Both the position numbers and the translations under genes were made by a program. From NCBI RefSeq assembly GCF_003018255.1, contig NZ_CP027440.1: DNA of 64,000 bases; one strand, given 5' to 3'. Source of the DNA: Escherichia coli (lineage in GTDB: Bacteria > Pseudomonadota > Gammaproteobacteria > Enterobacterales > Enterobacteriaceae). The notes under the pieces are model-generated. The model had not been told where the DNA came from and made no database searches. It saw only the letters and a list, made by a program, of their open reading frames with translations. Positions 1 to 64,000 of this stretch are shown one piece after another (positions within the stretch are counted from its first letter, which is position 1; each line of letters begins with the position of its first letter).

Positions 1-744
1 GGTAACCTGACAGCGAAAAAGATGATGGATCGCGCCATTGAACTGGCTGCCGATCACGGTATTGGTCTGGTGGCACTACGTAATGCCAACCACTGGATGC
101 GCGGCGGCAGCTACGGCTGGCAGGCGGCGGAAAAAGGCTATATTGGCATTTGCTGGACCAACTCCATCGCCGTAATGCCGCCGTGGGGCGCAAAAGAGTG
201 TCGCATCGGCACTAACCCGCTGATCGTCGCCATTCCTTCTACCCCAATCACCATGGTCGATATGTCGATGTCGATGTTCTCTTACGGCATGTTAGAAGTT
301 AACCGTCTGGCAGGCCGTCAGCTCCCGGTCGATGGTGGCTTTGATGATGAGGGCAATTTGACCAAAGAACCTGGCGTTATCGAGAAGAATCGCCGCATTT
401 TGCCGATGGGTTACTGGAAAGGTTCGGGCATGTCGATTGTGCTGGATATGATCGCCACTCTCCTTTCTGACGGCGCATCGGTTGCCGAAGTCACCCAGGA
501 CAACAGCGACGAATACGGCATTTCACAAATTTTTATTGCCATTGAAGTAGATAAGCTTATCGACGGCCCCACCCGCGATGCCAAACTGCAACGCATCATG
601 GATTACGTTACCACCGCTGAACGCGCTGACGAAAATCAGGCCATTCGCTTACCCGGCCACGAATTTACTACCCTGCTGGCCGAAAACCGCCGTAACGGTA
701 TTACCGTTGATGACAGCGTGTGGGCAAAAATCCAAGCGTTATAA
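1..744 (+). CDS. yiaK: 2,3-diketo-L-gulonate reductase, C-terminal part (5' end lies upstream of the window)
   Basis: ORF 22..744 stays open to position 1 in frame; translation matches the C-terminal region of YiaK (malate/L-lactate dehydrogenase-like family) as recalled; first gene of the yiaK-sgbE operon order. Confidence 0.8.
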
Positions 745-752
745 GGAGATAA

Positions 753-1223
<471 letters not shown>

Positions 1224-1340
1224 TCGAATAATCGTCTACGCCAGAACGCCTGGGTAATGTTATTGCTCTAACTATATTAATAATTTAGGTTGCTGCACAT
1301 GCAACTTGAATTATGACAGACATAGCCTCAAGGAATAGCT

Positions 1341-1814
1341 ATGAAAAAAATACTTGAAGCAATACTGGCGATTAATCTCGCCGTACTTTCCTGTATTGTG
1401 TTTATAAACATTATTTTAAGATATGGTTTTCAGACAAGCATTTTATCTGTAGATGAATTGTCACGTTATTTATTTGTCTGGTTAACATTTATTGGCGCGA
1501 TTGTGGCTTTTATGGATAACGCCCACGTTCAGGTCACCTTTCTGGTGGAGAAACTCTCCCCCGCATGGCAGCGACGAGTCGCTCTGGTTACCCATTCCTT
1601 AATCTTATTTATTTGTGGCGCACTGGCCTGGGGCGCAACGCTAAAAACAATTCAGGACTGGAGCGATTATTCACCGATCCTCGGTTTGCCCATCGGCCTG
1701 ATGTATGCCGCTTGTCTGCCCACCAGCCTCGTTATCGCATTCTTTGAACTGCGTCATTTATATCAACTCATCACGCGTAGCAATTCTCTAACGTCGCCAC
1801 CGCAAGGAGCTTAA
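1341..1814 (+). CDS. yiaM: TRAP transporter small permease subunit
   Basis: 157-aa hydrophobic protein immediately upstream of the large permease; typical TRAP DctQ-like arrangement. Confidence 0.8.
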
Positions 1815-1816
1815 TC

Positions 1817-3094
1817 ATGGCTGTGCTGATTTTTCTGGGCTGTCTGTTGGGTGGTATTGCTATCGGTTTGCCTATTGCCTGGGCACTGTTGTTGTGCGGA
1901 GCGGCGTTAATGTTCTGGCTGGACATGTTTGATGTCCAGATCATGGCACAAACGCTGGTGAACGGAGCCGACAGCTTCTCCCTGCTGGCGATTCCGTTCT
2001 TTGTGCTGGCGGGTGAAATCATGAATGCGGGCGGCTTGTCAAAACGCATTGTTGACCTGCCGATGAAACTGGTGGGGCATAAACCTGGCGGGTTGGGCTA
2101 CGTCGGCGTGCTGGCGGCTATGATTATGGCGAGCCTTTCTGGTTCTGCTGTTGCTGATACCGCCGCCGTTGCCGCGCTATTAGTGCCGATGATGCGCAGC
2201 GCTAACTACCCGGTCAACCGGGCTGCGGGGCTGATTGCCTCTGGCGGCATTATCGCGCCAATTATTCCCCCTTCCATTCCGTTTATTATTTTCGGCGTTT
2301 CCAGCGGATTATCCATCAGTAAGCTGTTTATGGCGGGCATTGCCCCTGGCATGATGATGGGCGCAACGCTGATGCTTACCTGGTGGTGGCAGGCCAGTCG
2401 CCTTAATTTACCCCGCCAGCAAAAAGCAACGATGCAGGAAATCTGGCACTCTTTTGTCTCCGGTATCTGGGCGCTGTTTCTTCCAGTCATCATTATTGGC
2501 GGGTTTCGCTCCGGTCTGTTTACCCCTACCGAAGCCGGGGCCGTTGCTGCTTTCTATGCGCTGTTTGTCGCCACAGTTATTTACCGTGAAATGACCTTCG
2601 CCACACTTTGGCATGTGCTCATTGGCGCAGCGAAAACGACCTCAGTGGTGATGTTTCTGGTAGCCTCGGCACAAGTTTCCGCCTGGCTGATCACCATTGC
2701 TGAACTGCCGATGATGGTTTCTGATTTACTGCAACCGCTGGTCGATTCACCGCGTCTGCTGTTTATCGTCATTATGGTGGCTATCCTGATTGTCGGCATG
2801 GTCATGGATTTAACGCCGACGGTATTAATTCTTACCCCGGTATTAATGCCTTTAGTTAAAGAGGCAGGAATCGATCCGATTTATTTCGGTGTCATGTTTA
2901 TCATTAACTGCTCAATCGGCTTAATTACACCGCCTATCGGTAATGTGCTTAACGTTATTTCAGGGGTGGCAAAACTCAAATTCGATGATGCAGTCAGAGG
3001 CGTTTTCCCTTACGTCCTGGTTTTATATTCATTATTAGTCGTATTTGTTTTTATTCCCGATCTCATCATCCTCCCTTTGAAATGGATTAATTAA
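1817..3094 (+). CDS. yiaN: TRAP transporter large permease subunit
   Basis: 425-aa polytopic membrane protein (DctM-like), tightly coupled to yiaM. Confidence 0.85.
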   Translation: MAVLIFLGCLLGGIAIGLPIAWALLLCGAALMFWLDMFDVQIMAQTLVNGADSFSLLAIPFFVLAGEIMNAGGLSKRIVDLPMKLVGHKPGGLGYVGVLAAMIMASLSGSAVADTAAVAALLVPMMRSANYPVNRAAGLIASGGIIAPIIPPSIPFIIFGVSSGLSISKLFMAGIAPGMMMGATLMLTWWWQASRLNLPRQQKATMQEIWHSFVSGIWALFLPVIIIGGFRSGLFTPTEAGAVAAFYALFVATVIYREMTFATLWHVLIGAAKTTSVVMFLVASAQVSAWLITIAELPMMVSDLLQPLVDSPRLLFIVIMVAILIVGMVMDLTPTVLILTPVLMPLVKEAGIDPIYFGVMFIINCSIGLITPPIGNVLNVISGVAKLKFDDAVRGVFPYVLVLYSLLVVFVFIPDLIILPLKWIN

Positions 3095-3106
3095 AAGGAA
3101 AATATT

Positions 3107-4093
3107 ATGAAATTACGCTCTGTAACCTACGCATTATTCATTGCTGGCCTGGCTGCATTTAGTACATCTTCACTGGCGGCGCAATCTTTACGTTTCGGTT
3201 ATGAAACCTCACAAACCGACTCGCAACATATTGCGGCGAAAAAATTCAATGATTTATTGCAGGAGAGAACCAAAGGCGAGCTGAAATTAAAACTGTTCCC
3301 GGACAGTACTCTCGGTAACGCACAGGCGATGATCAGCGGCGTACGTGGCGGCACCATCGATATGGAAATGTCCGGCTCGAATAACTTTGCCGGGTTATCA
3401 CCAGTGATGAACTTGCTTGATGTCCCTTTCCTGTTCCGCGATACCGCTCACGCGCATAAAACGCTCGACGGCAAAGTCGGTGATGATCTGAAAGCCTCAC
3501 TTGAAGGTAAAGGACTAAAAGTACTGGCCTACTGGGAAAACGGCTGGCGCGATGTCACCAACTCGCGCGCACCGGTTAAAACCCCCGCCGACCTGAAAGG
3601 GCTGAAAATTCGCACCAACAATAGCCCGATGAATATCGCCGCATTCAAAGTCTTTGGCGCTAACCCGATCCCGATGCCGTTTGCCGAAGTCTATACCGGG
3701 CTGGAAACGCGCACTATCGACGCTCAGGAACACCCGATCAACGTCGTCTGGTCAGCAAAATTTTTCGAAGTACAGAAGTACCTTTCTCTGACGCACCACG
3801 CCTATTCGCCACTTCTGGTGGTGATCAACAAAGCGAAGTTTGATGGCTTAAGCCCGGAGTTCCAGCAGGCGCTAGTTTCATCTGCACAGGAAGCGGGTAA
3901 CTACCAGCGCAAACTGGTTGCCGAAGATCAGCAAAAAATCATCGACGGCATGAAAGAAGTGGGCGTGGAAGTCATCACCGATCTCGACCGCAAAGCCTTT
4001 AGCGACGCACTGGGTACTCAGGTCCGCGACATGTTTGTTAAAGATGTTCCGCAGGGCGCTGAGCTGCTGAAAGCCGTGGATGAGGTGCAATAA
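3107..4093 (+). CDS. yiaO: TRAP periplasmic solute-binding protein
   Basis: 328 aa with an N-terminal signal peptide (…AAFSTSSLAAQ); DctP-like; sits in the TRAP operon. Confidence 0.85.
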   Translation: MKLRSVTYALFIAGLAAFSTSSLAAQSLRFGYETSQTDSQHIAAKKFNDLLQERTKGELKLKLFPDSTLGNAQAMISGVRGGTIDMEMSGSNNFAGLSPVMNLLDVPFLFRDTAHAHKTLDGKVGDDLKASLEGKGLKVLAYWENGWRDVTNSRAPVKTPADLKGLKIRTNNSPMNIAAFKVFGANPIPMPFAEVYTGLETRTIDAQEHPINVVWSAKFFEVQKYLSLTHHAYSPLLVVINKAKFDGLSPEFQQALVSSAQEAGNYQRKLVAEDQQKIIDGMKEVGVEVITDLDRKAFSDALGTQVRDMFVKDVPQGAELLKAVDEVQ

Positions 4094-4096
4094 ACC

Positions 4097-5593
4097 ATGA
4101 CGCAATACTGGCTGGGGTTAGATTGTGGCGGTAGCTGGCTGAAAGCCGGGCTGTATGACCGCGAAGGCCGGGAGGCAGGCGTGCAGCGCCTGCCGCTGTG
4201 CGCATTAAGCCCGCAGCCAGGTTGGGCAGAGCGCGATATGGCAGAACTGTGGCAATGCTGCATGGCTGTCATTCGCGCCCTGCTTACTCATTCTGGTGTT
4301 AGCGGGGAACAAATTGTCGGTATCGGCATCTCCGCACAGGGAAAGGGCTTGTTTTTGCTGGATAAAAACGACAAGCCGCTCGGTAACGCCATTTTGTCCT
4401 CGGATCGCCGGGCGATGGAAATCGTTCGTCGCTGGCAGGAAGATGGCATCCCGGAAAAACTCTACCCGCTGACGCGACAAACCTTGTGGACCGGGCATCC
4501 GGTGTCGCTGTTACGCTGGCTGAAAGAGCACGAACCGGAACGCTACGCGCAAATTGGCTGCGTGATGATGACGCACGACTACCTGCGCTGGTGTTTAACC
4601 GGCGTCAAAGGTTGCGAAGAGAGCAATATTTCTGAGTCCAATCTCTACAACATGAGTCTTGGGGAATATGACCCGTGCCTCACCGACTGGCTGGGGATCG
4701 CTGAAATCAACCACGCCCTGCCACTTGTTGTCGGATCTGCCGAAATCTGCGGGGAGATCACCGCTCAGACAGCCGCACTGACCGGTCTGAAAGCGGGTAC
4801 GCCCGTTGTCGGCGGCCTGTTTGATGTGGTTTCCACCGCACTCTGCGCCGGGATCGAAGACGAATTTACCCTCAATGCGGTGATGGGCACCTGGGCGGTG
4901 ACCAGCGGCATAACCCGTGGTTTACGTGACGGTGAAGCGCATCCGTATGTCTATGGTCGCTACGTTAACGATGGTCAATTTATCGTTCATGAAGCAAGCC
5001 CCACCTCTTCCGGCAATCTCGAATGGTTTACCACACAGTGGGGAGAAATCTCGTTTGATGAGATCAACCAGGCCGTTGCCAGCTTGCCGAAGGCCGGGGG
5101 CGATCTCTTTTTCCTGCCGTTCCTGTACGGCAGCAACGCTGGACTCGAGATGACCAGCGGTTTCTACGGGATGCAGGCCATTCACACCCGCGTACACCTG
5201 TTGCAGGCCATTTATGAAGGCGTGGTGTTCAGCCATATGACCCATCTCAACCGGATGCGCGAACGTTTTACTGATGTGCACACCCTGCGCGTCACTGGCG
5301 GTCCGGCGCACTCCGATGTCTGGATGCAAATGCTGGCGGACGTCAGCGGTCTGCGTATCGAGCTGCCGCAGGTGGAAGAAACCGGCTGCTTTGGTGCGGC
5401 ACTTGCCGCCCGCGTCGGCACCGGAGTTTATCGCGATTTCAGCGAAGCCCAACGTGATTTACAGCACCCGGTACGCACCCTGCTGCCGGATATGACCGCC
5501 CATCAGCTTTACCAACAAAAATACCAACGTTATCAGCATCTCATTGCCGCACTTCAGGGCTTTCACGCCCGCATCAAGGAGCACACATTATGA
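4097..5593 (+). CDS. lyxK: L-xylulose/3-keto-L-gulonate kinase (FGGY carbohydrate kinase)
   Basis: 498 aa, FGGY-kinase-like N-terminus (LGLDCGGS…), position in the operon. Confidence 0.85.
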   Translation: MTQYWLGLDCGGSWLKAGLYDREGREAGVQRLPLCALSPQPGWAERDMAELWQCCMAVIRALLTHSGVSGEQIVGIGISAQGKGLFLLDKNDKPLGNAILSSDRRAMEIVRRWQEDGIPEKLYPLTRQTLWTGHPVSLLRWLKEHEPERYAQIGCVMMTHDYLRWCLTGVKGCEESNISESNLYNMSLGEYDPCLTDWLGIAEINHALPLVVGSAEICGEITAQTAALTGLKAGTPVVGGLFDVVSTALCAGIEDEFTLNAVMGTWAVTSGITRGLRDGEAHPYVYGRYVNDGQFIVHEASPTSSGNLEWFTTQWGEISFDEINQAVASLPKAGGDLFFLPFLYGSNAGLEMTSGFYGMQAIHTRVHLLQAIYEGVVFSHMTHLNRMRERFTDVHTLRVTGGPAHSDVWMQMLADVSGLRIELPQVEETGCFGAALAARVGTGVYRDFSEAQRDLQHPVRTLLPDMTAHQLYQQKYQRYQHLIAALQGFHARIKEHTL

Positions 5594-6252
5594 GCCGACC
5601 ACTTCTGCAACTGGCCCTCGACCACTCATCACTTGAAGACGCACAGCGCGACGTGACGCTGTTAAAAGACAGCGTCGATATCGTCGAAGCGGGCACCATT
5701 CTCTGTTTAAACGAAGGGCTTGGCGCAGTGAAAGCCTTGCGCGAACAGTGCCCGAACAAAATCATCGTCGCTGACTGGAAGGTCGCCGATGCCGGTGAAA
5801 CGCTCGCGCAACAGGCGTTTGGCGCAGGCGCTAACTGGATGACCATCATCTGCGCCGCACCGCTCGCGACGGTGGAAAAAGGCCACGCGATGGCGCAACG
5901 CTGCGGTGGTGAAATTCAGATCGAGTTGTTCGGTAACTGGACGCTGGACGACGCCCGCGACTGGCATCGTATTGGCGTGCGGCAGGCCATTTATCATCGC
6001 GGTCGCGACGCGCAGGCCAGCGGGCAACAGTGGGGCGAGGCCGATCTGGCACGCATGAAGGCGCTTTCCGATATCGGCCTTGAGCTTTCCATTACCGGCG
6101 GGATTACCCCTGCTGACCTGCCGCTGTTTAAAGATATTCGCGTGAAAGCGTTTATTGCCGGGCGAGCACTGGCAGGCGCAGCAAATCCGGTGCAGGTGGC
6201 TGGCGATTTCCATGCACAAATTGATGCCATCTGGGGAGGTGCGCGCGCGTAA
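5590..6252 (+). CDS. sgbH: 3-keto-L-gulonate-6-phosphate decarboxylase
   Basis: 220 aa, start overlaps the lyxK stop (ATGA); KGPDC/HPS-family-like sequence. Confidence 0.85.
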
Positions 6253-7105
6253 TCATCCGTTAGGGATTTATGAAAAAGCGCTGGCGAAAGATCTCTCCTG
6301 GCCGGAGCGGCTGGTGCTGGCAAAAAGCTGTGGCTTTGATTTTGTCGAAATGTCGGTGGATGAAACCGACGAACGGCTCTCACGTCTTGACTGGAGCGCC
6401 GCACAACGTGCTTCGCTGGTCACTGCGATGATCGAAACGGGTGTTGGGATCCCGTCGATGTGCCTGTCCGCACATCGTCGCTTTCCTTTTGGTAGCCGTG
6501 ACGAGGCAGTGCGCGAACGGGCGCGGGAAATCATGAGTAAAGCGATTCGCCTGGCGCGCGATCTCGGCATTCGCACCATCCAGCTGGCGGGCTACGACGT
6601 CTATTACGAAGACCACGACGAAGGCACCCGGCAACGTTTTGCTGAAGGGCTGGCGTGGACAGTCGAACAGGCGGCGGCATCACAAGTAATGCTGGCGGTG
6701 GAGATTATGGATACTGCGTTTATGAACTCCATCAGCAAATGGAAAAAGTGGGACGAGATGCTCGCCTCGCCGTGGTTCACCGTCTACCCGGACGTCGGCA
6801 ACCTCAGCGCCTGGGGCAATGATGTTCCCGCCGAACTGAAACTGGGCATTGACCGTATCGCCGCGATCCACCTGAAAGATACTCAACCAGTCACCGAGCA
6901 AAGCCCCGGACAGTTCCGTGATGTGCCGTTTGGCGAAGGCTGCGTCGATTTCGTTGGCATCTTCAAAACGCTGCATGAACTGAACTATCGCGGTTCTTTC
7001 CTGATTGAGATGTGGACCGAAAAAGCCAAAGAGCCGGTGCTGGAGATTATTCAGGCGCGGCGCTGGATTGAAGCGCGTATGCAGGAGGCAGGTTTTATAT
7101 GTTAG
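6239..7105 (+). CDS. sgbU: L-ribulose-5-phosphate 3-epimerase (xylose-isomerase-like TIM barrel)
   Basis: The ORF-track frame 6155..7105 contains …[12 protein letters not shown]…, matching SgbU/UlaE N-termini; the true start is probably a GTG near 6239 overlapping the sgbH end. Exact start uncertain. Confidence 0.8.
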
Positions 7106-7794
7106 AGCAACTGAAAGCCGACGTGCTGGCGGCAAATCTGGCACTTCCCGCTCACCATCTGGTGACGTTCACCTGGGGCAATGTCAGCGCGGTAGACGAA
7201 GCGCGGCAATGGATGGTAATCAAACCTTCCGGCGTCGAGTACGACGTGATGACCGCCGACGATATGGTGGTGGTTGAGATAGCCAGCGGTAAGGTGGTGG
7301 AAGGCAGCAAAAAGCCCTCGTCCGACACGCCAACGCATCTGGCGCTTTACCGTCGCTATGCCGAAATCGGTGGCATTGTGCATACCCACTCGCGCCACGC
7401 CACCATCTGGTCGCAGGCCGGGCTGGATCTCCCCGCCTGGGGCACCACGCACGCCGATTATTTCTATGGTGCCATCCCCTGCACGCGACAGATGACCGCA
7501 GAGGAGATTAACGGCGAATATGAATATCAGACCGGCGAAGTGATCATTGAAACTTTCGAAGAACGCGGCAGGAGTCCGGCACAAATCCCGGCGGTGCTGG
7601 TGCATTCTCACGGCCCGTTCGCCTGGGGAAAAAATGCCGCCGATGCGGTGCATAATGCCGTAGTGCTGGAAGAGTGCGCCTATATGGGCCTGTTCTCGCG
7701 CCAGCTTGCGCCGCAGCTCCCTGCGATGCAAAACGAACTGTTAGATAAGCACTACCTGCGTAAGCATGGGGCCAATGCCTATTACGGGCAGTAA
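7099..7794 (+). CDS. sgbE: L-ribulose-5-phosphate 4-epimerase (class II aldolase/adducin fold)
   Basis: 231 aa, AraD-like sequence, last gene of the operon. Confidence 0.85.
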
Positions 7795-7825
7795 TCCCTC
7801 ACGCCGGGGCTTCATTGCCCCGGCA

Positions 7826-8641
7826 CTACGAATTGATATGTTCCTTGCTGTAACGTCGCTTCCACGCAGCTGGCGTTAAACCGGTGTGTTTGCGAAAAAT
7901 CTGTCGGAAATAGCCAACGTCATTAAACCCGCACAACGCAGCCACTTCAGTGAGCGATCGCGCTTCGCTAATTAACAGCTTTTCGGCTTCGCGCACTCGC
8001 TGGCGATGAATTGCTTCTGTTAACGTCAGATGAAACACCCGCCGGTAGACGCGCCCAAGATAATCGGCATTGCAGTACAGCTCGCGGGCTAAAAGCGCCG
8101 TAGAAAGCGGGCGATGATATTGCGTGCGAATCAGTTTCTGCGCTTTCCAGGCAAGCGTGGTACCTGCGGCATCGGCCTGTTCATCAAGACGCGCGTCACG
8201 GGTGAGCTGCTGCAAAATCAGCAGCACAATAAACTCCAGCGCCGGAGTGCGTTGATGCTTTTCCTGTTCGCTTAAGAACTGGCGAAACAGGGCCACCAGC
8301 GCCTGCGGATCGGCAACCTTCGTTTGTTGCGGCACGCTAAGATGAGTGAGCCAGCGCGGGTCGCTATCCGGCGCTTTAACCTCAAAATGCAGCCAGTAAA
8401 ATTTGAGATCGGCGGGAAAATCCTCTACCCCAACATGCTGTCGGTTCGGCCAGAGTAATAAACTCTCTCCCGCATCGACCAGAAATATCCGCTCTTCTTC
8501 CTGAATCGTTAATCGACCTTTTTCGACAAAGATAATTTCCCATGACTCCAGCCGCCTTGCCGGGTGCCTCCCTACGCCACGGGAAATAAATAATCCACCA
8601 TTTTGCACTTTAATCGGTAACGTCATGGATAATTCGAGCAT
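7826..8641 (-). CDS. AraC/XylS-family transcriptional regulator
   Basis: 271 aa; C-terminal AraC-type HTH region (…EAIHRQRVREAEKLLISEARSLTEVAALCGFNDVGYFRQIFRKHTGLTPAAWKRR), N-terminal cupin-like sensor; divergent from the symporter gene. Confidence 0.8.
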   Translation of the reverse strand: MLELSMTLPIKVQNGGLFISRGVGRHPARRLESWEIIFVEKGRLTIQEEERIFLVDAGESLLLWPNRQHVGVEDFPADLKFYWLHFEVKAPDSDPRWLTHLSVPQQTKVADPQALVALFRQFLSEQEKHQRTPALEFIVLLILQQLTRDARLDEQADAAGTTLAWKAQKLIRTQYHRPLSTALLARELYCNADYLGRVYRRVFHLTLTEAIHRQRVREAEKLLISEARSLTEVAALCGFNDVGYFRQIFRKHTGLTPAAWKRRYSKEHINS

Positions 8642-8866
8642 TGATATGTAATTTCCCGCTTATTCATTAATGATTAAACACATTACCTTTTGATTATTAA
8701 TCAAAAACATTAATTTCACCTGATCCATTTCACACTTTTAAATTCAGGTCGGAATCGTCACCTTTTTTTACTCTTTTCTCGCCTTGTTGATATTCCCGTT
8801 CACGGCAGAATTAATCAGGTCATTGCAATAAAACTAAAAATTGCTCCCTATTCACGAGGAATATCT

Positions 8867-10267
8867 ATGACCTCTACACCGATTACTGCCGCTGATATCG
8901 CTAAAGGTAAAATTGACGATGCGTTATCTGTACGGGAAAAAATAGGCTACGGCCTGGGTGACGCAGGCGGCACCGTAATAACTTGCCTGATCATGAACTT
9001 TCTCACCTTTTTCTACACCGACGTTTTTGGCTTAACTCCGGCGCTGGTCGGCACGCTGTTTATTGCACTGCGCGTGTTTGATGCCATCTCCGACCCGGTG
9101 ATGGGCGTCATTGCCGACCGGACGCAAAGTCGCTGGGGGCGCTTTCGTCCGTGGCAGTTATGGATTGCCATTCCCATCGGCATTATCGGCATCCTGACGT
9201 TCACCGTGCCAGATGCCAGCATGGGAGTAAAAATCGCCTGGGCGTTCGGTACTTACCTGCTCCTTTCAGTCGGTTATACCGCCATCAACGTACCGTACTG
9301 CGCGCTGATCAACACCATGACCACCCGCCACAATGAAGTGATCTCCTGCCAGTCCTGGCGATTCGTTCTCTGCGGCGTAGCGGGATTTCTGGTTTCGGTT
9401 GGCCTGCCGTGGATGGTGGATCTCTTCGGTCAGGGTAATGCCGCGCGCGGCTATCAACTGGGCGTCGGCGTGCTGTGCGCCATTGCCGTGGTGATGTTCC
9501 TGTGCTGTTTCTTCTGGGTTCGTGAACGGGTGCCACTCTCCACAATGGGGAAATTTACCCTGCGCGAACATCTTGCCGGGCTGCGGAACAACGACCAACT
9601 GCTGCTGATGCTGGTCATGTCTTTCCTGCTGATTAACGTCTTTAATATTCGCGGCGGTGGGTATATGTACTTCATTACCTACGTCTTACAAGGCAGTACG
9701 GGCTACACGTCGCTGTTCTTCACCATGGTCACCTTCGCCTCCATTATCGGCTCGGTGATTGTCAGCCCGTTAACGCGGCGTTTCGATACCGTCAAAATTT
9801 ACTACTACACCAACCTGCTCCTCGCTGCGCTGGCGGTGTTGATGTGGTTCCTGCCTTCTGGCCCGGCTTATCAAACGCTGTGGCTGGCGGTGATCCTCGG
9901 TAATGGCGTGATTCTTGGCTTCACATTGCCACTGCACTTCTCATTGATGGCCTTTGCCGATGACTACGGCGAGTGGAAAACCCGCGTACGTTCTTCCGGC
10001 ATGAACTTCGCCTTCAATCTGTTTTTCATCAAGCTGGCATGGGCCTCCAGCGCCGGGATCATCAGCCTGCTGTTTATTTTTGTCGCCTACCAGCCAGGCG
10101 TGGAAAACCAGACCACCAGTTCGCTTGGCGGGATCACGGCGATGGAAACATTACTGCCTGCGCTATTCCACCTGCTGCTGGCAGGGGCGATCCGCTTTTG
10201 CAAACTCAATAACCCTATGATGTCACGCATTGCTAGCGACCTGCGTCAGCGTCATGTACAGCCTTAA
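8867..10267 (+). CDS. GPH-family (MelB-like) glycoside-pentoside-hexuronide:cation symporter
   Basis: 466 aa, 12-TM-like; GPH signature [13 protein letters not shown] near the N-terminus; GAGGA RBS before the ATG. Confidence 0.8.
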
Positions 10268-10277
10268 GGAGCACAAG

Positions 10278-12257
10278 ATGAACATTTCGGAAGTCGATCT
10301 GCATAAACTGACGGTCAGCGATCCGTTCCTCGGTCAGTACCAACAACTGGTCCGCGATGTGGTGATTCCTTATCAGTGGGACGCCTTGAACGATCGTATC
10401 CCAGAAGCGGAACCCAGCCATGCGATTGAAAACTTTCGCATTGCCGCAGGACTGCAAGACGGTGAATTTTACGGGATGGTGTTTCAGGACAGCGACGTCG
10501 CCAAATGGCTGGAAGCGGTAGCCTGGTCGCTGTGCCAGAAGCCGGATGCCGAACTGGAAAAAACCGCTGACGAGGTGATTGAACTGATCGCCTCCGCCCA
10601 GTGCGAAGATGGCTATCTCAATGCTTACTTTACGGTAAAAGCGCCCGAAGAACGCTGGAGCAATCTGGCGGAGTGTCATGAACTTTACTGCGCCGGTCAT
10701 CTGATTGAAGCCGGAGTCGCCTTCTTCCAGGCCACGGGAAAACGGCGCTTGCTGGAAGTGGTTTGCCGTCTGGCCGATCATATCGACAGCGTATTTGGTC
10801 CAGGTGAAAGTAAGTTACACGGTTATCCTGGTCACCCGGAAATTGAACTGGCACTAATGCGCCTGTATGAAGTGACCGAAGAGCCGCGCTACCTGGCGCT
10901 GACGAACTATTTTGTCGAACAGCGTGGTGCGCAACCGCACTATTACGACCAGGAATATGAAAAGCGCGGGCAGACCTCGCACTGGCACACCTACGGCCCG
11001 GCGTGGATGGTGAAAGATAAAGCCTACAGCCAAGCGCATTTGCCCATCGCACAGCAACAAACCGCCATCGGACATACAGTACGCTTTGTATATCTGATGA
11101 CTGGCGTCGCACATCTCGCGCGTTTAAGTCACGATGAAAGCAAGCGTCAGGATTGCCTGCGGCTGTGGAACAATATGGCCCAGCGTCAGTTATATATTAC
11201 CGGCGGCATTGGCTCACAAAGCAGCGGCGAAGCGTTCAGCAGCGATTACGATCTGCCGAATGACACGGTTTACGCCGAAAGTTGTGCTTCCATCGGCCTG
11301 ATGATGTTCGCCCGGCGAATGCTGGAAATGGAAGGCGACAGTCAATATGCCGATGTGATGGAGCGCGCACTGTACAACACTGTGCTCGGCGGCATGGCGC
11401 TGGATGGCAAACATTTCTTCTACGTTAATCCGCTGGAAGTGCATCCAAAAACGTTAAAATTCAACCATATCTACGATCACGTTAAGCCGATCCGCCAGCG
11501 TTGGTTTGGTTGCGCTTGTTGTCCGCCAAATATCGCCCGCGTGCTAACCTCGATTGGTCATTATCTCTACACGCCGCGTGAAGATGCGTTGTATATCAAC
11601 ATCTACGCAGGAAACAGCATGGAAGTGCCGGTAGAAAATGGCACGCTGCGTCTGCGGGTTAGCGGAAACTATCCGTGGCAGGAACAGGTGACAATTGCGG
11701 TTGAATCGCCCCAGCCGGTGCGTCATACGCTGGCTTTACGTCTGCCGGACTGGTGCACACAGCCGCAGATCATATTGAATGGGGAAGAGGTCGAGCAGGA
11801 TATTCGTAAAGGGTATTTGCACATTACCCGCGAATGGCAGGAGGGCGACACGCTGAATCTGACTTTGCCAATGCCGGTACGTCGCGTTTACGGTAACCCT
11901 CTGGTGCGTCACGTCGCCGGAAAAGTGGCGATTCAGCGCGGCCCGCTGGTGTATTGCCTGGAACAGGCCGACAACGGCGAGTCACTGCATAATCTGTGGC
12001 TGCCCGCCGATGCGCCATTTACGACATTTGAAGGTAAGGGATTGTTCCGCCATAAGATCTTAATCCAGGCACCGGGTTATCGGTATGAACAGAGCAATCC
12101 AGAGCAGCAACCGCTGTGGCATTACGACAGCGCGCCAGCCAAACGCCAGCCGCAAACCCTGACCTTTATCCCGTGGTTTAGCTGGGCCAACCGGGGTGAA
12201 GGCGAAATGCGGATCTGGGTGAATGAGGAAAAGCATTGCCATCCGGAGGTTGGATAA
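10278..12257 (+). CDS. GH127-like (DUF1680) glycoside hydrolase, putative beta-L-arabinofuranosidase
   Basis: About 659 aa from the ATG at 10278 (AGGAGC RBS); cysteine cluster WFGCACCPPN resembles the Cys/Zn catalytic site of GH127 HypBA1-type enzymes; no signal peptide. Confidence 0.65.
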   Translation: MNISEVDLHKLTVSDPFLGQYQQLVRDVVIPYQWDALNDRIPEAEPSHAIENFRIAAGLQDGEFYGMVFQDSDVAKWLEAVAWSLCQKPDAELEKTADEVIELIASAQCEDGYLNAYFTVKAPEERWSNLAECHELYCAGHLIEAGVAFFQATGKRRLLEVVCRLADHIDSVFGPGESKLHGYPGHPEIELALMRLYEVTEEPRYLALTNYFVEQRGAQPHYYDQEYEKRGQTSHWHTYGPAWMVKDKAYSQAHLPIAQQQTAIGHTVRFVYLMTGVAHLARLSHDESKRQDCLRLWNNMAQRQLYITGGIGSQSSGEAFSSDYDLPNDTVYAESCASIGLMMFARRMLEMEGDSQYADVMERALYNTVLGGMALDGKHFFYVNPLEVHPKTLKFNHIYDHVKPIRQRWFGCACCPPNIARVLTSIGHYLYTPREDALYINIYAGNSMEVPVENGTLRLRVSGNYPWQEQVTIAVESPQPVRHTLALRLPDWCTQPQIILNGEEVEQDIRKGYLHITREWQEGDTLNLTLPMPVRRVYGNPLVRHVAGKVAIQRGPLVYCLEQADNGESLHNLWLPADAPFTTFEGKGLFRHKILIQAPGYRYEQSNPEQQPLWHYDSAPAKRQPQTLTFIPWFSWANRGEGEMRIWVNEEKHCHPEVG

Positions 12258-12261
12258 GGCG

Positions 12262-12375
12262 CTCGCGCCGCATCCAACGTAGGGAGCACATTGCCTGATG
12301 CGACGCTTAACGTGTCTTATCAGGCCCACGAGTCGGTGCGAGAGCGTAGGCCAGCCGCACCGACATCCACCGGTA
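12262..12375. repeat. REP-like palindromic element between convergent genes
   Basis: tgcctgatgcgacgcttaacgtgtcttatcaggcc-type imperfect palindrome, typical REP/IRU sequence; likely transcript-end structure. Confidence 0.4.
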
Positions 12376-12377
12376 AA

Positions 12378-13118
12378 TTAAAAACGCCAGCTCACGCCGG
12401 TGACAAAGGTAAAACTCTCATTACGATCAATCATCGGGCTGTCGGTAATCTCTTCCGGCAGCTCGCTGTATCCGGCGCTCGCCATCAATACGACGTGCTC
12501 TCCTATCGGGTATTTTGCCGTCAGGCTGACATAAGGCACCCAGGCATCCTGCGCGGAATAACTTGCCAGACCGCTACGACGGGACTCACTCTCTGAAATG
12601 CCATAGTAATAGTCACTGAAATTCTCGTCATAATAGAGAACGCCCAGCGCAGGTGTCAGCGACAGGCGACCTATCTGCATTTTGTGGAATACCGATAGCT
12701 CCCCCACCCAGCCGTTGCTGTTATCCAGAACGTCCGCAGCCGCAGAGGCTTTCACGGTTCCCCAACGCTCGTGGTGATACCAGGCAACCCCCGCCATAGC
12801 CGTACTATCACGCTTATCAAGCTGTTGCATGGCATAATCGTCATTATCGGTAGGGTCAAATTCCAGCGGCATCCAGGATGCGGTCAGGCTAAGTTCATTT
12901 TTTTCACTTTGCGACAGAATAAAACCTAACGTGGTCTGACGAACATAAAAAGTATCACCTTCATAACTAATCAGCGGAATTGCCTTTGTATTTTCATTAT
13001 AACCGCGATAAGGCGATTCATTATAAGCCGCACCAGCACCAATGGATAATTCAGAAGCAGTTGCGCTTGCCATAAAAGGCAACGCAAATAACGCCACAAT
13101 ATTGCGGTTAATTAACAT
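12378..13118 (-). CDS. yiaT: MipA/OmpV-family outer-membrane protein
   Basis: 246 aa, signal peptide (…ALPFMASATA), aromatic C-terminus (…SWRF) typical of OM beta-barrels; matches YiaT as recalled. Confidence 0.8.
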   Translation of the reverse strand: MLINRNIVALFALPFMASATASELSIGAGAAYNESPYRGYNENTKAIPLISYEGDTFYVRQTTLGFILSQSEKNELSLTASWMPLEFDPTDNDDYAMQQLDKRDSTAMAGVAWYHHERWGTVKASAAADVLDNSNGWVGELSVFHKMQIGRLSLTPALGVLYYDENFSDYYYGISESESRRSGLASYSAQDAWVPYVSLTAKYPIGEHVVLMASAGYSELPEEITDSPMIDRNESFTFVTGVSWRF

Positions 13119-13241
13119 GTCCGGTATTCCATTTTAAAATAAGATAAAAAAGAGTCGGCATAGTAATGCTTACAATTTCTCCGGTGCAAGATTCATATTT
13201 ATATAGTAATATATAAAATTATATATAATTGGGCTGTTGCG

Positions 13242-14216
13242 ATGACAAAATTACAACTTAAGTACCGGGAGTTAAAAATTATCTCGGTAATCGCTGCCAG
13301 TGAAAATATCAGCCATGCCGCGACTGTACTTGGCATCGCACAGGCCAACGTCAGCAAATATCTTGCTGATTTTGAATCAAAAGTGGGTTTAAAAGTCTTT
13401 GACCGAACCACCCGACAGCTGATGCTCACACCTTTTGGCACCGTGCTGTTACCGTATATCAACGACATGCTGGACAGAAACGAGCAGCTTAATAATTTTA
13501 TTGCAGATTATAAGCATGAGAAACGTGGTCGGGTCACTATCTATGCACCAACCGGCATAATTACCTATTTATCCAAACATGTAATCGATAAAATTAAAGA
13601 TATCGGTGATATCACCTTATCGCTAAAAACCTGCAATCTTGAGCGTAATGCCTTTTATGAAGGCGTCGAATTTCCCGATGATTGTGATGTTTTAATCAGC
13701 TACGCCCAACCAAAAGATGAATCGCTGGTTGCCAGTTTTATTACCCAATATGCCGTAACCGCTTATGCCAGCCAGCGCTATCTTGAGAAACATCCCATTA
13801 GCCGTCCTGACGAACTCGAACATCACTCCTGTATTTTGATCGACTCGATGATGATCGACGACGCGAATATCTGGCGCTTCAACGTCGCCGGGAGTAAAGA
13901 GGTGCGGGATTATCGCGTGAAGGGAAATTACGTTTGCGACAACACGCAATCTGCGCTGGAGCTGGCACGAAATCACCTGGGGATTGTGTTTGCGCCAGAC
14001 AAAAGTGTGCAGAGCGACCTGCAAGACGGCACGCTGGTGCCCTGCTTTCAGCACCCGTATGAATGGTGGCTGGATCTGGTGGCTATCTTCCGTAAACGGG
14101 AATACCAGCCCTGGCGGGTCCAGTATGTGCTGGATGAAATGCTGCGTGAAATTCGCCACCAGCTTGCTCAGTCGCAGCAACTGCGGCCTGAACAAGCGGC
14201 GGAAAGCGAAGATTAA
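13242..14216 (+). CDS. yiaU: LysR-family transcriptional regulator
   Basis: 324 aa; N-terminal HTH (…[23 protein letters not shown]…) plus LysR substrate-binding region. Confidence 0.8.
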
Positions 14217-15349
14217 TGATCGAGATAAAGGTAATGCACCCAGCTGGTCATGCGTAACAGTACTTTGCGCATCACCGAGACATGGCTGAAATGATCAGAA
14301 TAGACCGCCACCTGGGCGTAAATACCGTCTGGTAATGCGCTCAAATCAGTATGCTCATCCAGTTCAATGGTCGCGATAACGCCATCTGAACCCGGCGCTG
14401 TGTTTAACGTCTGTAAGGTGCCGGTCGACTGATAAGCTCCACCGGGAACAGCTGGACTAATGGCTGCCAGCTTACCGCTGAACACTTTGCCTGGCAGAGC
14501 GTTAAATACCACTTCCGCATCATCGCCGGGAGCCAGGCGCAGCAAGGAGTTCTGACGGAACTGCGCCACGATTTGTCGTTTCTGATCGGGTATAAACACC
14601 ATCACCGGACGTAGCGGCAGCGACGCGGCATAGGTACCCGGACGAATCAGCACCTGGGTCACATAACCATCGCTCGGCGCACGCACTATCGTCTGCTCAA
14701 GGTTATATTTTGCTTCCGCGAGCTGCGCTTTCAGGCTGGCGATTTGAGAATGTTCACCCAACACCAGGCTATCCAGCTGGCTCTGGATCTGTTTTTGTTC
14801 CGCCGCCGCTGATTTTACGGAGGCTTCCTGCGCCAGATAATTTTGCCGCGCCACATCGATATCGCGTTCTGAAAACGGGTTTACTTTCGCCTGGCTGCCA
14901 CGTGCGTAACGCTGATACTCTTTAGCGAACTTATCCCGCGTGGCCTTTGCCTGCTGAGTATTCGCCGCCATCTCATCTAACTCTGCGCCCAACGCCCGCT
15001 GTTTATGTTCTGCGGTAACGATATCCGCCATCAGCCGATCCACCCGAGCCTGATAACGCGTCGGGTCCAGTCGAAATAGCACCTCACCTTTTTTAATCAG
15101 CGTATTTTTCTTGTCCGTCACTTCGATCACCACGCCTGTCACCTGTGGGACAACAGGAATAGAAATAACCGCTTTTTGCGCTTTAAAGGTATACGGATGG
15201 TTATAGTTCATTAACAGAATTAGACCGCTGACAATAAATATGCCTCCCAGGGCCGCTGTGGGAATGGTCCATTTATTTACAGGAATTTTGAAGATCTTAA
15301 ACATTGCCCATGCGAAAGCCACATAGGTTAAAATAATCAGTAAATCCAT
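14213..15349 (-). CDS. yiaV: HlyD-family membrane-fusion-like protein
   Basis: 378 aa; N-terminal TM, coiled-coil middle, beta-rich C-terminus; about 80% identical to the second copy at 30765..31901. Confidence 0.8.
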
Positions 15350-15354
15350 AAGTA

Positions 15355-15678
15355 TTACTCGGCAGAAGAGGATTTGATGTCAGCGAGCTGTTTCTCCAGC
15401 CCGGCAATACGCTGTTGTAGTTGCACAACGGAGGAGTCATGGTTTTGCATTCCCCATCCACGCTCCGGGCGGTAAAGCGTGGCCCAAATCCACAAAAATG
15501 GCCAGATAACATGTAACGTAAAAAGACTCACCCAACCAGCAACATGAATGGCGTCGGCATGAGGATGATTACGTTTTTTGGCAATCAGGTAGGGAACATC
15601 ATGTAAAATAATAATCCCATAGAATATCACCAGAAATACAAAAATAAGCACTCCCAATGCAAAATAATCCAGGAACAT
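15355..15678 (-). CDS. yiaW: DUF3302-type small inner-membrane protein
   Basis: Start placed at MFLDYF… by analogy with the paralog at 31904..32266 (MFLNYF…); ORF-track frame extends to 15708. Confidence 0.75.
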
Positions 15679-16108
15679 ATTTCCCTCAGAGAATATAGAA
15701 AAGAACAATTAACGCATATTATGAAATACCATAATGCGGTGCAATTTCCTTATTTATATAACGACATATTGTTTTTTATATACTTTCTGAAGTGTGCAGC
15801 CTGGCTTTTCAACAGTGCGAGGCTTATCATATTGAAATAATGGAACTATTGGCCAAACTAATGAATAACTCCAGTAAAACATCCACAGTACAGATTAAGC
15901 GTATTAAACCTTCAATTATCTACCGTTTATTGCTGATTGGCCTCGGAACGCCAATGGTGATTTATGGCCTGGTTCGCCCGCTCACCATCGAAACGCGAGA
16001 TTAAACTCCTGGCAAAACACGCCCCAGAAACGCACTTCTGTTGACGTAGTCTGGGTTATTGCGCACGTAGGTTTAAAACGTAAATTGTAACAACGTGCGC
16101 TTTGTTTA

Positions 16109-16192
16109 TGCCGGATGCGGCGTGTACGCCTTATCCGGCCTACGGTCAGGTCCCCGTAGGCATGATAAGACGCGTAAGCGTCGCATCAGGCA
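16109..16192. repeat. BIME (two inverted REP elements) downstream of aldB
   Basis: gccggatgcggcgtgtacgccttatccggcctac and the inverted copy cataagacgcgtaagcgtcgcatcaggc; canonical E. coli REP sequence. Confidence 0.6.
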
Positions 16193-16222
16193 ATGAATAC
16201 CCAATGCGACCAGCTTCTTATA

Positions 16223-17761
16223 TCAGAACAGCCCCAACGGTTTATCCGAGTAGCTCACCAGCAGGCACTTGGTTTGCTGGTAATGCTCAAGCATCATCTT
16301 GTGGGTTTCGCGTCCGATGCCCGACTGTTTGTAGCCACCAAACGCCGCATGTGCCGGGTAAGCGTGATAACAATTGGTCCACACGCGCCCTGCCTGTATG
16401 CCGCGCCCCATCTTATAGGCAAGATTACCGTTGCGGCTCCAGACGCCCGCGCCCAGGCCATATTGCGTATCGTTCGCCAGCTCCAGCGCTTCTTCCATCG
16501 TTTTGAAGGTGGTCACCGCCAGCACCGGGCCAAAAATCTCCTCCTGGAACACGCGCATATTGTTCTGACCAAACAAAATCGTCGGTTCGAGGTAGTAGCC
16601 GTCTTTCAGTTCACCTTCCAGCAGCTTGCGCCGCCCGCCAGTGAGCACGTCTGCGCCCTCTTTTTTACCGATATCAATGTAGTTGAGGATGGTTTCCAGT
16701 TGCCCGTGAGAAACCTGCGCCCCCATTTGCGTCACGCTGTCGAGCGGGTTACCGCTGCGAATGCTTTCGACACGGCGGATGGCGCGTTCCATAAAGCGTT
16801 CGTAGATAGACTCCTGCACTAAAGCACGGCTTGGACAGGTGCAAACTTCGCCCTGGTTAAAGGCAAACAGTGCAAAGCCTTCCAGCGCTTTATCGAAAAA
16901 GGCATCTTCTTCATCCATTACGTCAGCAAAGAAGATATTTGGCGATTTGCCACCCAGCTCCAGCGTCACCGGAATAATGTTTTGCGTGGCGTATTGCATA
17001 ATTTGTTGGCCCACTTCCGTTGAGCCGGTAAACGCCACTTTGGCGATGCGTTTCGAGGTCGCCAGATATTCGCCAATTTCCCCACCTGCGCCGTTGACCA
17101 CGTTCACCACGCCCGGCGGCAGTAAATCACCGACGATTTCCATTAGCAGCAGTACAGAAAGCGGGGTAAGACGTGCGGGTTTCAGCACCACACAGTTGCC
17201 CGCCGCCAGCGCGGGAGCCATTTTCCAGCTCGCCATCAGCAGCGGGAAGTTCCACGGAATAATCTGCCCCACCACGCCTAACGGCTCATGGAAATGATAG
17301 GCCACGGTTTCGCTATCAACTTCACTGATCCCACCTTCCTGCGCCCGAATACACGAGGCAAAATAGCGAAAATGATCAATCGCCAGCGGCACATCAGCAG
17401 CACTGGTTTCGCGAATGGGTTTGCCGTTATCCCAGGTTTCAGCGGTCGCTAACAGTTCAAGGTTTTGTTCCATTCGATCGGCAATCTTAAACAGAATCGC
17501 CGCACGATCCTGCACCGAGGTGTGCGCCCATTTATCTTTCACTTTGTGCGCAGCATCCAGCGCCAGATCGATGTCTCGTTTGCCCGAAGACGCCACTTCG
17601 CACAGCAGCTGCCCGGTCACCGGCGTCAGGTTCTGGTAATACTCGCCATCGGCAGGCGCTACCCATTCGCCACCGATAAAGTTGTCGTAGCGGGCTTTTA
17701 ATTTGAGGGGGAAACCATACTCGCCGGGCTTAATCTGTGCTGAAGGGGGATTATTGGTCAT
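16223..17761 (-). CDS. aldB: NADP-dependent aldehyde dehydrogenase B
   Basis: 512 aa from [17 protein letters not shown]… (GGAGACG RBS); ALDH-family sequence. The ORF-track frame extends 30 codons further upstream. Confidence 0.9.
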
Positions 17762-17868
17762 GATCGTCTCCTTGCGGTGTGAGGTATAACAAGGGTAGAC
17801 GTGACTGGCGAAATCTTCGCCAGTCGGTAACAGCTTTACGACGGCTATCACGAATTTACGGGCAAAAG

Positions 17869-19164
17869 CTACAGCGGGTAGTGTGCGACGTACACGGCTT
17901 GCTGGTTATTAATTCTTTTCTCTTGCGCGAATCCTTCTTTAACAATTGTCCGTAAATCAGCTCGAGCCGTATTATCAGAGACGCCCAAGCTCGCGCTAAT
18001 TTCAGCAACTGTGTACTCTTTCCCCGGATTGGCGAGCATCACATTCAGGAGCGTTACCTGGCGCGGATTCAGGCGTTTAAGCACACCAGAGCTAAACAGC
18101 ACACTATCGAGTTTTGCGCTTCGTTGTGTAATTTCATCGATATGCTGCTGCCAGTTTTGCAGAGCACGTTTAATGACACCCGCCTGATATTCAAGGAAAT
18201 AAGTCAGATCCATACCATCTGATTCAGTGTACTGGTAGCTGGCGGCATATTTGACCGGTGCAGCATGAAGCAAACGGCTGATGGAAATATATTTAAAGAC
18301 ATCGTAGCCCGATTTCAGCATATACCAGTAAAACAGCGCCCGACTGGTGCGCCCGTTGCCATCGCGAAACGGATGTTCATGGGCCAGCATAAAATGCAGA
18401 ATGCAGGCACGGACCAACGGATGAATATACCCTTCATGGCTGTTTAACCACTGGCAAACTTTTTCCAGCCGTTCCGGTAACAATGCCGCAGCGGGCGGTT
18501 GATGCACTATATTGCCATCATAGTCGGCGATCACAACATCATCTGTTTCACGAAATTCTCCCGGACGATATTTCGCGTCATTGATTCCACCCATACCAAT
18601 GGCATGTAACTGGCGAATAAGCGCAGGTGTCAGCGGTTCTGCGAGTAAGTGCGGAATTTCCGCCATCAGCCGGGCATTTCCCGCAATCATATGCTCGTCT
18701 TCAGTGCGTGGCGACCGCCCTGTTTCCAGCATTTTTCTCGCCACCAGCGTTGTAGTATTCGCACCTTCCAGTTGGGAACTGGTGATCGGCTCTTCCAGGC
18801 GTAACTGACTTAACTCGGCGCCCGCCCCGCGTAACCGTTCAGTCTGATCTTTCAGCGCCAGTGCAGTGGCATGTTTATCAACAAGCTCGCACGCTTCTGC
18901 AATCACCGGCGTAATGTTGAATCCGGCCTGTTCACCCGCTTCATTGCAATAATTAATTCGTTGGATCGCCGCGTTGCGCGCCAGACGGGTAAGCGTCCAC
19001 GCCACATCGACGTTTTCTCCTTTTTTGATGCGGTACTGCAGCTCATCAAAAGGCAGATAACGTCCTTTTTCATCGGTAACCCGGTTAAAGCGCAGGTGGG
19101 CCAGGAGTTCCTCACCCGATAAGTGTGATAAAGGAATAAGTCCGGGAGGTGATTTGATAGCCAT
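17869..19164 (-). CDS. Fic-domain protein (class II, with C-terminal winged-helix-like region)
   Basis: 431 aa; canonical Fic motif [14 protein letters not shown]; candidate inhibitory motif SSQLEG (S/TxxxEG/N) N-terminal to it; about 110 aa of C-terminal extension. Confidence 0.8.
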
Positions 19165-19169
19165 GTGCT

Positions 19170-19248
19170 TATCTCAAAAAAGCGCAATATTGAGATAGTG
19201 TATAGCAGGAAAGAGAAACTATCTCAAAAATCGCAAATTTTGAGATAG
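19170..19248. promoter_or_regulatory. Two tandem palindromes (arms CTATCTCAA/TTGAGATAG, 12-bp spacer, about 49 bp apart) immediately upstream of the Fic gene
   Basis: tatctcaaaaaagcgcaatattgagata at about 19170..19198 and ctatctcaaaaatcgcaaattttgagatag at about 19219..19248; the first begins 6 bp from the Fic start codon. Confidence 0.5.
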
Positions 19249-19251
19249 TTT

Positions 19252-19278
19252 AAAAAATGGCTGACAATTAGACAGCCA
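19252..19278 (-). terminator. Putative rho-independent terminator of yiaY
   Basis: Near-perfect 21-bp palindrome tggctgacaattagacagcca just past the yiaY stop, followed on the minus strand by a T6 run (plus-strand aaaaaa at about 19252..19257). Confidence 0.5.
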
Positions 19279-19293
19279 TTGTGGGAATGATGA

Positions 19294-20445
19294 TTACATC
19301 GCTGCGCGATAAATCGCCATAATTTCTTCGTGAGTTGCCTGAATCGGGTTAGTAAACCCACACGCATCTTTCAGGGCATTGGTTGCCAGCACTGGAATAT
19401 CTTCTTCTTTCACGTTCAGGTCACGCAGGCCTGCCGGGATATTCACTTTCTTCGCCAGTTCACGGATGGCATTGATGCACGCTTCTGCGCCTTCCGCGTC
19501 ATTTTTGCCTGTCACGTTAACGCCCATGGCAGCAGCACAGTCACGCAGACGCGCAGCAGCGACTTTGCTGTTGAACACCTGAACGTGTGGCAGCAGAACG
19601 GCATTACATACACCATGTGGCAGGTTGTAGAAACCGCCCAGTTGGTGCGCCATCGCATGAACATAACCAAGAGATGCGTTGTTGAATGCCATGCCAGCGA
19701 GGAACTGGGCATAAGCCATTGCTTCACGCGCTTTAGCATTGCTGCCATCTTCAACGGCTAACGGCAGGTTTTCGGCAATCATGGTCACGGCTTTCAGTGC
19801 GCAAGCGTCAGTGATCGGCGTGGCGGCAATAGAAACATACGCTTCGATAGCGTGCGTTAAGGCATCCATACCCGTTGCGGCGGTCAGTGACTTCGGCATA
19901 CCGACCATCAGAGATGAGTCATTGACAGAAAGCAACGGAGTTACATGTTTATCAACAATCGCCATTTTGATATGACGCGCTTCGTCAGTGATGATGCAGA
20001 AACGGGTCATTTCAGAGGCCGTACCCGCCGTGGTATTGATGGCGATCATCGGCAGCTGCGGTTTTGCAGAGCGGTCAACGCCTTCGTAATCGCGAATATC
20101 GCCGCCATTGGCTGCCACCAGCGCAATACCTTTTGCGCAGTCGTGCGGAGAACCACCGCCTAAGGAGATCACGCTATCGCAATTATTTTCTTTAAGTAAT
20201 TTTAAACCTTCGGCGACGTTTTCCGTGGTGGGGTTAGGTTGGGTGCCATCATAAATAACGCTAAAAATATTGCGTTCTTCCAGTGCTTTTTGCACATCAC
20301 CCGCCATACCCAATTTCGTTAACATGTTGTCGGTGACAATTAAGGTACGGGTAAATCCATAATCTGCCATCATATTCATTGCATCATTCAATGAATCAGC
20401 ACCAATAACATTCACGGAAGGAATAAAAAAGGTTGAAGCTGCCAT
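19294..20445 (-). CDS. yiaY: Iron-containing (group III) alcohol dehydrogenase
   Basis: 383 aa, Fe-ADH family sequence; position between aldB and selB. Confidence 0.85.
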
Positions 20446-20635
20446 AACACACTCCTGAAAGTGTAAAAAAGGGCGGGCAGCTTACTGAGGATTTTCATTT
20501 GAAAATATGATCAACATTACCGTTTATTAAAATATTTTTAATAAAAAGCACGTTACATTCATTAAATAACGTGCCTTCTTAACATTAATAAGAAATTTTG
20601 TATTAATTCATATTTATTATGAATTAATCATTTCC

Positions 20636-32483: not shown

Positions 32484-32659
32484 GTGATTCAGATCACAAA
32501 GATCCAACAAACCACCAAAACAAAAATGTGACATTAGTCACATTTAAATGCCATTTTTAGCGAAAATCGCCGTCTTGTTGCTTTTTTACACAAGCATTTT
32601 GTGATGAGCATCACGTCAATTACCTCTCTACCCCCTATATTTATGTGACCCATATCACA
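32484..32659. promoter_or_regulatory. Cluster of four CRP-like palindromes (TGTGA-N6-TCACA type) in the mtlA upstream region
   Basis: tgtgattcagatcaca (32484..32499), tgtgacattagtcaca (32527..32542), tgtgatgagcatcac (about 32600..32614), tgtgacccatatcaca (32644..32659); the mtl promoter is known to be strongly CRP-dependent. Confidence 0.5.
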
Positions 32660-32802
32660 CAAAAGGCCGTCGACTGGACAGTTAACCGATTCAGTGCCAG
32701 ATTTCGCAGTATCTACAAGGTCCGGCTACCTCTGCCGCCACATTAACAAAAAACCTCGGGCTTCCAGCCTGCGCGACAGCAAACATAAGAAGGGGTGTTT
32801 TT

Positions 32803-34716
32803 ATGTCATCCGATATTAAGATCAAAGTGCAAAGCTTTGGTCGTTTCCTCAGCAACATGGTGATGCCAAATATCGGCGCGTTTATCGCGTGGGGTATCAT
32901 CACCGCGTTATTTATTCCAACAGGGTGGTTACCGAACGAGACGCTGGCGAAGCTGGTCGGGCCGATGATCACTTATCTCCTGCCGCTGCTGATCGGTTAT
33001 ACCGGTGGTAAGCTGGTAGGCGGCGAACGTGGCGGCGTAGTCGGTGCCATCACCACCATGGGCGTTATCGTCGGCGCAGACATGCCGATGTTCCTCGGTT
33101 CTATGATTGCAGGTCCGCTGGGCGGCTGGTGCATTAAGCACTTCGACCGCTGGGTAGACGGTAAGATCAAATCCGGTTTTGAGATGCTGGTGAATAACTT
33201 CTCCGCAGGCATCATCGGGATGATCCTCGCTATTCTGGCATTCCTCGGCATTGGCCCGATTGTTGAAGCCCTGTCCAAAATGCTGGCTGCGGGCGTTAAC
33301 TTCATGGTTGTCCATGACATGCTGCCGCTGGCGTCTATCTTTGTTGAACCGGCGAAAATCCTGTTCCTCAACAACGCCATTAACCACGGTATCTTCTCGC
33401 CGCTGGGCATTCAGCAGTCCCATGAATTGGGTAAATCCATCTTCTTCCTGATTGAAGCTAACCCAGGTCCAGGTATGGGCGTGCTGCTGGCGTACATGTT
33501 CTTTGGTCGTGGCAGTGCTAAACAATCTGCGGGCGGTGCGGCAATCATCCACTTCCTGGGTGGTATCCACGAAATTTACTTCCCGTATGTGTTGATGAAT
33601 CCGCGTCTGATCCTGGCCGTTATCCTCGGCGGTATGACTGGCGTGTTCACGCTGACTATCCTGGGCGGTGGTCTGGTTTCTCCGGCATCTCCGGGTTCTA
33701 TCCTTGCTGTACTGGCGATGACACCAAAAGGTGCTTATTTCGCTAACATCGCAGGTGTGTGTGCGGCGATGGCTGTCTCCTTCGTTGTCTCTGCCATTCT
33801 GCTGAAAACCAGCAAAGTGAAAGAAGAAGATGATATTGAAGCAGCAACTCGTCGTATGCAGGACATGAAAGCTGAGTCTAAAGGTGCGTCTCCGCTGTCT
33901 GCGGGCGATGTGACTAACGACCTGAGCCACGTACGTAAAATCATCGTTGCCTGTGACGCCGGTATGGGTTCCAGTGCGATGGGCGCAGGTGTGCTGCGTA
34001 AGAAAATTCAGGATGCAGGTCTGTCGCAGATTTCGGTCACTAACAGCGCGATCAACAACCTGCCGCCAGATGTGGACCTGGTCATCACTCACCGTGACCT
34101 GACCGAACGCGCTATGCGCCAGGTTCCGCAGGCACAGCATATTTCGCTGACCAACTTCCTCGACAGCGGCTTGTACACCAGCCTGACCGAACGTCTGGTT
34201 GCTGCCCAGCGCCATACTGAAAACGAAGTAAAAGTGAAAGACAGTCTGAAAGACAGCTTTGACGATTCCAGTGCTAACCTGTTCAAGCTAGGCGCGGAGA
34301 ACATCTTCCTCGGTCGCAAAGCGGCCACCAAAGAAGAAGCGATTCGTTTTGCTGGCGAGCAGCTGGTGAAAGGCGGTTACGTTGAGCCAGAATACGTTCA
34401 GGCGATGCTGGATCGTGAAAAACTGACCCCGACTTATCTGGGTGAGTCTATCGCGGTGCCACACGGTACGGTTGAAGCAAAAGATCGCGTACTGAAAACG
34501 GGCGTGGTGTTCTGCCAGTACCCGGAAGGCGTGCGCTTCGGTGAAGAAGAAGATGACATTGCCCGTCTGGTGATTGGTATTGCTGCCCGTAACAACGAGC
34601 ACATTCAGGTTATCACCAGCCTGACCAATGCACTGGATGATGAATCCGTCATCGAGCGTCTGGCACACACCACCAGCGTGGATGAAGTGCTGGAACTGCT
34701 GGCAGGTCGTAAGTAA
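32803..34716 (+). CDS. mtlA: PTS mannitol-specific EIICBA component
   Basis: 637 aa; membrane EIIC domain followed by EIIB and EIIA domains. Confidence 0.9.
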   Translation: MSSDIKIKVQSFGRFLSNMVMPNIGAFIAWGIITALFIPTGWLPNETLAKLVGPMITYLLPLLIGYTGGKLVGGERGGVVGAITTMGVIVGADMPMFLGSMIAGPLGGWCIKHFDRWVDGKIKSGFEMLVNNFSAGIIGMILAILAFLGIGPIVEALSKMLAAGVNFMVVHDMLPLASIFVEPAKILFLNNAINHGIFSPLGIQQSHELGKSIFFLIEANPGPGMGVLLAYMFFGRGSAKQSAGGAAIIHFLGGIHEIYFPYVLMNPRLILAVILGGMTGVFTLTILGGGLVSPASPGSILAVLAMTPKGAYFANIAGVCAAMAVSFVVSAILLKTSKVKEEDDIEAATRRMQDMKAESKGASPLSAGDVTNDLSHVRKIIVACDAGMGSSAMGAGVLRKKIQDAGLSQISVTNSAINNLPPDVDLVITHRDLTERAMRQVPQAQHISLTNFLDSGLYTSLTERLVAAQRHTENEVKVKDSLKDSFDDSSANLFKLGAENIFLGRKAATKEEAIRFAGEQLVKGGYVEPEYVQAMLDREKLTPTYLGESIAVPHGTVEAKDRVLKTGVVFCQYPEGVRFGEEEDDIARLVIGIAARNNEHIQVITSLTNALDDESVIERLAHTTSVDEVLELLAGRK

Positions 34717-34739
34717 TACAATCTCACCCTCTCCACATG

Positions 34740-35040
<301 letters not shown>

Positions 35041-35080
35041 CCAGCCCTCTCGGGTAAAAACATTGATGAAGGTTAATACT

Positions 35081-36229
35081 ATGAAAGCATTACATTTTGG
35101 CGCAGGTAATATCGGTCGTGGCTTTATCGGTAAACTGCTGGCAGACGCGGGTATCCAACTGACGTTTGCCGATGTCAATCAGGTGGTACTTGATGCCCTG
35201 AATGCCCGTCATAGCTATCAGGTTCATGTGGTCGGTGAAACCGAGCAGGCAGATACCGTTTCCGGCGTCAATGCCGTCAGCAGCATTGGTGATGATGTCG
35301 TTGATCTGATTGCTCAGGTTGATTTAGTCACTACCGCCGTTGGCCCGGTTGTGCTGGAACGTATTGCTCCGGCAATCGCCAAAGGGCTGGTGAAACGTAA
35401 AGAACAAGGTAATGAATCCCCGCTGAACATCATCGCTTGTGAAAACATGGTCCGCGGCACCACACAGCTGAAAGGCCATGTGATGAACGCCCTGCCAGAA
35501 GATGCCAAAGCGTGGGTAGAAGAACACGTTGGCTTTGTCGATTCCGCCGTTGACCGCATCGTGCCGCCTTCGGCTTCTGCAACCAACGATCCGCTGGAAG
35601 TGACGGTAGAAACATTCAGCGAATGGATTGTCGATAAAACGCAGTTCAAAGGCGCGCTGCCAAACATCCCTGGCATGGAATTAACCGACAATCTGATGGC
35701 ATTTGTCGAACGTAAACTCTTCACCCTGAATACAGGTCATGCTATAACCGCGTACCTCGGAAAACTGGCCGGTCATCAGACCATTCGTGATGCGATTCTC
35801 GACGAGAAAATCCGCGCGGTGGTAAAAGGTGCGATGGAAGAAAGTGGTGCAGTATTGATCAAGCGCTACGGCTTTGACGCAGACAAACATGCGGCGTACA
35901 TCCGGAAAATCCTCGGTCGTTTCGAGAACCCGTACCTGAAAGATGATGTAGAGCGCGTAGGCCGTCAGCCGCTGCGTAAACTGAGTGCTGGCGACCGTCT
36001 AATCAAGCCACTGCTCGGAACGCTGGAATATGGTCTGCCACATAAAAACCTGATTGAAGGTATTGCCGCTGCAATGCACTTCCGCAGTGAAGATGATCCG
36101 CAGGCTCAGGAACTGGCAGCACTGATCGCTGACAAAGGTCCGCAGGCGGCGCTGGCACAGATTTCCGGTCTTGATGCCAACAGCGAGGTTGTATCCGAGG
36201 CGGTAACCGCTTATAAAGCAATGCAATAA
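35081..36229 (+). CDS. mtlD: Mannitol-1-phosphate 5-dehydrogenase
   Basis: 382 aa from [17 protein letters not shown] (Rossmann motif); the ORF-track frame extends upstream into the REP array. Confidence 0.9.
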
Positions 36230-36816
36230 TGGTGGACCAGGCGCAGGACACCCTGCGCCCGAATAACAGATTGTCAGATATGCAGGCAACAATGGAACAA
36301 ACCCAGGCCTTTGAAAACCGTGTGCTTGAGCGTCTGAATGCTGGCAAAACCGTGCGAAGCTTTCTGATCACCGCCGTCGAGCTTTTGACCGAGGCGGTAA
36401 ATCTTCTGGTGCTTCAGGTATTCCGCAAAGACGATTACGCGGTGAAGTATGCTGTAGAACCGTTACTCGACGGCGACGGTCCGCTGGGCGATCTTTCTGT
36501 GCGTTTAAAACTCATTTACGGGTTGGGCGTCATTAACCGCCAGGAATACGAAGATGCGGAACTGCTGATGGCATTGCGTGAAGAGCTAAATCACGACGGC
36601 AACGAGTACGCGTTTACCGACGACGAAATCCTTGGACCCTTTGGTGAACTGCATTGCGTGGCGGCGTTACCACCGCCGCCACAGTTTGAACCTGCAGACT
36701 CCAGTTTGTATGCAATGCAAATTCAGCGCTATCAACAGGCTGTGCGATCAACAATGGTCCTTTCACTGACAGAGCTGATTTCCAAAATCAGCTTAAAAAA
36801 AGCCTTTCAAAAGTAA
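36229..36816 (+). CDS. mtlR: Mannitol operon repressor
   Basis: 195 aa, [19 protein letters not shown]…; position after mtlD. Confidence 0.85.
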   Translation: MVDQAQDTLRPNNRLSDMQATMEQTQAFENRVLERLNAGKTVRSFLITAVELLTEAVNLLVLQVFRKDDYAVKYAVEPLLDGDGPLGDLSVRLKLIYGLGVINRQEYEDAELLMALREELNHDGNEYAFTDDEILGPFGELHCVAALPPPPQFEPADSSLYAMQIQRYQQAVRSTMVLSLTELISKISLKKAFQK

Positions 36817-36826
36817 GTACTTTCGC

Positions 36827-37036
36827 TTACTTCTCCTCTACCTGTTTCGGACGATAAAGCTGACGATAATACTCCAGACGTTGTAGATATAACGGCACGC
36901 TTTCATCAGGTATTCCGGACGGAATCGCGTTACGGGGAGGTAGTTTTTTCAGATACTCCCGGAACGCCTGGCTCGATGCCATGAAATCTACGGCTTTATC
37001 GATAAGAAGCGGAACGTTTTCACCTAATTTGCCCAT
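36827..37036 (-). CDS. yibT: Small protein YibT
   Basis: 69 aa, convergent with mtlR; matches YibT as recalled. Confidence 0.7.
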
Positions 37037-37319
37037 GATGATATCTCCGTATTACCCCGCGCCGGGAATGCGCGGCCGCCAATTTTAGTTTAGATCCCGG
37101 TATAAATGACATTAAGGAAAACGTGCTCAATCCTCAATAATCACCTGCTTCTGTTGACTATCTTTTTTCTTTAAATTTCTTAATTAATCAATAAATTGCG
37201 TAGTTTTTAAGCATGTTAATGTTTACGTTATAGAACTATTGCAATGTCATCAGTTGTGAACAAAGCACCTGGTCGCGCATACTAGGGGCTATAAATTTAT
37301 CTTTATCAGAAGCCATCAC

Positions 37320-37682
37320 ATGAAAGAAGTCGAAAAAAACGAAATCAAACGTCTCAGCGATCGTCTGGACGCCATCCGCCACCAGCAGGCCGATCTGTCG
37401 CTGGTTGAAGCCGCAGACAAATATGCCGAACTGGAAAAAGAGAAAGCCACTCTGGAAGCAGAAATTGCTCGCCTGCGCGAAGTTCACAGCCAGAAACTCA
37501 GTAAGGAAGCACAAAAGCTGATGAAGATGCCATTCCAGCGCGCGATTACCAAAAAAGAGCAGGCTGATATGGGCAAGCTGAAGAAAAGTGTTCGCGGACT
37601 GGTCGTTGTGCACCCAATGACCGCGCTGGGCCGCGAAATGGGCCTGCAAGAGATGACAGGGTTCTCAAAGACTGCGTTTTAA
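37320..37682 (+). CDS. yibL: Ribosome-associated small protein YibL
   Basis: 120 aa, charged coiled-coil-like protein; matches YibL as recalled. Confidence 0.75.
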
Positions 37683-38240
37683 GTTCCTTTCTCGTCGCTG
37701 TAATCACAGCCTCTCACCATTTACTCGCTCCTGCTGGCACATGCAGGAGCCTGTTTCAGAGATCGAATATTTATAACGTTCTTAACATTATATATTCAAT
37801 CTCCTCTATTCTTTTTAGCGCACATGCCAGGCTAAATTCTGAAAATCAGGTACAAGTTAAAGAACGATGTATCAATATTAACAATGAATTGCCGCATATC
37901 AATGCTTGAAACATAATTAATTATTTAAATTTTTCTATCAGCATCGCAAACTTCGCAATAAAACATCACTCAACTGAATATTTACCTTTCCCTGCCCTGG
38001 GCCTTTATCCGGTGAAACATTTGACATTGATTGACACCGATCATTAAAATCCGCGCGATTAATATTATTGGCTACAAACCGAAATTGTTTGACACTTAAT
38101 AACATATTCGCACAACCGATTAATACAAAAATTCTCTAACAAATTTATTTGTCGGATATGCTCCACTCTAATCATTCATAAAAAAAATGATTGTGCCGTA
38201 ATTATCAACTGTATCGGGATTATGAAAAGGAATTCATCCT

Positions 38241-38924
38241 ATGAACCTAAAGAAAACACTGTTAAGCGTGTTAATAATAGTGCCTCTCTGCTTATTGGCA
38301 GGGTGTGACTATATTGAAAAAGCGAGTAAGGTCGACGACCTCGTTACACAGCAAGAGTTGCAAAAAAGCAAAATTGAGGCGCTTGAGAAACAACAGGAAC
38401 TCGATAAGCGAAAGATAGAACATTTTGAAAAACAACAAACTACTATCATAAATAGTACCAAGACGCTCGCTGGCGTGGTGAAGGCGGTTAAAGACAAACA
38501 GGACGAATTTGTCTTTACAGAATTTAACCCGGCACAAACCCAATACTTCATTTTAAATAACGGCTCTGTTGGTTTGGCAGGCCGGGTGCTGGCTATTGAT
38601 GCAGTTGAAAATGGCAGCGTTATTCGTATTTCGCTGGTTAATTTATTAAGCGTTCCCGTATCAAATATTGGCTTTCATGCGACATGGGGCAATGAAAGGC
38701 CCACCGATGCCAAAGCTCTGGCAAAGTGGCAACAATTACTTTTCAACACCACACTGAATTCCACTCTGCAATTAATGCCTGGTCAATGGCAAGACATTAA
38801 TCTGACATTAAAAGGCGTTTCGCCTAATAACCTGAAGTATCTGAAGTTGTCCATCAATATGGCCAATCTCCAGTTCGACACTGTTCAATCTGCTGAAACT
38901 CGGCAGCGAAAAAACAAAAAATAA
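38241..38924 (+). CDS. Lipoprotein with N-terminal coiled coil, SadB-like (putative partner of the downstream trimeric autotransporter)
   Basis: 227 aa; lipobox LLAGC; coiled-coil segment QQELQKSKIEALEKQQELDKRKIEHFEKQQ followed by a globular domain; 43 bp upstream of the adhesin gene, same strand. Confidence 0.6.
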   Translation: MNLKKTLLSVLIIVPLCLLAGCDYIEKASKVDDLVTQQELQKSKIEALEKQQELDKRKIEHFEKQQTTIINSTKTLAGVVKAVKDKQDEFVFTEFNPAQTQYFILNNGSVGLAGRVLAIDAVENGSVIRISLVNLLSVPVSNIGFHATWGNERPTDAKALAKWQQLLFNTTLNSTLQLMPGQWQDINLTLKGVSPNNLKYLKLSINMANLQFDTVQSAETRQRKNKK

Positions 38925-38967
38925 ATGCAGCTTCTGCGCTTATATCAAGGAATAGAGAGCATCAATA

Positions 38968-41900
38968 ATGAACAAAATTTTTAAAGTTATCTGGAATCCA
39001 GCGACGGGCAGTTACAGCGTTGCCAGCGAAACGGCGAAGAGCCGTGGTAAAAAAAGCGGGCGCAGTAAGCTGTTAATTTCTGTACTAGTTGCGAGTGGGT
39101 TGTTGTCGTCGTTTGGAGCGTTAGCTAATAACTACGACGGGCAGCCAACTGATTATGGCGATGGCTCAGCAGGTGACGGCTGGGTTGCTATCGGTAAAGG
39201 GGCAAAAGCAAATACCTTTATGAACACTAGTGGCGCGAGTACAGCTTTAGGATATGACGCGATAGCCGAAGGTGAGTACAGTTCTGCCATCGGGTCAAAA
39301 ACCCTTGCAACTGGTGGAGCATCCATGGCGTTCGGGGTTAGTGCAAGAGCAATGGGTGACAGAAGTGTCGCGCTGGGTGCATCGTCAGTAGCAAATGGCG
39401 ATCGTTCGATGGCTTTTGGTCGTTACGCAAAGACGAATGGTTATACATCTCTTGCTATTGGGGACTCCTCCCTTGCCGATGGTGAAAAAACTATTGCGTT
39501 AGGAAATACGGCTAAAGCTTACGAAATTATGAGCATCGCCCTCGGTGATCATGCCAATGCGTCAAAAGAATATTCAATGGCGCTGGGTGCAAGTAGTGCC
39601 GCATCTGCGGCTAACGCGATTGCAGTAGGCCGCAACAGTGCTGCAGCTGGCGTAGACAGCCTCGCATTCGGTAGACTATCCGCCGCCAACGCCGCAAACG
39701 CGATTGCTATGGGTGCAGAGAGCAAAGCTGCTGAAAATGCGACGGCAGTTGGTACTAACGCGGAGGCAAATGGACTTAATAGTATCGCGTTGGGCTCCGG
39801 CAGTATTGCAGATGTCGACAACACTATTGCTCTGGGCAATCAAAGTCAGGCAGTAGCGGCTGGCGCAATTGCCATCGGTCAAGGGAATAAAGCTGACGGC
39901 GCAAATGCTATCGCGCTGGGTAATGGTAGTATTACAGGTGGTGTAAATGCTATTGCTCTTGGACAAGGCAGTTATGCCGGTTTAGAAAATGGCACTGCAA
40001 TTGGTGCTCAAGCCAGTGCTCAGGGGAAAAATTCAGTTGCTCTGGGTGCTGGTTCTGTAGCGACTGACGCGGATACTGTTTCTGTGGGTAACACAACAGC
40101 TCAGCGACAAATTGTCAATATGGCAGCAGGTGATATCAGCACTACCAGTACTGATGCCATCAATGGATCACAGCTTTATGCTATCAGTAAGTCAGTAGCG
40201 GACAATCTTGGTGGGGGGGCTACCGTCAATGCGCAAGGCGTCGTTACTTCCCCAAATTACAGGCTGAAAAGTGGTATTTTCGGCACTGTTGGCGACGCCT
40301 TAACGGGCCTGGACAATAATACGTTACAATGGGACTCCCTTAAAAAGGCATATAGTGCGGCACATGGTACAGATACTACCAGTACCATCACCAACGTTAA
40401 AGACGGCGCTATTTCTGATACCAGTAAGGATGCGGTTAACGGTTCTCAGCTGAAAACCACCAACGATAACGTAGCGACCAATACTGCCAATATCACCACC
40501 AACACTAACAGTATCAATACCCTGACGGATTCCGTTGGCGACCTTAAAGACGATGCCCTGCTGTGGAATGGCACCGCGTTCAGCGCCGCGCACGGCACCG
40601 AAGCCACCAGCAAAATCACCAACGTCAAAGACGGTGACCTGACGGCTGGCAGCACCGACGCGGTTAACGGCTCTCAGCTCAAAACCACTAACGATGCCGT
40701 GGCAGCCAACACCACCAATATCGCCACGAACACCACCAACATCACCAACCTGACTGACGCTGTTGACAGTCTCGGTGATGACTCTCTGCTGTGGAATGAT
40801 GCAGCGAAAGCATTCAGTGCCGCTCACGGTACCGATGCCACCAGCAAAATCACTAACGTCAAAGACGGTGACCTGACGGCTGGCAGCACCGACGCGGTTA
40901 ACGGCTCTCAGCTCAAAACCACTAACGATGCCGTGGCAGCCAACACCACCAATATCGCCACGAACACCACCAACATCACCAATCTGACTGACGCTGTTGA
41001 CAGTCTCGGTGATGACTCTCTGCTGTGGAATGATGCAGCGAAAGCATTCAGCGCCGCGCACGGTACTGATGCCACCAGCAAAATCACTAACGTCAAAGAC
41101 GGTGACCTGACGGCTGGCAGCACTGACGCGGTTAACGGCTCTCAGCTCAAAACCACTAACGATGCCGTGGCAGCCAACACCACCAATATCGCCACGAACA
41201 CCACCAACATCACCAACCTGACTGACGCTGTTGACAGTCTCGGTGATGACTCTCTGCTGTGGAATGATGCAGCGAAAGCATTCAGCGCCGCGCACGGTAC
41301 TGATGCCACCAGCAAAATCACTAACGTCAAAGACGGTAACCTGACGGCTGGCAGCACTGACGCGGTTAACGGCTCTCAGCTCAAAACCACTAACGATGCC
41401 GTGGCAGCCAACACCACCAATATCGCCACGAACACCACCAACATCACCAACCTGACTGACGCTGTTGACAGTCTCGGTGACGATTCCCTGCTGTGGAACG
41501 CTACGGCGGGTGCATTCAGTGCCAAACACGGCACCAACGGTACTGACAGCAAAATCACCAACTTACTGGCAGGCACTGTATCCTCTGATAGCACTGACGC
41601 CATTAATGGCTCACAACTTTATGGTTTAGCTGATTCATTTACGTCATACCTTGGCGGTGGTGCTGATATCAGCGATGCGGGTGTATTAACCGGGCCAACC
41701 TACACTATTGGTGGTACTGACTACAATAACGTCGGTGATGCTCTGGCAGCCATTAACACGTCATTTAGCACATCACTCGGTGACGCCCTACTCTGGGATG
41801 CGACCGCCAAGGGCGGTGACGGTGCGTTTAGCGCCGGTCGCGGAAAAGATAACACGGCCAGCATCATTACTAATGTTGCAGACGGTGCAATTTCCTCTAC

Positions 41901-44220
41901 CAGCAGCGACGCTATTAACGGCTCACAGCTCTATGACACCAGTAAGTACATTGCCGATACTCTGGGTGGTGACGCAGAAGTCAATGCTGACGGCACAATC
42001 ACCGCACCGACTTATGCTATCGCTGGCGGCAGTTACAGCAACGTCGGTGACGCGCTGGAAGCAATCGATACCACGCTCGATGACGCTCTGTTGTGGGATG
42101 CCACAGCCAATGATGGTAATGGTGCATTTAGCGCCGCTCACGGAAAAGATAAAACAGCCAGTGTAATCACTAACGTCGCTAACGGTGCAATCTCTGCCAC
42201 CAGCAGCGATGCCATTAACGGTTCACAACTGTATACCACCAACAAGTACATTGCCGATGCCCTGGGTGGTGACGCAGAAGTTAACGCTGATGGTTCTATC
42301 ACTGCGCCGACTTACACCATTGCAAATGCCGAGTACAACAACGTCGGTGACGCCCTGGATGCGCTCGACGATAACGCTCTGCTGTGGGATGCAACGGCCA
42401 ATGACGGCGCAGGTGCCTACAACGCCAGCCATGACGGCAAGGCCAGCATCATCACAAATGTTGCTGATGGTAACATTGGCGAAGGCAGTACCGACGCCAT
42501 CAACGGTTCTCAGCTGTTTAACACCAATATGATGATCCAGCAGAACAGCGAAATCATCAATCAGCTTGCCGGTAACACCAGCGAAACCTACATCGAAGAT
42601 AACGGTGCGGGTATTAACTATGTACGTACCAACGACAACGGCTTAGCGTTCAACGATGCCAGCGCTTCAGGTATTGGCGCTACGGCTGTGGGTTATAACT
42701 CTGTTGCCGAAGGCGATAGCAGCGTAGCCATCGGTCAGGGCAGCTACAGCGACGTTGATACCGGTATTGCCCTGGGTAGCAGCTCCGTTTCCAGCCGTGT
42801 AATAGTTAAAGGTTCTCGTGACACCAGCGTGTCGGAAGAAGGTGTTGTGATTGGTTATGACACCACGGATGGCGAACTACTTGGTGCGCTGTCTATTGGT
42901 GATGACGGTAAATATCGTCAAATCATCAACGTAGCCGATGGTTCCGAAGCCCATGACGCCGTTACGGTTCGCCAGTTGCAAAATGCCATTGGTGCAGTCG
43001 CTACCACGCCGACCAAATACTTCCACGCCAACTCAACGGCTGAAGACTCACTGGCTGTCGGGGAAGACTCGCTGGCGATGGGCGCGAAAACTATCGTCAA
43101 TGGTAATGCGGGTATTGGTATCGGCCTGAATACTCTGGTTCTGGCAGATGCCATCAACGGTATTGCTATCGGTTCTAACGCACGCGCCAACCATGCAAAC
43201 AGTATTGCAATGGGTAATGGTTCTCAGACCACTCGCGGCGCTCAGACTGGCTACACCGCCTACAACATGGATGCACCGCAGAACTCTGTGGGTGAATTCT
43301 CCGTAGGTAGCGAAGACGGTCAACGTCAGATCACCAACGTCGCAGCGGGGTCGGCGGATACCGATGCGGTTAACGTGGGTCAGTTGAAAGTAACGGACGC
43401 GCAGGTTTCCCAGAATACCCAGAGCATTACTAACCTGAATACTCAGGTAACGAATCTGGATACCCGCGTCACCAATATCGAAAACGGTATTGGCGATATC
43501 GTAAGCACCGGTAGCACCAAGTACTTCAAGACCAACACCGATGGCGTAGATGCTAACGCGCAGGGTAAAGACAGTGTTGCGATTGGCTCTGGCTCTATTG
43601 CTGCCGCTGATAACAGCGTTGCGCTGGGTACTGGCTCTGTGGCAAACGAAGAAAATACGATCTCCGTAGGTTCTTCCACTAACCAACGCCGTATCACCAA
43701 CGTTGCCGCTGGTAAAAATGCTACTGACGCGGTTAACGTTGCGCAGTTGAAGTCTTCCGAAGCAGGCGGCGTGCGGTATGACACCAAAGCTGACGGTTCT
43801 GTTGATTACAGCAACATCACTCTCGGCGGTGGTAATGGCGGAACGACTCGCATCAGCAACGTTTCCGCTGGCGTTAACAACAACGACGCGGTGAACTACG
43901 CGCAGTTGAAGCAAAGCGTGCAGGAAACGAAGCAATACACCGATCAGCGCATGGTTGAGATGGATAACAAACTGTCCAAAACCGAAAGCAAGTTGAGCGG
44001 TGGTATCGCTTCTGCAATGGCGATGACCGGTCTGCCGCAGGCTTACACGCCAGGTGCCAGCATGGCCTCTATTGGTGGCGGTACTTACAACGGTGAATCG
44101 GCTGTTGCTTTAGGTGTGTCGATGGTGAGCGCCAATGGTCGTTGGGTCTACAAATTACAAGGTAGTACCAATAGCCAGGGTGAATACTCCGCCGCGCTCG
44201 GTGCCGGTATTCAGTGGTAA
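38968..44220 (+). CDS. upaG: Trimeric autotransporter adhesin (UpaG/EhaG/SadA family)
   Basis: 1750 aa; extended signal peptide region [20 protein letters not shown]…; YadA-like head repeats (…SIALGxGS…); long repetitive stalk; C-terminal YadA-type anchor ending …[13 protein letters not shown]. Symbol assigned by family and position only. Confidence 0.8.
40549..41478 (+). repeat. Tandem array of about four 234-bp (78-aa) repeats inside the adhesin stalk; copies 2-4 near-identical
   Basis: Unit [78 protein letters not shown] recurs with starts near 40777, 41011 and 41245 (period 234 bp); more diverged copies flank it. Confidence 0.85.
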
Positions 44221-44252
44221 TCATCCATTAACGAATGGGTAAACGCCACATT

Positions 44253-44337
44253 GCCTGATGCGCTACGCTTATCAGGCCTACGGGGTGATTCAGCACTACC
44301 CTGTAGGCCGGATAAGGCGTTCACGCCGCATCCGGCA
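44253..44337. repeat. BIME (pair of inverted REP elements) downstream of the adhesin gene
   Basis: gcctgatgcgctacgcttatcaggcctac … gtaggccggataaggcgttcacgccgcatccggca. Confidence 0.7.
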
Positions 44338-44416
44338 AGATAAGGCGCACCAGATCAACAATCTGAGGGCAATTCTCTGATGGGAATTGCCCTTTTCTTC
44401 ATTACCTCTCTCCCAG

Positions 44417-44433
44417 AATTGGCCCTACCAATT
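44417..44433. promoter_or_regulatory. Putative LldR operator O1 (palindrome AATTGGCCCTACCAATT)
   Basis: Perfect 17-bp palindrome about 200 bp upstream of the lldP start; a second related site lies about 126 bp downstream, matching my recollection of the two-operator lldPRD promoter. Confidence 0.5.
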
Positions 44434-44542
44434 CTTCATTGATCTGACCTCTGGTTCACAATTCCCCAATTAAAACTCACATCACCGTTGCCAATACATA
44501 ACATCTAGTTAACTATTCATTGTCATTATCCCTACACAACAC

Positions 44543-44559
44543 AATTGGCAGTGCCACTT
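44543..44559. promoter_or_regulatory. Putative LldR operator O2 (AATTGGCAGTGCCACTT)
   Basis: Related imperfect palindrome (TGGCA-G-TGCCA core) between O1 and the lldP start codon. Confidence 0.45.
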
Positions 44560-44631
44560 TTACACAACGTGTGACAAGGAGATGAGCAACAGACTCATTA
44601 CACGGCGTGTGTGGACTGCAGGAGACCTGCA

Positions 44632-46287
44632 ATGAATCTCTGGCAACAAAACTACGATCCCGCCGGGAATATCTGGCTTTCCAGCCTGATAGCATCGCTT
44701 CCCATCCTGTTTTTCTTTTTTGCGCTGATTAAGCTCAAACTGAAAGGATACGTCGCCGCCTCATGGACGGTGGCAATCGCCCTTGCCGTGGCTTTGCTGT
44801 TCTATAAAATGCCGGTCGCTAACGCGCTGGCCTCGGTGATTTATGGCTTCTTCTACGGTTTGTGGCCCATCGCGTGGATCATTATTGCGGCAGTGTTCGT
44901 CTATAAGATCTCGGTGAAAACCGGGCAGTTTGACATCATCCGCTCGTCTATTCTTTCGATAACCCCTGACCAGCGCCTGCAAATGCTGATCGTCGGTTTC
45001 TGTTTCGGCGCTTTCCTTGAAGGAGCCGCAGGCTTTGGCGCTCCGGTAGCAATTACCGCCGCATTGCTGGTCGGTCTGGGCTTTAAACCACTCTACGCCG
45101 CCGGACTGTGCCTGATTGTTAACACCGCGCCAGTGGCATTTGGTGCGATGGGTATTCCGATTCTGGTCGCCGGGCAGGTAACAGGCATCGACAGCTTTGA
45201 GATTGGTCAGATGGTGGGGCGTCAGTTGCCGTTTATGACCATTATCGTGCTGTTCTGGATCATGGCGATTATGGACGGTTGGCGCGGAATCAAAGAAACG
45301 TGGCCTGCGGTCGTGGTGGCAGGTGGTTCGTTTGCCATTGCTCAATACCTCAGCTCTAACTTCATTGGGCCGGAACTGCCAGACATTATCTCTTCGCTGG
45401 TATCACTGCTCTGCCTGACGCTGTTCCTCAAACGCTGGCAACCAGTGCGCGTATTCCGTTTCGGTGACTTGGGGGCGTCACAGGTTGATATGACGCTGGC
45501 TCACACCGGTTACACCGCAGGTCAGGTGCTTCGCGCCTGGACACCGTTCCTGTTCCTGACCGCCACCGTAACGCTGTGGAGTATCCCGCCGTTTAAAGCC
45601 CTGTTCGCTTCAGGCGGTGCGCTGTATGAGTGGGTGATCAACATTCCGGTGCCGTACCTCGATAAACTGGTTGCCCGTATGCCGCCAGTGGTCAGCGAAG
45701 CGACAGCGTATGCCGCCGTGTTTAAGTTTGACTGGTTCTCTGCCACCGGTACCGCCATTCTTTTTGCTGCCCTGCTCTCAATTGTCTGGCTGAAGATGAA
45801 ACCATCTGACGCTATCAGCACCTTCGGCAGCACGCTGAAAGAACTGGCTCTGCCTATCTACTCCATCGGTATGGTGCTGGCGTTCGCCTTTATCTCGAAC
45901 TATTCCGGACTATCATCAACGCTGGCGCTGGCACTGGCGCACACCGGCCATGCATTCACCTTCTTCTCGCCGTTCCTCGGCTGGCTTGGTGTCTTCCTGA
46001 CCGGATCGGATACCTCATCTAACGCCCTGTTCGCCGCCCTGCAAGCCACTGCAGCACAACAAATTGGCGTTTCTGACCTGTTGTTGGTTGCCGCCAACAC
46101 CACCGGTGGTGTCACCGGTAAGATGATCTCTCCGCAATCTATCGCTATCGCCTGTGCGGCGGTAGGCCTGGTGGGCAAAGAGTCTGATTTGTTCCGCTTT
46201 ACTGTCAAACACAGCCTGATCTTCACCTGTATGGTGGGCGTGATCACCACGCTTCAGGCTTATGTCTTAACGTGGATGATTCCTTAA
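44632..46287 (+). CDS. lldP: L-lactate permease
   Basis: 551 aa from [18 protein letters not shown]… (GGAGAC RBS); LctP-family polytopic membrane protein. Confidence 0.9.
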
Positions 46288-47063
46288 TGATTGTTTTACC
46301 CAGACGCCTGTCAGACGAGGTTGCCGATCGTGTGCGGGCGCTGATTGATGAAAAAAACCTGGAAGCGGGCATGAAGTTGCCCGCTGAACGTCAACTGGCG
46401 ATGCAACTCGGCGTGTCGAGAAATTCACTGCGCGAGGCGCTGGCGAAACTGGTCAGTGAAGGTGTGCTGCTCAGTCGACGTGGCGGCGGGACGTTTATTC
46501 GCTGGCGTCATGATACATGGTCGGAGCAAAACATCGTCCAGCCGCTGAAAACGCTGATGGCCGATGATCCGGATTACAGTTTCGATATTCTGGAAGCCCG
46601 CTACGCCATTGAAGCCAGCACCGCGTGGCATGCGGCAATGCGCGCCACACCAGGCGAAAAAGAGAAAATTCAGCTTTGCTTTGAAGCAACGCTAAGTGAA
46701 GACCCGGATCTCGCCTCACAAGCGGACGTTCGTTTTCATCTGGCGATTGCCGAAGCCTCACATAACATCGTGCTGCTGCAAACCATGCGCGGTTTCTTCG
46801 ATGTCCTGCAATCCTCTGTGAAGCATAGCCGCCAGCGGATGTATCTGGTACCCCCGGTTTTTTCACAGCTGACCGAACAACATCAGGCAGTCATTGACGC
46901 CATTTTTGCCGGTGATGCTGACGGGGCGCGTAAAGCAATGATGGCGCACCTTAGCTTTGTTCACACCACCATGAAACGATTCGATGAAGATCAAGCTCGC
47001 CATGCACGCATTACCCGCCTGCCTGGTGACCATAATGAGCATTCGAGGGAGAAAAACGCATGA
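46287..47063 (+). CDS. lldR: GntR/FadR-family regulator of the L-lactate operon
   Basis: 258 aa from [16 protein letters not shown]…; start overlaps the lldP stop (TAATG); GntR-type HTH followed by an FCD domain. Confidence 0.85.
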
Positions 47064-48250
47064 TTATTTCCGCAGCCAGCGATTATCGCGCCGCAGCACA
47101 ACGCATTCTGCCGCCGTTCCTGTTCCACTATATGGATGGGGGTGCATATTCTGAATACACGCTGCGCCGCAACGTGGAAGATTTGTCAGAAGTGGCGCTG
47201 CGCCAGCGTATTCTGAAAAACATGTCTGACTTAAGCCTGGAAACGACGCTGTTTAATGAGAAATTGTCGATGCCGGTGGCGCTAGGTCCGGTAGGTTTGT
47301 GTGGCATGTATGCGCGACGCGGCGAAGTTCAGGCTGCCAAAGCCGCGGATGCGCATGGCATTCCGTTTACTCTCTCGACGGTTTCCGTTTGCCCGATTGA
47401 AGAAGTGGCTCCAGCCATTAAACGTCCGATGTGGTTCCAGCTTTATGTGCTGCGCGATCGCGGCTTTATGCGTAACGCACTGGAGCGAGCAAAAGCGGCA
47501 GGCTGCTCGACACTGGTTTTCACCGTGGATATGCCGACACCGGGCGCGCGTTACCGTGATGCACACTCGGGTATGAGCGGCCCAAATGCGGCAATGCGCC
47601 GTTACTTGCAGGCGGTGACGCATCCGCAATGGGCGTGGGATGTGGGCCTGAACGGTCGTCCACATGATTTAGGTAATATCTCGGCTTACCTCGGCAAACC
47701 GACCGGACTGGAAGATTACATCGGCTGGCTGGGGAATAACTTCGATCCGTCCATCTCATGGAAAGACCTTGAGTGGATCCGCGAATTCTGGGATGGTCCG
47801 ATGGTGATCAAAGGGATCCTCGATCCGGAAGATGCGCGCGATGCAGTACGTTTTGGTGCTGATGGGATTGTGGTTTCTAACCACGGTGGCCGCCAGCTGG
47901 ACGGTGTACTCTCTTCCGCTCGTGCATTGCCCGCTATTGCGGATGCGGTGAAAGGTGATATTGCCATTCTGGCAGATAGCGGAATACGTAACGGGCTTGA
48001 TGTCGTGCGTATGATTGCGCTCGGTGCCGACACCGTACTGCTGGGTCGTGCTTTCCTGTATGCGCTGGCAACAGCGGGCCAGGCGGGCGTGGCAAATCTG
48101 CTGAATCTGATCGAAAAAGAGATGAAAGTGGCAATGACGCTGACTGGCGCGAAATCGATTAGCGAAATTACGCAAGATTCGCTGGTGCAGGGGCTGGGTA
48201 AAGAGTTGCCGGCGGCACTGGCTCCGATGGCGAAAGGGAATGCGGCATAG
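47060..48250 (+). CDS. lldD: FMN-dependent L-lactate dehydrogenase
   Basis: 396 aa; alpha-hydroxy-acid oxidase family sequence; start overlaps the lldR stop. Confidence 0.9.
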
Positions 48251-48322
48251 TTGGGGGTGAGGGGAAAAGGCCGTACCAATCACCAATTTTCTGCTATCCT
48301 GCCCCCGCACTAAGGGGGCAGT

Positions 48323-48796
48323 ATGCTAAACATCGTACTTTACGAACCAGAAATTCCGCCAAATACTGGCAACATCATCCGTCTTTGCGCTAATACCGGC
48401 TTTCGTCTGCATATCATCGAACCAATGGGATTTGCCTGGGACGATAAGCGCCTGCGCCGCGCGGGGCTGGACTATCACGAGTTTACCGCCGTTACGCGTC
48501 ATCATGACTATCGCGCGTTCCTCGAAGCAGAAAATCCCCAGCGCCTGTTTGCCCTCACCACGAAAGGTACGCCTGCTCACAGCGCCGTAAGCTATCAGGA
48601 TGGCGATTATCTGATGTTCGGCCCGGAAACACGCGGCCTGCCAGCGAGCATTCTTGATGCCCTGCCCACTGAACAAAAAATTCGTATTCCAATGGTGCCG
48701 GACAGCCGCAGCATGAACCTGTCTAATGCGGTGTCGGTCGTGGTGTATGAAGCCTGGCGGCAGTTGGGGTATCCGGGAGCGGTGTTGAGAGATTAG
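48323..48796 (+). CDS. trmL: tRNA (cytidine/uridine-2'-O)-methyltransferase, SpoU/TrmL type
   Basis: 157 aa; SPOUT-fold sequence (…[17 protein letters not shown]…). Confidence 0.85.
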
Positions 48797-48800
48797 TTAC

Positions 48801-48835
48801 TGTAGGCCGGATAGATGATTACATCGCATCCGGCA
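48801..48835. repeat. REP element between convergent trmL and cysE
   Basis: tgtaggccggatagatgattacatcgcatccggca. Confidence 0.65.
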
Positions 48836-48848
48836 CGATCACAGGACA

Positions 48849-49670
48849 TCAGATCCCATCACCATACTCAAACGTATGGTTAATGCCGTTGAAATGCTGA
48901 TCCATATCCATTGACGGTTTATCGCTATCCGGCTTGCCGACAATGCGTGCCGGAACGCCAGCGGCAGTGGTGTGCGGCGGCACCGGTTGCAGCACCACGG
49001 AACCTGCGCCAATCTTCGCGCCGCGCCCAACTTCAATATTACCGAGAATTTTCGCGCCCGCGCCAATCATCACGCCTTCACGAATTTTCGGGTGACGGTC
49101 ACCACCAGATTTACCCGTACCGCCAAGCGTCACAGATTGCAGAATCGATACGTCGTTTTCAATCACCGCCGTTTCACCCACAACGATGCCCGTCGCGTGG
49201 TCGAGCATGATACCGCGACCAATTTTTGCTGCCGGGTGAATATCAACCTGGAACGTTACAGAGACCTGGTTTTGTAGAAAAATAGCCAGCGCGCGACGGC
49301 CCTGATTCCACAACCAGTGACCGATGCGATACGCCTGCAAAGCATGAAAACCCTTCAGGTATAGCAACGGGGTTGAGTATTTATCCACCGCCGGGTCACG
49401 GGTACGCACCGCCTGAATATCACAGGCCGCAGAGGCGATCATTTCCGGGTCGGCGGCGTAGGCTTCTTCCACCACTTCACGGATAGCAATAGCCGGCATA
49501 ATGGGCGATGACAGCTTGTTCGCCAGCATGTAGCTCAGTGCACTGCCAAGGTTTTCGTGCTTGAGTAGCGTCGCGTGGTAAAAACTGGCCAGCATTGGCT
49601 CACAGTCTGCCAGCGTTCTGGCTTCAGCTTTAATATTGTTCCAGACAATTTCCAGTTCTTCACACGACAT
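48849..49670 (-). CDS. cysE: Serine O-acetyltransferase
   Basis: 273 aa; hexapeptide-repeat (left-handed beta-helix) C-terminal half. Confidence 0.9.
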   Translation of the reverse strand: MSCEELEIVWNNIKAEARTLADCEPMLASFYHATLLKHENLGSALSYMLANKLSSPIMPAIAIREVVEEAYAADPEMIASAACDIQAVRTRDPAVDKYSTPLLYLKGFHALQAYRIGHWLWNQGRRALAIFLQNQVSVTFQVDIHPAAKIGRGIMLDHATGIVVGETAVIENDVSILQSVTLGGTGKSGGDRHPKIREGVMIGAGAKILGNIEVGRGAKIGAGSVVLQPVPPHTTAAGVPARIVGKPDSDKPSMDMDQHFNGINHTFEYGDGI

Positions 49671-49749
49671 TGCTTACTCCACACGATAAGATAATGACCG
49701 GCCCGTTCTGCGCGGGCCGGGTCATAGTGGTAACAAAGGTTCCCTGGGT

Positions 49750-50769
49750 TTAGTGGCTGCTGCGCTCGTCCTTGCGTGCACGACCTAGTAAAGTCAATGC
49801 TGCCTCGCGCGCGTTTTTTCCGCAATATAATACTTGATAAATTTCCTCGGTTATTGGCATTTCAACGCCGAAGCGATGCGCCAGTTCGCGGACTTCTTTC
49901 GTATTGCGGTAGCCTTCCACCACTTGACCAATTTTCTCCTGCGCGCTTTGTACATCCATGCCCTGACCGAGCATCATGCCAAAACGGCGGTTACGCGACT
50001 GGTTGTCGGTACAGGTCAGCACCAGATCGCCCAGCCCCGCCATGCCCATAAAGGTGGCAGGATCGGCACCCAGCGCCGCTCCAAGACGCGACATCTCAGC
50101 CAGCCCACGGGTGATCAGCGCCGTACGCGCATTCGCGCCAAAACCGATACCGTCGGACATCCCCGCGCCAATGGCAATGACGTTTTTCACCGCGCCGCCA
50201 AGCTGCACACCGATGAAATCCGGGTTGCTGTAAACGCGGAAACTTTTGCCACAGTGCAGCAATTGCTGGAGGTCATCGGCAAAGGTCTGGTCCGTCGAGG
50301 CCAGCGAAATGGCTGTCGGTAAACCTGCCGCCAGTTCTTTCGCAAACGTTGGGCCAGAGATAACCGCCAGCGGAATTTGATCGCCTAAGGCCTCACGCGC
50401 TACGTCCTGTAACAGACGTCCGGTTTCTGCTTCCAGCCCTTTGGTCGCCCACACCAGACGCGCATCAGGACGCATCAGCGGTTTAATCTGGCGCAGCACT
50501 TCACCAAAGACATGGCTGGGTACGACGACGAGAATATTACGGCTGGCTGCCAGCGCAGTGGCGAGATCGCTTTCAAGATGGAGCGTATCGGGAAAAGGCA
50601 CATCGGGGAGAAACGCGGCGTTACAGCGGTCGCGTTCAAGCGTTGCGATATGTTCAGGGTCATGGCCCCAGAGGACAACCTCGTGGCCATTTCTTGCCAG
50701 GGTAATGGCAAGAGCGGTGCCGTACGAGCCGGCACCGATCACAGTCATTGAAGCATTACGTTGGTTCAT
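49750..50769 (-). CDS. gpsA: NAD(P)H-dependent glycerol-3-phosphate dehydrogenase
   Basis: 339 aa; N-terminal Rossmann motif [12 protein letters not shown]. Confidence 0.9.
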
Positions 50770-51236
50770 CAGGCATCCTGATGTTCTTCAGTACCTTCGC
50801 CAGCCTGCTGCTGCAAATAGTTCATGAACAGCGCATCGAAGTTAACCGGCGCAAGGTTCAGTTGCGGGAATGTACCGCGGGATACCATGCTGGTGATGCA
50901 CTCACGAGCATACGGGAACAGAATGTTCGGGCAGTATGCACCCAGGCAATGTGCCATCTGGGTGCCTTCGATACCCGCGATGGAGAAAATACCGCCCTGC
51001 TGAACTTCACACAGGAACGCGGTTTCTTCGCCCAGGGAGGCCGTTACGGTAACACGCAGTACCACTTCGTAAACGTCATCTGCCAGTTGAGAAGATGCCG
51101 TATCCAGATCAAGTTTAACTTCTGGCTGCCAATCTTTCTGGAAAACGTGCGGCGCGTTCGGCGCTTCGAAAGAAATATCCTTGGTATAAATACGTTGGAT
51201 CTGGAAAGTCATTTCGGTGTTGTTTTGTTCTGACAT
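50769..51236 (-). CDS. secB: Protein-export chaperone SecB
   Basis: 155 aa, [29 protein letters not shown]…; acidic C-terminus. Confidence 0.9.
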
Positions 51237-51298
51237 GTGTAGAAAACCCTTAAGTGTTGTCCTTAAATACTGCGCAATGTAATGCCAACGTTCACACG

Positions 51299-51550
51299 TT
51301 ATTTCAGCAGGGGATCCAGTCCACCACGTGCATCCAATGCATACAAGTCATCACAGCCGCCAATGTGCTGTGCGTCAATAAAAATCTGGGGAACCGTGGT
51401 GCGACCGCTGCGTTTGATCATCTCTTCACGCTTAGCGGCGTTGCCATCGATCGGCAACTCCTGAAAACTCACGCCCTTGCTGCTCAGCAGTGCTTTCGCA
51501 CGATGGCAATACGGGCAGGTTTCTTTGGTATAGATTTCAACATTGGCCAT
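51299..51550 (-). CDS. grxC: Glutaredoxin 3
   Basis: 83 aa with CPYC active site ([19 protein letters not shown]…). Confidence 0.9.
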
Positions 51551-51691
51551 AACTTAGCTCCTGTTTTTTTACCCTGAAATTTCATGTTGCAGGGCGGCTG
51601 CAAAATGGAGTGTCCCCAGAAGCTTATAACAATAAGTCGCTGGGGGCCTAATTGCAGCTAACGGCCTGCATCATGAAAGACGACAGGTAAA

Positions 51692-52123
51692 TTATTTGCC
51701 GCGCACCAGAGGTAAGTTTTCGCCAGCCCAGCCAGCAACGCCCTCTTTCAGCACGAATACTTGCGCAAAACCAGCTTTCGTCAGCGCGTTTGCAGGCTCC
51801 TGGCACTGCATGCCAGAACCGTCTACCACGATAACCGGTTTGTCTTTGTGCTTCTCAAGCTCACCAACATTGTTGGCTTTGATTTCGCTCGGCAACAGGT
51901 TGATAGAACCTGCGATATGGCCTTTACGGAAGTCATCACGCTGACGTAAATCCACAACCACAGCATCTTCTTTGTTGATCAGACGCGTAGCTTCACCACG
52001 AGTAATCACCTTCACTTTCGAGGTCAGGCTCTTAAACGTAGTCACAATAACCGCCACCAGTAACGCGATCCAGGCGATACTCAGTATGGGATGACGGCCA
52101 ACAAATTGCATAATTTCTTGCAT
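51692..52123 (-). CDS. yibN: Rhodanese-domain inner-membrane protein
   Basis: 143 aa from MQEIMQFVG…; N-terminal TM plus rhodanese-like domain; the ORF-track frame begins 4 codons upstream at a non-ATG start. Confidence 0.8.
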
Positions 52124-52367
52124 GGGGGGTAACAACTCCCGACGTAGTGATTAAAAAAACTAGGAAAGGAGTATACCTGCGCGGTGCAGCAAATACAGCC
52201 AGCGCGTTAACTGGAATGCAATTTTGCGGGGCGCGACGAAAAAAAAGCGCAAATCTGGCATCGGCTTGCTGCGAGCGGTCGTATATTTTGATCTTCAGAG
52301 GCTATTTTATCGATTCAGCTGTAGTAAAATTACGCAAATTTTGACTCTTGAGTATGAGGTTGTCGCA

Positions 52368-53912
52368 ATGTCGGTTTCTAAAAAACCTATGGTACTGGTG
52401 ATTCTGGATGGCTATGGCTATCGTGAAGAACAGCAGGATAACGCCATTTTTAGTGCTAAAACCCCGGTAATGGATGCACTGTGGGCCAATCGTCCGCATA
52501 CCCTGATCGACGCTTCCGGTCTGGAAGTCGGTCTGCCTGACCGTCAGATGGGTAACTCCGAAGTAGGTCACGTTAACCTGGGTGCCGGCCGCATCGTGTA
52601 TCAGGACCTGACTCGTCTGGACGTTGAAATCAAAGATCGCGCTTTCTTCGCTAACCCGGTACTGACTGGCGCGGTAGATAAAGCGAAAAACGCAGGCAAA
52701 GCAGTTCACATTATGGGTCTGCTCTCCGCAGGTGGTGTACACAGCCACGAAGATCACATCATGGCGATGGTAGAACTGGCAGCTGAACGCGGCGCAGAAA
52801 AAATCTACCTGCACGCATTCCTTGACGGTCGCGACACTCCGCCGCGCAGTGCTGAATCCTCGCTGAAAAAATTCGAAGAGAAATTTGCCGCACTGGGCAA
52901 AGGCCGCGTAGCGTCCATCATTGGTCGTTACTACGCCATGGACCGCGATAACCGTTGGGATCGCGTTGAAAAAGCTTATGACCTGCTGACTCTGGCGCAG
53001 GGCGAGTTCCAGGCCGATACCGCCGTTGCTGGTTTGCAGGCTGCTTATGCTCGCGACGAAAACGACGAATTCGTGAAAGCGACCGTTATTCGTGCAGAAG
53101 GTCAGCCAGACGCGGCAATGGAAGACGGCGATGCGCTGATTTTCATGAACTTCCGTGCTGACCGTGCACGTGAAATCACTCGTGCATTCGTAAATGCCGA
53201 TTTTGACGGCTTCGCGCGTAAGAAAGTGGTTAACGTCGATTTCGTGATGCTGACCGAATACGCTGCCGACATCAAAACCGCAGTGGCTTACCCACCCGCT
53301 TCCCTGGTTAACACCTTCGGCGAGTGGATGGCGAAAAACGACAAAACTCAGCTGCGTATTTCCGAAACCGAAAAATATGCCCACGTTACTTTCTTCTTCA
53401 ACGGTGGCGTAGAAGAGTCGTTCAAAGGCGAAGATCGCATTCTGATCAACTCACCGAAAGTGGCTACCTACGATCTGCAACCGGAAATGAGCTCCGCAGA
53501 GCTGACCGAAAAACTGGTTGCGGCAATCAAGAGCGGCAAATACGACACCATTATCTGTAACTATCCGAACGGCGACATGGTAGGTCACACCGGAGTGATG
53601 GAAGCGGCGGTTAAAGCGGTTGAAGCGCTGGATCACTGCGTGGAAGAAGTCGCGAAAGCGGTTGAGTCCGTGGGTGGACAACTGCTGATCACCGCTGACC
53701 ACGGTAACGCTGAGCAGATGCGCGATCCGGCAACGGGTCAGGCACACACGGCACATACCAACCTGCCAGTTCCGCTGATTTACGTTGGCGATAAGAACGT
53801 GAAAGCGGTTGAAGGCGGCAAACTTTCTGATATCGCGCCGACCATGTTGTCGCTGATGGGTATGGAAATCCCGCAAGAGATGACTGGTAAGCCGCTGTTC
53901 ATCGTGGAATAA
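52368..53912 (+). CDS. gpmM: 2,3-bisphosphoglycerate-independent phosphoglycerate mutase
   Basis: 514 aa from [19 protein letters not shown]… (GAGG RBS); the ORF-track frame extends 48 codons upstream. Confidence 0.9.
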
Positions 53913-53945
53913 TCCCTCCCCATGAGGGGAAAGGCGATTAATACC

Positions 53946-55205
53946 ATGACACGGGCCGTGAAACCGCGCAGGTTTGCAATCAGGCCCATCATCTACGCCA
54001 GCGTTCTTAGCGCTGGCGTATTGTTGTGCGCCTTTTCCGCCCACGCGGATGAGCGTGACCAACTCAAATCTATTCAGGCCGATATCGCCGCGAAAGAGCG
54101 CGCGGTACGCCAAAAGCAACAACAACGCGCAAGCCTGCTCGCACAATTGAAAAAGCAGGAAGAAGCGATCTCGGAAGCCACCCGTAAGCTGCGTGAAACG
54201 CAAAACACGCTCAATCAACTGAATAAACAGATTGATGAGATGAACGCGTCGATTGCCAAACTGGAGCAGCAAAAAGCCGCCCAGGAGCGCAGCCTCGCCG
54301 CACAACTAGATGCCGCATTCCGTCAGGGCGAGCATACCGGTATTCAGCTGATTCTCAGCGGTGAAGAAAGCCAGCGTGGACAGCGTTTACAGGCTTATTT
54401 CGGCTATCTCAACCAGGCGCGACAAGAAACCATTGCTCAGTTGAAACAAACGCGTGAAGAAGTCGCTATGCAACGCGCCGAGCTGGAAGAGAAACAGAGC
54501 GAGCAACAAACGCTGTTGTATGAGCAGCGCGCCCAACAGGCGAAGCTGACCCAGGCGCTGAACGAGCGTAAAAAGACGCTGGCAGGGCTGGAGTCTTCCA
54601 TCCAGCAAGGTCAGCAACAGTTGAGCGAGCTGCGCGCCAACGAATCCCGTCTGCGTAACAGCATTGCCCGTGCGGAAGCCGCGGCGAAAGCGCGTGCTGA
54701 ACGAGAAGCGCGTGAGGCCCAGGCGGTTCGCGACCGCCAGAAAGAAGCGACGCGCAAAGGCACCACCTACAAACCGACCGAAAGCGAAAAATCGCTGATG
54801 TCCCGAACTGGTGGCCTGGGTGCGCCGCGTGGTCAGGCATTCTGGCCAGTTCGCGGGCCGACGCTGCATCGCTATGGCGAGCAGCTACAGGGTGAATTAC
54901 GCTGGAAAGGAATGGTTATCGGTGCCTCTGAAGGTACTGAAGTTAAAGCCATTGCCGACGGTCGGGTGATTCTGGCTGACTGGCTGCAAGGCTACGGTCT
55001 GGTGGTGGTGGTTGAGCATGGTAAAGGCGACATGAGTCTTTACGGCTATAATCAGAGCGCACTGGTGAGCGTTGGTTCGCAGGTTCGCGCGGGCCAGCCG
55101 ATTGCACTGGTGGGCAGCAGTGGCGGTCAGGGTCGGCCTTCACTCTATTTCGAAATTCGCCGCCAGGGTCAGGCGGTCAATCCACAGCCGTGGTTGGGAA
55201 GATAA
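53946..55205 (+). CDS. envC: Murein hydrolase activator EnvC (coiled coil plus degenerate LytM/M23 domain)
   Basis: 419 aa from MTRAVKPRRFAIRP…; long Q/A/E-rich coiled coil and a C-terminal M23-like domain. Confidence 0.85.
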   Translation: MTRAVKPRRFAIRPIIYASVLSAGVLLCAFSAHADERDQLKSIQADIAAKERAVRQKQQQRASLLAQLKKQEEAISEATRKLRETQNTLNQLNKQIDEMNASIAKLEQQKAAQERSLAAQLDAAFRQGEHTGIQLILSGEESQRGQRLQAYFGYLNQARQETIAQLKQTREEVAMQRAELEEKQSEQQTLLYEQRAQQAKLTQALNERKKTLAGLESSIQQGQQQLSELRANESRLRNSIARAEAAAKARAEREAREAQAVRDRQKEATRKGTTYKPTESEKSLMSRTGGLGAPRGQAFWPVRGPTLHRYGEQLQGELRWKGMVIGASEGTEVKAIADGRVILADWLQGYGLVVVVEHGKGDMSLYGYNQSALVSVGSQVRAGQPIALVGSSGGQGRPSLYFEIRRQGQAVNPQPWLGR

Positions 55206-55208
55206 GTT

Positions 55209-56168
55209 TTGTTTCCATTTCGTCGTAACGTTCTTGCATTTGCCGCTCTGTTGGCGCTCTCCTCCCCCGTAATTGCTGGCAAGCTTGCCATCGTCATTGA
55301 TGATTTTGGGTATCGCCCGCACAACGAAAACCAGGTGCTGGCGATGCCTTCCGCTATCTCCGTCGCTGTATTACCCGATTCACCGCACGCCAGAGAGATG
55401 GCAACCAAAGCGCATAACAGCGGTCACGAAGTGTTGATTCATCTACCGATGGCACCACTGAGTAAACAGCCGCTGGAGAAAAATACGCTACGCCCGGAGA
55501 TGAGCAGCGACGAAATTGAGCGCATTATTCGTAGTGCGGTCAATAACGTGCCCTATGCCGTGGGGATCAACAACCACATGGGCAGCAAGATGACCTCTAA
55601 CCTGTTTGGTATGCAGAAAGTGATGCAGGCGCTGGAGCGTTACAATCTTTACTTCCTCGACAGCGTAACCATCGGTAATACCCAGGCGATGCGCGCAGCG
55701 CAAGGCACTGGCGTGAAGGTGATCAAACGGAAAGTGTTCCTCGACGATTCGCAAAATGAAGCGGACATCCGTGTGCAGTTCAATCGCGCAATTGATCTGG
55801 CGCGTCGCAACGGTTCAACCATTGCCATTGGGCATCCTCACCCTTCAACGGTACGCGTGCTACAACAGATGGTTTATAACCTGCCGCCAGACATTACGCT
55901 GGTGAAAGCCAGCAGCTTGCTGAATGAACCGCAGGTTGATACGTCTACACCGCCGAAAAACACTGTGCCCGACACACCGCGTAATCCGTTCCGTGGCGTG
56001 AAGCTCTGCAAACCGAAGAAACCGATAGAACCTGTTTATGCTAATCGCTTCTTTGAAGTATTAAGCGAAAGCATCAGCCAGAGCACGCTGATCGTTTACT
56101 TCCAACATCAGTGGCAAGGCTGGGGCAAACAGCCTGAAGCGGCAAAACTTAACGCTAGCGTAAATTAA
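55209..56168 (+). CDS. yibQ: Divergent polysaccharide deacetylase family protein
   Basis: 319 aa with signal peptide; follows envC; 3' end overlaps the waaH 3' end by 14 nt. Confidence 0.8.
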   Translation: MFPFRRNVLAFAALLALSSPVIAGKLAIVIDDFGYRPHNENQVLAMPSAISVAVLPDSPHAREMATKAHNSGHEVLIHLPMAPLSKQPLEKNTLRPEMSSDEIERIIRSAVNNVPYAVGINNHMGSKMTSNLFGMQKVMQALERYNLYFLDSVTIGNTQAMRAAQGTGVKVIKRKVFLDDSQNEADIRVQFNRAIDLARRNGSTIAIGHPHPSTVRVLQQMVYNLPPDITLVKASSLLNEPQVDTSTPPKNTVPDTPRNPFRGVKLCKPKKPIEPVYANRFFEVLSESISQSTLIVYFQHQWQGWGKQPEAAKLNASVN

Positions 56169-57189
56169 AGGCGCTACGCGTAATGCGATGGTGCGACCGC
56201 GTTTTGTCGCGCCATTGCCATAAGCGGAAAGACCACAGTAACGCCTGATAACCCACCTTCACGCTGCGCACATTGGTAATCAGGCGCTTATACATACCGG
56301 AAGTAAATATCTCGGCAATCATCCGTTGGCGGGTAATAATATCCGGCTCTTTGCGCACCGCATGGCAAACACGCAATGCTTCGTAAGTTATTTGCTGATG
56401 AAATTCCGGATAAATCGTAATTTTGTCGGCATAATTTCGATTTAATTTCTCTAGCAGGCGGGTAATCTTAATATAGTGACGTTGATAATTAAGGTTTTTA
56501 TTCCCTTGTCTATTCAACCGACTCACTGACGTATTATGCAGATAATATTTATATAACGATTGCTCGGTATATCGCGCACGCAGCGCATTAAACATAAATT
56601 CTGTTGTCCAGACAATATCCTGATGATGTAATCCGGCAATAAATTTAATGTTATTTTTAACAATAACATCGCGGCGATAAACCCCCATCCAGACAACGTG
56701 AGTCCAACGGCGGGAAGAAAGCCCCATCCGCAACCAATCCGGGCCGGTTAATACGCCGGTTGAGCGAAGGCGATCGGTGGGGATGGATTGCCAGGTTTCT
56801 CCCGTTTCACGAAAACACCAGTCAGCGTTGCACTGCGCCACGTCGAGGTCGTCCTCTAACGCCATGGTCATCAGCGTTTCGTACATGGTGGGATAGACCT
56901 CATCGTCAGCATCGACAAAAGCGACATATTTGCCCGTCGCCACCTCGATCCCACGATTACGCGCTACCGATGCGCCAGCATTCGCCTGATGCAACAAACG
57001 AACGTGCGGATAGTTTTCTGCGTAATGCTTTGCTATTTCAACAGAATTATCCGTTGAACCATCGTTAATAATAATGATTTCCAGAGCAGTCCAGGTTTGC
57101 GTAATTAAAGATTCCATACACGTGCGGAAATCATCGCCCGCATTATATAACGGGATAATAACACTAAGTTTATTGGTGCTGTTCATCAT
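56155..57189 (-). CDS. waaH: Family-2 glycosyltransferase (LPS inner-core glucuronosyltransferase WaaH/YibD)
   Basis: 344 aa; GT2 signature N-terminus (LSVIIPLYNAGDDFRTCMESL…) and DxD motif (FVDADDE). Confidence 0.8.
   Translation of the reverse strand: MMNSTNKLSVIIPLYNAGDDFRTCMESLITQTWTALEIIIINDGSTDNSVEIAKHYAENYPHVRLLHQANAGASVARNRGIEVATGKYVAFVDADDEVYPTMYETLMTMALEDDLDVAQCNADWCFRETGETWQSIPTDRLRSTGVLTGPDWLRMGLSSRRWTHVVWMGVYRRDVIVKNNIKFIAGLHHQDIVWTTEFMFNALRARYTEQSLYKYYLHNTSVSRLNRQGNKNLNYQRHYIKITRLLEKLNRNYADKITIYPEFHQQITYEALRVCHAVRKEPDIITRQRMIAEIFTSGMYKRLITNVRSVKVGYQALLWSFRLWQWRDKTRSHHRITRSAFNLR

Positions 57190-64000: not shown

Follow-up and report, generated by a model that had tools for sequence, protein, structure and literature searches.

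The interval between sgbE and yiaT spans 4583 bp in the window analysed here (64,000 nucleotides of Escherichia coli DNA) but 346 bp in K-12, which raises the question of what its genes do and whether they were gained by some strains or lost by others. The initial annotation placed yiaT almost directly after sgbE in K-12, as the 346-bp distance bears out, and described a compact unit of regulator, transporter, and hydrolase genes. All three open reading frames were recovered, and they constitute a real, intact operon (Table 1). The GH127 gene starts 10 nt past the stop codon of the symporter gene, and the two are therefore read as one operon. A longer GH127 reading frame would start with TTG at 10230; the start at 10278 is the one used in RefSeq and supported by alignment to homologues. 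The stop codon of the GH127 gene is overlapped by a REP/BIME element (67.8 bits in the Rfam scan, where the gathering score is 59.5), which is likely to be the 3' end or a stabiliser of the operon transcript.

Table 1. Positions of genes, candidate control elements, and K-12 deletions in the window
Feature	Position	Strand	Length or sequence	Basis
AraC/XylS-family regulator gene	7826-8641	minus	271 aa	ORF and Pfam
Divergent control region	8642-8866		225 bp	Alignment of 23 species
Candidate regulator-gene promoter element	8690-8700		TTGATTATTAA (minus strand TTAATAATCAA)	Inferred; kept in at least 17 of 23 species
CRP-like site	8719-8734	plus	CCTGATCCATTTCACA	GATC, TCACA, and the following TTT near-invariant in the 23-species alignment
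Near-invariant 44-bp block	8746-8789	plus	AGGTCGGAATCGTCACCTTTTTTTACTCTTTTCTCGCCTTGTTG	Conservation; ends in weak -35 TTGTTG
Candidate -10 hexamer	8807-8812	plus	CAGAAT	17 bp downstream of TTGTTG, inside conserved GCAGAATTAAT
GPH/MFS_2 symporter gene	8867-10267	plus	466 aa	ORF and Pfam/NCBIfam
GH127 cysteine glycosidase gene	10278-12257	plus	659 aa from ATG	Pfam and PDB matches
REP/BIME-type palindromic element	12248-12326	plus		Rfam RF02564 naRNA4
Deletion 1 in K-12	7930-11950		4021 bp	K-12 locus compared with the window by BLAST; junction sequences
Deletion 2 in K-12	12141-12356		~216 bp	Bounded by direct repeat GCCAGCC(GCA)

The HMM scans agreed with the families first proposed for the three proteins. 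The divergently transcribed regulator belongs to the AraC/XylS family, having a C-terminal helix-turn-helix (Pfam HTH_18, residues 184-263, 4e-19) and an N-terminal AraC-type cupin ligand domain (AraC_binding, residues 26-132, 2.5e-9). Its top NCBIfam model is AraC itself, yet the score of 61.5 bits, far below the cut-off of 208, shows that it is not an AraC equivalog. The transporter, initially called MelB-like, does contain the 13-residue signature quoted for it and belongs to the GPH family (TC 2.A.2): TIGR00792 gph scored 332.4 bits over residues 25-462 (cut-off 231.35), Pfam MFS_2 matched residues 27-448 (6.8e-73), and the alignment to the MelB structures was full-length (5e-37). FDAISDP in the symporter lies opposite WDAINDP in MelB, with the acidic cation-site residues Asp55 and Asp59 kept, and the loop 2-3 motif is present, its 12 residues aligning to ATRSRWGKFKPW of MelB. 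Two other cation-site residues, Asn58 and Asp124 in MelB, are replaced with serine and asparagine, respectively. Since the scores fall under the YagG, YicJ, MelB, and UidB cut-offs (YagG, 354 against 610 bits; PRK11462, 323 against 836; MelB, 207 against 456; glucuronide transporter, 191 against 528), the symporter represents a separate GPH subgroup.

The 659-residue protein fell inside GH127/DUF1680, with the catalytic (PF07944, 3.8e-111), middle (PF20736, 1.3e-23), and C-terminal (PF20737, 3.6e-25) domains all matched; it contains GCACCPPN and has no signal peptide, in keeping with the cytoplasmic location proposed at the outset. The Geobacillus GH127 beta-L-arabinofuranosidase (PDB 4QJY) aligned over 630 residues with 54% identity (1e-234), and HypBA1 over residues 11-648 with 44% identity (2.4e-151). 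HypBA1 residues C415, H142, H194, H270, and Y386 are identical in the E. coli protein, and we take the three histidines and the tyrosine to be sugar-binding residues. In the zinc-site alignment suggested by the initial annotation, E318, E334, C336, C414, and C415 correspond to E322, E338, C340, C417, and C418 of HypBA1, respectively. In HypBA1, Cys417 is the nucleophile, Glu322 is the acid/base, and the zinc site is (Cys)3-Glu, made up of Cys340, Cys417, Cys418, and Glu338 (PMC8106489). By alignment, the full predicted set of cysteine nucleophile and Zn(Cys3-Glu) site is thus present. The identity to two enzymes named beta-L-arabinofuranosidases points to the same activity (EC 3.2.1.185) in the E. 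coli protein, although 54% identity to 4QJY leaves the aglycone and linkage of the predicted substrate unfixed. The operon probably serves the scavenging of plant beta-L-arabinofuranosides.

The control region between the divergent genes is AT-rich (GC about 40% versus about 55% in the flanks) and contains blocks conserved across genera. The candidate promoter element of the regulator gene shares the string TTGATTATT with the real araC-araBAD intergenic region, where it occurs just upstream of the CRP site. The CRP-like pattern by itself is at chance level in the window (23 matches against 25.7 expected), and the site has a poor distal half with two mismatches to the core; it is the cross-genus conservation of GATC-N4-TCACA-N-TTT, and not the pattern, that suggests a candidate CRP site. 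Its centre precedes the candidate -10 by 80.5 bp, compared with 79.5 bp in the real ParaBAD. The 44-bp block is a putative binding site of an AraC-type activator, within which no clear direct repeat was resolved. A generic sigma-70 scan of the intergenic region predicted no promoter and did not call the candidate -10, as expected for an activator-dependent promoter.

A survey of the sgbE-yiaT junction in 5426 complete E. coli genomes showed that the cassette is not universal in the species: 2313 genomes (about 43%) carry it, 2461 (about 45%) have the K-12 scar, and 481 (about 9%) have a larger sgbE-aldB deletion. The same three genes occur in the same order in about 70 enterobacterial species. 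The order regulator(-)/GPH(+)/GH127(+) was kept in every non-Bradyrhizobium locus with sequence spanning all three gene positions (about 70 of 80 species loci) except one, in which no GPH match above the filter was found. Citrobacter, Enterobacter, Lelliottia, Pseudocitrobacter, and Huaxiibacter also have the cassette at the sgbE-yiaT junction; several genera retain the sgbE and yiaT-yiaU flanks, and in Salmonella diarizonae the cassette is visible on the sgbE side. The Bradyrhizobium GH127 gene has no GPH or AraC neighbour. Downstream of the Klebsiella michiganensis locus are selB, selA, and a glutathione S-transferase gene, an ordinary chromosomal context. Extra carbohydrate genes adjoining the cassette, sought in the K. 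michiganensis and Bradyrhizobium loci, gave no further substrate clue.

K-12 retains pieces of both end genes, each annotated as a pseudogene. ysaC (b4648) preserves 104 bp from the 3' end of the regulator gene (7826-7929), and ysaD (b4649) is a decayed internal piece of the GH127 gene, which over its 190 bp shows 89% identity to the intact gene, with 21 substitutions (11%) and zero indels. The junction sequences revealed no obvious microhomology at the ends of deletion 1. An origin of ysaD in another species was considered and rejected: its best matches are Escherichia alleles (87-89%), the other genera reaching at most 83% over short stretches (46-179 nt), and ysaD therefore decayed in place. 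In K-12, the ysaC/ysaD site is used as a neutral locus for insertions (PMC12361893).

Because the cassette shares its junction in other genera and K-12 keeps these remnants, the K-12 state is a derived deletion; the locus is an old enterobacterial one, and deletion removed the cassette from K-12 and from about half of E. coli strains. The initial annotation had read the block as a strain-variable insertion. Its variability among strains and its absence from K-12 stand, but the insertion itself does not, and a horizontally acquired, strain-specific genomic islet between sgbE and yiaT has next to no chance of being the right explanation. The lack of the cassette in K-12 and in 57% of the complete E. 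coli genomes is what such an event would leave, and a Bradyrhizobium GH127 protein with 72% identity indicates that the gene can cross lineages. Against it stand the shared position in several genera, the ysaC and ysaD remnants, a GC content of 53-56% that matches the flanks, and a dS within E. coli of 0.07-0.16, which is no lower than that of yiaT (0.04), the one flanking core gene measured. The cassette is, moreover, always single-copy and chromosomal in the complete E. coli genomes. No integrase, IS, tRNA, or flanking direct repeat was found among the open reading frames, in the repeat search, which gave just short chance matches, or in the Rfam scan including tRNA models, which gave only the REP-derived element in the window. 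The locus thus shows none of the marks of a genomic island, namely, ancestral absence, mobility, tRNA, or repeat borders, and atypical composition.

A different concern is that the genes, though present, are non-functional in E. coli and heading for the loss seen in K-12. At least two independent deletions of the cassette (the K-12 scar and the Nissle-type sgbE-aldB junction), together with separate deletions and replacements of neighbouring genes, indicate that the region is dispensable in many lineages, and in a few genomes a truncated regulator is annotated only as 'helix-turn-helix domain-containing protein'. We nevertheless regard decay as quite unlikely. Full-length reading frames are annotated in essentially all 2313 carriers, and the three genes are under strong purifying selection, with dN/dS of 0.03-0.11 in comparisons within E. 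coli and across genera alike (regulator, 0.05-0.11; symporter, 0.03-0.07; GH127, 0.03-0.06) and of 0.05-0.07 within E. coli; the K-12 remnant, released from selection, shows its 11% of substitutions by contrast. The GH127 gene is also transcribed in BL21, where it rose 4-5 fold along with lacZ (PMC6561948), the parallel rise being a weak hint of catabolite control.

The architecture might instead serve the uptake and cleavage of another small glycoside, such as a different furanoside, an aceric-acid-type sugar, or a 3,6-anhydro-galactoside, in which case the operon would have nothing to do with beta-L-arabinofuranosides. GH127 is polyspecific, more distant GH127 structures exist (PDB 6EX6, a 'six-hairpin glycosidase', and 5MQO), biochemical data for the enterobacterial GH127 clade were not found in the searchable literature, and the sole NCBIfam match of the E. 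coli protein is aceric acid hydrolase. That match, however, scores less than half its cut-off (451 against 950 bits) and covers only residues 252-649, the two best solved full-length homologues are both named beta-L-arabinofuranosidases, and the presumed sugar-binding histidines and tyrosine of HypBA1 are all kept. A different substrate therefore seems improbable to us, although less so than decay.

Taken as a whole, the best explanation, which we consider reasonably probable, is an ancestral enterobacterial operon for the catabolism of small beta-L-arabinofuranosides that K-12 lost by deletion. Candidate substrates are Araf-beta1,2-Ara or Araf-beta-Hyp from plant hydroxyproline-rich glycoproteins and pectic glycans. 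The glycoside would be imported by the GPH symporter together with a cation and cleaved at its non-reducing beta-L-Araf by the cytoplasmic GH127 enzyme, with Cys414 as the predicted nucleophile and Glu318 as the predicted acid/base, and the freed L-arabinose would enter the AraBAD pathway. The sugar-bound AraC-type protein may activate the promoter of the transporter and hydrolase genes from the 44-bp block beside the weak -35, and cAMP-CRP may assist from the candidate site that precedes the -10 by about 80 bp, in a layout like that of ParaBAD.

The cassette is already annotated in RefSeq and its K-12 scars are already catalogued, and in these respects it is an ordinary accessory locus; what is added here is the correct direction of evolution, by loss and not by gain, together with frequencies in the population and a promoter model that can be tested. 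No functional study, enzyme assay, or growth or induction data for the enterobacterial operon were found in the searchable literature. In a pan-genome study, invasive IBD isolates were reported to be associated with the GH127 gene (PMC11879602), and another report that we considered (PMC5238381) was set aside as it concerns Bacteroides clones. Should the proposed function be correct, a class of plant-derived sugars that K-12 is unable to use would be open to about 40% of E. coli strains, among them O157:H7, O145:H28, and the B/BL21 lineage, which would bear on niche partitioning in the gut and on plant surfaces, on cross-feeding with bifidobacteria, and on K-12-based metabolic models. A more specific proposal, possible but in our view doubtful, is that the operon is a dedicated E. 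coli/Enterobacteriaceae pathway scavenging beta-L-arabinofuranosyl disaccharides or Hyp-arabinosides freed by gut or plant microbes (e.g., by Bifidobacterium GH121), and that diet- or niche-dependent selection keeps the polymorphism of about 43, 45, and 9%. To our knowledge, beta-L-arabinofuranoside uptake has so far been known only with ABC systems, and the dedicated pathway, if true, would be the first to use a GPH-type transporter, and also the first to use an AraC-type sensor, for these compounds. It might also explain the association with the invasive IBD isolates.

Several known systems resemble the cassette in part. The HypBA1 system of Bifidobacterium longum JCM 1217 likewise has an intracellular GH127 enzyme with a cysteine nucleophile, a glutamate acid/base, and Zn(Cys3-Glu), the features predicted for the E. 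coli protein. In B. longum, beta-Ara2 is imported and serves as the substrate of the intracellular GH127 enzyme (PMC8106489, PMC7263609). The import depends on an ABC transporter with a beta-Ara2-binding protein, whereas E. coli has a single GPH symporter. Bifidobacterium also has substrate-releasing extracellular GH121 and GH43 enzymes, whereas the E. coli cassette has an AraC-type regulator and no secreted enzyme and therefore could only scavenge products that others release. Ara127N of Geobacillus stearothermophilus T6 (4QJY, 4QK0) is the closest solved relative, with the same three-domain length, but its host is a Gram-positive thermophile, unlike E. coli. Its setting is a large arabinan-utilisation cluster that includes ABC transporters, in contrast to the three-gene GPH cassette.

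Within E. coli, YicJ-YicI and YagG-YagH each have a GPH carrier gene followed directly by a cytoplasmic glycosidase gene. The carrier-glycosidase logic is the same, and the YagG subfamily is the top NCBIfam model of the symporter, but the glycosidases there are GH31 or GH43 enzymes, whereas the cassette has GH127 plus a dedicated AraC-type regulator. The control region recalls araC-ParaBAD in its divergent AraC-type regulator, the perfect TCACA proximal half of its candidate CRP site, and its putative activator site before a weak -35; it differs in that the regulator is no more than a distant relative of AraC and the half-site sequences are not the same. The counterpart nearest in descent is ysaC/ysaD, the non-functional K-12 remnants of the very cassette whose genes are intact in the window.

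The interval between sgbE and yiaT holds three ORFs, for an AraC-family regulator, a GPH symporter, and a GH127 hydrolase (table below), and both motifs quoted for these proteins in the initial annotation were present. The RefSeq annotation of E. coli JNE23-011 (100% identity over 6.2 kb) lists the same three genes and no others, naming their products AraC family transcriptional regulator, MFS transporter, and glycoside hydrolase family 127 protein. Pfam/NCBIfam searches of the three proteins and structure alignments confirmed the initial gene assignments. The regulator matched Pfam HTH_18 (4e-19) and AraC_binding (2.5e-9); its nearest NCBIfam model is AraC, with a score far under the cut-off. 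The transporter scored 332 bits against TIGR00792 gph (cut-off 231), and MFS_2 spans the whole protein. Since it fell under the cut-offs of the YagG, YicJ-type, MelB, and UidB models, we place it in a GPH subgroup of its own. Its alignment with MelB structures covers the full length. In the cation site, the transporter retains the equivalents of Asp55 and Asp59; Asn58 and Asp124 are replaced with serine and asparagine, respectively.

Features of the cassette, its flanks, and its control region (control-region rows from the 23-species alignment)
Feature	Position	Strand	Remarks
sgbE (araD in PGAP annotation)	7099-7794		cassette flank
AraC-family regulator ORF	7826-8641	minus	271 aa; ORF list
Conserved block TTGATTATTAA	8690-8700
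GATC-N4-TCACA-N-TTT	8722-8738		fits CRP site at 8719-8734, proximal half perfect
Near-invariant 44-bp block	8746-8789		3' end TTGTTG
GCAGAATTAAT	8806-8816		17 bp past TTGTTG; candidate -10 CAGAAT at 8807-8812
GPH symporter ORF	8867-10267	plus	466 aa; ORF list
GH127 ORF	10278-12257	plus	ATG at 10278; 659 aa; ORF list
REP/BIME-type palindromic element	12248-12326	plus	overlaps GH127 stop codon; Rfam naRNA4 RF02564, 67.8 bits (gathering score 59.5)
yiaT	12378-13118	minus	cassette flank

The hydrolase possesses the catalytic, middle, and C-terminal GH127 Pfam domains. The closest solved structures are those of the Geobacillus GH127 beta-L-arabinofuranosidase (4QJY; E = 1e-234, 54% identity) and Bifidobacterium longum HypBA1 (E = 2e-151, 44% identity). 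In HypBA1, Glu322 is the acid/base, Cys417 is the nucleophile, and Glu338, Cys340, Cys417, and Cys418 are the zinc ligands (PMC8106489). The comparison of these sites proposed in the initial annotation showed identity at every catalytic and zinc-ligand position: E318 and C414 of the hydrolase correspond to the acid/base and the nucleophile, and E334, C336, C414, and C415 to the zinc ligands. His142, His194, His270, and Tyr386 of HypBA1, which we take to be its sugar-binding residues, are also identical in the hydrolase. No signal peptide was seen at the N-terminus, indicating that the hydrolase is cytoplasmic, as is HypBA1 (PMC8106489). The GH127 proteins of six Bradyrhizobium loci (L073-L077 and L080) share 72% identity with the E. 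coli protein, as close as some Enterobacterales, and no GPH or AraC neighbor of their genes was seen. In L073, the gene lies beside those for an S9-peptidase-like protein and a PAS histidine kinase. Transfer between Alpha- and Gammaproteobacteria may lie behind this.

The initial annotation regarded the cassette as an insertion at the sgbE-yiaT junction. Alignment of the K-12 locus with the window gave three collinear pieces (to 7929; 11951-12140, with 89% identity; and from about 12351), showing two gaps in K-12, of 4021 bp and about 216 bp. What is left of the cassette there is the 3'-terminal 104 bp of the regulator gene and, from within the GH127 gene, a piece of 190 bp. These remnants are pseudogenes ysaC (b4648) and ysaD (b4649), respectively, in the curated MG1655 record, and the order yiaS-ysaC...ysaD-yiaT is given in a paper where the site serves as a neutral locus for integration (PMC12361893). 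The cassette itself already carries RefSeq annotation, and the scars in K-12 have been catalogued. The second gap is flanked by the direct repeat GCCAGCC(GCA), and this deletion takes out the REP/BIME element. ysaD (2431-2620 of the K-12 locus) differs from the window by 21 substitutions and no indels in the 190 bp, and the adjoining flanks are 96-99% identical. The closest matches of the fragment are Escherichia alleles, which argues that it decayed in place.

With each species represented by a single genome, a scan found GH127 orthologs across Enterobacteriaceae and relatives (72-97% identity). In tblastn synteny comparisons, the three genes showed the same order, orientation, and spacing in every non-Bradyrhizobium locus with sequence over all three positions, except one (L070), in which a GPH match passing the filter was absent. 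The full context, lyxK-sgbH-sgbU-sgbE, the cassette, and yiaT-yiaU(-yiaV), was found in Citrobacter, Enterobacter, Lelliottia, Pseudocitrobacter, and Huaxiibacter, and the sgbE side was matched in Salmonella diarizonae, Klebsiella, Raoultella, and Kosakonia/Phytobacter. The ORF list, repeat search, and Rfam scan of the window gave no mobility gene or tRNA at the cassette and no repeats bounding it, and its GC content is similar to that of the flanks. The K-12 remnants, the shared context in other genera, the absent signs of mobility, and the flank-like GC content led us to conclude that the cassette is ancestral at this junction and that the K-12 state is a derived deletion, and to reject the insertion reading. 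In the Escherichia whittamii representative (L003, 4660-5552), sgbU is directly followed by the AraC-type regulator gene with no sgbE match past the filter; sgbE may have been lost or truncated there.

The strain variability expected in the initial annotation was borne out in a survey of 5426 complete E. coli genomes. The cassette interior was present in 2313 (42.6%), always chromosomal and single-copy with 96.6-100% identity. It is not near-universal in the species and is missing from K-12 itself. The B/BL21 lineage and O157:H7 are among the carriers; O145:H28 and those O157:H7 genomes that were sampled have kept the cassette. The K-12 double-junction scar was found in 2461 genomes (45.4%), and sampled rows were at least 98% identical to K-12, pointing to one old deletion event that later spread or was inherited widely. 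In another 481 (8.9%), sgbE is joined directly to aldB, and the cassette and yiaT-yiaW are missing (Nissle 1917 lineage, L083, 6794-6841). O145:H28 strain 12E115 (L084, 2871-3011) has lost the whole yiaK-sgbE operon, so that a truncated yiaJ-type IclR pseudogene adjoins the regulator gene, an arrangement also noted for O157:H7-type genomes. In EC581 (L085, 9315-11481), yiaT-yiaW have given way to hicAB and a gene for a type I restriction endonuclease. The sgbE-aldB interval is a hot spot of deletion and replacement.

It is unlikely that the genes persist in carriers as a non-functional relic. By the Nei-Gojobori method, dN/dS was 0.03-0.11 for all three genes within E. coli and against E. whittamii, Citrobacter, and Enterobacter. 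In contrast, the K-12 fragment, being unconstrained, carries 11% substitutions, consistent with the within-species dS of 0.07-0.16 (window versus O145:H28). The GH127 gene is also transcribed in BL21, and in one stress transcriptome its level rose 4-5 fold alongside that of lacZ (PMC6561948). In one pan-genome study, it co-segregated with the invasiveness of IBD isolates (PMC11879602). The searched literature yielded no biochemical or genetic characterization of the operon.

The hydrolase gene has a GAG-type ribosome site and begins 10 nt beyond the stop codon of the transporter gene, the two thus forming one operon. Conservation in the divergent intergenic region, aligned from 23 species, suggests a ParaBAD-like promoter in which a CRP site would be followed by an activator site and then a weak -35; transcription would be expected to begin near 8819. 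In the araC-araBAD region, the center of the CRP site TTTGCACGGCGTCACA lies 79.5 bp upstream of the -10 TACTGT, compared with 80.5 bp for the candidate elements of the cassette, and the string TTGATTATT, which precedes that CRP site, also occurs in the cassette control region. The CRP pattern alone showed no excess over chance in the window, and a generic promoter scan called no promoter in the intergenic region. Elsewhere in the window (32483-32659, plus strand), four TGTGA-N6-TCACA cores, three of them perfect and the fourth with one mismatch, are packed within 180 bp immediately upstream of an ORF of 637 aa (32803-34716). The length of this ORF fits MtlA, and the cluster probably represents the multi-CRP promoter already known for mtlADR.

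We propose that the symporter would import a small beta-L-arabinofuranoside, which the cysteine-nucleophile GH127 enzyme would cleave in the cytoplasm to L-arabinose, then catabolized via AraBAD, and an aglycone. The regulator would induce the operon, and CRP would provide catabolite control. As the cassette has no secreted enzyme, its substrates would be products freed by other organisms or plants, for example Araf-beta1,2-Ara released from extensin-type glycoproteins by Bifidobacterium GH121 (PMC8106489, PMC7263609). The HypBA1 cluster employs the same enzyme chemistry but, unlike the cassette, pairs it with an ABC transporter and helper enzymes that are secreted. The closest systems include Geobacillus Ara127N and the GPH-glycosidase pairs of E. 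coli itself, YicJ-YicI and YagG-YagH.

Follow-up and report, generated by a model that had tools for sequence, protein, structure and literature searches.

Two ancient paralogous operons of Escherichia coli pair a DUF3302 membrane protein with an EmrA-class periplasmic adaptor

The window, i.e. the whole 64-kb stretch of DNA that was analysed, contains two copies of a two-gene module in the same orientation and about 16.5 kb apart:

14213..15349, minus strand: yiaV, 378-aa periplasmic adaptor of the EmrA class (HlyD family) whose N-terminal membrane domain has two helices (ORF, Pfam, RefSeq name yiaV)
15350..15354, minus strand: yiaW-yiaV junction of 5 nt, TAA TACTT ATG (read from the sequence)
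15355..15678, minus strand: yiaW, 107-aa DUF3302 inner-membrane protein (ORF, PF11742 with 146 bits, annotated start 15678)
30765..31901, minus strand: yibH, 378-aa EmrA-class periplasmic adaptor, paralogue of yiaV (ORF, Pfam, PDB sequence match, Foldseek)
31904..32266, minus strand: yibI, 120-aa DUF3302 inner-membrane protein, paralogue of yiaW (ORF, PF11742 with 140 bits)

An earlier sequence-only reading had described yiaVW and yibHI as collinear paralogous pairs, an arrangement that is borne out by the coordinates above. The span 14213-15708 assigned to the first module holds for the longest ORF of yiaW, which begins at a TTG (15708), but not for the RefSeq annotation, which starts at the ATG at 15678. 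The spacing within the modules was believed to be the same; it is similar but not equal, with 5 nt between yiaW and yiaV and 2 nt between yibI and yibH. Judged by its sequence, the 5-nt junction is compatible with translational coupling. The neighbours are those already named, a LysR regulator and aldB beside yiaVW and, for yibHI, the edge of the rhs element and mtlA. The LysR gene yiaU and yiaV are transcribed towards each other, the stop codons overlapping at 14213-14216, and aldB is located upstream of yiaW. Between yibF and yibH there is an Rhs ORF (24916..28950), and mtlA is divergent from yibI. Since YiaU is encoded convergently and yiaT and the waa operon, rather than yiaWV, are reported as its targets (PMC9068703), the adjacency of yiaU and yiaV carries no functional information.

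Upstream of yibI, one conserved block might represent a regulatory element:

32329..32371, minus strand: conserved block upstream of yibI, TATGGCGAGAATCGCGAACCCGGATTATTGTCA, possible promoter or operator (alignment of 11 enterobacterial upstream regions)

This phylogenetic footprint also shows the known CRP-like TGTGA-N6-TCACA sites facing mtlA, and no recognisable stress-regulator site upstream of yibI. Promoter and terminator scans around both operons gave promoter matches in numbers close to chance; one weak candidate is located upstream of yiaW (15826-15855).

YiaV and YibH align without gaps and are identical at 291 of 378 positions (77%), the hairpin being the most divergent region (68%). 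YiaW and YibI share 83 of 113 residues (73%), among them 71 of 77 in the membrane core, while their C-terminal tails have diverged with indels. Protein identity is therefore 73-77% and not the approximately 80% estimated before. At the nucleotide level the copies are 69% (adaptors) and 77% (DUF3302 core) identical, so that the pairwise alignment once proposed as a check finds the modules related; nucleotide comparison of the flanks of yiaWV and yibIH detected no relatedness. The synonymous divergence pS is 0.66-0.95 over the full length and at least 0.66 in each 40-codon window, and dN is low (0.18 and 0.07). Due to the saturation of pS along the whole length together with the low dN, we conclude that the duplication is old and that both copies are under purifying selection; gene conversion between the paralogues is ruled out by the uniformly high pS. 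Citrobacter holds orthologues of both copies, about 8.5 kb apart. Among 5426 complete E. coli genomes, yibHI is present in 5388 (99%) and yiaVW in 3767, the latter being missing from 31%. A recent duplication, gene conversion or an assembly artefact, which the position of the copies some 16.5 kb apart in the same orientation could suggest, is already refuted and retains practically no probability in view of the nucleotide identity and pS values, the unrelated flanks, the separate orthologues of each copy in Citrobacter and other genera and the occurrence of both copies in thousands of independent complete genomes. The E. coli copies differ chiefly in the hairpin and the DUF3302 tail, which suggests sub-specialised periplasmic contacts.

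The assignment of the large proteins as HlyD-like was correct. Both exceed the gathering thresholds of HlyD-family Pfam models, namely PF00529 with 56-57 bits (cut-off 26.5), PF16576 with 42-44 bits (cut-off 30) and PF13437 with 27-33 bits (cut-off 22.2); the models above threshold in YiaV are named CusB_dom_1, HlyD_D23 and HlyD_3. Among NCBIfam models, MdtN, EmrA/EmrK and AaeA come closest; MdtN is the top match for YiaV and, just behind EmrA/EmrK, the second for YibH. Both proteins stay below the curated cut-offs of TIGR00998 (EmrA/EmrK; 112-113 versus 390.8 bits), NF007785 (MdtN; 111-113 versus 376) and NF007850 (AaeA; 62-75 versus 400). By these profile scores, YiaV and YibH are relatives and not members of the EmrA/EmrK, MdtN and AaeA subfamilies. 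The RND-type adaptor model TIGR01730 (cut-off 94.9 bits) is borderline, with 99.9 bits for YibH and 89.9 for YiaV, and gives a generic adaptor signal. In a PDB sequence search with YibH, EmrA was the best match (E=1.7e-11). The best solved structures in Foldseek were the EmrA chains of EmrAB-TolC, 8ZAL and 8ZAR (E ~1e-19 to 4e-20; target TM-score 0.66-0.69), and EmrA, MacA, AcrA and MexA all reached a probability of 1.00.

AF2 was run on a YibI-(G4S)6-YibH fusion with a paired alignment and read out as per-residue confidence and secondary structure. It predicts an adaptor fold of membrane anchor, lipoyl domain, alpha-helical hairpin and beta-barrel (periplasmic pLDDT 83-95), the membrane regions being moderately confident (pLDDT 52-77 for DUF3302 and 59-86 for the adaptor helices). 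Three parts of yibH can be distinguished:

31758..31901, minus strand: yibH codons 1-48, two predicted transmembrane helices with a short K/R loop between them (hydropathy and AF2; fusion residues 151-169 and 178-200)
31248..31613, minus strand: yibH codons 97-218, alpha-helical hairpin, which differs most both between the paralogues and within the family (AF2 helices)
30768..30839, minus strand: yibH codons 355-378, conserved C-terminal amphipathic helix (AF2; fusion helix 505-521)

The C-terminal helix is identical at 23 of 24 positions between the paralogues, and its residues R361, R366 and W370 do not vary among 26 family members. Distant homologues are 50-62% identical in the adaptor membrane region, 52% in the C-terminal helix and 23% in the hairpin. 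Across the family the hairpin falls into length classes from 66 to 183 residues and the membrane unit stays constant.

An RxxxLxxxxxxS motif at the hairpin tip serves docking on TolC-type channels in AcrA and MacA. In the E. coli sequences the motif was located at R128 of AcrA and R131 of MacA. In the form RxxxLxxxxxx[ST] it occurs at the hairpin tip of 4 of the 26 family members versus 0.46 expected by chance (ninefold). The strict motif is not present in YibH or YiaV of E. coli, nor in EmrA and AaeA, and the hairpin tips of YibH and YiaV carry an enlarged loop.

That the small proteins belong to DUF3302 (PF11742) is clear from scores of 140-146 bits against a cut-off of 32. They had also been called polytopic membrane proteins; "polytopic" here amounts to two hydrophobic helices predicted by hydropathy and AF2. 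These helices flank a conserved core, HDIPY...RNHPH...WP...W, and the invariant residues P29, H38, P39, W49, S51, W59, P60 and W65 are all present. The protein can be divided into two parts:

32063..32266, minus strand: yibI codons 1-68, helical hairpin core with the conserved motif (alignments, 65-84% identity to distant homologues)
31907..32062, minus strand: yibI codons 69-120, variable tail with a predicted heptad helix (AF2 helix 90-113)

Identity to distant homologues reaches 84% in the second transmembrane helix of DUF3302 and 74% in the turn, and falls to 20% in the tail. With the membrane segments most conserved and the adaptor hairpin least, the alignments indicate that selection is hardest on the membrane-embedded parts. 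Matches of YibI to PDB sequences were restricted to designed coiled coils, via the tail, and the PADLOC defence-system models gave only two chance-level coiled-coil matches (E ~0.005). Homology of DUF3302 to AaeX or AaeB was considered and rejected (hhalign probability 0.1-0.2%).

We compared 154 related loci (1.96 Mb), mostly from Enterobacterales, together with a few other gamma- and alphaproteobacteria and unassigned metagenome contigs. The order DUF3302 to adaptor is near-invariant. In all 72 loci from species genomes, which include Alcanivorax, Rhizobium, Shewanella, Ferrimonas and Aeromonas, DUF3302 is directly followed by a full-length adaptor, and the same holds for 70 of 73 metagenome loci with room for both genes; the exceptions are one IS insertion (L089), one deletion (L083) and one lone gene. 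The intergenic spacing is between -4 and +9 nt in 123 of 126 complete pairs. A small gene not co-conserved with the adaptor had been named as the finding that would speak against the module, and the loci show the opposite. Within this sample, DUF3302 is a near-invariant partner of YiaV/YibH-type adaptors.

The genes around the pair vary between loci. Neither a cognate pump nor an outer-membrane channel had been seen nearby, and this agrees with our searches: tblastn of the whole window with TolC, EmrB, AcrB, MacB, AaeB and AaeX gave no match, and adaptor queries matched solely YiaV and YibH. The 154 loci contain no TolC-, AaeB- or AaeX-like gene and three pumps, of which none is in an operon with the DUF3302-adaptor pair: an RND operon and an EmrB-like pump, each with an adaptor of its own, and a second EmrB-like pump about 6 kb from the pair on the opposite strand. 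The RND operon (locus L130) was not taken as a partner because it includes an AcrA-like adaptor and occurs just once in the 154 loci. No third gene is generally conserved in these loci; genes for a DUF3313 lipoprotein (10 loci, ~7%, adjoining the pair in several genera and differing arrangements) and for DUF3300 (2 loci) recur.

No functional study of these genes, of the operons or of DUF3302 was found in the literature. This is in line with the earlier statement that their function is uncharacterised, as are a 2024 review of the y-ome that lists yibH and yibI as still uncharacterised (PMC11551758) and a 2024 transporter study that does so for yiaV (TCDB 8.A.1.1.4; PMC10971958). Phenotypes have been reported in screens. 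The Keio yibH deletion ranks within the 15 transporter knockouts most sensitive to azithromycin, together with mdtN, acrB and tolQ/R (PMC9405208, Table 3), and in strain UTI89 yibI and yibH are induced in urine and deletion of yibI gives a competitive index of 0.33 (PMC5404293). Evolved phages plaque less well on Klebsiella pneumoniae lacking yibH (PMC11796411), and deletion of yiaW raises Ca2+ transformation efficiency according to work cited in PMC12844161. These single screens, mostly without complementation, are weak hints.

Taken together, we conclude with high confidence that yiaWV and yibIH arose by an old duplication of a single operon whose two genes are conserved and tightly coupled. 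With equally high confidence, the product of the first gene, DUF3302, forms an inner-membrane hairpin of two helices; its turn is rich in His and highly conserved, and its coiled-coil tail is variable. The second gene encodes an EmrA-class adaptor with an unusual conserved two-helix N-terminal membrane domain and a conserved C-terminal amphipathic helix. As the best overall explanation, we tentatively propose, with a likelihood a little short of even, that DUF3302 serves the adaptor as its dedicated partner in the inner membrane and that the pair works as a device for export or as a barrier across the envelope. We infer its mechanism with moderate confidence. DUF3302 and the adaptor would form a joint complex in the inner membrane, with DUF3302 at the position of the MFS, FUSC, ABC or RND pump of classical systems. 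The adaptor would oligomerise like EmrA or MacA and form a funnel across the periplasm to an unlinked outer-membrane channel, in E. coli probably TolC, and the whole would act on small molecules as a conduit or barrier spanning the envelope. The four-helix membrane unit may move or gate the substrate, possibly via conserved His, Ser and Thr residues.

Several observations stand against such a device. Partner contact, oligomer, TolC dependence and substrate are proposals for every family member, and the strict AcrA/MacA tip motif is not found in the E. coli adaptors. The range of hairpin lengths would be odd if one fixed geometry were spanned. Furthermore, no established type of transporter has at most eight helices per pair of heterodimers and lacks a recognisable module for energy coupling. 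A bolder form of the proposal, in which the DUF3302 hairpin and the two adaptor helices are a self-sufficient unit and form, with an outer-membrane channel, a new pump-less trans-envelope exporter or gated conduit, with the His-rich turn and mid-membrane His, Ser and Thr residues maybe coupling protons or metal ions, appears unlikely to us.

Alternatively, the adaptor might belong to a classical tripartite pump whose parts are encoded apart, serving, for instance, an MFS or FUSC/ArAE-family protein that has no adaptor of its own, with DUF3302 as an accessory in an AaeX-like position. This is a real possibility, though on balance we doubt it. The nearest relatives of the adaptor, EmrA, MdtN and AaeA, all work with such pumps, the aaeX-aaeA-aaeB operon has the same order of a small membrane gene and then an adaptor, and outer-membrane channels, which are commonly unlinked, give a precedent for separate encoding. 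However, adaptor genes normally adjoin their pump genes, and here the operon is free of a pump in all 154 loci, distant lineages included. DUF3302 is also not homologous to AaeX or AaeB, and the highest conservation in the membrane helices of DUF3302 and the adaptor would be unexpected for an anchor plus an accessory.

To our knowledge, all proteins of this lipoyl, hairpin and barrel architecture that have been characterised are exporter adaptors, and this argues against a role in the envelope other than export, e.g. as a periplasm-spanning scaffold, a tether or a stress or assembly factor, possibly together with a lipoprotein. The tip motif found in some clades well above chance points in the same direction. 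On the other hand, the hairpin length is poorly constrained, the E. coli proteins do not carry the strict TolC-docking motif, and the DUF3313 lipoprotein gene would offer a lipoprotein partner, although it is associated with the pair in just ~7% of the loci. The phenotypes in adhesion, phage plaquing and, so far as the cited work is reported, transformation efficiency are general envelope effects (PMC5404293, PMC11796411, PMC12844161). All in all we consider such a non-export role unlikely.

The idea that the modules are decaying, functionless remnants of former pump operons, in line with the missing pump, the loss of yiaVW from part of the E. coli genomes and the occasional broken copies in L083 and L089, has hardly any likelihood and is already contradicted by strong purifying selection (dN 0.07-0.18 with saturated dS), intact full-length pairs across classes of Proteobacteria, the near-universal presence of yibHI in E. 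coli and the reported expression and knockout phenotypes (PMC5404293, PMC9405208).

YiaV and YibH are thus two E. coli adaptors without an assigned pump, both in the y-ome, and belong to a pair that has been maintained without a pump across distant proteobacteria. The analysis replaces the vague label "HlyD family secretion protein" by a proposal that can be tested, namely an envelope device built on an adaptor, with a two-helix inner-membrane component. If true, this would broaden the range of tripartite export architectures and might account for the phenotypes in macrolide sensitivity, urine fitness and phage plaquing.

Among known systems, MacAB-TolC and AcrAB-TolC share the adaptor fold of MacA and AcrA with YibH and YiaV, and the MacA/AcrA tip motif recurs in some DUF3302-linked adaptors outside the E. 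coli pair; MacA and AcrA differ in having a membrane-proximal domain and in being encoded with their own pumps. The aaeXAB operon encodes the small membrane protein AaeX, the adaptor AaeA and the FUSC-family pump AaeB, and the order aaeX-aaeA resembles the DUF3302 pair in that the gene of a small two-helix membrane protein precedes that of an EmrA-class adaptor by a few bases. AaeA shares 25% identity with YibH (E=2e-16) and has a single N-terminal helix, unlike the two of YibH and YiaV, and AaeX (DUF1656) shows no homology to DUF3302 (0.1% in hhalign of the DUF3302 alignment). In contrast to aaeXAB and mdtNOP, no AaeB- or MdtO-type pump and no MdtP-type channel lies beside the pair in the window or the 154 loci. 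EmrA of the MFS-type system EmrAB-TolC (8ZAL, 8ZAR) is the best match in sequence and fold, with an identity of about 20%. Common to EmrA, YibH and YiaV are the inner-membrane anchor, the lipoyl domain, the long alpha-hairpin, the beta-barrel and the lack of a membrane-proximal domain. While EmrA has one transmembrane helix and its gene adjoins that of the pump EmrB, YibH and YiaV combine two conserved N-terminal helices with a conserved helix at the C-terminus, and their partner is DUF3302 in place of a pump.

In the window lie two paralogous operons of ancient origin; both consist of a DUF3302 gene obligately paired with the gene of an EmrA-class adaptor, unlinked to any pump, and this reading is well supported. 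The two pairs are collinear, and both are located on the minus strand of the window:

15355-15678, minus strand: yiaW as annotated (longest open reading frame from a TTG at 15708), first gene, followed by yiaV
14213-15349, minus strand: yiaV, second gene, 3' of yiaW
31904-32266, minus strand: yibI, first gene, followed by yibH
30765-31901, minus strand: yibH, second gene, 3' of yibI

YiaV and YibH (378 amino acids each) align without gaps at 77% identity. YiaW and YibI are 73% identical across 113 residues, with 71 of 77 identical positions in the membrane core and diverged C-terminal tails containing indels. At the nucleotide level the adaptor genes share 69% and the DUF3302 cores 77% identity, and the flanks of the two pairs gave no alignment between the copies. 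The paralogous, collinear arrangement described in the sequence-only reading was borne out by coordinates and alignments apart from minor numerical details: the protein identity, put there at roughly 80%, is 73–77%, and the intergenic spacing, described as equal, is tight in both modules with 5 nt between yiaW and yiaV and 2 nt between yibI and yibH. The yiaW frame is open for 10 codons 5' of the annotated ATG, up to the TTG (window 15679-15708); the annotated start is supported because homologues begin at the MFL(N/D)YF position. At window 14213-14216 the stop codon of plus-strand yiaU shares 4 nt with that of minus-strand yiaV, therefore the 3' ends of both transcripts must overlap.

Synonymous differences between yiaWV and yibIH are saturated, with a proportion of 0.78–0.80 overall and 0.66–0.95 in each 40-codon window, and dN between the copies amounts to 0.18 (adaptors) and 0.07 (DUF3302 core). 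From this saturation throughout and the low dN it follows that purifying selection at the protein level has kept the copies similar, and that neither a recent duplication nor gene conversion explains the resemblance. Citrobacter and Pseudocitrobacter encode orthologues of both copies (yibH type 88–93% identical to YibH, yiaV type 83–90% to YiaV), which in Citrobacter lie ~8.5 kb apart on one contig. A single copy is the rule in the loci retrieved from Serratia, Pantoea, Rahnella, Yersinia and Buttiauxella, and Serratia grimesii has a divergent second pair (~59% identical). Of 5426 complete E. coli genomes, 5388 (99%) have yibHI, which makes this pair practically core, and 3767 (69%) have yiaVW, compared over window 14113-15858. 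The yiaVW stretch of the window, which is from a non-K-12 E. coli, matches strain 104 at 100% identity and most other genomes at 95–99%.

With 819 clusters at 50% identity among 1.8 billion representatives searched, DUF3302 is a family of modest size, and its core is strikingly conserved in the family alignment. When one genome per species was scanned (73 loci, 72 with downstream sequence), a full-length YibH homologue was encoded 3' of the DUF3302 gene on the same strand in 72 of 72 loci, including those of Alcanivorax, Rhizobium, Ferrimonas, Shewanella and Aeromonas. Searching metagenomes with distant family members as seeds yielded 80 loci, 73 of them with room for the partner, and the adaptor was present in 70 of these 73. 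One exception is L089, a Shewanella-like metagenome contig in which an IS4-like transposase gene (8430-9749, opposite strand) lies between the DUF3302 and adaptor genes (7977-10986). In L083 (7734-8462) the DUF3302 open reading frame ends in TLIRRILLRMRSWQNYIFMEGH, the C-terminal helix conserved in the adaptor; an in-frame deletion has apparently taken out nearly all of the adaptor and fused DUF3302 to its last 22 residues. In L149 the DUF3302 gene is apparently alone. Of 126 complete pairs, 123 have a spacing of −4 to +9 nt from stop to start codon. The condition that the sequence-only reading had named for its own refutation, a small gene that is not co-conserved with the adaptor, is thus not borne out.

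YiaV and YibH score above the Pfam thresholds of CusB_dom_1, HlyD_D23 and HlyD_3. Among curated subfamilies, MdtN, EmrA/EmrK and AaeA come nearest, but the scores reach about one quarter of the cut-offs, which makes YiaV and YibH relatives rather than members. By sequence, E. coli EmrA is the best solved relative. AlphaFold2, given a paired alignment of 26 DUF3302–adaptor pairs and a flexible linker joining the partners, produced a model with a mean pLDDT of 74 (periplasmic adaptor 83–95, its two N-terminal helices 59–86, DUF3302 helices 52–77, tail helix ~70). DUF3302 is predicted to form a helical hairpin (helices 2-35 and 41-67) and a separate tail helix (90-113), and the adaptor a pair of N-terminal helices, the strands of lipoyl and barrel domains, a hairpin that starts with a 56-residue helix, and a helix at the C-terminus. 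In Foldseek, the model is nearest to the EmrA chains of EmrAB-TolC cryo-EM structures (E ~4e-20, target TM-score 0.66–0.69), followed by MacA, AcrA and MexA. Hydropathy and K/R distribution suggest that the short loop joining the adaptor's two helices and the KKRNHPH turn of DUF3302 are cytoplasmic; with such a loop, the adaptor N-terminus would be periplasmic.

Identity of distant homologues to the E. coli proteins is highest in TM2 of DUF3302 (84%), followed by its turn (74%) and TM1 (65%), the adaptor membrane helices with their loop (50–62%), the adaptor C-terminal helix (52%), the beta domains (~40%), the hairpin (23%) and the DUF3302 tail (20%). Between YiaV and YibH the pattern is the same, with 96% identity in the C-terminal helix, 82% in the membrane domain and 68% in the hairpin. 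The hairpin (YibH residues 94-223 in the family alignment A4) occurs in length classes of 66, 81, 94, ~128 and 183 residues, across which the DUF3302 partner and the adaptor membrane helices are constant. Of 26 members, 4 have the canonical AcrA/MacA tip motif in the corresponding place at the tip (0.46 expected); it is absent in E. coli YiaV and YibH, and also in EmrA and AaeA.

Homologues of TolC, EmrB, AcrB, MacB, AaeB and AaeX are absent from the 64-kb window, and the transporters in the RefSeq annotation of the syntenic region are sugar and TRAP/PTS only. Across 154 related loci (1.96 Mb), no TolC-, AaeB- or AaeX-like gene was found. The only RND gene there belongs to a complete acrA/acrB-like operon with its own AcrA-like adaptor (L130, 1-5819), ending 416 nt upstream of a DUF3302 gene and short-hairpin adaptor pair; one EmrB-like gene lies on the opposite strand ~5 kb off in L022, with its own adaptor, and another, also on the opposite strand, ~6 kb off in L147. 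Under the main alternative, the pair would work for a canonical pump whose gene lies elsewhere, and DUF3302 would be an accessory like AaeX. The matching gene order of the aaeXAB operon speaks for this alternative, but DUF3302 is homologous to neither AaeX nor AaeB, and we regard it as rather unlikely.

Immediate neighbors vary by lineage (SecA, glyoxalase, EAL protein, SulP, porin, ECF S-component and others). Only two recur, DUF3300 (2 loci) and a DUF3313 lipoprotein (10 loci), whose gene adjoins the pair on one side or the other, in both orientations, in several genera:

L063, 9307-9960
L132, 7307-7960
L134, 587-1240
L144, 10505-11179
L040, 11626-12294
L059, 11634-12302
L114, 6899-7567
L057, 9254-9922
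L066, 8984-9652
L152, 1227-1820

The lipoprotein could be an occasional third partner of the pair. A scaffold or tether role outside export, perhaps with this lipoprotein, appears improbable. That the modules are decay remnants or artefacts is excluded by the selection and distribution data.

Between yibF and yibH, the window contains a Rhs-type open reading frame of 1344 amino acids with small downstream frames (24916-28950); since yibF directly adjoins yibH in strain 104 (L001), the Rhs element is variable at this site. Repeated TGTGA-N6-TCACA (CRP-type) sites in the yibI-mtlA intergenic region (window 32380-32560) are kept in Escherichia, Citrobacter and Klebsiella and probably belong to the mtlA promoter. 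A conserved insert of ~120 nt that separates the yibI start from a conserved block further upstream (columns 243-365 of A5, an alignment of 11 enterobacterial regions; upstream of position 10001) is carried by Raoultella, Leclercia, Lelliottia and strain RIT691 (L017, L020, L031, L022) and is absent in Escherichia, Citrobacter and Klebsiella in this alignment.

The literature holds no functional study of yiaV, yiaW, yibH or yibI; yibH and yibI still count as uncharacterised (PMC11551758), and so does yiaV, which is listed as an MFP (PMC10971958). In UTI89, urine induces yibI and yibH, and a yibI deletion mutant loses competition in urine and adheres less (PMC5404293). The Keio yibH deletion mutant is one of the most azithromycin-sensitive transporter knockouts (PMC9405208), and evolved phages plaque less on a K. 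pneumoniae yibH deletion mutant (PMC11796411). Macrophage adaptation gave IS1 insertions in yiaW with no phenotype by themselves (PMC5495878), and anaerobic NO scavenging does not require yibIH (PMC5320621). YiaU (LpsR), the LysR regulator encoded next to yiaV, acts on yiaT and the waa operon and not on yiaWV (PMC9068703), which fits the convergent orientation of yiaU and yiaV. The sequence-only reading had found something real and interpreted it correctly, including the lack of a nearby pump or channel and the uncharacterised status.

Because the membrane parts are more conserved than the periplasmic domains and no pump is co-encoded, the simplest explanation is that DUF3302 is the cognate inner-membrane component of the adaptor. 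We tentatively propose that DUF3302 acts as this partner and that the two proteins, joined by an outer-membrane channel from an unlinked locus, would make up a device that spans the envelope and serves export or acts as a barrier. As catalogued but uncharacterised genes, yiaWV and yibIH are unsurprising as a genome feature; they offer a clean, testable case of an adaptor paired with an inner-membrane partner other than a known pump.

Follow-up and report, generated by a model that had tools for sequence, protein, structure and literature searches.

Inner-membrane proteins of at most 50 amino acids have been validated in Escherichia coli by ribosome profiling and epitope tagging (Weaver et al. 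2019, bioRxiv 10.1101/511675; Stringer et al. 2021, bioRxiv 10.1101/2021.07.02.450978). The open reading frame (ORF) between yiaW and aldB that is studied here resembles these proteins in its similar size, its single hydrophobic helix and its intergenic position. It differs from them in having no coding-type conservation and a poor start context, in being a truncation of a larger protein, and in that no evidence for its translation was found. The larger protein is the product of an unnamed gene, here referred to as orf104. With the Escherichia full-length alleles of orf104 the ORF shares the first 38 and the last 9 residues, the position and the upstream region. It differs in lacking residues 39-95, which form the last part of helix 1, the loop with the invariant F-G-x-D-x-V-x-W-N and helix 2, and in the absence of purifying selection. 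The ORF can also be compared with E. coli pseudogenes generated by deletion between direct repeats, with which it has in common an intact longer orthologue at the site in relatives, a junction with microhomology, a relaxation of selection and additional decay in certain strains. Here, however, the deletion is in frame, and since neither a premature stop codon nor a frameshift marks the lesion, annotation pipelines call an ordinary small 'hypothetical protein'. Finally, a segment next to the ORF (16001-16072) matches the last 23 codons of the HicB antitoxin of HicAB type II toxin-antitoxin systems, but it is only a 3' fragment, without a full-length HicB and without hicA, and the HicAB module at this site of the window (the whole stretch of 64,000 nucleotides of E. 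coli DNA that was analysed) can therefore not be functional.

Our data suggest that the ORF is a gene relic, i.e. an in-frame deletion remnant of orf104 under relaxed selection, and we assign to this reading a probability of roughly 85%. It is an ordinary deletion-generated gene remnant, unusual only in that the deletion preserved the frame. Its sequence makes it most likely that it has ceased to function as a protein-coding gene, and it is probably not a new small protein.

The six-frame ORF list places the ORF at 15792..16004 on the plus strand, with the stop codon at 16002-16004 and three in-frame starts: GTG at 15792 (70 aa), ATG at 15840 (54 aa) and ATG at 15861 (47 aa). Its left neighbour is the divergent yiaW gene (15355-15678, minus strand), encoding a DUF3302 inner-membrane protein, and its right neighbour the convergent aldB gene (16223-17761, minus strand), encoding aldehyde dehydrogenase B; the ORF ends 218 nt from the aldB stop codon. 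Positions 15650-16250 are 100% identical to strain 104 and many other E. coli, while the window and K-12 MG1655 differ at about 4% of the positions in the yiaW-aldB spacer.

An earlier, sequence-only reading of this DNA had pointed out an AT-rich, unannotated ORF of about 54 codons with one transmembrane helix and a weak ribosome-binding site, situated just upstream of a BIME. The location was correct: the 70-aa translation contains the 54-aa sequence exactly, starting from ATG 15840. Moreover, the G+C content of 15840-16004 is 42% compared to 51.5% for the window, there is a single hydrophobic stretch (IIYRLLLIGLGTPMVIYGL, Kyte-Doolittle 19-residue mean 1.71), none of the three starts is preceded by a Shine-Dalgarno-like purine run, and putative REP/BIME-type sequence is present 3' of the ORF at about 16060-16233, all as described. 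That the ORF is unannotated holds for K-12 MG1655, which has no gene there, but not for RefSeq E. coli: in the listed records carrying it, the NCBI pipeline calls the 47-aa version as a 'hypothetical protein' (WP_001066082.1), the exception being O157:H7-type records, where this version is not called.

The start codons were compared in an alignment of ten E. coli alleles (92-100% identity). The start of the seven-codon extension from ATG 15840 (15840..15860, plus strand) is not conserved, since it reads GTG in K-12, BL21 and P276M and is followed by TAA as codon 2 in E597 and SMS-3-5. The further extension from GTG (15792..15839, plus strand; the 70-aa form), which overlaps the yiaWV promoter on the opposite strand, is interrupted by a stop codon in O157:H7 and 1919D62, and in E597 and SMS-3-5 it has lost 1 nt. 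The sole version open in all ten alleles is the frame of 47 codons from ATG 15861 (15861..16004 with its stop codon, plus strand), which is the in-frame deletion allele of the 104-aa membrane-protein gene orf104. This ATG is conserved but lacks a Shine-Dalgarno-like run. In the non-Escherichia orf104 orthologues a purine-rich run of this type is located 6-12 nt before the ATG (upstream 40 nt of loci L015-L035). All Escherichia alleles, the full-length ones included, lack it and have instead an in-frame ATG or GTG seven codons upstream, which makes the real Escherichia start uncertain.

With respect to its length, the ORF is not beyond chance: dinucleotide shuffles of the 544-nt spacer gave an ATG-initiated ORF of at least 47 codons in 59% and of at least 54 codons in 41% of the cases, and an ORF of at least 70 codons from any start in 27%. 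These frequencies, together with the weak ribosome-binding site, would suit an ORF that arose by chance in A+T-rich intergenic DNA and has no coding history. This explanation is nevertheless refuted, and hardly credible, because the ORF can be aligned in frame, at its two ends and at an identical chromosomal position, with a conserved gene that is under purifying selection and present in at least nine genera and 28 E. coli genomes.

A word-based protein search with the 54-aa ORF returned E. coli entries only, many of which were altered by substitution, frameshift or fusion, and the link to orf104 emerged only in an exhaustive HMMER search. Its sole addition outside E. coli was a 104-aa protein of Citrobacter amalonaticus, Citrobacter farmeri and Citrobacter telavivensis, the representative of which (P0047) matched with E = 3.9e-5, its first 38 residues being 61% identical to ORF residues 8-45 (54-aa numbering). 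orf104 encodes a predicted two-helix membrane protein of 103-106 aa, located at the same site and convergent with aldB or hicB; in C. amalonaticus the gene order is yiaT-yiaU-yiaV-yiaW-orf104-aldB-yiaY-selB. Relatives were found as named protein entries in Citrobacter (including Citrobacter sp.), Salmonella bongori, Pseudocitrobacter and Klebsiella sp., and as genome loci in Kluyvera, Superficieibacter, two Enterobacter sp. isolates, Escherichia whittamii and Escherichia sp. E1V33. Among 5,426 complete E. coli genomes, 28 carry the full-length 315-nt orf104, about 3,770 the deleted allele and about 1,630 neither. The full-length E. coli proteins include WP_001064340.1 and WP_001064341.1 (the latter in strain EC42405), and the full-length Escherichia proteins read MNNTSNTSTVQLKRIKPSIIYRLLLIGLGTPLVIYGLV-CGILGMFGYD...FGLWLYSLV-RPLTIETRD, with both ends exactly as in the window ORF.

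The 70-aa ORF and three full-length proteins were scanned against Pfam and NCBIfam and gave no significant match. An AlphaFold2 model of the full-length protein, built from 26 sequences (pLDDT 77.7), has helices at residues 17-44 and 59-95 joined by a short loop, and the residues that are invariant in the alignment (F45, G46, V50, W52, N53 and G59) lie mostly in this loop. A PDB fold search with the model gave generic helical hairpins only (E > 3), and thus no fold relative. orf104 represents an uncharacterised two-helix family, under purifying selection beside aldB, that is brought to light here. The N-terminal motif of the family, K-R-[IV]-K-x-x-x-I-Y-R-L-[LM]-L-I-G, is present in the window ORF as KRIKPSIIYRLLLIG, and the ORF occupies the family position, convergent with aldB or with hicBA in between. 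It has neither the length of about 104 aa nor the conserved loop nor the second helix (59-95), and window-type deleted alleles are not under the purifying selection seen in the family. Having lost both the middle of orf104 and its selection regime, the ORF is a truncated derivative and not a full member of the family.

Alignment with the full-length E. coli gene reveals that the window ORF corresponds to nt 1-114 plus nt 286-315, with 5 mismatches. Thus, codons 1-38 and 96-104 are retained and 171 nt, i.e. 57 codons encoding residues 39-95, are missing. The 5' segment (15861..15974, plus strand) encodes the cytoplasmic-type N-terminal tail and the first 22 residues of helix 1 and shares 95% identity with its counterpart in the full-length E. 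coli allele (L036, 2501-2617). The 3' segment (15975..16004, plus strand) consists of the last nine codons, RPLTIETRD, and TAA, and the full-length Escherichia proteins end with exactly these residues. What has been lost is the end of helix 1, the conserved loop with the invariant residues named above (F45, G46, V50, W52, N53 and G59) and the whole of helix 2, which together make up 55% of the ancestral protein. The deletion junction, with an 8-nt ambiguity (15967..15974, plus strand), is situated inside an imperfect 12-nt direct repeat, the two copies of which flank the lost 171 nt in the full-length gene as TACGGTCTGGTT and TACAGCCTGGTC. The junction is identical in all ten deleted alleles, which points to what would be one old event.

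Two other derivations of the ORF were considered. One, that 15971-16004 came from the hicB flank and was joined as foreign DNA to the 5' part of a gene, is ruled out by the full-length Escherichia genes, which share the C-terminus LVRPLTIETRD. The other, that the full-length gene arose by insertion into a 47-codon ancestor, is contradicted by the occurrence of the full-length form in nine other genera.

The ORF had been regarded as either a small membrane protein gene or a chance ORF. Given its orthology to both ends of a conserved gene at the same site, it is not a chance ORF, and the membrane-protein part of that proposal is correct as far as origin is concerned; a functional small gene is not supported, considering the substitution pattern described below and the lost loop.

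The full-length orthologues have dN/dS values of 0.02-0.15 for the whole gene in closely related pairs, and of 0.08-0.20 for the 47 retained codons in five independent pairs (Sd 51.5 : Nd 26.5). For the deleted E. coli alleles (n=10) we counted, in a small sample of 19 changes, without a tree and ignoring recombination, six synonymous and 13 non-synonymous changes (6 S : 13 N) in the ORF frame, with a median pairwise dN/dS of about 0.8; the other two frames gave 4:14 and 3:15. In the same strains the S:N ratios of the flanking genes are 19:3 (yiaW), 54:11 (yiaV) and 118:6 (aldB), and the ORF ratio differs from that of the full-length genes (Fisher, p = 0.008) as well as from those of yiaW (5e-4), yiaV (4e-5) and aldB (6e-10). 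Moreover, the ORF is more polymorphic, with 0.135 changes per nt compared to 0.057-0.081 in the flanking genes. Hence, a coding-type substitution pattern is lacking. Disruption of the frame in close relatives, which the sequence-only reading had named as evidence against coding, affects the extensions from the two upstream starts and spares the 47-codon core.

The features typical of a pseudogene that we find are an intact longer orthologue at the locus, loss of a conserved part and relaxed selection (19 changes). A disrupted reading frame is not among them for the main allele and is seen only in minor alleles: the population protein variants include frameshifted or fused forms (P0034, P0039 and P0032/33/41/42), and others have radical substitutions in the helix (G to E, G to D and L to R). 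About 47% of neutral histories with 19 substitutions would likewise leave the 47-codon frame open, and the intact frame is for that reason weak evidence for function.

One alternative is that the 47-aa peptide, expressed from the old promoter, works as a small membrane protein with a single span. It would then have retained some of the earlier function or acquired another, for instance by contacting a partner with the half of helix 1 that is left. Several observations can be cited for this and weigh against the relic reading: no interruption of the frame occurs in the ten alleles or in the listed records carrying the ORF, the allele is present in about 70% of the complete E. coli genomes, the deletion happens to be in frame (one chance in three), the 5' region is kept with the identity to the full-length allele given above, and the length of the hydrophobic stretch would suffice to cross the membrane once. 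In addition, the core KRIKPSIIYRLLLI (15897-15938) is invariant in the sample, its 14 codons having zero amino-acid changes and one synonymous change in the ten alleles; however, because it is low in synonymous change as well, this core is simply little-varying. Against a functional product, the ORF differs in its substitution pattern both from the same codons of the full-length gene and from the neighbouring genes, radical and frame-disrupting variants circulate in the population, the start context is variable and without a Shine-Dalgarno-like sequence, and nearly the whole gene is gone in about 30% of E. coli, which makes it dispensable. Nor does the ORF have an entry in the small-ORF table from acid-stress Ribo-seq (PMC10746267, file 7), which is weak negative evidence. 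Altogether we find a functional 47-aa protein unlikely.

Shimada et al. 2014 (PMC3946193) reported a yiaWV promoter, CAGACA-17-TATAAA, in K-12 as well as an H-NS mark in the spacer. Mapped onto the window, this promoter is located at 15775..15803 on the minus strand, with the -10 element at 15780-15775 and the -35 element at 15803-15798, where the window strain has CAGGCT instead of the K-12 hexamer CAGACA. The 150 nt around the -35 element (15690-15840) constitute the part of the spacer that varies most among the E. coli alleles. Since the promoter directly abuts the ORF, it is conceivable that the sequence has been kept as regulatory DNA, as an H-NS-bound A+T-rich spacer 60-200 bp upstream of the yiaWV promoter, and that the frame is incidental. 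The promoter and the H-NS mark agree with this, as does the least variable stretch of 42 nt (15897-15938), which is low in both synonymous and non-synonymous change. Yet such a role would not explain how the ORF arose, a question that orthology settles, no binding site was identified in this analysis, and the ORF is more polymorphic than the flanking genes. As a substitute for the relic reading we consider it highly improbable, and as it is compatible with a relic it is no true alternative.

The upstream region of orf104 is retained in the deleted allele and matches that of the full-length Escherichia alleles, and this makes transcription of the relic, and even low-level translation, possible; judging from the retained sequence, the relic may still be transcribed and perhaps translated at a low level. 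A simple scan, too coarse to be decisive on promoters, detected no promoter-like site on the plus strand upstream of the ORF. The smORFer supplement has no entry at the ORF, and papers mentioning yiaW deal with IS1 insertions in yiaW itself and have nothing on the ORF. Inside the relic a weak terminator-like hairpin, ATTGGCCTCGGAACGCCAAT, is followed by a T-rich run (15936-15955, plus strand); the region has two terminator-like sites compared to 1.6 expected from shuffles.

Turning to the aldB side, the 3' remnant of the hicB antitoxin gene (16001..16072, minus strand) consists of 23 codons plus stop, encoding TYVRNNPDYVNRSAFLGRVLPGV, and has a 12-nt internal deletion; it is unannotated. It matches the last 23 codons of an intact HicB of the WP_000499744.1 type, which ends with TYVRNNPDYANRSAFLAEAARRVLPGV followed by the stop codon, and 15971-16072 of the window is 84-86% identical to the 3' end of hicB and its flank in other E. 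coli. The stop codons of remnant and ORF overlap in a common TTAA. The remnant represents a second hicB-type antitoxin gene. Intact hicB-hicA is present at the site in E. coli EC42405, S1-ESP-03-A and Escherichia sp. E1V33. The order in EC42405 is yiaU-yiaV-yiaW-orf104-hicB-hicA-aldB, and orf104 and hicB overlap by the four bases TTAA. Compared to this strain the window lacks 746 nt, comprising the 5' four-fifths of hicB, hicA and their upstream region, and has in their place a REP-containing segment of 90 nt (16073..16162). The following REP sequence and spacer (16163..16222), which end at the aldB stop codon, are common to the hicAB-carrying strains. On the basis of the known REP consensus, we take about 16073-16222 to be probable REP/BIME sequence of the imperfect palindromic GCCGGATGCGGCG...CTTATCCGGCCTAC type. 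A repeat finder run on 15950-16260 with the default seed of 9 gave no repeats. An Rfam scan of 14000-18000 produced, for naRNA4 (REP-derived), three overlapping matches at 16060-16233 that are below threshold (33-39 bits compared to a gathering score of 59.5) and would correspond to REP units of the BIME behind aldB, and given that nothing else was found no known RNA explains the region.

Taken together, these comparisons show the orthology, the deletion junction, how the alleles are distributed and the changed substitution pattern. They allow a history of the locus to be proposed, in which we infer the mechanism and the order of the two deletions as well as the loss of function. The ancestral Escherichia locus would have had yiaU, yiaV and yiaW, then orf104 on the plus strand, and then hicB-hicA and aldB on the minus strand. 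In the ancestry of most E. coli, the 171 nt (codons 39-95) would have been lost through slippage or illegitimate recombination involving the imperfect 12-nt direct repeats, and hicA and most of hicB through a second deletion, with REP sequence left in place. The truncated frame, without loop and helix 2, would then have gathered substitutions regardless of reading frame. As the first deletion is in frame, a 47-codon frame from ATG to TAA survives, which specifies the N-terminal tail, 22 residues of helix 1 and the nine C-terminal residues. This is also why the ORF looks like a plausible small protein both to the pipelines and to the sequence-only reader.

A third state of the locus is found in roughly 30% of the complete E. 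coli genomes, where an AraC-MFS-GH127 block is present instead of yiaT-yiaU-yiaV-yiaW, between a gene annotated as araD (in the sgbE position) and hicB (L003/L017, NZ_CP145620.1 146000-166000, and L004). In these genomes REP sequence abuts the last 8-9 codons of orf104 (PLTIETRD and stop), the only part of the gene that is left, and intact hicB-hicA follows. In Pseudocitrobacter faecalis (L021) MFS-GH127 is located directly upstream of a full-length orf104, which suggests that both left-hand arrangements are old. Three E. coli states are thereby documented, i.e. full-length orf104 plus hicAB, the double deletion, and the AraC-MFS-GH127 replacement.

The stop codons of orf104 and hicB overlap, in a common TTAA or adjacent to each other, in P. 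faecalis (L021, 2998-3713), Enterobacter sp. kpr-6 (L033, 2998-3709), Escherichia sp. E1V33 (L034, 3001-3722) and E. coli EC42405 (L036, 2501-3222), and hicBA is absent at the orf104 site in Citrobacter, Kluyvera and Superficieibacter. This distribution of orf104-hicBA could reflect one old insertion with later losses, or joint transfer. The stop-codon overlap in Escherichia, P. faecalis and Enterobacter sp. kpr-6 gives rise to the idea that the full-length family might work together with HicAB. We mention it beside the separate idea that the 47-aa peptide might still be produced in most E. coli and act as a small membrane protein, perhaps on the binding partner of the full-length protein; gene adjacency and the open frame are the support for the two ideas, and we consider them decidedly unlikely.

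With regard to annotation, an ORF that the pipeline calls a 'hypothetical protein' and that the K-12 curators omitted can now be described as the in-frame deletion remnant of an unnamed membrane-protein gene, and it should not be counted among candidate new small proteins. It also calls for caution in surveys of small ORFs: an in-frame deletion can leave an open, membrane-like and widespread ORF that passes presence/absence filters, and such relics are exposed only by a test of the substitution pattern.

The surroundings of the locus vary further. In strain P276M (L009, NZ_CP044293.1) an IS1 element is located about 120 nt upstream of the ORF, with the relic ORF intact, and a deletion extends from within the gene in the yiaO position (annotated as a partial hypothetical protein) through yiaW. 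In O157:H7 F1273 (L005, 4770-5541) and SMS-3-5 (L008, 4769-5540) a gene for a Fic family protein comes next after aldB, where other strains have yiaY, and strain 2016C-3878 (L004, 4111-5190) has a type I restriction endonuclease gene between hicA and aldB. Finally, one Citrobacter genome (L013, 6388-7751) carries an insertion sequence with an rve-family transposase between orf104 and aldB, and the orf104-aldB interval of another locus (L014) has the same length, with no gene called in it.

Follow-up and report, generated by a model that had tools for sequence, protein, structure and literature searches.

In some Escherichia coli genomes, a gene for a Fic protein lies between aldB and yiaY, and this locus raises the questions of what the protein is, how its expression would be controlled, what it might do, and whether the gene was gained here or lost elsewhere. 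We analyzed it within a 64,000-nucleotide stretch of contig NZ_CP027440.1 (RefSeq assembly GCF_003018255.1), referred to below as the window, which supplies all positions given.

The aldB–yiaY locus

The surroundings of the Fic gene comprise yiaUVW, aldB, yiaY, and selBA, and its features are listed in Table 1. RefSeq labels the product "Fic family protein" (e.g., WP_001562279.1), and an identical copy is annotated in E. coli JNE23-011. The ATG start is backed by an N-terminus, M-x-I-K-x-P-P, that is conserved among 33 homologues. The GC content of the ORF (~0.48–0.55) dips slightly relative to the flanks. The terminator hairpin of yiaY directly abuts the distal operator, O2, and by BLAST is common to the window and the K-12 empty site. 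Downstream of the Fic stop codon, the segment that is absent from K-12 ends after 3 nt, leaving 107 nt before the aldB start. An initial annotation of this DNA had taken aldB and yiaY to be adjacent in K-12, which is the case in MG1655, where the spacer is 164 bp. It had also described the Fic gene as having no antitoxin-like partner. This description held, as no neighbor is conserved across genera, and we found no separate small partner ORF near the gene; the small ORFs present there overlap Fic or aldB.

Table 1. Features of the Fic locus and their positions in the window
Feature	Position (nt)	Strand	Basis or remark
aldB	16223-17761		Flanks the Fic gene
Segment present in the window and absent from K-12, 1376 bp	17866..19241	.	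K-12 locus compared with the window by BLAST; junctions
Fic-wHTH gene, 431 aa	17869..19164	-	ORF with ATG start
C-terminal module: long helix (aa 321-359), then predicted winged HTH (aa 361-427)	17884..18204	-	AF2
Fic core, Pfam aa 177-281	18322..18636	-	PF02661 (Fic/DOC), E = 1.7e-19
Catalytic Fic motif, aa 264-275	18340-18375	-	Motif reading
Putative inhibitory helix, aa 116-134, ending in SSQLEG	18763..18819	-	AF2 helix 116-132 plus motif
SSQLEG, aa 129-134	18763-18780	-	Motif reading
Helix aa 86-113, ahead of the inhibitory helix	18826..18909	-	AF2 secondary structure
Family-specific N-terminal domain, aa 1-85 (~85 aa)	18910..19164	-	Three helices plus β-hairpin
Proximal predicted operator O1, TATCTCAA-N12-TTGAGATA	19170..19197	.	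Perfect inverted repeat, 6-33 nt before the ATG
Putative σ70 promoter: -35 TTGAGA (19222-19227), 17-nt spacer, -10 TATACA (19199-19204)	19199..19227	-	Inferred from sequence
Distal predicted operator O2, identical inverted repeat	19220..19247	.	50 bp farther upstream than O1
yiaY terminator hairpin (ATGGCTG...CAGCCAT plus T-run)	19252..19280	-	Abuts O2; sequence
yiaY	19294-20445		Flanks the Fic gene

Catalytic core and inhibitory motif

The intact Fic motif read by the initial annotation was borne out by a Pfam HMM scan, in which the core matched PF02661 far beyond chance (E = 1.7e-19). The signature of Fic/Fido enzymes, HxFx(D/E)GN(G/K)RxxR, is present, and Fic folds were returned from the PDB. 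Residues H264, P265, F266, D268, G269, N270, G271, R272, and R275 were all invariant in an alignment of 33 homologues.

N-terminal to this core, in the same chain and 130 residues from the catalytic histidine, lies SSQLEG. The stretch S129-A135 was invariant in 33 of 33 sequences, and every one of 71 family proteins had either SSQLEG[AS] or SAQLEGA. We predicted the structure of the 431-aa protein with AlphaFold2 (pLDDT 89, pTM 0.84), and in this model the helix at residues 116–132 terminates at SSQLEG. A comparison with PDB sequences then aligned E133-G134 with the E-G of the human FICD inhibitory motif. Because SSQLEG is invariant in the family and aligned with the regulatory Glu-Gly of FICD, we retain the initial assignment of the protein to class II, reportedly a class of the scheme of Engel et al. 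(2012). E133 is the putative inhibitory/deAMPylation glutamate and, by homology with E73 of SoFic and E234 of FICD, may obstruct productive ATP binding. Judged by sequence and model, the gene is genuine and intact, and its product is a class II Fic protein joined to a predicted DNA-binding domain.

N-terminal and C-terminal domains

The extra C-terminal domain of about 110 residues noted initially was recovered in the AlphaFold2 model as a 39-residue helix (aa 321–359) followed by a winged helix-turn-helix (wHTH), with helices at 367–378, 386–393, and 397–409 and a β-hairpin at 413–427. The helix at 397–409 is the predicted recognition helix, and S396, N398, T399, and A400 are conserved. Pfam HTH matches of the protein itself were weak. 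Across 33 family members, SoFic-like_C (PF21248) matched 4 at E ≤ 0.001 and 13 at E ≤ 0.1, and HTH_DeoR matched 14 at E ≤ 0.001.

The initial annotation had passed over the N-terminal domain of ~85 residues, together with the two upstream palindromes described below. Within this domain, Y36, R45, W56, and R63 are invariant. Its helix-helix-helix-hairpin arrangement had no significant structural relatives, and a profile search found it in no other architecture, returning the same Fic-wHTH proteins and fragments; the domain is present in 898 clusters at 50% identity. The helix that follows it (aa 86–113) would match, by position, the N-terminal dimerization helix described for SoFic (bioRxiv 10.64898/2026.07.09.737422). 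The alignment to the PADLOC SoFic profile begins at residue 96, which corresponds to profile position 30.

Predicted operators and promoter

Upstream of the gene, two perfect palindromes, O1 and O2, flank or overlap a putative promoter and are conserved across phyla. With up to three mismatches allowed, the 64-kb window contained two such sites against 0.16 expected. The placement of O1 is shared by E. coli, E. albertii, Salmonella, Pseudescherichia, and Klebsiella, along with many distant genera, and operator arms are conserved near −30 and −80 ahead of homologous genes in organisms as remote as cyanobacteria. Against a background of 1 match in 555 kb, the strict core CTCAA-N12-TTGAG occurred in 23 of 71 species-level loci at a distance of 15–45 nt ahead of the start, and in 11 of 71 at 60–100 nt. 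In every dual-operator locus O1 and O2 were spaced 50–51 bp apart, and the operator arms were invariant, with variable spacers.

The promoter-proximal arm of O2 includes the putative −35, and homologues carry TATACT or TATAAC at the −10 position. A consensus promoter scan of the minus strand did not call the proposed promoter because its −10 (TATACA), which is weak, has no T at position 6; we infer the promoter from position and conservation. The two sites are likely operators, as predicted from sequence, for the Fic-wHTH protein's own promoter. Over 71 proteins, co-variation of recognition-helix residues with operator half-sites gave no clean pattern, the sole one being the conserved N-T-A residues with the CTCAA core. 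We also considered an RNA hairpin formed by O1 in the 5′-UTR as a riboregulator, and rejected it since its folding energy (−9 kcal/mol, z = −1.67) was not separable from that of shuffled sequences.

Family distribution and genomic context

Relatives are encoded in at least 589 pattern-matched stretches from species-representative genomes. The family is spread over free-living marine and soil bacteria and cyanobacteria, and its carriers are mostly non-pathogens. Most homologues stand alone among housekeeping genes, outside defense islands. The gene has housekeeping neighbors in E. coli, Pseudescherichia, P. syringae, Rahnella, and Xenorhabdus, and its downstream neighbors differ in every genus compared. 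The Salmonella copy sits in an integrative and conjugative element (ICE), ~3 kb from an IetAS system, and the Klebsiella copy in a prophage, between a primase gene and tail genes. PADLOC models gave no matches among the neighbors in the Klebsiella, Pectobacterium, and Xenorhabdus loci.

Family matches occurred in 19 of 72,556 plasmid records, nearly all of them non-mobilizable, and the family is therefore mainly chromosomal. Searching phage genome records by tblastn yielded distant relatives only (≤36% identity, none at 80% query coverage); thus, the family is no common phage gene in that collection. Phage carriage was also approached through the operator, and this line was dropped: IMG/VR contained 15 matches to TATCTCAA-N12-TTGAGATA, none beside a Fic relative, which by rough estimate is about the chance number and is uninformative on phage carriage. 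Collectively, the locus is a member of a large uncharacterized branch of the Fic-wHTH group, with an extra N-terminal domain and a cross-phylum operator.

Comparison with known Fic systems

The best whole-chain structural match by Foldseek was SoFic of Shewanella oneidensis (SO_4266/MloA; PDB 3EQX, 3ZCN; TM 0.72), which is likewise class II, with an N-terminal inhibitory helix and a preceding helix, a C-terminal wHTH, and a single-gene organization. Foldseek alignments of ~350 columns were obtained for SoFic (3ZCN/3EQX), CbFic2 (8CIL), and CccR (7XUX), and whole-chain matches extended to Dde_2494 and the M. marinum FIC protein. The PADLOC SoFic profile PDLC03963 matched residues 96–427 at its positions 30–351 of 361 (E = 1.1e-43). 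In the Foldseek alignment, however, identity with the SoFic structures is only 17–18%, and the present protein has ~60–70 extra N-terminal residues, which make up a separate domain. The tested SoFic proteins are remote by phmmer (E ~1e-6 to 1e-7), with EcSofic (9vjc) matching at E = 1e-7 over 98 residues. We take PDB 9vjc to be EcSofic because its aligned catalytic histidine falls at residue 194. The NCBIfam SoFic equivalog NF046030 failed its cut-off (39.3 bits versus 550), matching residues 205–306 only.

"SoFic" is said to have been described as a single-gene anti-phage system by Millman et al. in 2022. EcSofic originates from E. coli H397, and an E. coli SoFic confers protection against T5 and has toxic effects on expression (PMC12249575). 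Sofic and AS1 form a toxin-antitoxin pair (PMC12249575) in which a small antitoxin gene (~47 aa) lies directly downstream, whereas no AS1-like gene follows the present Fic gene. SoFic is a constitutive deAMPylase and dimer-dependent AMPylase of EF-Tu, with E73 required for deAMPylation, and the dimeric protein binds the 100 bp that precede its start codon (bioRxiv 10.64898/2026.07.09.737422).

CccR of Yersinia pseudotuberculosis (YPK_0951; PDB 7XUX) also joins Fic to a C-terminal HTH. It is a dimeric autorepressor that acts on palindromes near the −35 and −10 of its own promoter, and its toxicity is Fic-dependent, via AMPylation of FtsZ (PMC9755527). The CccR operator is a single pair, AGATAATCAT-N26-ATGATAATCT, whereas here there are two palindromes with N12 spacers, 50 bp apart. 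Moreover, CccR is T6SS-linked and secreted, unlike the present gene, which has no adjoining T6SS genes. The Foldseek alignment gives 18% identity to CccR, sequence similarity is confined to part of the Fic domain (aa 122–289), and CccR has no counterpart of the N-terminal domain.

The top Foldseek match by E-value (7.4e-12) was CbFic2 of Coxiella burnetii (CBU_0822; PDB 8CIL). This bifunctional protein has a C-terminal HTH, with DNA binding and dimerization switching it between AMPylation and deAMPylation; it was studied in host cells and AMPylates histone H3 (PMC10628234). The portion of that report available to us mentions no sequence-specific operator, whereas the present family has a conserved predicted one.

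By sequence, the best PDB match was human FICD/HYPE (E = 2.7e-12), whose inhibitory E-G and catalytic motif align residue for residue with ours. FICD is an ER enzyme of eukaryotes that carries a TPR domain, has no wHTH, and targets BiP. In the class I modules FicT/FicA and VbhT/VbhA, a Fic toxin is likewise held off by an inhibitory glutamate, but the inhibitory helix comes from a separate antitoxin gene, whereas the present protein carries it in cis; the targets of FicT are bacterial GyrB/ParE. Identities as VbhT, Doc, or NCBIfam "mobile mystery protein B" were discarded, their matches being marginal and far below the cut-offs.

Proposed mechanism and role

We favor, with moderate confidence, an explanation in which the locus encodes an autorepressed, autoinhibited AMPylase with a bacterial target, carried as an ancestral cassette. 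The protein would be a stand-alone class II Fic AMP-transferase, and probably a deAMPylase too. A dimer would bind the two operators through the C-terminal winged HTH, and would repress its own promoter because O2 covers the −35 and O1 sits between the −10 and the start codon. At the active site, Glu133 would hinder ATP, as set out above, and relief of this inhibition would lead to AMPylation of an abundant or essential bacterial protein and to growth arrest. Relatives provide precedents for such bacterial targets, namely EF-Tu (SoFic), FtsZ (CccR), and GyrB/ParE (class I FicT).

The least certain step is the biological use, for which we tentatively propose a single-gene, toxin-like abortive-infection or defense module. 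The Salmonella ICE copy near IetAS and the prophage copy in Klebsiella are contextual hints toward defense; the position of most homologues among housekeeping genes is a counter-point. Retention since the E. coli/E. albertii split under strong purifying selection would be unusual for fast-turnover defense genes, and fits a physiological regulator equally well.

Such a regulator, which we consider somewhat unlikely, would be a bifunctional AMPylase/deAMPylase that tunes an endogenous target (e.g., EF-Tu/translation) under stress and, as a transcription factor, controls its own gene and perhaps others. SoFic, which both AMPylates and deAMPylates EF-Tu and binds its own promoter, is a model for this behavior, and the long vertical retention of the gene at one chromosomal site (dN/dS 0.02–0.07, dS 0.30 to E. 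albertii) and the solitary position of most homologues among metabolic genes accord with it. However, the gene is dispensable, as ~62% of complete E. coli genomes lack it, K-12 among them; copies on an ICE and in a prophage are typical of selfish or defense cargo; and the window shows no sign of a regulon because it has no operator site beyond O1 and O2.

A more elaborate version of the defense proposal, which we regard as improbable, is a DNA-gated abortive-infection switch. Here, a Fic-wHTH dimer or tetramer would rest on the two in-phase operators in a deAMPylating "off" state, and release, or a phage cue at the N-terminal domain, would allow it to AMPylate a translation or division factor. 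If this were true, toxin control would include the operator pair as an allosteric component, beyond its place as a promoter element.

It is very unlikely that the protein is a secreted effector like CccR (T6SS, interbacterial) or CbFic2 (host nucleus), with a Fic domain that is toxic or modifies chromatin proteins and a wHTH that serves as a transcription factor. The domain plan is the same as in CccR and CbFic2, and carriers include the pathogenic lineages CFT073 and O157:H7 and an avian pathogenic strain, yet no secretion-system genes, T6SS included, adjoin the gene in the window or in CFT073, and the family is found in free-living marine and soil bacteria and cyanobacteria. Furthermore, CFT073 caused no significant AMPylation of host proteins, and mutants in its putative AMPylators, including c4409::Km, pointed to no consistent targets, the c4409::Km mutant having no host-protein AMPylation phenotype (PMC9558369). 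By gene order c4409 is probably the present gene, and the c4409::Km result argues only against a secreted virulence role.

Evolution of the cassette

The favored explanation treats the cassette as ancestral. The gene is present in 1,575 of 5,426 complete E. coli genomes (~29%), with a full-length reading frame in 1,572 of these carriers. Presence in K-12 and nearly all E. coli, which the initial annotation had named as a ground for refutation, was not seen. As proposed initially, the locus differs from K-12 by a single gene, the extra DNA being 17866–19241. At the K-12 empty site, "TTACAG", which comprises the final codon and stop of the Fic ORF, is fused to "AGATAGTT", the distal operator's outer half. 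In another empty-site allele (L014), the left breakpoint is identical and the distal operator is retained in full. In E. albertii the Fic gene adjoins aldB and encodes a protein with 96% amino acid identity (dS 0.30, dN/dS 0.06). As the empty sites keep the last codon, stop, and operator remnants, and E. albertii has its copy beside aldB, these data indicate deletion in K-12-type lineages.

The insertion suggested by the initial annotation, a recent single-gene event in the aldB–yiaY spacer of a K-12-like locus, is thus hardly probable. The absence of the gene from K-12, the ORF GC content slightly below that of the flanks, and the related genes on mobile elements in other genera would all suit it. 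Against it stand the two nested scar types with one left breakpoint, the E. albertii gene at the same junction, and a divergence (97–99% identity among E. coli alleles, dS 0.30 to E. albertii) that probably falls in the range of vertically inherited genes; in addition, no target-site duplications, integrase, or IS elements were found at the borders of the segment. A decaying or catalytically dead remnant can be dismissed, as we found no evidence for one, nearly all carriers have the full-length frame, the catalytic and inhibitory residues are all invariant, and dN/dS is 0.02–0.07.

In carriers, the gene is under strong purifying selection. The shared left breakpoint, the operator remnants, the E. 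albertii copy, and the dS of 0.30 together place the gene as ancestral at this site. On these sequence comparisons, the Fic cassette (predicted O2, putative promoter, predicted O1, and ORF) has long been an accessory gene in Escherichia and was lost from K-12-type lineages.

Implications

Targets and roles of Fic-wHTH proteins have emerged only recently, through SoFic and EF-Tu, CccR and FtsZ, CbFic2 and histone H3, and phage defense by "SoFic". The locus described here provides a testable E. coli system, as the cassette is compact (the 1376-bp indel plus the outer 6 nt of O2 kept by K-12), and it comes with natural hosts free of the gene, K-12 included, with defined predicted operators, and with obvious point mutants in E133G and H264A. 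More generally, a gene that is missing from K-12 need not be an insertion elsewhere; the scars at this site show that K-12 lost it.

A lone Fic gene between aldB and yiaY

The initial annotation had placed a 431-aa gene between aldB and yiaY and gave the two flanking genes as neighbors in K-12. An uninterrupted reading frame lies there, with both flanks as described, and the aldB–yiaY gap in K-12 MG1655 is only 164 bp. A BLAST comparison of the K-12 locus with the window delimited the additional DNA to 17866–19241 (1376 bp). The start codon is backed by the N-terminal sequence M-x-I-K-x-P-P, conserved in 33 homologues, the most distant at 40% identity.

Features of the Fic locus and of its protein product
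Feature	Position	Strand	Basis or remark
aldB	16223–17761	same as Fic gene	flanking gene
Fic ORF	17869–19164	-	uninterrupted, 431 codons, ATG start
O1, perfect inverted repeat TATCTCAA-N12-TTGAGATA	19170–19197		directly upstream of ATG
O2, perfect inverted repeat TATCTCAA-N12-TTGAGATA	19220–19247		upstream of ATG
yiaY	19294–20445	same as Fic gene	flanking gene
Putative -35, TTGAGA	inside proximal arm of O2		read from sequence
Putative -10, TATACA	17-nt spacer after -35, just before O1		read from sequence
Three helices and beta-hairpin	aa 1–85		AlphaFold2 model
Helices	aa 86–111		AlphaFold2 model
Helix ending exactly at E133-G134	aa 116–132		AlphaFold2 model
SSQLEG motif	aa 129–134	-	sequence
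Fic core	between helices aa 116–132 and aa 321–359		AlphaFold2 model
Catalytic Fic motif	aa 264–275	-	sequence
39-residue helix	aa 321–359		AlphaFold2 model
Winged HTH including wing	aa 361–427		AlphaFold2 model

The indel ends 3 nt past the Fic stop codon, and only 107 nt separate the aldB start from that stop codon. The small ORFs in this stretch all overlap the Fic or aldB genes, and when a conserved neighbor was sought upstream and downstream, the neighbors differed in every genus examined. The proposed lack of an antitoxin-like partner therefore stands. EcSofic, by contrast, has a 47-aa AS1 antitoxin gene downstream (PMC12249575), which is without counterpart here. In the gap between the Fic stop and the aldB start (17804–17826) there is an inverted repeat with 10-bp arms, GACTGGCGAA-ATC-TTCGCCAGTC; since K-12 has it too, it is part of the region upstream of aldB and lies outside the Fic cassette (O2, putative promoter, O1, and ORF).

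A class II Fic protein of the Fic-wHTH architecture

Pfam searches returned Fic/DOC at aa 177–281 (E = 1.7e-19) and weak matches to several HTH families at aa 361–414. Across the family alignment of 33 sequences, S129-S130-Q131-L132-E133-G134-A135 is invariant, as are H264, P265, F266, D268, G269, N270, G271, R272, and R275; both motifs were present again in 71 of 71 translated family proteins, drawn from species-representative genomes and the loci collected first. A phmmer search of PDB sequences paired E133-G134 with the inhibitory-motif E-G of FICD and aligned the catalytic loops of both proteins residue for residue. An AlphaFold2 model from the 33-sequence alignment was confident (pLDDT 89, pTM 0.84). 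The Fic motif was thus intact as first noted, SSQLEG fits a class II inhibitory motif at a predicted helix end, and the extra C-terminal domain was modeled as a long helix and a winged HTH. Foldseek against the PDB gave whole-chain matches of about 350 columns to SoFic (3ZCN/3EQX/3ZEC; TM 0.69–0.73, 17–18% identity), CbFic2 (8CIL), CccR (7XUX), Dde_2494 (4RGL), and a Mycobacterium marinum FIC protein (7CB8). Based on the motifs, FICD alignment, model, and Foldseek matches, we assign the protein to class II Fic, with a predicted Fic-wHTH architecture.

The PADLOC SoFic profile matched aa 96–427 (E = 1.1e-43), though the NCBIfam SoFic equivalog scored 39 bits, below its cut-off of 550. PDB entry 9vjc, taken here as the E. 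coli SoFic that was tested, since its aligned catalytic His is residue 194, matched at E = 1e-7 across 98 residues only. These two comparisons place the protein in a distant paralogous branch and not as a SoFic orthologue. Membership tests identified it as Fic, class II, and of wHTH architecture, and were negative for a SoFic orthologue, a Sofic-AS1 pair, a class I TA module, and T6SS linkage. Its structural home is the Fic-wHTH group of SoFic, CccR, and CbFic2, and by analogy its manner of working would be alike. Given these class assignments, the existing database label “Fic family protein,” and the PADLOC model match, the kind of gene is already known.

Residues 1–85 fall outside the region alignable to SoFic. 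Modeled in isolation, they gave a confident fold (pLDDT 92), for which fold assignment was attempted and none obtained. A profile of aa 1–115 retrieved 898 clusters at 50% identity; in the best 150 of these 898, the match was always at or near the N-terminus, and full-length members were Fic-wHTH-sized with variants of the Fic motif. That makes the domain a signature of this Fic-wHTH branch.

A conserved pair of putative operators

O1 and O2, the proximal and distal operator-like repeats, are the sole two such sites in the 64-kb window at ≤3 mismatches (expected 0.16). Identical arms with differing spacers recur, equally far from the start codon (left arms near -33 and -83), in CFT073, E. albertii, the Salmonella ICE copy (70% aa identity to the window protein), and Pseudescherichia (77%); a Klebsiella prophage copy (49%) has the proximal repeat only. 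Among 71 species-level loci, the strict core CTCAA-N12-TTGAG occurs 15–45 nt upstream of the start in 23 and again 60–100 nt upstream in 11, against 1 match in the remaining 555 kb of these loci. Loci bearing it include Alteromonadales, Marinomonas, Pseudomonas, and the cyanobacterium Leptolyngbya, and other members have a variant palindrome in that position, for instance AACTCAA-N10/12-TTGAGTT in Campylobacterota. In every locus with both operators, the distance between them is 50–51 bp. Pseudomonas members (L030, L032, L033, L040–L043, L053, L054, L057, L058, and L064) share their own well-conserved layout about 110 nt upstream, ...CCTACA..T(A/T)TTTCAGAA..CTC(T/C)GATATTGAG...GCTGTACTC...TTTTGAGAC, in place of the two N12 palindromes; this layout may represent a divergent form of the operators.

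At the putative -10 position, homologues carry TATACT or TATAAC; a generic promoter scan did not call a promoter between the operators, so it stays inferred. Half-site centers 20 bp apart would put recognition helices about 68 Å apart by our calculation. Recognition-helix residues S396, N398, T399, and A400 are conserved together with the CTCAA core, and co-variation of helix and operator across 71 proteins gave no clean pattern. O1 was not significant as an RNA hairpin, and scanning viral contigs for the operator gave roughly as many matches as we would expect by chance. Autorepression would be the natural reading of O1/O2, given published precedents: CccR is an autorepressor that protects inverted repeats close to the -35/-10 of its own promoter (PMC9755527), and the SoFic dimer binds specifically to the 100-bp stretch that precedes its own gene (bioRxiv 10.64898/2026.07.09.737422). 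The CccR repeats, AGATAATCAT-N26-ATGATAATCT, are unlike O1/O2 in sequence and geometry (PMC9755527).

The K-12 junction as a deletion scar

We then surveyed 5426 complete E. coli genomes. The Fic gene, absent from K-12 as first suggested, was found in 1575, single-copy and chromosomal, and was full length in 1572 of these; carriers include CFT073, O157:H7, and avian and ST131-type isolates. A K-12-like empty junction was present in 3355, and other genomes include an IS200C-bearing empty site and a second empty allele (L014, E. coli 19AR0646). The K-12 junction reads ...CGGGCAAGGG-TTACAG-AGATAGTT-GAAAAAGCGGCT, in which TTACAG stands for the final codon and stop codon of the Fic ORF (CTACAG in the window) and AGATAGTT for the outer half of O2. 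L014 shares that left junction, TTACAG|AGATA, but its scar still holds an entire O2, TCTCTCAA-N12-TTGAGAGA. Because the empty sites keep cassette remnants and share a left breakpoint, these junctions fit two successive, nested deletions and not an insertion into a previously unoccupied site. E. albertii NBRC 107761 supports this independently: there the gene (96% aa identity) lies directly beside aldB, with 92.8% nucleotide identity to the window over Fic and aldB. The single-gene insertion originally proposed is contradicted by both the remnants and this copy. With dS of 0.30 to E. albertii and 0.05–0.07 within E. coli, and dN/dS of 0.02–0.07, the gene looks vertically inherited under purifying selection.

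Several further observations concern this region. In L014 (1670–1730), both O2 arms carry mirror-image changes (TATCTCAA to TCTCTCAA, TTGAGATA to TTGAGAGA), so the palindrome is still perfect though geneless. An IS200C transposase occupies the otherwise empty spacer of E. coli 366_BP0076 (L012 5340–5798), and the junction is therefore also an IS target. The 400 nt of the yiaY 3′ end nearest the indel (window 19294–19700) are about 90% identical to K-12 (L001 4677–5080) and 96.5–100% identical to Fic-positive CFT073, and elsewhere in yiaY and in aldB identity is 95–99%. The pattern resembles two old haplotypes tied to cassette presence or absence, or a recombination import. The window allele is rare, with 2 of 1575 carriers ≥99% identical (JNE23-011, Japan, at 100%) and all others 95–99%, and the source strain is probably of an uncommon lineage. 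In NZ_CP116103.1 (E. coli DETEC-P836), matches in two separate places (best coverage 68%) suggest a disrupted copy. The other side of aldB (about 13250–16200) also varies: yiaU-yiaV-yiaW in the window and K-12, sgb/lyx sugar genes immediately beside aldB in CFT073 (L002), and an MFS transporter with a frameshifted GH127 gene in KE21 (L013). aldB is flanked by two plastic junctions.

Relatives and proposed role

The Klebsiella copy lies in a prophage, with primase and tail genes on either side, and searches of phage and plasmid collections found few relatives. About 3 kb upstream of the Salmonella ICE homologue, beyond an autotransporter gene, is an IetAS defense system (L004 1–3033), an AAA ATPase and an S8 peptidase matching PADLOC IetS (E = 1e-50); all of these, the homologue included, adjoin the ICE conjugation genes AcaB, DUF3158, DUF2859, and TrwB-like. 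Xenorhabdus khoisanae (L100 7001–10216) has two Fic-HTH genes <2 kb apart, with a PRiA4_ORF3-domain gene between; one encodes the 454-aa family member and the other, convergent to it, a 336-aa protein with Fic and HTH parts. In P. syringae (L095–L097 8466–9614), the homologue adjoins an iron-containing alcohol dehydrogenase gene of yiaY's family, probably by coincidence as the orientation is convergent.

The Fic catalytic site is intact and strongly constrained, and an inhibitory motif, a predicted DNA-binding fold, and a palindrome pair are present. By analogy with characterized relatives, a wHTH dimer would repress the cassette's own promoter, and Glu133 would hold AMPylation low and may support deAMPylation, like E73 of SoFic. 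The released enzyme would AMPylate an essential bacterial protein, and growth would stop. Precedent targets are EF-Tu for SoFic and FtsZ for CccR; class I FicT proteins target GyrB/ParE. An anti-phage abortive-infection role is suggested by the PADLOC SoFic match, the protection EcSofic gives against T5, and the Salmonella ICE and Klebsiella prophage contexts, though most homologues are lone genes amid housekeeping genes, which counts against it. The stable inheritance of the Escherichia copy counts against it too, and would suit a physiological regulator equally well. A secreted effector is unlikely, as no secretion genes were found adjoining the Fic gene, and CFT073 showed no significant host-protein AMPylation, nor did its putative-AMPylator mutants, including c4409::Km, give consistent targets (PMC9558369); from gene order, c4409 would be the CFT073 counterpart.

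For this Fic-wHTH family, what is new is a branch-specific N-terminal domain, a dual operator that spans phyla and has N12 spacers and 50-bp phasing, and a K-12 state that the junctions identify as a deletion scar.

Follow-up and report, generated by a model that had tools for sequence, protein, structure and literature searches.

Two copies of one palindrome occupy the spacer upstream of a Fic gene in Escherichia coli, and together they are a real, strongly conserved cis-element. Comparison of homologous loci suggests that the pair probably consists of autorepressor operators, bound by the Fic protein itself in a loop of negative autoregulation. This type of control is already known from Fic autorepressors of the CccR type, while the operator itself is previously undescribed and widely conserved. 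The palindrome has the form TATCTCAA-N12-TTGAGATA and was found at positions 19170-19197 (proximal copy) and 19220-19247 (distal copy) of the window (i.e., the whole 64-kb stretch of DNA that was analyzed). These two were the sole matches to this form in the window when up to two mismatches were allowed, against a chance expectation of 0.01, and two or more matches were obtained in 0 of 100 shuffled sequences. The two matching palindromes that a preliminary description of this DNA had reported upstream of the Fic gene are therefore confirmed.

The distal copy was the more extended of the two. As a candidate operator it spans 19216-19251, and it forms a perfect 14-bp inverted repeat (19216-19229 and 19238-19251) around an 8-nt centre, with the core form at 19220-19247. 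The arms of the proximal candidate operator (19170-19197) are perfect over 8 bp and mismatched at the ninth pair (t19169 versus g19198); neither palindrome is assigned to a strand. Of the 9-mer arms CTATCTCAA/TTGAGATAG originally ascribed to both copies, only those of the distal copy are thus exact. Two distances were also revised: the proximal arm ends 5 nt before the Fic ATG (complement of 19162-19164) instead of 6 bp, and the palindrome centres lie 50 bp apart (~4.8 helical turns) instead of about 49 bp. Read in the direction of Fic, the 129-bp spacer between yiaY and Fic consists of the yiaY terminator, the distal palindrome, 22 nt separating the two palindrome cores, the proximal palindrome, 5 nt, and the ATG at 19164. 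The intrinsic terminator of yiaY (19250-19280, minus strand) combines the stem AATGGCTG/CAGCCATT (19256-19263 and 19273-19280) with a run of six T at 19250-19255, and it stands directly upstream of the distal palindrome, which agrees with the earlier claim that the distal copy abuts it.

The gene order on the minus strand is yiaY (19294-20445), Fic (17869-19164), and aldB. [quoted passage not shown] The Pfam Fic domain was detected at residues 177-281 (E = 1.7e-19), and the active-site motif HPFx[D/E]GN[G/K]RxxR is present at residues 264-275 and invariant in homologues. The class II inhibitory motif, (S/T)xxxE(G/N), is represented N-terminal to the Fic core by SSQLEG at residues 129-134, with S129, Q131, L132, E133, and G134 invariant in homologues and a model pLDDT below 50 at residues 130-137. 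The wHTH is encoded at 17884-18084 on the minus strand (residues 361-427). A cluster of weak matches to Pfam HTH families covered residues 361-414, and the single-chain AlphaFold2 model (mean pLDDT 87) displayed a canonical winged HTH made up of helices 367-378, 386-393, and 397-409 and a wing of strands within residues 413-427. The recognition helix corresponds to residues 396-409 (17938-17979, minus strand).

The best Foldseek matches extended over both domains and were CbFic2 (8CIL), SoFic (3ZCN/3EQX), and CccR (7XUX). The PADLOC profile for SoFic (PDLC03963) aligned residues 96-427 to profile positions 30-351 of 361 with E = 1.1e-43, an offset that reflects some 65 extra N-terminal residues relative to proteins of SoFic length. 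The NCBIfam SoFic equivalog NF046030 scored 39.3 bits against a cut-off of 550. Because the PADLOC profile matches while the equivalog falls far below its cut-off, the sequence places the window Fic in a distinct subfamily that shares the architecture of SoFic, CccR, and CbFic2, and not among SoFic orthologues. No separate antitoxin ORF was found on either side of Fic, in the intervals to yiaY and to aldB, and the locus was not classified as a type II toxin-antitoxin operon, which has a separate antitoxin gene. The EcSofic/AS1 model (PMC12249575) was likewise set aside, as the window locus lacks a small downstream ORF and the window Fic is related only distantly to EcSofic (9VJC).

The preliminary description had proposed a search for the same palindrome upstream of Fic homologues. 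We scanned one genome per species and obtained 80 loci with relatives 36-96% identical to the window Fic, and the palindrome proved to be conserved in many genera, in unrelated contexts, and at fixed distances from the ATG. The eight closest relatives were from Escherichia albertii, Pseudescherichia, Salmonella diarizonae, Photorhabdus, Erwinia, an Enterobacteriaceae isolate, Rahnella, and Pectobacterium. In each of these eight, TATCTCAA-N11/12-TTGAGATA was located 2-6 nt from the ATG on its upstream side; the left arm differed at one or two positions in Erwinia and the Enterobacteriaceae isolate. E. albertii, Pseudescherichia, and Salmonella diarizonae also had the distal copy. Next, all loci were searched for the general form nnnnnCAA-N12-TTGnnnnn with at most two arm mismatches. 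This form was present in 31 of 81 loci, centred at -13 to -21 and/or -64 to -71 from the ATG and mostly with a CTCAA/TTGAG core, while the remaining ~450 kb contained only 24 generic matches. Specifically, the proximal site (centre -13 to -21) was found in 28 homologue loci and the window, and the distal site (centre -64 to -71) in 18 homologue loci and the window; the distance between proximal and distal centres was 49-52 bp among homologue loci. When spacers of 8-20 nt were allowed, a proximal site was detected in 37 of 75 loci, against 0.014 expected per 25-nt window, and a distal site in 25 of 75. The proximal spacer was N12 in 28 of 39 matches, N10 in seven, and N11 in two. About half of the more distant homologues had no detectable site of the CAA-spacer-TTG form among these 75 loci.

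The hosts of the N12 form were Gammaproteobacteria of several orders and one Leptolyngbya cyanobacterium, and Sulfurovum and other Campylobacterota carried a related form, AACTCAAA-N8-TTTGAGTT (N10 between CAA and TTG). The aldB/yiaY flanks were shared by E. albertii only, and the remaining loci were located in unrelated genomic contexts. Because these flanks are absent from all other loci, the comparison indicates that the palindromes travel with the Fic gene and not with its neighborhood. Spacer length was conserved while spacer sequence was free and A/T-rich. Within Escherichia the arms were invariant, with substitutions confined to the distal spacer or to the segment between the two sites.

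Other layouts were also observed. In a more distant subgroup from Pseudomonas (L022, L025, L033, and L046), the ~100 nt upstream of the Fic start contained CTCAA-N19-TTGAG around an inner palindrome, CCTCnGTTTCAnGAGG, beside the ATG, and ATTTCAGA-N4-TCTGATAT at about -64. In Alcanivorax quisquiliarum, a second cluster of the motif typical of its clade (TTGAGATG ... TCATCTCAA-N12-TTGAGATGA; positions 1275-1340 of locus L041) preceded a HigA-like HTH gene (ORF 1407-1745) by ~70 bp and lay 1.1 kb upstream of Fic. The Fic regulator may have a second target in this cluster, which may alternatively be a relic of another copy.

Metagenome contigs were also queried with the exact motif, which retrieved 80 loci, among them 11 at Fic genes or their remnants. 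Two copies 49-50 bp apart were present in ten of these, and all ten were at this Fic gene or its remnant, while the eleventh locus had a single copy 2 nt before a homologue of 41% identity. In the other 69 loci the single copy stood beside neither an ORF nor a Fic gene, its spacer was mostly not A/T-rich, and the number of such loci is consistent with chance, given 16 specified bases and the size of the collection. The exact motif alone is therefore not diagnostic, and the metagenome search is informative for paired sites only. At one locus from a human gut metagenome (L095, positions 2835-2911) both palindromes were intact and the Fic frame stopped after 37 codons, with no further Fic homology detected past that point. 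This locus has decayed while its operators stayed.

The position of the palindromes is closely tied to a predicted promoter of the Fic gene. A predicted -35 hexamer, TTGAGA (19222-19227, minus strand), is supplied by the distal palindrome's ATG-side arm, and a predicted extended -10 element, TG-c-TATACA (19199-19207, minus strand), follows 17 nt past it and ends 1 nt before the proximal arm. A strict sigma-70 scan made no call for an E. coli promoter on the Fic strand, where TATACA lacks the final T. The assignment was made because the positions of TAnnnT and TTGAGA are conserved among loci, and not from the E. coli sequence alone. Specifically, the distal ATG-side arm matched TTGACA at five of six bases in 18 of 19 distal sites, and a TAnnnT hexamer, often after TGn, adjoined the proximal site on its promoter side in nearly all loci. 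In loci with a distal site, the ATG-side arm TTGA(G/A)A was located 17-18 nt upstream of this hexamer. The strict scan was passed by 10 of 28 homologue loci, and 11 of its 12 matches ended within -3 to +1 nt of the proximal arm. This arrangement predicts that transcription starts around 19190-19194, within the arm of the proximal palindrome that faces the promoter, and the palindrome spans the predicted start, the entire short leader, and a Shine-Dalgarno (SD)-like GAG. The spacing of the two sites, previously read as about five helical turns, is better explained by this promoter geometry, in which the -35 is provided by the distal arm and the -10 directly adjoins the proximal one. A promoter-like match was also seen on the plus strand (TTGAGA-17-GACAAT, 19240-19268), opposite to Fic and directed into the 3' end of yiaY, and the TTGAGA arm probably gives rise to it incidentally.

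The half-site varied by clade, the observed variants being TATCTCAA, CATCTCAA, TGTCTCAA, CACCTCAA, (C/T)ATTTCAA, and TTTTTCAA. Position 4 of the half-site tracked the N-cap residue of the recognition helix: Ser occurred with CTCAA, and Ala with TTCAA in five of five loci, which fall in three separate clades of a neighbor-joining tree. The corresponding residue of the window protein is S396, and the window half-site with T for C at position 4 would read TATTTCAA. In the two loci with CACCTCAA, Glu replaces Asp397. This covariation suggests a putative first piece of a recognition code, in which half-site position 4 is C where the helix N-cap is Ser and T where it is Ala.

Three characterized Fic proteins provide a frame for these observations. 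CccR of Yersinia pseudotuberculosis (YPK_0951, PDB 7XUX) is both a Fic toxin and a transcriptional autorepressor, which represses its own promoter via palindromes near the -35 and -10, as determined by footprinting, EMSA, ITC, and lacZ fusions; its binding requires the C-terminal domain and dimerization, and the DNA-binding helices of the homodimer are 70.2 Å apart (PMC9755527). Like CccR, the window protein is a class II Fic with a C-terminal HTH/wHTH domain and carries inverted repeats close to the -35 and -10 of its own promoter; such repeats are conserved across loci, the promoter being predicted, and the half-site spacing of 20 bp (~68 Å) is close to the separation of the CccR helices. 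On the other hand, the two proteins share only ~18% identity in the Foldseek structural alignment and differ in length (380 residues in CccR versus 431). Their operators also differ. That of CccR is one wide inverted repeat, AGATAATCAT-N26-ATGATAATCT, a half-site and spacing that the window does not have, whereas the window has two 28-bp N12 palindromes with a CTCAA/TTGAG core. Moreover, CccR functions as a T6SS effector and has a wider regulon, neither of which is known for the window Fic. The likeness to CccR, as an analogy, would therefore be one of mode of action and not of site.

The second precedent is SoFic of Shewanella oneidensis (SO_4266, PDB 3EQX/3ZCN). A preprint reports that its dimer, and not the monomer, binds specifically to the 100 bp that precede its own start codon (bioRxiv 10.64898/2026.07.09.737422). 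The window Fic has the same architecture (PADLOC SoFic profile, E = 1e-43, residues 96-427). In place of CTCAA/TTGAG palindromes, the SoFic promoter fragment contains ATGTCGAT boxes, and what is reported is binding to a 100-bp fragment in which the site is unmapped. In that fragment (F1 in Table S2 of the preprint; bioRxiv 10.64898/2026.07.09.737422) the boxes are repeated, including an inverted pair ACATGTCGATTGAATCGACAT, and a further TATGTCGAT stands ~20 nt before the start. The ATGTCGAT boxes are an obvious candidate for a SoFic operator, which would be different from that of the window. A direct comparison of the CccR operator and the SoFic promoter fragment with the window sites revealed no shared motif or spacing.

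The third is CbFic2 of Coxiella burnetii (PDB 8CIL), whose wHTH binds DNA, which stimulates dimerization and AMPylation of histone H3 (PMC10628234). It was the best Foldseek match and combines Fic and wHTH as the window protein does, but its reported DNA binding is largely non-specific and has no known cognate operator. Beyond Fic proteins, AbiEi and the antitoxins of type II toxin-antitoxin systems belong to autorepressed modules in which palindromic operators over the -35 and -10 keep toxic activity low. The window locus would follow the same logic by analogy, except that toxin and repressor would be one polypeptide.

We consider it probable that the two palindromes are operators of this kind. 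A Fic homodimer would place its two C-terminal wHTH domains on both half-sites of one palindrome, the half-site centres being 20 bp (~68 Å) apart on nearly the same helix face, a spacing that would fit the widely separated wHTH domains of such dimers. The distal operator would overlap the -35, its TTGAGA arm being the hexamer itself, and the proximal operator would extend from 1 nt past the -10, over the transcription start and the whole ~27-nt leader, to 5 nt before the ATG. Occupancy of the operators would block RNA polymerase and result in negative autoregulation, by which a potentially toxic AMP-transferase (a SoFic-like, PADLOC-defined defense candidate) would limit itself to a low level. 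The interleaving of the sites with the promoter would then require the 49-52 bp between them. We infer Fic binding, the resulting repression, and cooperativity between two dimers alike. The suggestion, made when the sites were first described, that they form an operator pair for the C-terminal domain of Fic itself thus gains support of a comparative nature from the conserved sites, the wHTH, the covariation of half-site and helix, and the CccR and SoFic precedents.

Alternatively, the palindromes could act as RNA hairpins, the distal one stopping or attenuating read-through from yiaY and the proximal one burying the leader from the SD-like GAG to 5 nt before the AUG, so that the effect would be translational control or insulation of a toxin gene from outside transcription. 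We regard this as unlikely. The 161-nt sense RNA does fold well (-41.2 kcal/mol, z = -6.5), the distal palindrome was flagged as terminator-like with a T-rich stretch after it, and the sole SD-like element lies in the 3' arm of the proximal hairpin (GAGGTGA in loci L015 and L016). However, the conserved -10 abuts the 5' arm of the proximal palindrome, and transcripts from the gene's own promoter would start inside that arm; such mRNA therefore could not form the proximal hairpin. The stem of the distal copy has G-C in only 3 of 14 pairs and a weak T-run, and its non-Watson-Crick positions on the sense strand are mainly of the A.C type (12 A.C versus 2 G.U). At the proximal site the sense-strand mismatches are instead 6 G.U versus 0 A.C, which hints at selection at the RNA level. 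Arm changes were of both kinds: some were one-sided and uncompensated (L007, L008, and L011; TGGCTCAA/TTGAGATA in Erwinia and TAGCTCAA/TTGAGATA in the Enterobacteriaceae isolate), which speaks for recognition as double-stranded DNA, and others were joint (TATC to CACC), which are equally expected for an RNA hairpin. A fixed 12-nt "loop" of free sequence between arms conserved across phyla fits recognition by a protein better, as does the fact that half-site identity tracks a protein residue. As an explanation of the element, the 5'-UTR stem-loops put forward in the preliminary description are less supported than operators.

The candidate of a known structured RNA or a canonical intrinsic terminator was also rejected. 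An Rfam scan of 19050-19350 found no family and returned only a sub-threshold miRNA match (18 bits against a gathering score of 90), and the distal stem has only three G-C pairs. In the predicted minimum-energy fold of 19135-19295 (minus strand), the arms pair in a nested manner and not as two local hairpins, the distal 5' arm with the proximal 3' arm and the distal 3' arm with the proximal 5' arm. This nested pairing arises because the four arms have one common sequence. The proximal palindrome may additionally serve as a fold-back that silences transcripts reading through from yiaY, a role confined to such transcripts. A broader proposal, in our view improbable and drawn by analogy with CbFic2, which DNA-induced dimerization activates, and with SoFic, whose AMPylation requires the dimer, is that the palindromes are a high-affinity DNA platform that sets the oligomeric and enzymatic state of Fic, in addition to a proximal RNA fold-back that silences read-through. 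If true, operator occupancy would couple toxin or defense activity to the state of the chromosome, and one DNA element would serve three layers of control over a single-gene toxin.

Two further explanations fared worse. Control of the Fic gene by a host transcription factor other than Fic, encoded elsewhere, is very unlikely: nothing specific speaks for it beyond the fact that the motif could in principle match an uncharacterized regulon, while the sites follow a single Fic gene into unrelated contexts and distant taxa with no second conserved gene alongside, have no further copy in the 64-kb window, and have a half-site that covaries with the Fic recognition helix.

The other, that the palindromes are recombination or mobility sites (i.e., a cassette boundary, an attachment site, or a MITE-like repeat), has to be weighed against the distribution of the gene within the species. 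Among 5426 complete E. coli genomes, the Fic gene was present at the window site in 1572 (29%), O157:H7 among them, and three alleles of the aldB-yiaY spacer were distinguished. The Fic-positive allele with two palindromes (17869-19251 of the window) is that of the 1572 genomes. A Fic-less allele found in 576 genomes retains the whole distal palindrome and a third TATCTC joined to TGTAA (strain 144; positions 270-320 of locus L205), and the K-12-type Fic-less allele keeps only CAACTATCTC|TGTAAC (positions 470-500 of locus L001). The two Fic-less alleles differ by 36 bp, which corresponds to a deletion between direct TATCTC repeats. Mobility would thus be suggested by a gene that is present or absent as a single-gene cassette (1572/5426 genomes) and by Fic-less alleles that both join exactly after the TATCTC half-site, one of them with an orphan palindrome. 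Nevertheless, we hold this explanation to be highly improbable, since the repeats are confined to one side of the gene with no copy at its 3' end, they keep a constant distance to the ATG and the -10/-35 in all contexts, no recombinase is nearby, and deletion between short direct repeats is a simpler account of the junctions. Likewise, insertion of a cassette into an empty site was judged less likely than deletion. Because operator half-sites persist in the Fic-less alleles and the gene occupies the same position in E. albertii, these alleles appear to point to gene loss and not to insertion.

Literature searches with the O157 locus tags and the protein accession returned nothing relevant, and searches with the motif strings returned only shRNA and primer noise. 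Proteins that combine Fic and wHTH domains occur widely, and those of the SoFic type are cataloged as a phage-defense system. To our knowledge, the cellular restraint of toxic AMP-transferases is only partly understood. The result generalizes the CccR precedent and introduces no new principle. It supplies a large, uncharacterized Fic subfamily with a precise predicted operator, made up of two copies of the core CTCAA-N12-TTGAG that interleave with the -35 and -10, with a predicted promoter, and with a first piece of a putative recognition code. Within E. coli, K-12 is a natural Fic-less host, and an allele with an orphan operator exists in nature.

Follow-up and report, generated by a model that had tools for sequence, protein, structure and literature searches.

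An AT-rich palindrome between selB and yiaY of Escherichia coli as the intact form of a conserved DNA dyad

Sites for Fis, IHF and H-NS are located upstream of the FNR-activated nir promoter of E. coli. The AT-rich dyad that we describe here between selB and yiaY resembles such architectural sites of FNR promoters in that it is likewise AT-rich and lies about 140 bp upstream of a predicted FNR-dependent start, but it differs from them in that no Fis or conserved IHF consensus fits its arms and in that the yiaY promoter architecture is itself a prediction. With the dyad-symmetric operators of dimeric bacterial transcription factors it shares arms that are conserved around a centre that is not. 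The closest single example that we found among these operators is the HlyU site of Vibrio cholerae, TAATTCAGACTAAATTA, an AT-rich TAATT...AATTA palindrome positioned 173 bp upstream of the hlyA start (PMC4330345). Both elements are AT-rich inverted repeats with TAATT/AATTA arms placed far upstream, and the arm sequence ATTAATTCA of the selB-yiaY dyad occurs in the HlyU probe; however, TAATT and AATTA are separated by N7 in the HlyU site and by N13 in the selB-yiaY dyad, no HlyU-type regulator is linked to the selB-yiaY locus, and here a terminator stands before the promoter.

The boxes GTTNATT / GTTAAT have been described for Dan (YgiP/TtdR), a protein that is abundant only under anaerobiosis (PMC2887951), which is also the condition under which yiaY is induced. 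The dyad arms, ATTAATT, match the Dan boxes at five of the six specified positions, but the leading G of the boxes is absent from the arms in all taxa, the boxes are not described as a spaced dyad (PMC2887951), unlike the selB-yiaY element, and yiaY and selB are not named among the Dan targets in the main text of PMC2887951. As to the intrinsic terminators of Enterobacteriaceae, every one of their hallmarks is found in a second hairpin of the same spacer (20548-20574), whereas the palindrome, lying between the stop codon and this terminator, is devoid of a G+C-rich stem, a U-tract and compensatory evolution.

Position and singularity of the palindrome

The DNA analysed here, called the window throughout, is a 64-kb stretch of an E. 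coli genome, and all coordinates are counted from its first letter unless another sequence is named. The genes and the parts of the palindrome are as follows.

22477-23868, minus strand: selA
20636-22480, minus strand: selB
20636-20638, minus strand: selB stop codon, TAA
19294-20445, minus strand: yiaY, a full-length match to the L-threonine dehydrogenase equivalog
20443-20445, minus strand: yiaY start codon; residues 1-383 correspond to profile positions 1-383
20602-20628: perfect AT-rich inverted repeat with 11-bp arms, ATTAATTCATA / TATGAATTAAT, and a 5-nt centre, from a repeat finder
20620-20628, minus strand: dyad arm nearest selB, ATTAATTCA
20611-20619: 9-bp dyad centre, fixed in length and variable in sequence
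20602-20610, minus strand: dyad arm furthest from selB, TGAATTAAT
3,757,983-3,758,009 of K-12: the dyad in K-12 coordinates

The gap between selB and yiaY measures 190 bp and contains 73.7% A+T. Within it, the first-pass annotation had pointed to an inverted repeat at 20603-20627 with 10-bp arms, TTAATTCATA-TTTAT-TATGAATTAA, which is indeed present and to which the repeat finder adds one pair, giving perfect 11-bp arms at 20602-20612 and 20618-20628. As selA, selB and yiaY are all encoded by the minus strand, the palindrome begins 7-8 nt past the selB stop and its near edge lies 158 bp ahead of the yiaY ATG. The 9 bp given earlier for the distance to the selB stop is approximately right: counted from the 11-bp version it is 7 nt, and from the 10-bp version 8 nt. 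Reading along the minus strand, which is the transcribed one, the spacer contains first the AT-rich dyad, then the probable selAB intrinsic terminator and last the yiaY promoter region.

To what extent such a repeat is expected by chance was estimated by first-order Markov simulation of 190-bp gaps of the same composition, allowing loops of 3-9 nt. In 1.0% of the simulated gaps there was a perfect inverted repeat whose arms reached 10 bp or more, and in 0.39% one whose arms reached 11 bp or more; in the entire 64-kb window there are only three distinct inverted repeats with arms of at least 11 bp. The palindrome is therefore locally unusual, even though a few per genome are expected by chance from composition, and the decisive evidence that it is more than a chance product is the conservation of its arms across genera. 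It is the only match to itself in the window with three mismatches allowed. Repetitive extragenic elements (REP/BIME, ERIC, MITEs) occur in many copies per genome, while each of 1,336 E. coli genomes has the palindrome in a single place, and on this basis we rejected its assignment to that class. Rfam 15 gave no match at the gathering score; the best scores, 9.8-19.3 bits against thresholds of 48-100 bits, came from unrelated eukaryotic, plastid or Staphylococcus families.

Other inverted repeats were seen in the vicinity. Directly after the terminator U-tract, at 20523-20545 of the window, lies a third perfect AT-rich inverted repeat, TTTATTAAAA-ata-TTTTAATAAA, with 10-bp arms; it occurs in the window-type allele, while neither K-12 nor Citrobacter has a palindrome there. 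The spacer running from the yiaY stop to the fic start contains, at 19219-19248, a perfect inverted repeat with 11-bp arms and an 8-nt loop, CTATCTCAAAA. A GC-rich hairpin lies upstream of aldB at 17803-17825 (GACTGGCGAA...TTCGCCAGTC) and recurs as GGCTGGCGAG...CGCCAGCC between selB and aldB in genera lacking yiaY (loci L021, L027-L029, L039, L041 and L077), where no U-tract follows it; it constitutes a conserved feature of the 5' region of aldB.

The end of the selAB operon

For comparison, the region downstream of selB was collected from 80 species, and a full-length yiaY was found after selB in 23 loci, belonging to Escherichia, E. albertii, Citrobacter, two Enterobacter species, Intestinirhabdus, Pseudocitrobacter, Kluyvera and Pluralibacter. 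Twenty of these sequences were used for RNAalifold and for counting base pairs, and a 17-taxon alignment was used for the conservation of blocks.

It had been suggested that the palindrome could be a weak intrinsic terminator for selAB. Its RNA hairpin folds at -8.7 kcal/mol with a single G-C pair in 11, and on the transcribed strand it is followed by ACAAAAUUUC, which is not a U-tract; the transcript after the stem reads ACAAAAUUUCUU, without a U-tract within about 2 nt. A scan for the intrinsic-terminator consensus called none at the palindrome. Across the 20 taxa, 74% of the cells of the palindrome helix are paired, the two innermost pairs are broken in most taxa, and 57 cells are unpaired as against only 7 changed on both sides, so the pairing decays without compensation. 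RNAalifold, run on the same 20 taxa, did not predict the palindrome helix, and the only structure that it predicted was a second hairpin further downstream. Thus, none of the three marks of an intrinsic terminator, namely a G+C-rich stem, a U-tract and compensatory pairing, was found at the palindrome.

This second hairpin is made up of two parts.

20548-20574, minus strand: probable selAB terminator stem-loop, GCACGUUA ... UAACGUGC, extended with flanking pairs by RNAfold
20540-20547, minus strand: terminator U-tract, UUUUUAUU on the transcript, directly after the stem

The stem-loop is situated 27-55 nt downstream of the palindrome, and stem-loop and U-tract together (20540-20574) lie 62-96 nt past the selB stop. 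The hairpin folds at -16.4 kcal/mol (z = -6.7) and its stem has 4-5 G-C pairs. In the 20 taxa 96% of its cells are paired, and 7 of its 10 pairs are compensatory, that is, changed on both sides. When fold energies were computed for 25 sequences, the terminator region reached -16 to -29 kcal/mol in all of them, compared with 0 to -12 kcal/mol for the palindrome region. Kluyvera, Pseudocitrobacter and Enterobacter soli have a different stem sequence in the same place, and between E. coli alleles the changes in the terminator stem are compensated, GCACGTTA/TAACGTGC in one versus GCACATTGT/ACAATGTGC in the other. A G-C stem and a U-tract after the last gene are therefore both present here, along with covariation; the consensus scan missed this hairpin because its loop of 9-11 nt exceeds the limit of 8 set by the tool. 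We also searched published Term-seq and TSS supplementary tables by gene name and coordinates, and these contained no selB 3' end and no yiaY 5' end; their sole match, from a Rho-dependent set, was a 3' end located within yiaY. We conclude that the palindrome is not the selAB terminator, and that the operon most probably ends at the neighbouring hairpin with its U-tract, 20548-20574, which is probably the selAB terminator.

Conservation of the dyad across genera and within E. coli

The selB-yiaY spacer is about 190 bp long in all but one of the 23 loci, the exception being C. amalonaticus with an insertion of about 140 bp. Near selB, the cross-genus alignment of these spacers shows a dyad, ATTAATTCA-N9-TGAATTAAT on the transcribed strand, of which the palindrome of the window is the intact form. 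In E. coli E69, E. albertii and nine Citrobacter species the arms carry 0-1 mismatches in 18 positions and the dyad always starts 8-11 nt past the selB stop; Pseudocitrobacter has one mismatch. The core ATTAATT of the near arm (20628-20622) is at least 88% conserved in the 17 taxa, and the conservation of the far arm continues into ACAAAA, the resulting block AATTAATA occupying 20608-20601. In these 17 taxa only four blocks are at least 88% conserved over at least 6 nt, namely ATTAATT, AATTAATA, GTGCTTTTT, which comprises the 3' half of the terminator together with the U-tract, and GATCAT. The centre of the dyad, on the other hand, differs in almost every species, while no taxon has an indel between the arms. 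Mean pairwise identity reaches 0.875 in the arms, while the centre, which is just as AT-rich, stays at 0.505 and the spacer taken as a whole at 0.647; of the 167 positions on the spacer at which a 9+9 block with a 9-column gap can be placed, that of the arms ranks first. This pattern of sequence identity indicates that selection constrains the arms in Escherichia, Citrobacter and Pseudocitrobacter.

The presence of the dyad is connected with yiaY. Where selB has no yiaY behind it, the best match to the dyad has at least 7 mismatches in 18, and the spacer has an ordinary composition of 44-55% A+T and only a GC-rich hairpin, which belongs to aldB. Since both the dyad and the high A+T content are absent where yiaY is missing, the AT-rich spacer, including the dyad, travels with yiaY and not with selB. 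In Kluyvera, Pluralibacter and Enterobacter soli, which do have yiaY, the dyad is weak or absent. As far as conservation of the palindrome is concerned, then, it is the arms that are kept, in Escherichia, Citrobacter and Pseudocitrobacter, and neither the centre nor the RNA pairing. Symmetric conserved arms at a fixed spacing around a variable centre are what is found in a dyad operator, and these features, in combination with the uncompensated decay of the pairing, point to a symmetric protein on double-stranded DNA rather than to an RNA stem.

Several individual loci deserve description. The C. amalonaticus insertion (L014, ~4390-4530) is GC-rich and palindromic, lies between the dyad and the terminator and is flanked by the near-repeats AAGTATAACGAGTATA / AAGTATAGCGAGTATA, so that it looks like a small mobile or repetitive element. 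In Escherichia sp. MOD1-EC7003 (L009) and in Citrobacter sp. Cu233 (L015) yiaY is reduced by internal deletion to C-terminal fragment(s) and the spacer is kept, the dyad having 4 mismatches in the former and 1 in the latter. An IS1 abuts the selB stop codon in E. coli 2017.15.02CC (L006, 748-1500). This locus lacks the entire spacer together with yiaY and the genes up to and including part of yiaL, and its annotation marks the YhcH/YjgK/YiaL-family gene that remains as incomplete. In the Citrobacter loci L012, L013, L016, L019, L020 and L024, a 16-codon open reading frame, MKQLIQ.LNELIQN.Y, overlaps the selB stop (TAATG or ATGA) and spans the dyad; Citrobacter sp. wls619 has an interruption in this frame, and Escherichia has a different frame, of which only 4 codons are open, so we regard it as probably fortuitous.

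Within E. coli, a 56-bp segment around the palindrome was found in 1,336 of 5,426 complete genomes (about 25%), in each of them once and always beside selB. UTI89 is among them, and because this strain belongs to phylogroup B2, we refer to the intact allele as B2-type. The remaining approximately 75% carry K-12-type alleles, ATTAATTAA-N9-TAAATTAAT, in which one arm has lost its C and the other its G, both to bases that do not pair. The surroundings also differ: between the window and K-12 (L087) identity is 84.7% in the spacer, 94.4% in yiaY and 96.6% in selB, marking an unusually divergent region (19294-22480), and in 5,410 genomes the identity falls into bands, at least 99% in 1,166 and 80-90% in 3,542, indicating at least two deep classes of intergenic alleles. 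Being degraded in about 75% of E. coli genomes, and weak or absent in three lineages that possess yiaY (Kluyvera, Pluralibacter and Enterobacter soli), the element must be dispensable.

The predicted yiaY promoter and the possible role of the dyad

In Shigella flexneri, yiaY is induced about 9-fold under anaerobiosis (log2 fold change 3.18), and this induction depends on FNR, as expression changes by log2 -2.73 in an fnr mutant (PMC4229854, Table 1). In the window, two candidate promoter elements were found downstream of the terminator.

20507-20520, minus strand: FNR-like box, GTAAT-GTTG-ATCAT, holding the conserved GATCAT; a putative promoter element
20479-20484, minus strand: -10-like hexamer, TAAGCT (TATGCT in Citrobacter), conserved and at a gap-free spacing to GATCAT

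The centre of the FNR-like box lies 68.5 nt upstream of the yiaY ATG, about 7 of its 10 positions match in Escherichia alleles and 6 of 10 in Citrobacter, and its 3' half is the invariant GATCAT. The position of TA(A/T)GCT would place the yiaY start near 20472, and consequently the FNR-like box at -41.5 and the centre of the dyad (20615) near -143. As -41.5 is the class II position for FNR, the yiaY promoter may be assigned, on these predicted coordinates, to the class II FNR type. An alternative candidate promoter in K-12, TTGATA-17-TATTTT, overlaps the same block as the FNR-like box.

The palindrome had also been proposed to be an operator in the yiaY promoter. With regard to the kind of element this proposal is compatible with our results, given the conservation of the arms, their fixed spacing and their occurrence only together with yiaY; with regard to its place it probably is not, because the centre of the dyad precedes the yiaY ATG by about 170 bp and the predicted start by about 143 bp, which puts it beyond the selAB terminator and hence probably outside the promoter itself. 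A promoter within the dyad was considered as well: the TGAATTAAT arms resemble an extended -10 element but have no A at -11, and sigma-70-like sites were not called on either strand.

Proteins that could bind the dyad were looked for among known factors. An FNR or CRP box at the dyad was rejected on spacing and sequence, as its TTAAT and ATTAA words are 15 bp apart, compared with 4 bp between the half-sites of the FNR box TTGAT-N4-ATCAA, and there is no FNR-type site with at most two mismatches at a conserved position over the dyad. A literature search returned no reported link between YiaU/LpsR and yiaY. Compared by eye, none of the ArgR, IHF, ArcA, NikR, XerCD/dif and LysR-type boxes fits both the arms and their spacing; E. 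coli does have an IHF-like match on the plus strand, but Citrobacter does not conserve it. A Fic protein with a helix-turn-helix was rejected because Citrobacter, E. coli E69 and some metagenomic contigs of E. coli have an intact dyad but no fic. The gene concerned (17869-19164 of the window, minus strand, between yiaY and aldB) encodes a Fic-family protein of 431 aa with a weak C-terminal HTH, matches Pfam Fic at 5.6e-20 with no NCBIfam match, and is annotated 'Fic family protein' in UTI89; it is absent from K-12, all Citrobacter loci and E. coli E69, and looks like a strain-specific insertion of about 1.4 kb. Going by the likeness of its boxes to the arms, Dan may be taken as a lead only, and a literature search for the arm words returned only the HlyU analogy. 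In a metagenome scan for exact matches, E. coli- and Citrobacter-like contigs among the matches listed have the dyad only at selB-yiaY, and the other matches listed come from many unrelated, mostly AT-rich organisms. With no second copy in the window and only the selB-yiaY context among the metagenome matches listed, there is no evidence for a regulon. A dispersed repeat, cccgATTAATTCATAAAsTTTATGAATTAATcggg, shares the arm sequence and is unrelated; it is present on many environmental contigs of about 35% GC from one freshwater-sediment-type sample series (L090, L102, L105, L136, L140, L159, L161, L162 and L166).

Several explanations of the palindrome were then weighed against one another. 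It may have no function at all, being a chance palindrome in AT-rich DNA whose arm conservation reflects slow decay, lineage recombination or mutation bias, and such an origin would be in keeping with the 0.4-1% of AT-rich gaps that yield a repeat of this kind, with the two further AT-rich inverted repeats of the same gap that are not conserved, and with the degradation of the dyad in most E. coli genomes and its absence from several genera that keep yiaY. We nevertheless consider it unlikely, since the arms form the most conserved 9+9 block of the spacer, right beside an AT-rich centre that drops to about 50% identity, and are the same sequence in genera whose flanking spacer can otherwise be aligned only poorly, at a fixed spacing and free of indels. 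A generic site for nucleoid proteins, in which the AT-rich arms with their AATT and TpA steps would nucleate H-NS/StpA or Dan and thereby silence or insulate the 74%-AT region upstream of yiaY, accounts for the contrast in A+T between this spacer (73.7%) and the spacers lacking yiaY (44-55%), for the resemblance of ATTAATT to the Dan box (PMC2887951), for the anaerobic regulation of yiaY and for the lack, among the metagenome matches listed and in the window, of a second specific copy that would point to a dedicated regulon. Since nucleoid proteins tolerate sequence drift, they would not explain why conservation in the arms so far exceeds that in the centre and flanks, which are just as AT-rich, and a spacing held strictly at 9 bp favours a dimer of defined geometry. 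In addition, the arms lack the G of the Dan box and the main text of PMC2887951 names neither yiaY nor selB among the Dan targets, and we judge an explanation by generic nucleoid proteins to be rather improbable.

An element acting at the RNA level is still harder to reconcile with the data. An AU-rich stem-loop in the selB 3' UTR could act on selAB mRNA, for instance by offering a ribonuclease or RNA-binding protein a double-stranded site to recognise, or by forming the upstream hairpin in a 3'-end module of the Hfq or ProQ type. In favour of such a role, the palindrome precedes the terminator and so belongs to the transcribed 3' UTR; folding of the 161-nt 3' region is unusually stable (z = -5.3); predictions for Pseudocitrobacter and for most Citrobacter species include a 9-bp stem; and a few U-G/G-U cells occur at pairs that are conserved otherwise. 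Against these observations stand the uncompensated breaking of pairs and the missing RNAalifold helix, a stability that is low and erratic (0 to -12 kcal/mol), the result of the Rfam search, a presence that follows yiaY and not selB, and a literature search that found no evidence of a selB 3'-UTR RNA; an RNA element therefore seems to us a distinctly poor candidate. The weak terminator, finally, has in its favour a hairpin-forming sequence just past the selB stop, but with its one G-C pair, the absence of a U-tract, the lack of structural conservation and a canonical, covarying terminator directly downstream, it is so improbable that we set it aside.

The reading that we prefer, and to which we give somewhat less than an even chance, is that the palindrome is a DNA site for a protein, distal (about -143) to the predicted FNR-type yiaY promoter. 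According to this proposal, a two-fold symmetric protein, or two copies of a protein, would recognise the ATTAAT-containing arms on double-stranded DNA; the two ATTAAT hexamers are 21 bp apart, which corresponds to two helical turns, so that both would face the same side of the helix. The putative site, centred about 143 bp upstream of the predicted class II FNR-type promoter, might then serve as a distal operator or architectural site that modulates anaerobic yiaY expression. Among E. coli genomes about a quarter (B2-type) have the element intact, as does Citrobacter. A position near -143 with a terminator in between is, however, unusual for an operator, and no binder was found by sequence or co-occurrence among FNR, CRP, Dan, YiaU and Fic-HTH. 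Any strict requirement for distance or phase is not kept, in view of the insertion of about 140 bp that separates the dyad from the terminator and promoter in C. amalonaticus.

We also put forward, as a speculative and on balance unlikely proposal, that the dyad is the operator of a regulator, possibly linked to anaerobiosis, that would tune the FNR-dependent expression of yiaY, a gene for an L-threonine / alcohol dehydrogenase, from about -143, and that this operator is intact in B2-type E. coli and Citrobacter and inactivated by one change per arm in the approximately 75% of genomes of K-12 type. If true, this would represent a natural cis-regulatory polymorphism between extraintestinal-pathogenic and laboratory lineages.

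In summary, the annotation of the intergenic region is corrected in that selAB ends most probably at the covarying hairpin 20548-20574, and a testable model of the yiaY promoter is provided, consisting of an FNR-like box at -41.5, a TA(A/T)GCT -10 hexamer and a conserved dyad near -143. If the dyad binds a protein, the B2-type and K-12-type alleles would offer a small, clean case of regulatory divergence within a species; apart from this, what we describe is ordinary intergenic architecture and nothing fundamental is altered.

Follow-up and report, generated by a model that had tools for sequence, protein, structure and literature searches.

The CRP-site array upstream of mtlA in Escherichia coli corresponds to the published five-site mtl operator and keeps its MtlR-docking spacing

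A cluster of CRP-type palindromes precedes the mannitol operon in the Escherichia coli DNA analyzed here (a stretch of 64,000 nucleotides, referred to as the window), and the question is whether the sites serve catabolite activation alone or have a further function that depends on how they are spaced. The genes are arranged as in E. coli K-12, with yibH and yibI on the minus strand followed by mtlA, mtlD, and mtlR on the plus strand (RefSeq annotation of an identical locus), and the palindromes sit in the 536-bp intergenic region shared by the divergent yibI and mtlA. With up to one mismatch allowed, TGTGA-N6-TCACA occurs exactly four times in the 64-kb window, and all four matches fall at 32483-32659 (Table 1). 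A sequence-only reading of this DNA had picked out four such sites by eye, and all four were recovered, three with perfect cores and one with a single mismatch; the span that it gave ends at the correct base and begins one base late, at 32484. The same reading put the centers 43-73 bp apart, of which the upper value is right and the lower is not (the measured spacings are 44, 73, and 44 bp), and placed the sites 150-320 bp before the start of mtlA, which agrees with measured distances from center to ATG (32803) of 312.5 bp for CRP2, 268.5 bp for CRP3, 195.5 bp for CRP4, and 151.5 bp for CRP5.

Dinucleotide shuffles of the window lead one to expect 1.76 core matches, scattered over 64 kb. None of 1000 first-order Markov simulations placed more than two matches in any 200-bp span, and the Poisson upper bound on finding four within any 200 bp of the window is ~3e-6, so the array is indeed as unusually dense as had been remarked. 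A weight-matrix scan for CRP, a check that had been named beforehand, ranks the four palindromes first, second, fourth, and seventh among the ~64,000 window positions, with scores of 20.3 bits (CRP5, the best in the window), 19.7 bits (CRP3), 13.9 bits (CRP4), and 12.9 bits; the matrix is symmetric and was built for this analysis from 17 classical sites, which themselves score 3.8-18.4 bits. A fifth and weaker site, CRP1, scores 10.7 bits by matrix (32437-32458, rank 10), and all five sites are found within the top 10 matrix scores of the window. Judged by these properties of the sequence, the four palindromes are genuine CRP sites, namely CRP2-CRP5 of the mtl promoter. Four other matrix matches were recorded at 19236-19257, 52554-52575, 24709-24730, and 1187-1208 (12.7-14.0 bits); none of them stands out because such scores are close to that of the best match in shuffled sequence (mean maximum 13.9). 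A GATC, the Dam methylation site, overlaps the right half-site of both CRP1 (32448-32451) and CRP2 (32492-32495), AGATCACA, and the same tetramer is present at CRP1 and CRP2 of several other Enterobacterales.

Table 1. Features of the mtl operator-promoter and operon in window coordinates, with offsets counted from the inferred mtlA transcription start
Feature	Position	Strand	Sequence	Remarks
CRP1 (weak)	32440-32455		CATGC-TGTAGA-TCACA	center 32447.5 = -262.5; 7/10 core bases; 43 bp from CRP2
CRP2	32483-32498		TGTGATTCAGATCACA, TGTGA-TTCAGA-TCACA	center 32490.5 = -219.5; perfect core
CRP3	32527-32542		TGTGACATTAGTCACA, TGTGA-CATTAG-TCACA	center 32534.5 = -175.5; perfect core; 44 bp from CRP2
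T-run block	32577-32593	+	GTTGCTTTTTTACACAA (TGTTCTTTTTTTACAC in relatives)	~-133..-117; inside the 73-bp CRP3-CRP4 gap
CRP4	32600-32615		TGTGATGAGCATCACG, TGTGA-TGAGCA-TCACG	center 32607.5 = -102.5; 9/10 core (TCACG mismatch); 73 bp from CRP3
CRP5	32644-32659		TGTGACCCATATCACA, TGTGA-CCCATA-TCACA	center 32651.5 = -58.5; perfect core; 44 bp from CRP4; promoter-proximal, class-I-like
-35 hexamer	32675-32680	+	TGGACA	-35..-30 via the published CRP5 position; 5/6 consensus
Candidate Cra (FruR) operator	32681-32696	-	CACTGAATCGGTTAAC	between -35 and -10; partly conserved
-10 hexamer	32698-32703	+	CAGATT	-12..-7 from the inferred start; 3/6 consensus
mtlA transcription start, inferred	32710	+		CRP5 center 32651.5 + 58.5; transferred from K-12; 93-nt 5' untranslated region
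mtlA	32803-34716	+	begins MSSDIKIKVQSF	mannitol PTS enzyme IICBA, 637 aa; open reading frame and RefSeq annotation
mtlD	35081-36229	+		mannitol-1-phosphate 5-dehydrogenase; annotation of an identical genome mapped onto the window
mtlR	36229-36816	+		repressor without a DNA-binding domain

The mtl operator of E. coli has been dissected by Lee et al. (Nucleic Acids Res 2026; PMC13421365), where Ramseier & Saier 1995 is cited as the original study of CRP binding at mtl. Five CRP sites were placed at -262.5, -219.5, -175.5, -102.5, and -58.5 from an S1-mapped transcription start, with spacings of 43, 44, 73, and 44 bp and with only 7/10 core bases at CRP1 (PMC13421365); an earlier paper from the same group had also noted five mtl CRP sites (PMC5320558). 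The five centers in the window reproduce the published 43/44/73/44 exactly, and those of the four palindromes coincide base for base with the positions of CRP2-CRP5 in PMC13421365. Catabolite control of the mannitol operon, the function that the sequence-only reading had assigned to the palindromes, was therefore right as far as it went; what that reading missed is CRP1 and the role of the array as an operator for MtlR. The array and its role as an MtlR platform, published in July 2026, are already known, and regulation of this kind is of textbook level. That a reading by eye recovered four functionally important sites makes the locus a useful positive control.

According to the published work, CRP binds the K-12 allele directly in a cAMP-dependent manner and is essential for mtl activation, and chromosomal mutants of CRP2, CRP4, or CRP5 lose both expression and growth on mannitol; mutation of CRP3 has a mild effect, and CRP1 is dispensable for mtl expression (PMC13421365). 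MtlR, the repressor, lacks a DNA-binding domain and docks instead on pairs of CRP dimers spaced 43-46 bp. In EMSAs over a spacing series of 42-47 bp, an MtlR supershift was obtained only at 43-46 bp, and re-spacing to 44 bp of either the malK sites, which otherwise recruit no MtlR, or the 73-bp CRP3-4 gap created MtlR binding. Binding and repression are both lost in the MtlR variants R167E and L178A, and MtlR is sequestered by the dephosphorylated IIB domain of MtlA. MtlR-docking mtl operators of this kind were published for E. coli K-12, Salmonella enterica, and Vibrio cholerae (PMC13421365).

We consider it very probable that the region carrying the array is the mtlADR operator-promoter and that its five cAMP-CRP sites have roles both in activation and in MtlR-specific repression. 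The sites show the TGTGA-N6-TCACA core of the 22-bp, twofold-symmetric CRP site, the matrix score, the placement at a weak sigma-70 promoter, and the conservation of core rather than center that are looked for in CRP sites, and three of the neighboring pairs have the spacing at which MtlR docks (CRP1-2, 43 bp; CRP2-3, 44 bp; CRP4-5, 44 bp). Because the -10 hexamer is poor, RNA polymerase would need CRP for transcription of mtlA. CRP5 would act like a class-I site, and the far-upstream CRP2 and CRP4 would also be needed, with CRP3 needed less, probably via DNA architecture; cAMP-dependent catabolite control would result from activation by CRP. MtlR would dock on the CRP1-2, CRP2-3, and CRP4-5 pairs and not on the 73-bp CRP3-4 pair, and once docked it would block CRP-dependent activation. 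Relief specific to mannitol would come from MtlR's membrane sequestration on dephosphorylated MtlA, and in the presence of glucose, dephospho-HPr would displace MtlR from MtlA so that repression returns. Because a spacing of 43-46 bp constitutes an MtlR operator, the array would also carry mannitol induction and repression.

The simplest alternative, and in essence the one that the sequence-only reading had adopted, is that the array serves catabolite activation alone and that its 44-bp spacing has no role of its own. The CRP dependence of mtl has long been established, and contact between MtlR and CRP off DNA went undetected in the earlier study from the same group (PMC5320558), both of which would suit this alternative. 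We nevertheless regard it as very unlikely. The published supershifts and the gain of MtlR binding upon re-spacing (PMC13421365) speak against a spacing without function, and so does the comparison across species. A scan blind to gene content, run over one genome for each of ~100,000 species, looked for pairs of perfect cores spaced 34-64 bp and returned at least 120 loci, which make up an arbitrary subsample. At least 15 of the pairs are exactly 44 bp apart, and 14 of the 15 listed lie directly upstream of an mtlA homologue (identified by tblastn). These 14 pairs belong to 13 mtl loci, from Enterobacter, Superficieibacter, Citrobacter, Klebsiella, Pluralibacter, Brenneria, Pseudescherichia, a Proteobacteria MAG, Orbaceae, and Actinobacillus. 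The fifteenth 44-bp pair among the matches listed comes from a Bacteroidetes MAG, and every listed 44-bp perfect pair in lineages that have CRP sits at mtlA.

Because the scan selected one pair per locus, the remaining sites provide an unbiased test of the layout. The matrix finds 43/44/73/44 in 9 of the 11 other Enterobacterales loci (10 loci counting E. coli), and the right half-site of CRP1 is kept together with its 43-bp spacing in 9/11 other Enterobacterales. Where CRP1 does not score, as in Enterobacter cloacae and a Klebsiella sp., the layout is 44/73/44, and in Brenneria it is 44/74/44. In an ungapped alignment of 11 Enterobacterales species anchored on CRP5, the frequency of the top base is 0.93 in the core pentamers (37/50 columns invariant), 0.58 in the N6 centers, and 0.65 in the linkers. 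Across the Enterobacterales compared, the spacing is kept to the base even though the linkers have diverged to a top-base frequency of ~65%, which points to constraint on the spacing itself. The scan thus lends independent, gene-blind support to the 44-bp spacing as a signature of the mtl promoter and extends that signature to Orbaceae and Pasteurellaceae.

Two other peaks in the scan were considered and rejected. The peak at 46 bp does not reflect CRP biology; it arises from tandem arrays with a 23-bp period in one Tannerella sp. MAG (loci L075-L077), in which TGTGA-N6-TCACA palindromes are repeated. The peak at 57-58 bp is not mtl but belongs to a different intergenic region, next to MFS transporter and SDR dehydrogenase genes. 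This second perfect-core pair is present in at least six Enterobacterales (L025, positions 3736-3808, L015, L034, L044, L095, and L107). The Superficieibacter pair is flanked by a divergent MFS-transporter gene on one side and by a gene pair for an SDR dehydrogenase and an FAD oxidase on the other; our guess from the translations is that these genes are ygcS/ygcW/ygcU-like.

In a second alternative, the divergent yibI-yibH, the start of which is ~180 bp from CRP1, would be the main target of the whole array or, at the least, of CRP1 and CRP2. The shared intergenic location of the sites would allow such a role, and CRP1 is conserved though dispensable for mtl expression. Of the 13 mtl loci, however, only 2 (Citrobacter and Pseudescherichia) have a yibI homologue beside the array, and several loci without yibI have kilobases of upstream sequence and yet keep the full array, which indicates that the array travels with mtlA. 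In addition, the promoter scanner found no promoter pointing from the array toward yibI, and we know of no yibI promoter. On this evidence, we judge a main role at yibI-yibH to be highly improbable.

We give next to no credence to the last alternative, that the palindromes are chance occurrences, which the shuffle, Markov, and Poisson statistics exclude, or that their ligand is some other regulator, of the Crp/Fnr family or of the CytR type. Crp/Fnr relatives in other phyla use TGTGA-N6-TCACA as well, with many Firmicutes and Bacteroidetes matches among those listed in the scan, and GTTGCTTT between CRP3 and CRP4 resembles what we take to be the CytR octamer, GTTGCATT, but E. coli FNR prefers TTGAT-N4-ATCAA, CytR complexes combine CRP sites 52-53 bp apart with octamer repeats whereas the spacings here are 43/44/73/44, and this GTTGC-like word, the only octamer-like one, is not kept in other species (GTTCTTTT).

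Read as the mtlADR operator-promoter, the region is an allelic variant of E. coli K-12 mtlADR, with which it shares the locus, the five sites, the core pentamers, the spacings, the hexamers, and MtlR. Its design can be set beside three other systems. At malEp-malKp, the co-regulator MalT binds DNA itself. CytR also binds DNA itself, between CRP sites 52-53 bp apart, whereas MtlR, lacking a DNA-binding domain, reads only the 43-46 bp geometry. Like mtl, malEp-malKp has a dense set of adjacent CRP sites that together build a higher-order complex for activating a sugar-transport operon (Vidal-Ingigliardi & Raibaud 1991, as cited in PMC5320558 and PMC13421365); the malK sites differ in lying ~34 bp apart (PMC13421365). 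With CytR-CRP (deoP2, cdd, and tsx), mtl has in common a repressor that contacts tandem DNA-bound CRP dimers and so turns the activator into a platform for repression (PMC13421365). Mlc-EIIGlc (PtsG) resembles mtl in that the repressor is released from its target by membrane sequestration on a dephosphorylated PTS permease (PMC13421365), but Mlc, unlike MtlR, binds its own operators directly and uses no CRP array.

The promoter itself has the same -35 and -10 hexamers as K-12. Among the 11 species, CTGGACAG in the -35 region is invariant and GTGCCAGATT in the -10 hexamer region is conserved, and further conserved blocks are ATTCAGTGCCAGATT, which takes in the -10 region and a Cra-like word, and ACCCCCT at ~-77. 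The poor match of the -10 hexamer is as expected because the mtlA promoter is activator-dependent. The candidate Cra operator between the two hexamers, CACTGAATCGGTTAAC, fits what we take to be the Cra consensus, RSTGAAWCSNTHHW. A Cra site at the mtl promoter has been reported, with no coordinates given (PMC13421365). In the ungapped 11-species alignment, nothing apart from the CRP cores and the promoter is better conserved than the T-run block in the gap between CRP3 and CRP4; this block may be an intrinsic bend or may bind a nucleoid-associated protein such as Fis, both being guesses.

A generic sigma-70 scanner missed the mtlA promoter, and its only match, on the minus strand inside the mtlA start region, was rejected as an artifact. 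Two terminator-like scanner matches, one of which is the CRP3 palindrome, were rejected in the same way. Such artifacts are understandable because the promoter is weak and activator-dependent and the operators are palindromic. Rfam, searched at permissive thresholds, matched no RNA family to either the operator or the 5' untranslated region.

The intergenic region of the window has a match in 5404 of 5426 complete E. coli genomes and is 100% identical to that of two Japanese clinical isolates. The operator allele is rare, being at least 99% identical in only 3 of the 5404 genomes. Aligned to K-12, the intergenic region is 97% identical over its 536 bp, with 16 substitutions, no indels, and no change in any core pentamer. 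Seven of the 16 substitutions fall in the N6 centers of CRP3-5 (7/18 center bases, 39%), two of them in the center of CRP3. This rare allele is unlikely to be an import from another species, since where it departs from K-12 it does so in the site centers and not throughout the linkers. The genes mtlA, mtlD, and mtlR are intact; MtlA has two amino-acid differences from the K-12 protein, and MtlR has the K-12 sequence throughout (100% identity), with both CRP-contact residues, R167 and L178, in place. Because the cores, the spacings, and MtlR are identical and only the site centers and a few linker bases differ, the allele of this strain is likely to behave like that of K-12.

The site centers also vary among other E. 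coli genomes. Across eight complete genomes, 0/50 core positions and 15/456 other intergenic positions vary, compared with 10/30 N6-center positions, all ten of them in CRP3-5 (Fisher p ~3e-7 for the centers versus the other intergenic positions). At 4-fold degenerate sites of yibH, yibI, mtlA, and mtlR, the window differs from K-12 by 5.8%, versus the 39% in the CRP3-5 centers. At least 120 Escherichia-type loci came from a metagenome scan that used the invariant CRP3 flanks as anchors, and 114 operators represent 47 haplotypes. Among the 114 operators listed, the 6-bp center has at least 9 alleles at CRP3, at least 10 at CRP4, and at least 8 at CRP5; the CRP5 center of the window, CCCATA, is absent from these metagenomic operators, and its CRP3 center, CATTAG, is present once. 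In the 69 listed loci with a complete yibI-mtlA region, pi is 0.172 in the N6 centers of CRP3-5 (32532-32537, 32605-32610, and 32649-32654; 13/18 positions segregating), 0.060 at 4-fold degenerate sites (118/381 segregating), 0.014 in the linkers, and 0.0007 in the cores. The centers are thus ~3 times more diverse than 4-fold sites in these 69 loci (resampling p ~0.001), in a comparison that is post hoc, covers 18 linked positions, and uses a synonymous diversity that codon bias may depress. The rest of the intergenic region, as far as the sequences of its linkers tell, is under purifying selection.

If the excess of the CRP3-5 centers over synonymous sites is no accident of sampling, it is possible, though we hold this only tentatively, that the centers are a tuning knob under diversifying selection or, alternatively, a mutation hotspot. 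As a tuning knob, the centers could set CRP occupancy through indirect readout or DNA bending, or they could set the relative twist of a CRP pair bridged by MtlR; as a hotspot, they could gather mutations that arise from protein-kinked or palindromic DNA. A text search of the literature, which was not thorough, turned up no paper describing fast-evolving CRP-site centers, and the excess may be new. Should it be general, it would bear on how indirect-readout positions evolve in bacterial operators.

Several minor observations concern the surroundings of the array. E. coli GPEC1054 (NZ_CM142793.1) carries an insertion of an IS21-family element (istA) between CRP1 and CRP2, at a point equivalent to ~32464-32467 of the window. 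The insertion removes CRP1 and the yibI side and leaves CRP2-5 and mtlA intact, and this naturally occurring arrangement agrees with the published finding that CRP1 is dispensable. The mtlA-mtlD intergenic region (34717-35080) is 364 bp long, versus 229 bp in K-12, and the difference is a tandem duplication of a REP/BIME unit of ~135 bp; each copy contains a sub-threshold Rfam match to the REP-derived naRNA4 (34826-34887 and 34961-35017). For the DNA upstream of yibH (~27270-30310), the annotation of the identical genome lists an RHS-repeat core protein with a frameshift, a hypothetical protein, and an immunity protein of the Imm57 family. In K-12 the equivalent place is taken by yibV and the yibU/yibW pseudogenes, and this difference in content points to a variable Rhs toxin/immunity tip beside the mtl locus.

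Follow-up and report, generated by a model that had tools for sequence, protein, structure and literature searches.

The yibL-lldP interval of the Escherichia coli DNA analysed here (a stretch of 64,000 nucleotides, below called the window) holds a lipoprotein gene directly followed by a giant adhesin gene, which raises the question whether this pair is the counterpart of Salmonella sadB-sadA and how its expression and export would be arranged. The ORF list gives two reading frames on the plus strand, both starting with ATG, of 227 aa (38241..38924) and 1750 aa (38968..44220); the 43-bp distance between them agrees with the initial annotation. Since the 7.35-kb stretch is 100% identical to that of E. 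coli JNE112863, it is genuine chromosomal sequence and no artefact. The ORF list and synteny place the pair between yibL and lldP, and the gene order mtlADR-yibT-yibL-sadB-adhesin-lldP is common to Salmonella, E. fergusonii and Pseudocitrobacter. Positional counterparts are found in CFT073 (upaG), O157 (ehaG), Salmonella, Pseudocitrobacter and E. fergusonii, and the spacing of the two genes is constant at 43-44 nt in all four genera examined. The proposed likeness to sadB-sadA thus understated the relationship: with synteny shared among relatives, the locus is orthologous. That it is the E. coli orthologue of Salmonella sadBA with a UpaG-type allele, working by the mechanism proposed below, is as a whole very probable. 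The genes and their parts are as follows.

38241..38924, plus strand: sadB orthologue encoding a predicted inner-membrane lipoprotein of 227 aa (match to PDB 4C47 and Foldseek)
38925..38967, plus strand: sadB-adhesin spacer of 43 nt with the ribosome-binding region of the adhesin gene (CAAGGAATAGAGAGCATCAATA-ATG)
38968..44220, plus strand: UpaG-type trimeric autotransporter adhesin of 1750 aa (Pfam ESPR, YadA_head, YadA_stalk and YadA_anchor)
38968..39126, plus strand: ESPR and signal peptide, aa 1-53 (PF13018 at 1-48, E 3.4e-15)
39127..40107, plus strand: distal YadA-like head, aa 54-380 (13 YadA_head repeat matches)
40612..41547, plus strand: four tandem stalk units of 234 bp or 78 aa (TRF: period 234, 3.9 copies, 97% matches)
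42568..44034, plus strand: conserved membrane-proximal stalk (aa 1201-1689), in which more head inserts occur along with necks and coiled coils
44035..44217, plus strand: YadA-type beta-barrel anchor, aa 1690-1750, ending in GIQW (PF03895 1-60 of 60, E 2.4e-19)

The locus is real but ordinary, because it is a well-known and common E. coli counterpart of sadB-sadA that is missing from K-12; roughly three in four E. coli genomes carry it, and about 23% of the complete ones have deleted it. It has been published before (Grin 2014, Valle 2008, Totsika 2012). The system is thus already known: the lipoprotein-adhesin pairing has been in print since 2014, together with its conservation in Escherichia and the deletion in K-12, Grin et al. 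having described sadB as conserved 5' of the adhesin gene in Escherichia and K-12 as carrying a deletion (PMC3953254). RefSeq annotates both genes, the adhesin merely as 'YadA-like family protein' and the lipoprotein as 'DUF3251' or as a member of the SadB/YajI family. The window accordingly brings one more UpaG-type allele, already in RefSeq, and no new kind of system; where the first gene is labelled "DUF3251" or "hypothetical", the name sadB is safe.

In the lipoprotein a signal peptide (residues 1-21) precedes the acceptor Cys22 and Asp23; about nine heptads of coiled coil (31-90) then lead to a beta-sandwich at the C-terminus (ca. 95-215). Its N-terminus reads MNLKKTLLSVLIIVPLCLLAGC followed by D, with the lipobox ...LLAG-C22-D23, and G21-C22-D23 is invariant in 22 homologues. 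The SadB-like character claimed for this protein was borne out by a phmmer search, in which Salmonella SadB (PDB 4C47) was matched with E 7e-69 and 108 of 205 residues identical (53%) without gaps; identity is 46% in the coiled coil and 56% in the C-terminal domain. The heptad a positions (V,Q,I,Q,I,Q,T,V,Q) are the same in both proteins, and the d positions read L,Q,L,D,F,I,L,V,F here versus M,Q,L,Q,L,I,V,V,F in SadB. An AF2 monomer model of medium confidence (pLDDT 68.6) shows a helix (3-88) and a beta domain, and used as a Foldseek query it retrieved 4C47 first (E 1e-19), YajI (2JWY) second (6e-5) and then MATH domains. Scans against Pfam-A and NCBIfam gave no match for the lipoprotein, so the assignment rests on the PDB sequence and fold matches; judged by these, the lipoprotein is the SadB orthologue. 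The conserved heptad core suggests a homotrimer. The Asp at position +2 would act as inner-membrane retention signal, as described for SadB (PMC3953254). SadB itself is an inner-membrane trimer that enhances display of SadA (Grin et al. 2014, PMC3953254), by a factor of three according to a further study (PMC11054257). The lipoprotein is not strictly required for the adhesin, since SadA is surface-exposed even without SadB, at a lower level (PMC3953254), and since the adhesin gene of APEC O18 is intact although its sadB has a premature stop codon.

Pfam domain annotation of the second protein upheld its description as an adhesin with extended signal peptide, YadA-like heads and a YadA anchor. 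The ESPR and signal peptide are 89-94% identical among E. coli alleles, and by the AXA rule the signal would be cleaved after ALA53. The passenger has more than 20 YadA_head and 16 YadA_stalk matches, the head repeats lying at residues 91-375 and ca. 1233-1570; regular expressions counted 13 necks, 8 DALL-like motifs and 5 LGG[GD] (FGG-like) motifs. Within the protein, variation is greatest in the distal head, which has only 37-79% identity to other E. coli alleles. Each 78-aa stalk unit comprises a neck, a coiled-coil segment and a DALL-like motif; units 1-3 are identical peptides encoded with 2-5 nt differences, and unit 4 differs by about 24 nt. The membrane-proximal stalk is 92-97% identical across E. 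coli alleles. Matches were found to the solved SadA fragments 2YO0, 2YO3, 2YNZ and 2YO2, with the C-terminal 450 aa aligning closely to 2YO0 (E 2e-140) and 2YO3 (E 6e-92), and the anchor matches the Hia anchor structures 3EMO and 2GR7 and is 100% identical to the UpaG and EhaG anchors. By its position between yibL and lldP and its conserved proximal stalk and anchor, the adhesin is a member of the SadA/UpaG/EhaG positional orthologues. Family membership suggests an obligate homotrimer with a 12-stranded barrel. UpaG and EhaG bind extracellular matrix or cells and promote aggregation and biofilm formation (PMC7247748), and the present adhesin would by analogy mediate adhesion, aggregation and biofilm formation. 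UpaG and EhaG are also of general importance as adhesion and biofilm factors and vaccine candidates. The antisense gene oloz5029, reported inside O157 ehaG, was considered as a candidate and dismissed: the region here has only 53% protein similarity and holds no intact ORF of comparable length. The best account of the long antisense ORFs is that they arise incidentally from a coding sequence that is repetitive and rich in Ala, Gly, Asn and Thr.

Two elements follow the adhesin gene.

44251..44338: REP element pair (BIME) 3' of the adhesin gene (fold -56 kcal/mol, z = -5.9)
44365..44394, plus strand: intrinsic terminator closing the operon, found by the terminator scan (13-bp stem, then UUUUCUU; fold z = -5.4)

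The absence of the adhesin from K-12 between yibL and lldP, as given in the initial annotation, was confirmed by genome comparison and agrees with Grin et al. (PMC3953254). A K-12-type genome (O16:H48) has just 371 bp between yibL and lldP and lacks about 6.6 kb at this site. The right end of the deletion falls inside the BIME, K-12 sequence rejoining the window at ca. 44279; the junction interrupts a REP element and has left about 10 nt of filler. The terminator is kept in K-12, where it lies 3' of yibL.

On the other side, yibL ends at 37682 and 558 bp (37683..38240) separate it from sadB. The region contains the following features.

37683..38020: AT-rich upstream DNA, putatively regulatory and a presumed H-NS target (GC 32-36% versus 51.5% for the window)
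37727..37750, plus strand: hairpin immediately 3' of the yibL stop codon, CUCCUGCU-loop-GCAGGAG followed by CCUGUUUC (37683-37770 folds at -26.6 kcal/mol, z = -3.6)
37836..37845: invariant box ATTCTGAAAA, about 175 bp 5' of the -35 element and the top-conserved 10-mer (0.94) of a 7-locus, 4-genus alignment
38021..38050, plus strand: sigma-70-type promoter (TTGACA-18 nt-TAAAAT), closer to the consensus than any other site in the region (11/12)
38051..38240, plus strand: putative 5' UTR of about 185 nt, with Shine-Dalgarno sequence AAGGA at 38227..38231, 9 nt before the ATG

The AT-richness described for the DNA 5' of sadB is evident from its GC content of 35.1% (32.2% for 37760..38240); the lipoprotein gene has 41.5%, the adhesin gene 52.4% and the window as a whole 51.5%. 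The region is one among about 15 low-GC patches of the window, others of which are more extreme. Its designation as a 558-bp leader holds for the AT-rich stretch as such and fails for a transcribed 5' UTR of that length. Phylogenetic footprinting on the alignment of the intergenic region from seven loci in four genera (mean column identity 59%) placed TTTGACA and ATTA..AT at ranks 2 and 3 among the conserved blocks, both invariant in 7/7 loci, and the core promoter can now be located in this way. With the conserved -35 and -10 elements at 38021..38050, about 340 bp, the hairpin 3' of yibL among them, are therefore upstream or promoter DNA, which leaves no more than about 185 nt for the 5' UTR; transcription would start near 38057. 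The hairpin is probably a weak yibL terminator. It is conserved among UpaG-type loci, and Pseudocitrobacter has it with another loop.

The AT-rich DNA is presumed to be the target of H-NS by analogy with UpaG, whose repression by H-NS is mentioned in a passage of PMC5012682 that cites Totsika 2012. The high-affinity H-NS motif has one match with at most two mismatches in the 558 bp versus 1.1 per kb window-wide, which shows no clear enrichment. ATTCTGAAAA recurs in the rest of the window no more than expected by chance; the ATTCTGAAAAT box likewise stands at chance level there, and no transcription-factor consensus was recognised in it. A second non-coding element is the 43-nt spacer, which is 100% identical among the UpaG-type loci L004, L005, L006 and CFT073. 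It matches Salmonella at 39/43 and Pseudocitrobacter at 42/43 positions, versus 27/53 and 32/59 of the 4-fold degenerate sites of sadB, respectively (binomial P = 3e-8 and 1e-10). The spacer is far more conserved than both flanking genes, which like the invariant ATTCTGAAAA box is unreported so far. It contains no terminator and no significant RNA structure (fold, z = 0.25); RNAalifold gave a weak hairpin without covariation. A CAAGGA motif is presented in the loop of a small hairpin, and another invariant GGA is found 25 nt inside the adhesin coding region. The spacer could be a CsrA or sRNA site that gates adhesin translation or sets the SadB:adhesin ratio, and the ATTCTGAAAA box could be a candidate operator for a factor relieving H-NS silencing. 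Jointly, that the spacer with the first adhesin codons forms a conserved post-transcriptional control element and that ATTCTGAAAA separately is an operator, this reading is tentative and rather unlikely; the two short elements might help explain when this normally silent operon is switched on. An exact-pattern scan of genome contigs for the spacer returned only four loci because the pattern was too strict; two of the four are E. coli-like contigs binned into Firmicutes MAGs.

The promoter assignment competes with the possibility that the 558 bp are a true transcribed leader, that is, a long AT-rich regulatory 5' UTR made from transcripts that run on from yibL or that start at a promoter near 37700-37900. 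The yibL hairpin was missed by the terminator scan because of its poor U-tract, a weaker promoter-like site exists at 37889..37917, and the top-conserved box lies far 5' of the proposed promoter, all of which would suit such a leader. We consider it improbable, however, as the -35 and -10 elements at 38021..38050 are the only promoter elements conserved across the four genera, and as identity between 37683..38020 and its counterparts in O157, E. fergusonii, Salmonella and Pseudocitrobacter is only 43-56%, as is usual for binding-site DNA or for spacer that is not transcribed. RNA analysis also speaks against a regulatory leader: the putative 5' UTR has no significant structure (fold, z = -1.05), and an Rfam scan of 36800-39100 gave only a chance U4 match (E 0.65), hence no known RNA family in the upstream region. 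The upstream region holds no credible small ORFs. A different doubt concerns function, since the locus might be cryptic and decaying in this strain, its genes intact by chance. The deletion in about 23% of complete genomes and the pseudogene versions elsewhere (the sadB stop codon of APEC O18, a truncated adhesin in WB61, IS1 insertions) are what decay would look like, but here the 5.25-kb ORF is free of stop codons, the lipobox is intact, the anchor is 100% and the proximal stalk 92-97% conserved, and purifying selection acts on spacer and promoter across genera. As UpaG and EhaG moreover function when expressed (PMC7247748), a pair without present function is distinctly unlikely.

The lipoprotein could be an independent, YajI-like periplasmic protein that neighbours the adhesin by chance and has no role in its export; it has a paralogue, YajI, and distant homologues in other bacteria that do not adjoin adhesins, and some surface display needs no SadB (PMC3953254). 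Set against the constant 43-44 nt spacing in four genera, the joint loss of both genes in K-12 and two independent Salmonella studies in which SadB raised SadA display (PMC3953254, PMC11054257), this explanation is highly improbable. Among the distant SadB-like proteins, the representatives P0132 and P0133 were ruled out as a wider instance of the pairing, neither adjoining an adhesin gene, and these two therefore do not carry it beyond the enterobacteria. The segment could also be a genomic island acquired horizontally into a K-12-like yibL-lldP junction instead of an ancestral locus lost by K-12, in keeping with the low GC of the promoter region and sadB and with mosaic alleles, UpaG-type and EhaG-type SadB being only 66% identical and the intergenic regions barely alignable. 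Allele exchange by homologous recombination accounts for the mosaicism, however, and Salmonella, E. fergusonii and Pseudocitrobacter have these genes at this very site; integrase, tRNA and direct-repeat borders are absent, and a junction through a REP element with about 10 nt of filler fits a deletion. Acquisition as an island is scarcely credible on these grounds.

As an orthologue of the sadBA operon the pair would be expected to work as follows. Transcription would start from the sigma-70 promoter at 38021..38050, set in AT-rich DNA where H-NS silencing, as reported for UpaG/EhaG strains, may act. One transcript would run from sadB across the terminator-free spacer into the 5.25-kb adhesin gene and end at the terminator at 44365..44394. 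Co-transcription is suggested by the unstructured, conserved spacer of 43-44 nt and by the single strong terminator, which follows only after the adhesin gene. SadB would be exported, lipidated on Cys22 and kept in the inner membrane by Asp23, and its trimerization through the nine-heptad coiled coil would present three beta-sandwich domains in the periplasm. The adhesin would cross the inner membrane via Sec, using its extended signal peptide, after which Bam would insert three chains as a 12-stranded YadA-type barrel and the passenger would be threaded outward, C-terminal stalk first, to give a long head-neck-stalk fibre for adhesion, aggregation and biofilm formation. By analogy with Salmonella, SadB would raise the amount and integrity of displayed fibre, probably because it keeps the three chains together and aligned while they are still unfolded, which ought to be important in a stalk with near-identical 78-aa repeats.

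Among known systems the closest is UpaG of CFT073 (upaG C_RS20895, lipoprotein gene C_RS20890), which has the same chromosomal site and gene order, 93% identity in the upstream region, an identical spacer and 88% identity in SadB. The adhesins are ca. 85% identical overall, with 96% in the proximal stalk and 100% in the anchor, whereas identity falls to 68% in the distal head and to 57% in the first stalk segment; UpaG has 1778 aa as compared to 1750 here, and the three perfect 78-aa stalk repeats belong to the present allele. EhaG of O157:H7 is a positional orthologue of the same architecture (anchor 100%, proximal stalk 92%) but is shorter (1588 aa), and identity in head and stalk is 59-64%; the SadB beside it has 222 aa and 66% identity, and the upstream region of that locus is essentially unalignable except for the promoter blocks. 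Salmonella enterica has the orthologous operon, its two genes 43-44 nt apart, at the site between mtl and lld. Its SadB (4C47) shares 53% identity, lipobox, heptad core and fold, and the proximal stalk closely resembles the solved SadA fragments, whereas SadA of Typhimurium has 1461 aa (PMC11054257) and another distal passenger. The E. coli lipoprotein YajI (PDB 2JWY), the second-best fold match, has a paralogous beta-sandwich C-domain but only ca. 17% identity and no linkage to autotransporters (PMC3953254). SadB is one of only two known dedicated trimeric autotransporter helpers; the other described one, TpgA, which assists AtaA in Acinetobacter sp. Tol 5, is an unrelated protein with BamE-like and OmpA-like peptidoglycan-binding domains that acts at the outer membrane and peptidoglycan, unlike SadB, an inner-membrane trimeric lipoprotein.

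The lipoprotein-adhesin pair lies as the initial annotation had described it, with 43 bp (38925..38967 in the ORF list) between the end of the lipoprotein frame, the sadB orthologue, and the start of the adhesin frame.

Features of the sadB-adhesin locus
38227..38231, + strand: Shine-Dalgarno sequence AAGGA of sadB
38241..38924, + strand: sadB orthologue, ORF of 227 aa (ORF list)
38968..44220, + strand: adhesin gene, ORF of 1750 aa (ORF list)
adhesin residues 1-48, + strand: ESPR (Pfam)
adhesin residues 91-375, and again about 1233-1259, 1393-1419 and 1526-1570, + strand: YadA_head repeats (Pfam)
adhesin residues 549-860 (40612..41547), + strand: four tandem units of 78 aa (234-bp repeats)
adhesin residues 1690-1750, + strand: full-length YadA_anchor (Pfam)
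44251..44338: two REP elements downstream of the adhesin gene (fold z = -5.9)
44365..44394: strong intrinsic terminator after the REP elements (fold z = -5.4)

The 7.35 kb around the pair match chromosomal sequence of E. coli JNE112863 with 100% identity; in that strain the two genes are annotated as "DUF3251 domain-containing protein" and "YadA-like family protein" and are flanked by mtlA-mtlD-mtlR-yibT-yibL on one side and lldP-lldR-lldD on the other. The intergenic region of 558 bp upstream of sadB begins directly past the yibL stop codon (37682) and is indeed AT-rich: its GC content is 35% (32% in 37760..38240), compared with 51.5% in the window as a whole, 41.5% in sadB and 52.4% in the adhesin gene. 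It is one of about 15 low-GC patches in the 64 kb, at least one of which is more extreme. AT content peaks at 28451..30801 (22-30% GC), past the gene of a 1344-aa RHS core protein (24916..28950; NF041261, 2458 bits), in a stretch that presumably represents a variable toxin tip, an immunity gene and an orphan region. Repeated REP-like sequences between mtlA and mtlD (34756..35178) give spurious ORFs with duplicated peptide segments. Upstream of lldP, the perfect inverted repeat GAATTGG-CCCTA-CCAATTC (44416..44434), which resembles an LldR/PdhR-type operator, belongs to lldP regulation and not to the adhesin operon.

The extended signal peptide, the YadA-like head repeats and the C-terminal YadA-type anchor claimed for the adhesin were all found by Pfam, together with 16 YadA_stalk/neck matches. 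Motif counts gave 13 necks, 8 DALL-like and 5 LGG[GD] (FGG-like) motifs, and the protein ends in ...GIQW. Units 1-3 of the tandem stalk repeats have an identical peptide sequence, with 2-5 nt differences, and the membrane-proximal 450 residues closely match two SadA fragments of known structure, 2YO0 (E 2e-140) and 2YO3 (E 6e-92). The long antisense ORFs within the gene, 40324..41529 (-) and 43048..43935 (-) with 401 and 295 aa, most likely arise simply from the repetitiveness of the coding sequence. For the O157 ehaG locus an antisense gene, oloz5029, has been published (L003 2614..3165); its counterpart in the window allele is not intact. In some strains the adhesin gene is broken, as in E. 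coli WB61, where it is a truncated or partial pseudogene (L009 7228..10605), and in other genomes IS1 has inserted into the adhesin gene or sadB (matches H13, H19 and H86).

Scans of the lipoprotein (38241..38924) with Pfam-A and NCBIfam HMMs gave no match, and the SadB assignment therefore rests on structure-database matches. RefSeq names the protein DUF3251 or 'SadB/YajI family lipoprotein', a family that the scanned profile libraries seem to miss. The N-terminus reads MNLKKTLLSVLIIVPLCLLAG-C22-D23, in which the lipobox Cys is followed by Asp at +2, a signal for retention in the inner membrane. The sole sequence match in the PDB is Salmonella SadB (4C47, E 7e-69), which aligns without gaps over residues 23-227. 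Identity extends to 108 of 205 positions, with 46% for the coiled coil and 56% for the C-domain. When residues 31-90 are read in heptads, the residues at a (V,Q,I,Q,I,Q,T,V,Q) are exactly those of SadB and the ones at d nearly so; the pattern thus fits the SadB trimeric coiled coil of nine heptads (PMC3953254). An AlphaFold2 model built with 22 homologues (pLDDT 68.6, medium confidence) predicts a helix at 3-88, in line with the proposed N-terminal coiled coil, followed by a beta-sandwich. Foldseek placed the three 4C47 chains at the top of the PDB (E 1e-19), followed by YajI (2JWY) and MATH domains, the relatives also reported by Grin et al. (PMC3953254).

The lipoprotein family is small: when 1.84 billion cluster representatives were searched exhaustively, 88 matched at E ≤ 0.001. 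Neither of the two distant full-length relatives inspected adjoins an adhesin, which is consistent with the published restriction of sadBA-type operons to enterobacteria (PMC3953254). A natural sadB null is found in E. coli APEC O18 (L004 7001..7684), where E53 is replaced by a stop (GAA -> TAA) and the downstream gene for a 1583-aa adhesin is intact; several further records at the same identity level call sadB 'hypothetical'.

The order mtlADR-yibT-yibL-sadB-adhesin-lldP, with a gap of 43-44 nt, is shared by CFT073, O157, a Salmonella enterica lineage, Pseudocitrobacter vendiensis and E. fergusonii, the adhesins varying from 1447 to 2044 aa; the pairing does mirror Salmonella sadB-sadA. In a K-12-type genome, yibL and lldP are separated by only 371 bp. 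The sequence departs from the window 4 nt past the yibL stop, contains about 10 nt of filler and resumes in a REP element at about 44279, so that some 6.6 kb comprising the entire upstream region, sadB and the adhesin gene are missing. The stated absence of the adhesin from K-12 is thereby confirmed; Grin et al. (PMC3953254) had already described the deletion and found the lipoprotein to be conserved in Escherichia and Shigella. Among 5426 complete E. coli genomes, megablast gave approximate counts of 1878 with UpaG-type sadB, about 2270 with EhaG-type sadB (≥95% identical) and 1261 with the K-12-type empty junction, classes that together cover nearly all genomes. The exact window allele (≥99% identity over 7.35 kb) is present in 77 records. 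An E. coli-type sadB-adhesin-lldP segment (226-aa SadB, 1447-aa adhesin) in a MAG contig labelled 'Oscillospiraceae' (L016, a Firmicutes bin), and a 'Bacillota' MAG contig with the same spacer pattern (L019), probably reflect binning contamination.

The yibL-sadB intergenic region was aligned for seven loci (window, CFT073, O157, AZ153, E. fergusonii, Pseudocitrobacter and Salmonella). The columns average 59% identity, and the O157, E. fergusonii, Pseudocitrobacter and Salmonella loci share only 43-56% with the window. Conservation is conspicuous in just three 10-mers: ATTCTGAAAA (37836..37845), ACATTTGACA (38017..38026) and TCATTAAAAT (38041..38050). The latter two correspond to the -35 and -10 elements of the best sigma-70 consensus match of the region (TTGACA-18-TAAAAT, 11/12), and on this coincidence the candidate core promoter is placed at 38021..38050. 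Transcription would start near 38057 and the 5' UTR would span about 185 nt; its folding was not significant (z = -1.05), and neither an Rfam match nor a credible small ORF was found in it. Within the initial 70 nt of the intergenic region, a hairpin (37727..37750, z = -3.6) is probably a weak yibL terminator. With this hairpin and the promoter so placed, most of the 558 bp would be upstream regulatory DNA rather than a transcribed leader. The ATTCTGAAAA box, the most conserved 10-mer of this otherwise poorly conserved region across four genera, is located some 175 bp ahead of the -35 element, and no regulator motif was recognised in it. An H-NS motif scan of the upstream region was uninformative. 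UpaG is repressed by H-NS according to a passage in PMC5012682 that cites Totsika et al. 2012, and by analogy it is reasonable to infer that the window allele may be silenced likewise.

No terminator-like structure was found in the 43-nt spacer (fold z = 0.25), which, together with the strong terminator past the adhesin gene, favours, as read from sequence, transcription of sadB and the adhesin gene as a single unit; that terminator is kept in K-12, behind yibL. Co-transcription of sadB and sadA has been hypothesised for Salmonella (PMC3953254). The spacer is far more conserved than the flanking genes: 39/43 positions match Salmonella and 42/43 Pseudocitrobacter, against 27/53 and 32/59 of the 4-fold degenerate sites in sadB (binomial P = 3e-8 and 1e-10). 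From Escherichia to Salmonella and Pseudocitrobacter identity is 39-43/43, with synonymous sites of the flanking genes at about 50%, and the core GCTTATAT(C/A)AAGGAATAGAGAGCA is retained even beside a SadB variant of only 61% identity. In the RNAalifold prediction, CAAGGA occupies the loop of a weak hairpin lacking covariation, and a second invariant GGA lies within the ESPR codons (38968..39000). Speculatively, these could form a CsrA-type site; a literature search found no paper connecting CsrA with sadA or upaG.

By homology, SadB would be a trimer anchored in the inner membrane, whose periplasmic beta-sandwich domains aid the adhesin once Sec has exported it. In Salmonella, SadB co-expression raises surface display of SadA about threefold and improves protease resistance (PMC3953254, PMC11054257), and Grin et al. 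proposed that SadB holds three adhesin chains in register (PMC3953254). Such a role is plausible for the window adhesin because of its three perfect 78-aa stalk repeats.

The initial annotation is correct on facts and on interpretation, and the sadB-upaG system is already known at textbook level and annotated in RefSeq. Reportedly, UpaG was the subject of Valle 2008, EhaG/UpaG and H-NS that of Totsika 2012, and the fibre structures that of Hartmann 2012. SadB and the K-12 deletion were treated in Grin 2014 (PMC3953254). Residual novelty lies only in two short conserved non-coding elements, the 43-nt spacer and the ATTCTGAAAA box. Compared with CFT073 UpaG (1778 aa), the adhesin is about 85% identical overall, with 92% in the ESPR, 68% in the head, 57-82% in the stalk, 96% in the proximal stalk and 100% in the anchor; the corresponding segment values for O157 EhaG (1588 aa) are 89%, 64%, 59-78%, 92% and 100%. 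On these identities the protein is assigned as a UpaG-type allele of the SadA/UpaG/EhaG positional orthologues. The constant proximal stalk and anchor, taken with the variable distal head, agree with the picture of a conserved export module that carries a diversifying binding module, and the window adhesin shows the variable distal passenger described for the SadA/UpaG/EhaG group (PMC7247748).
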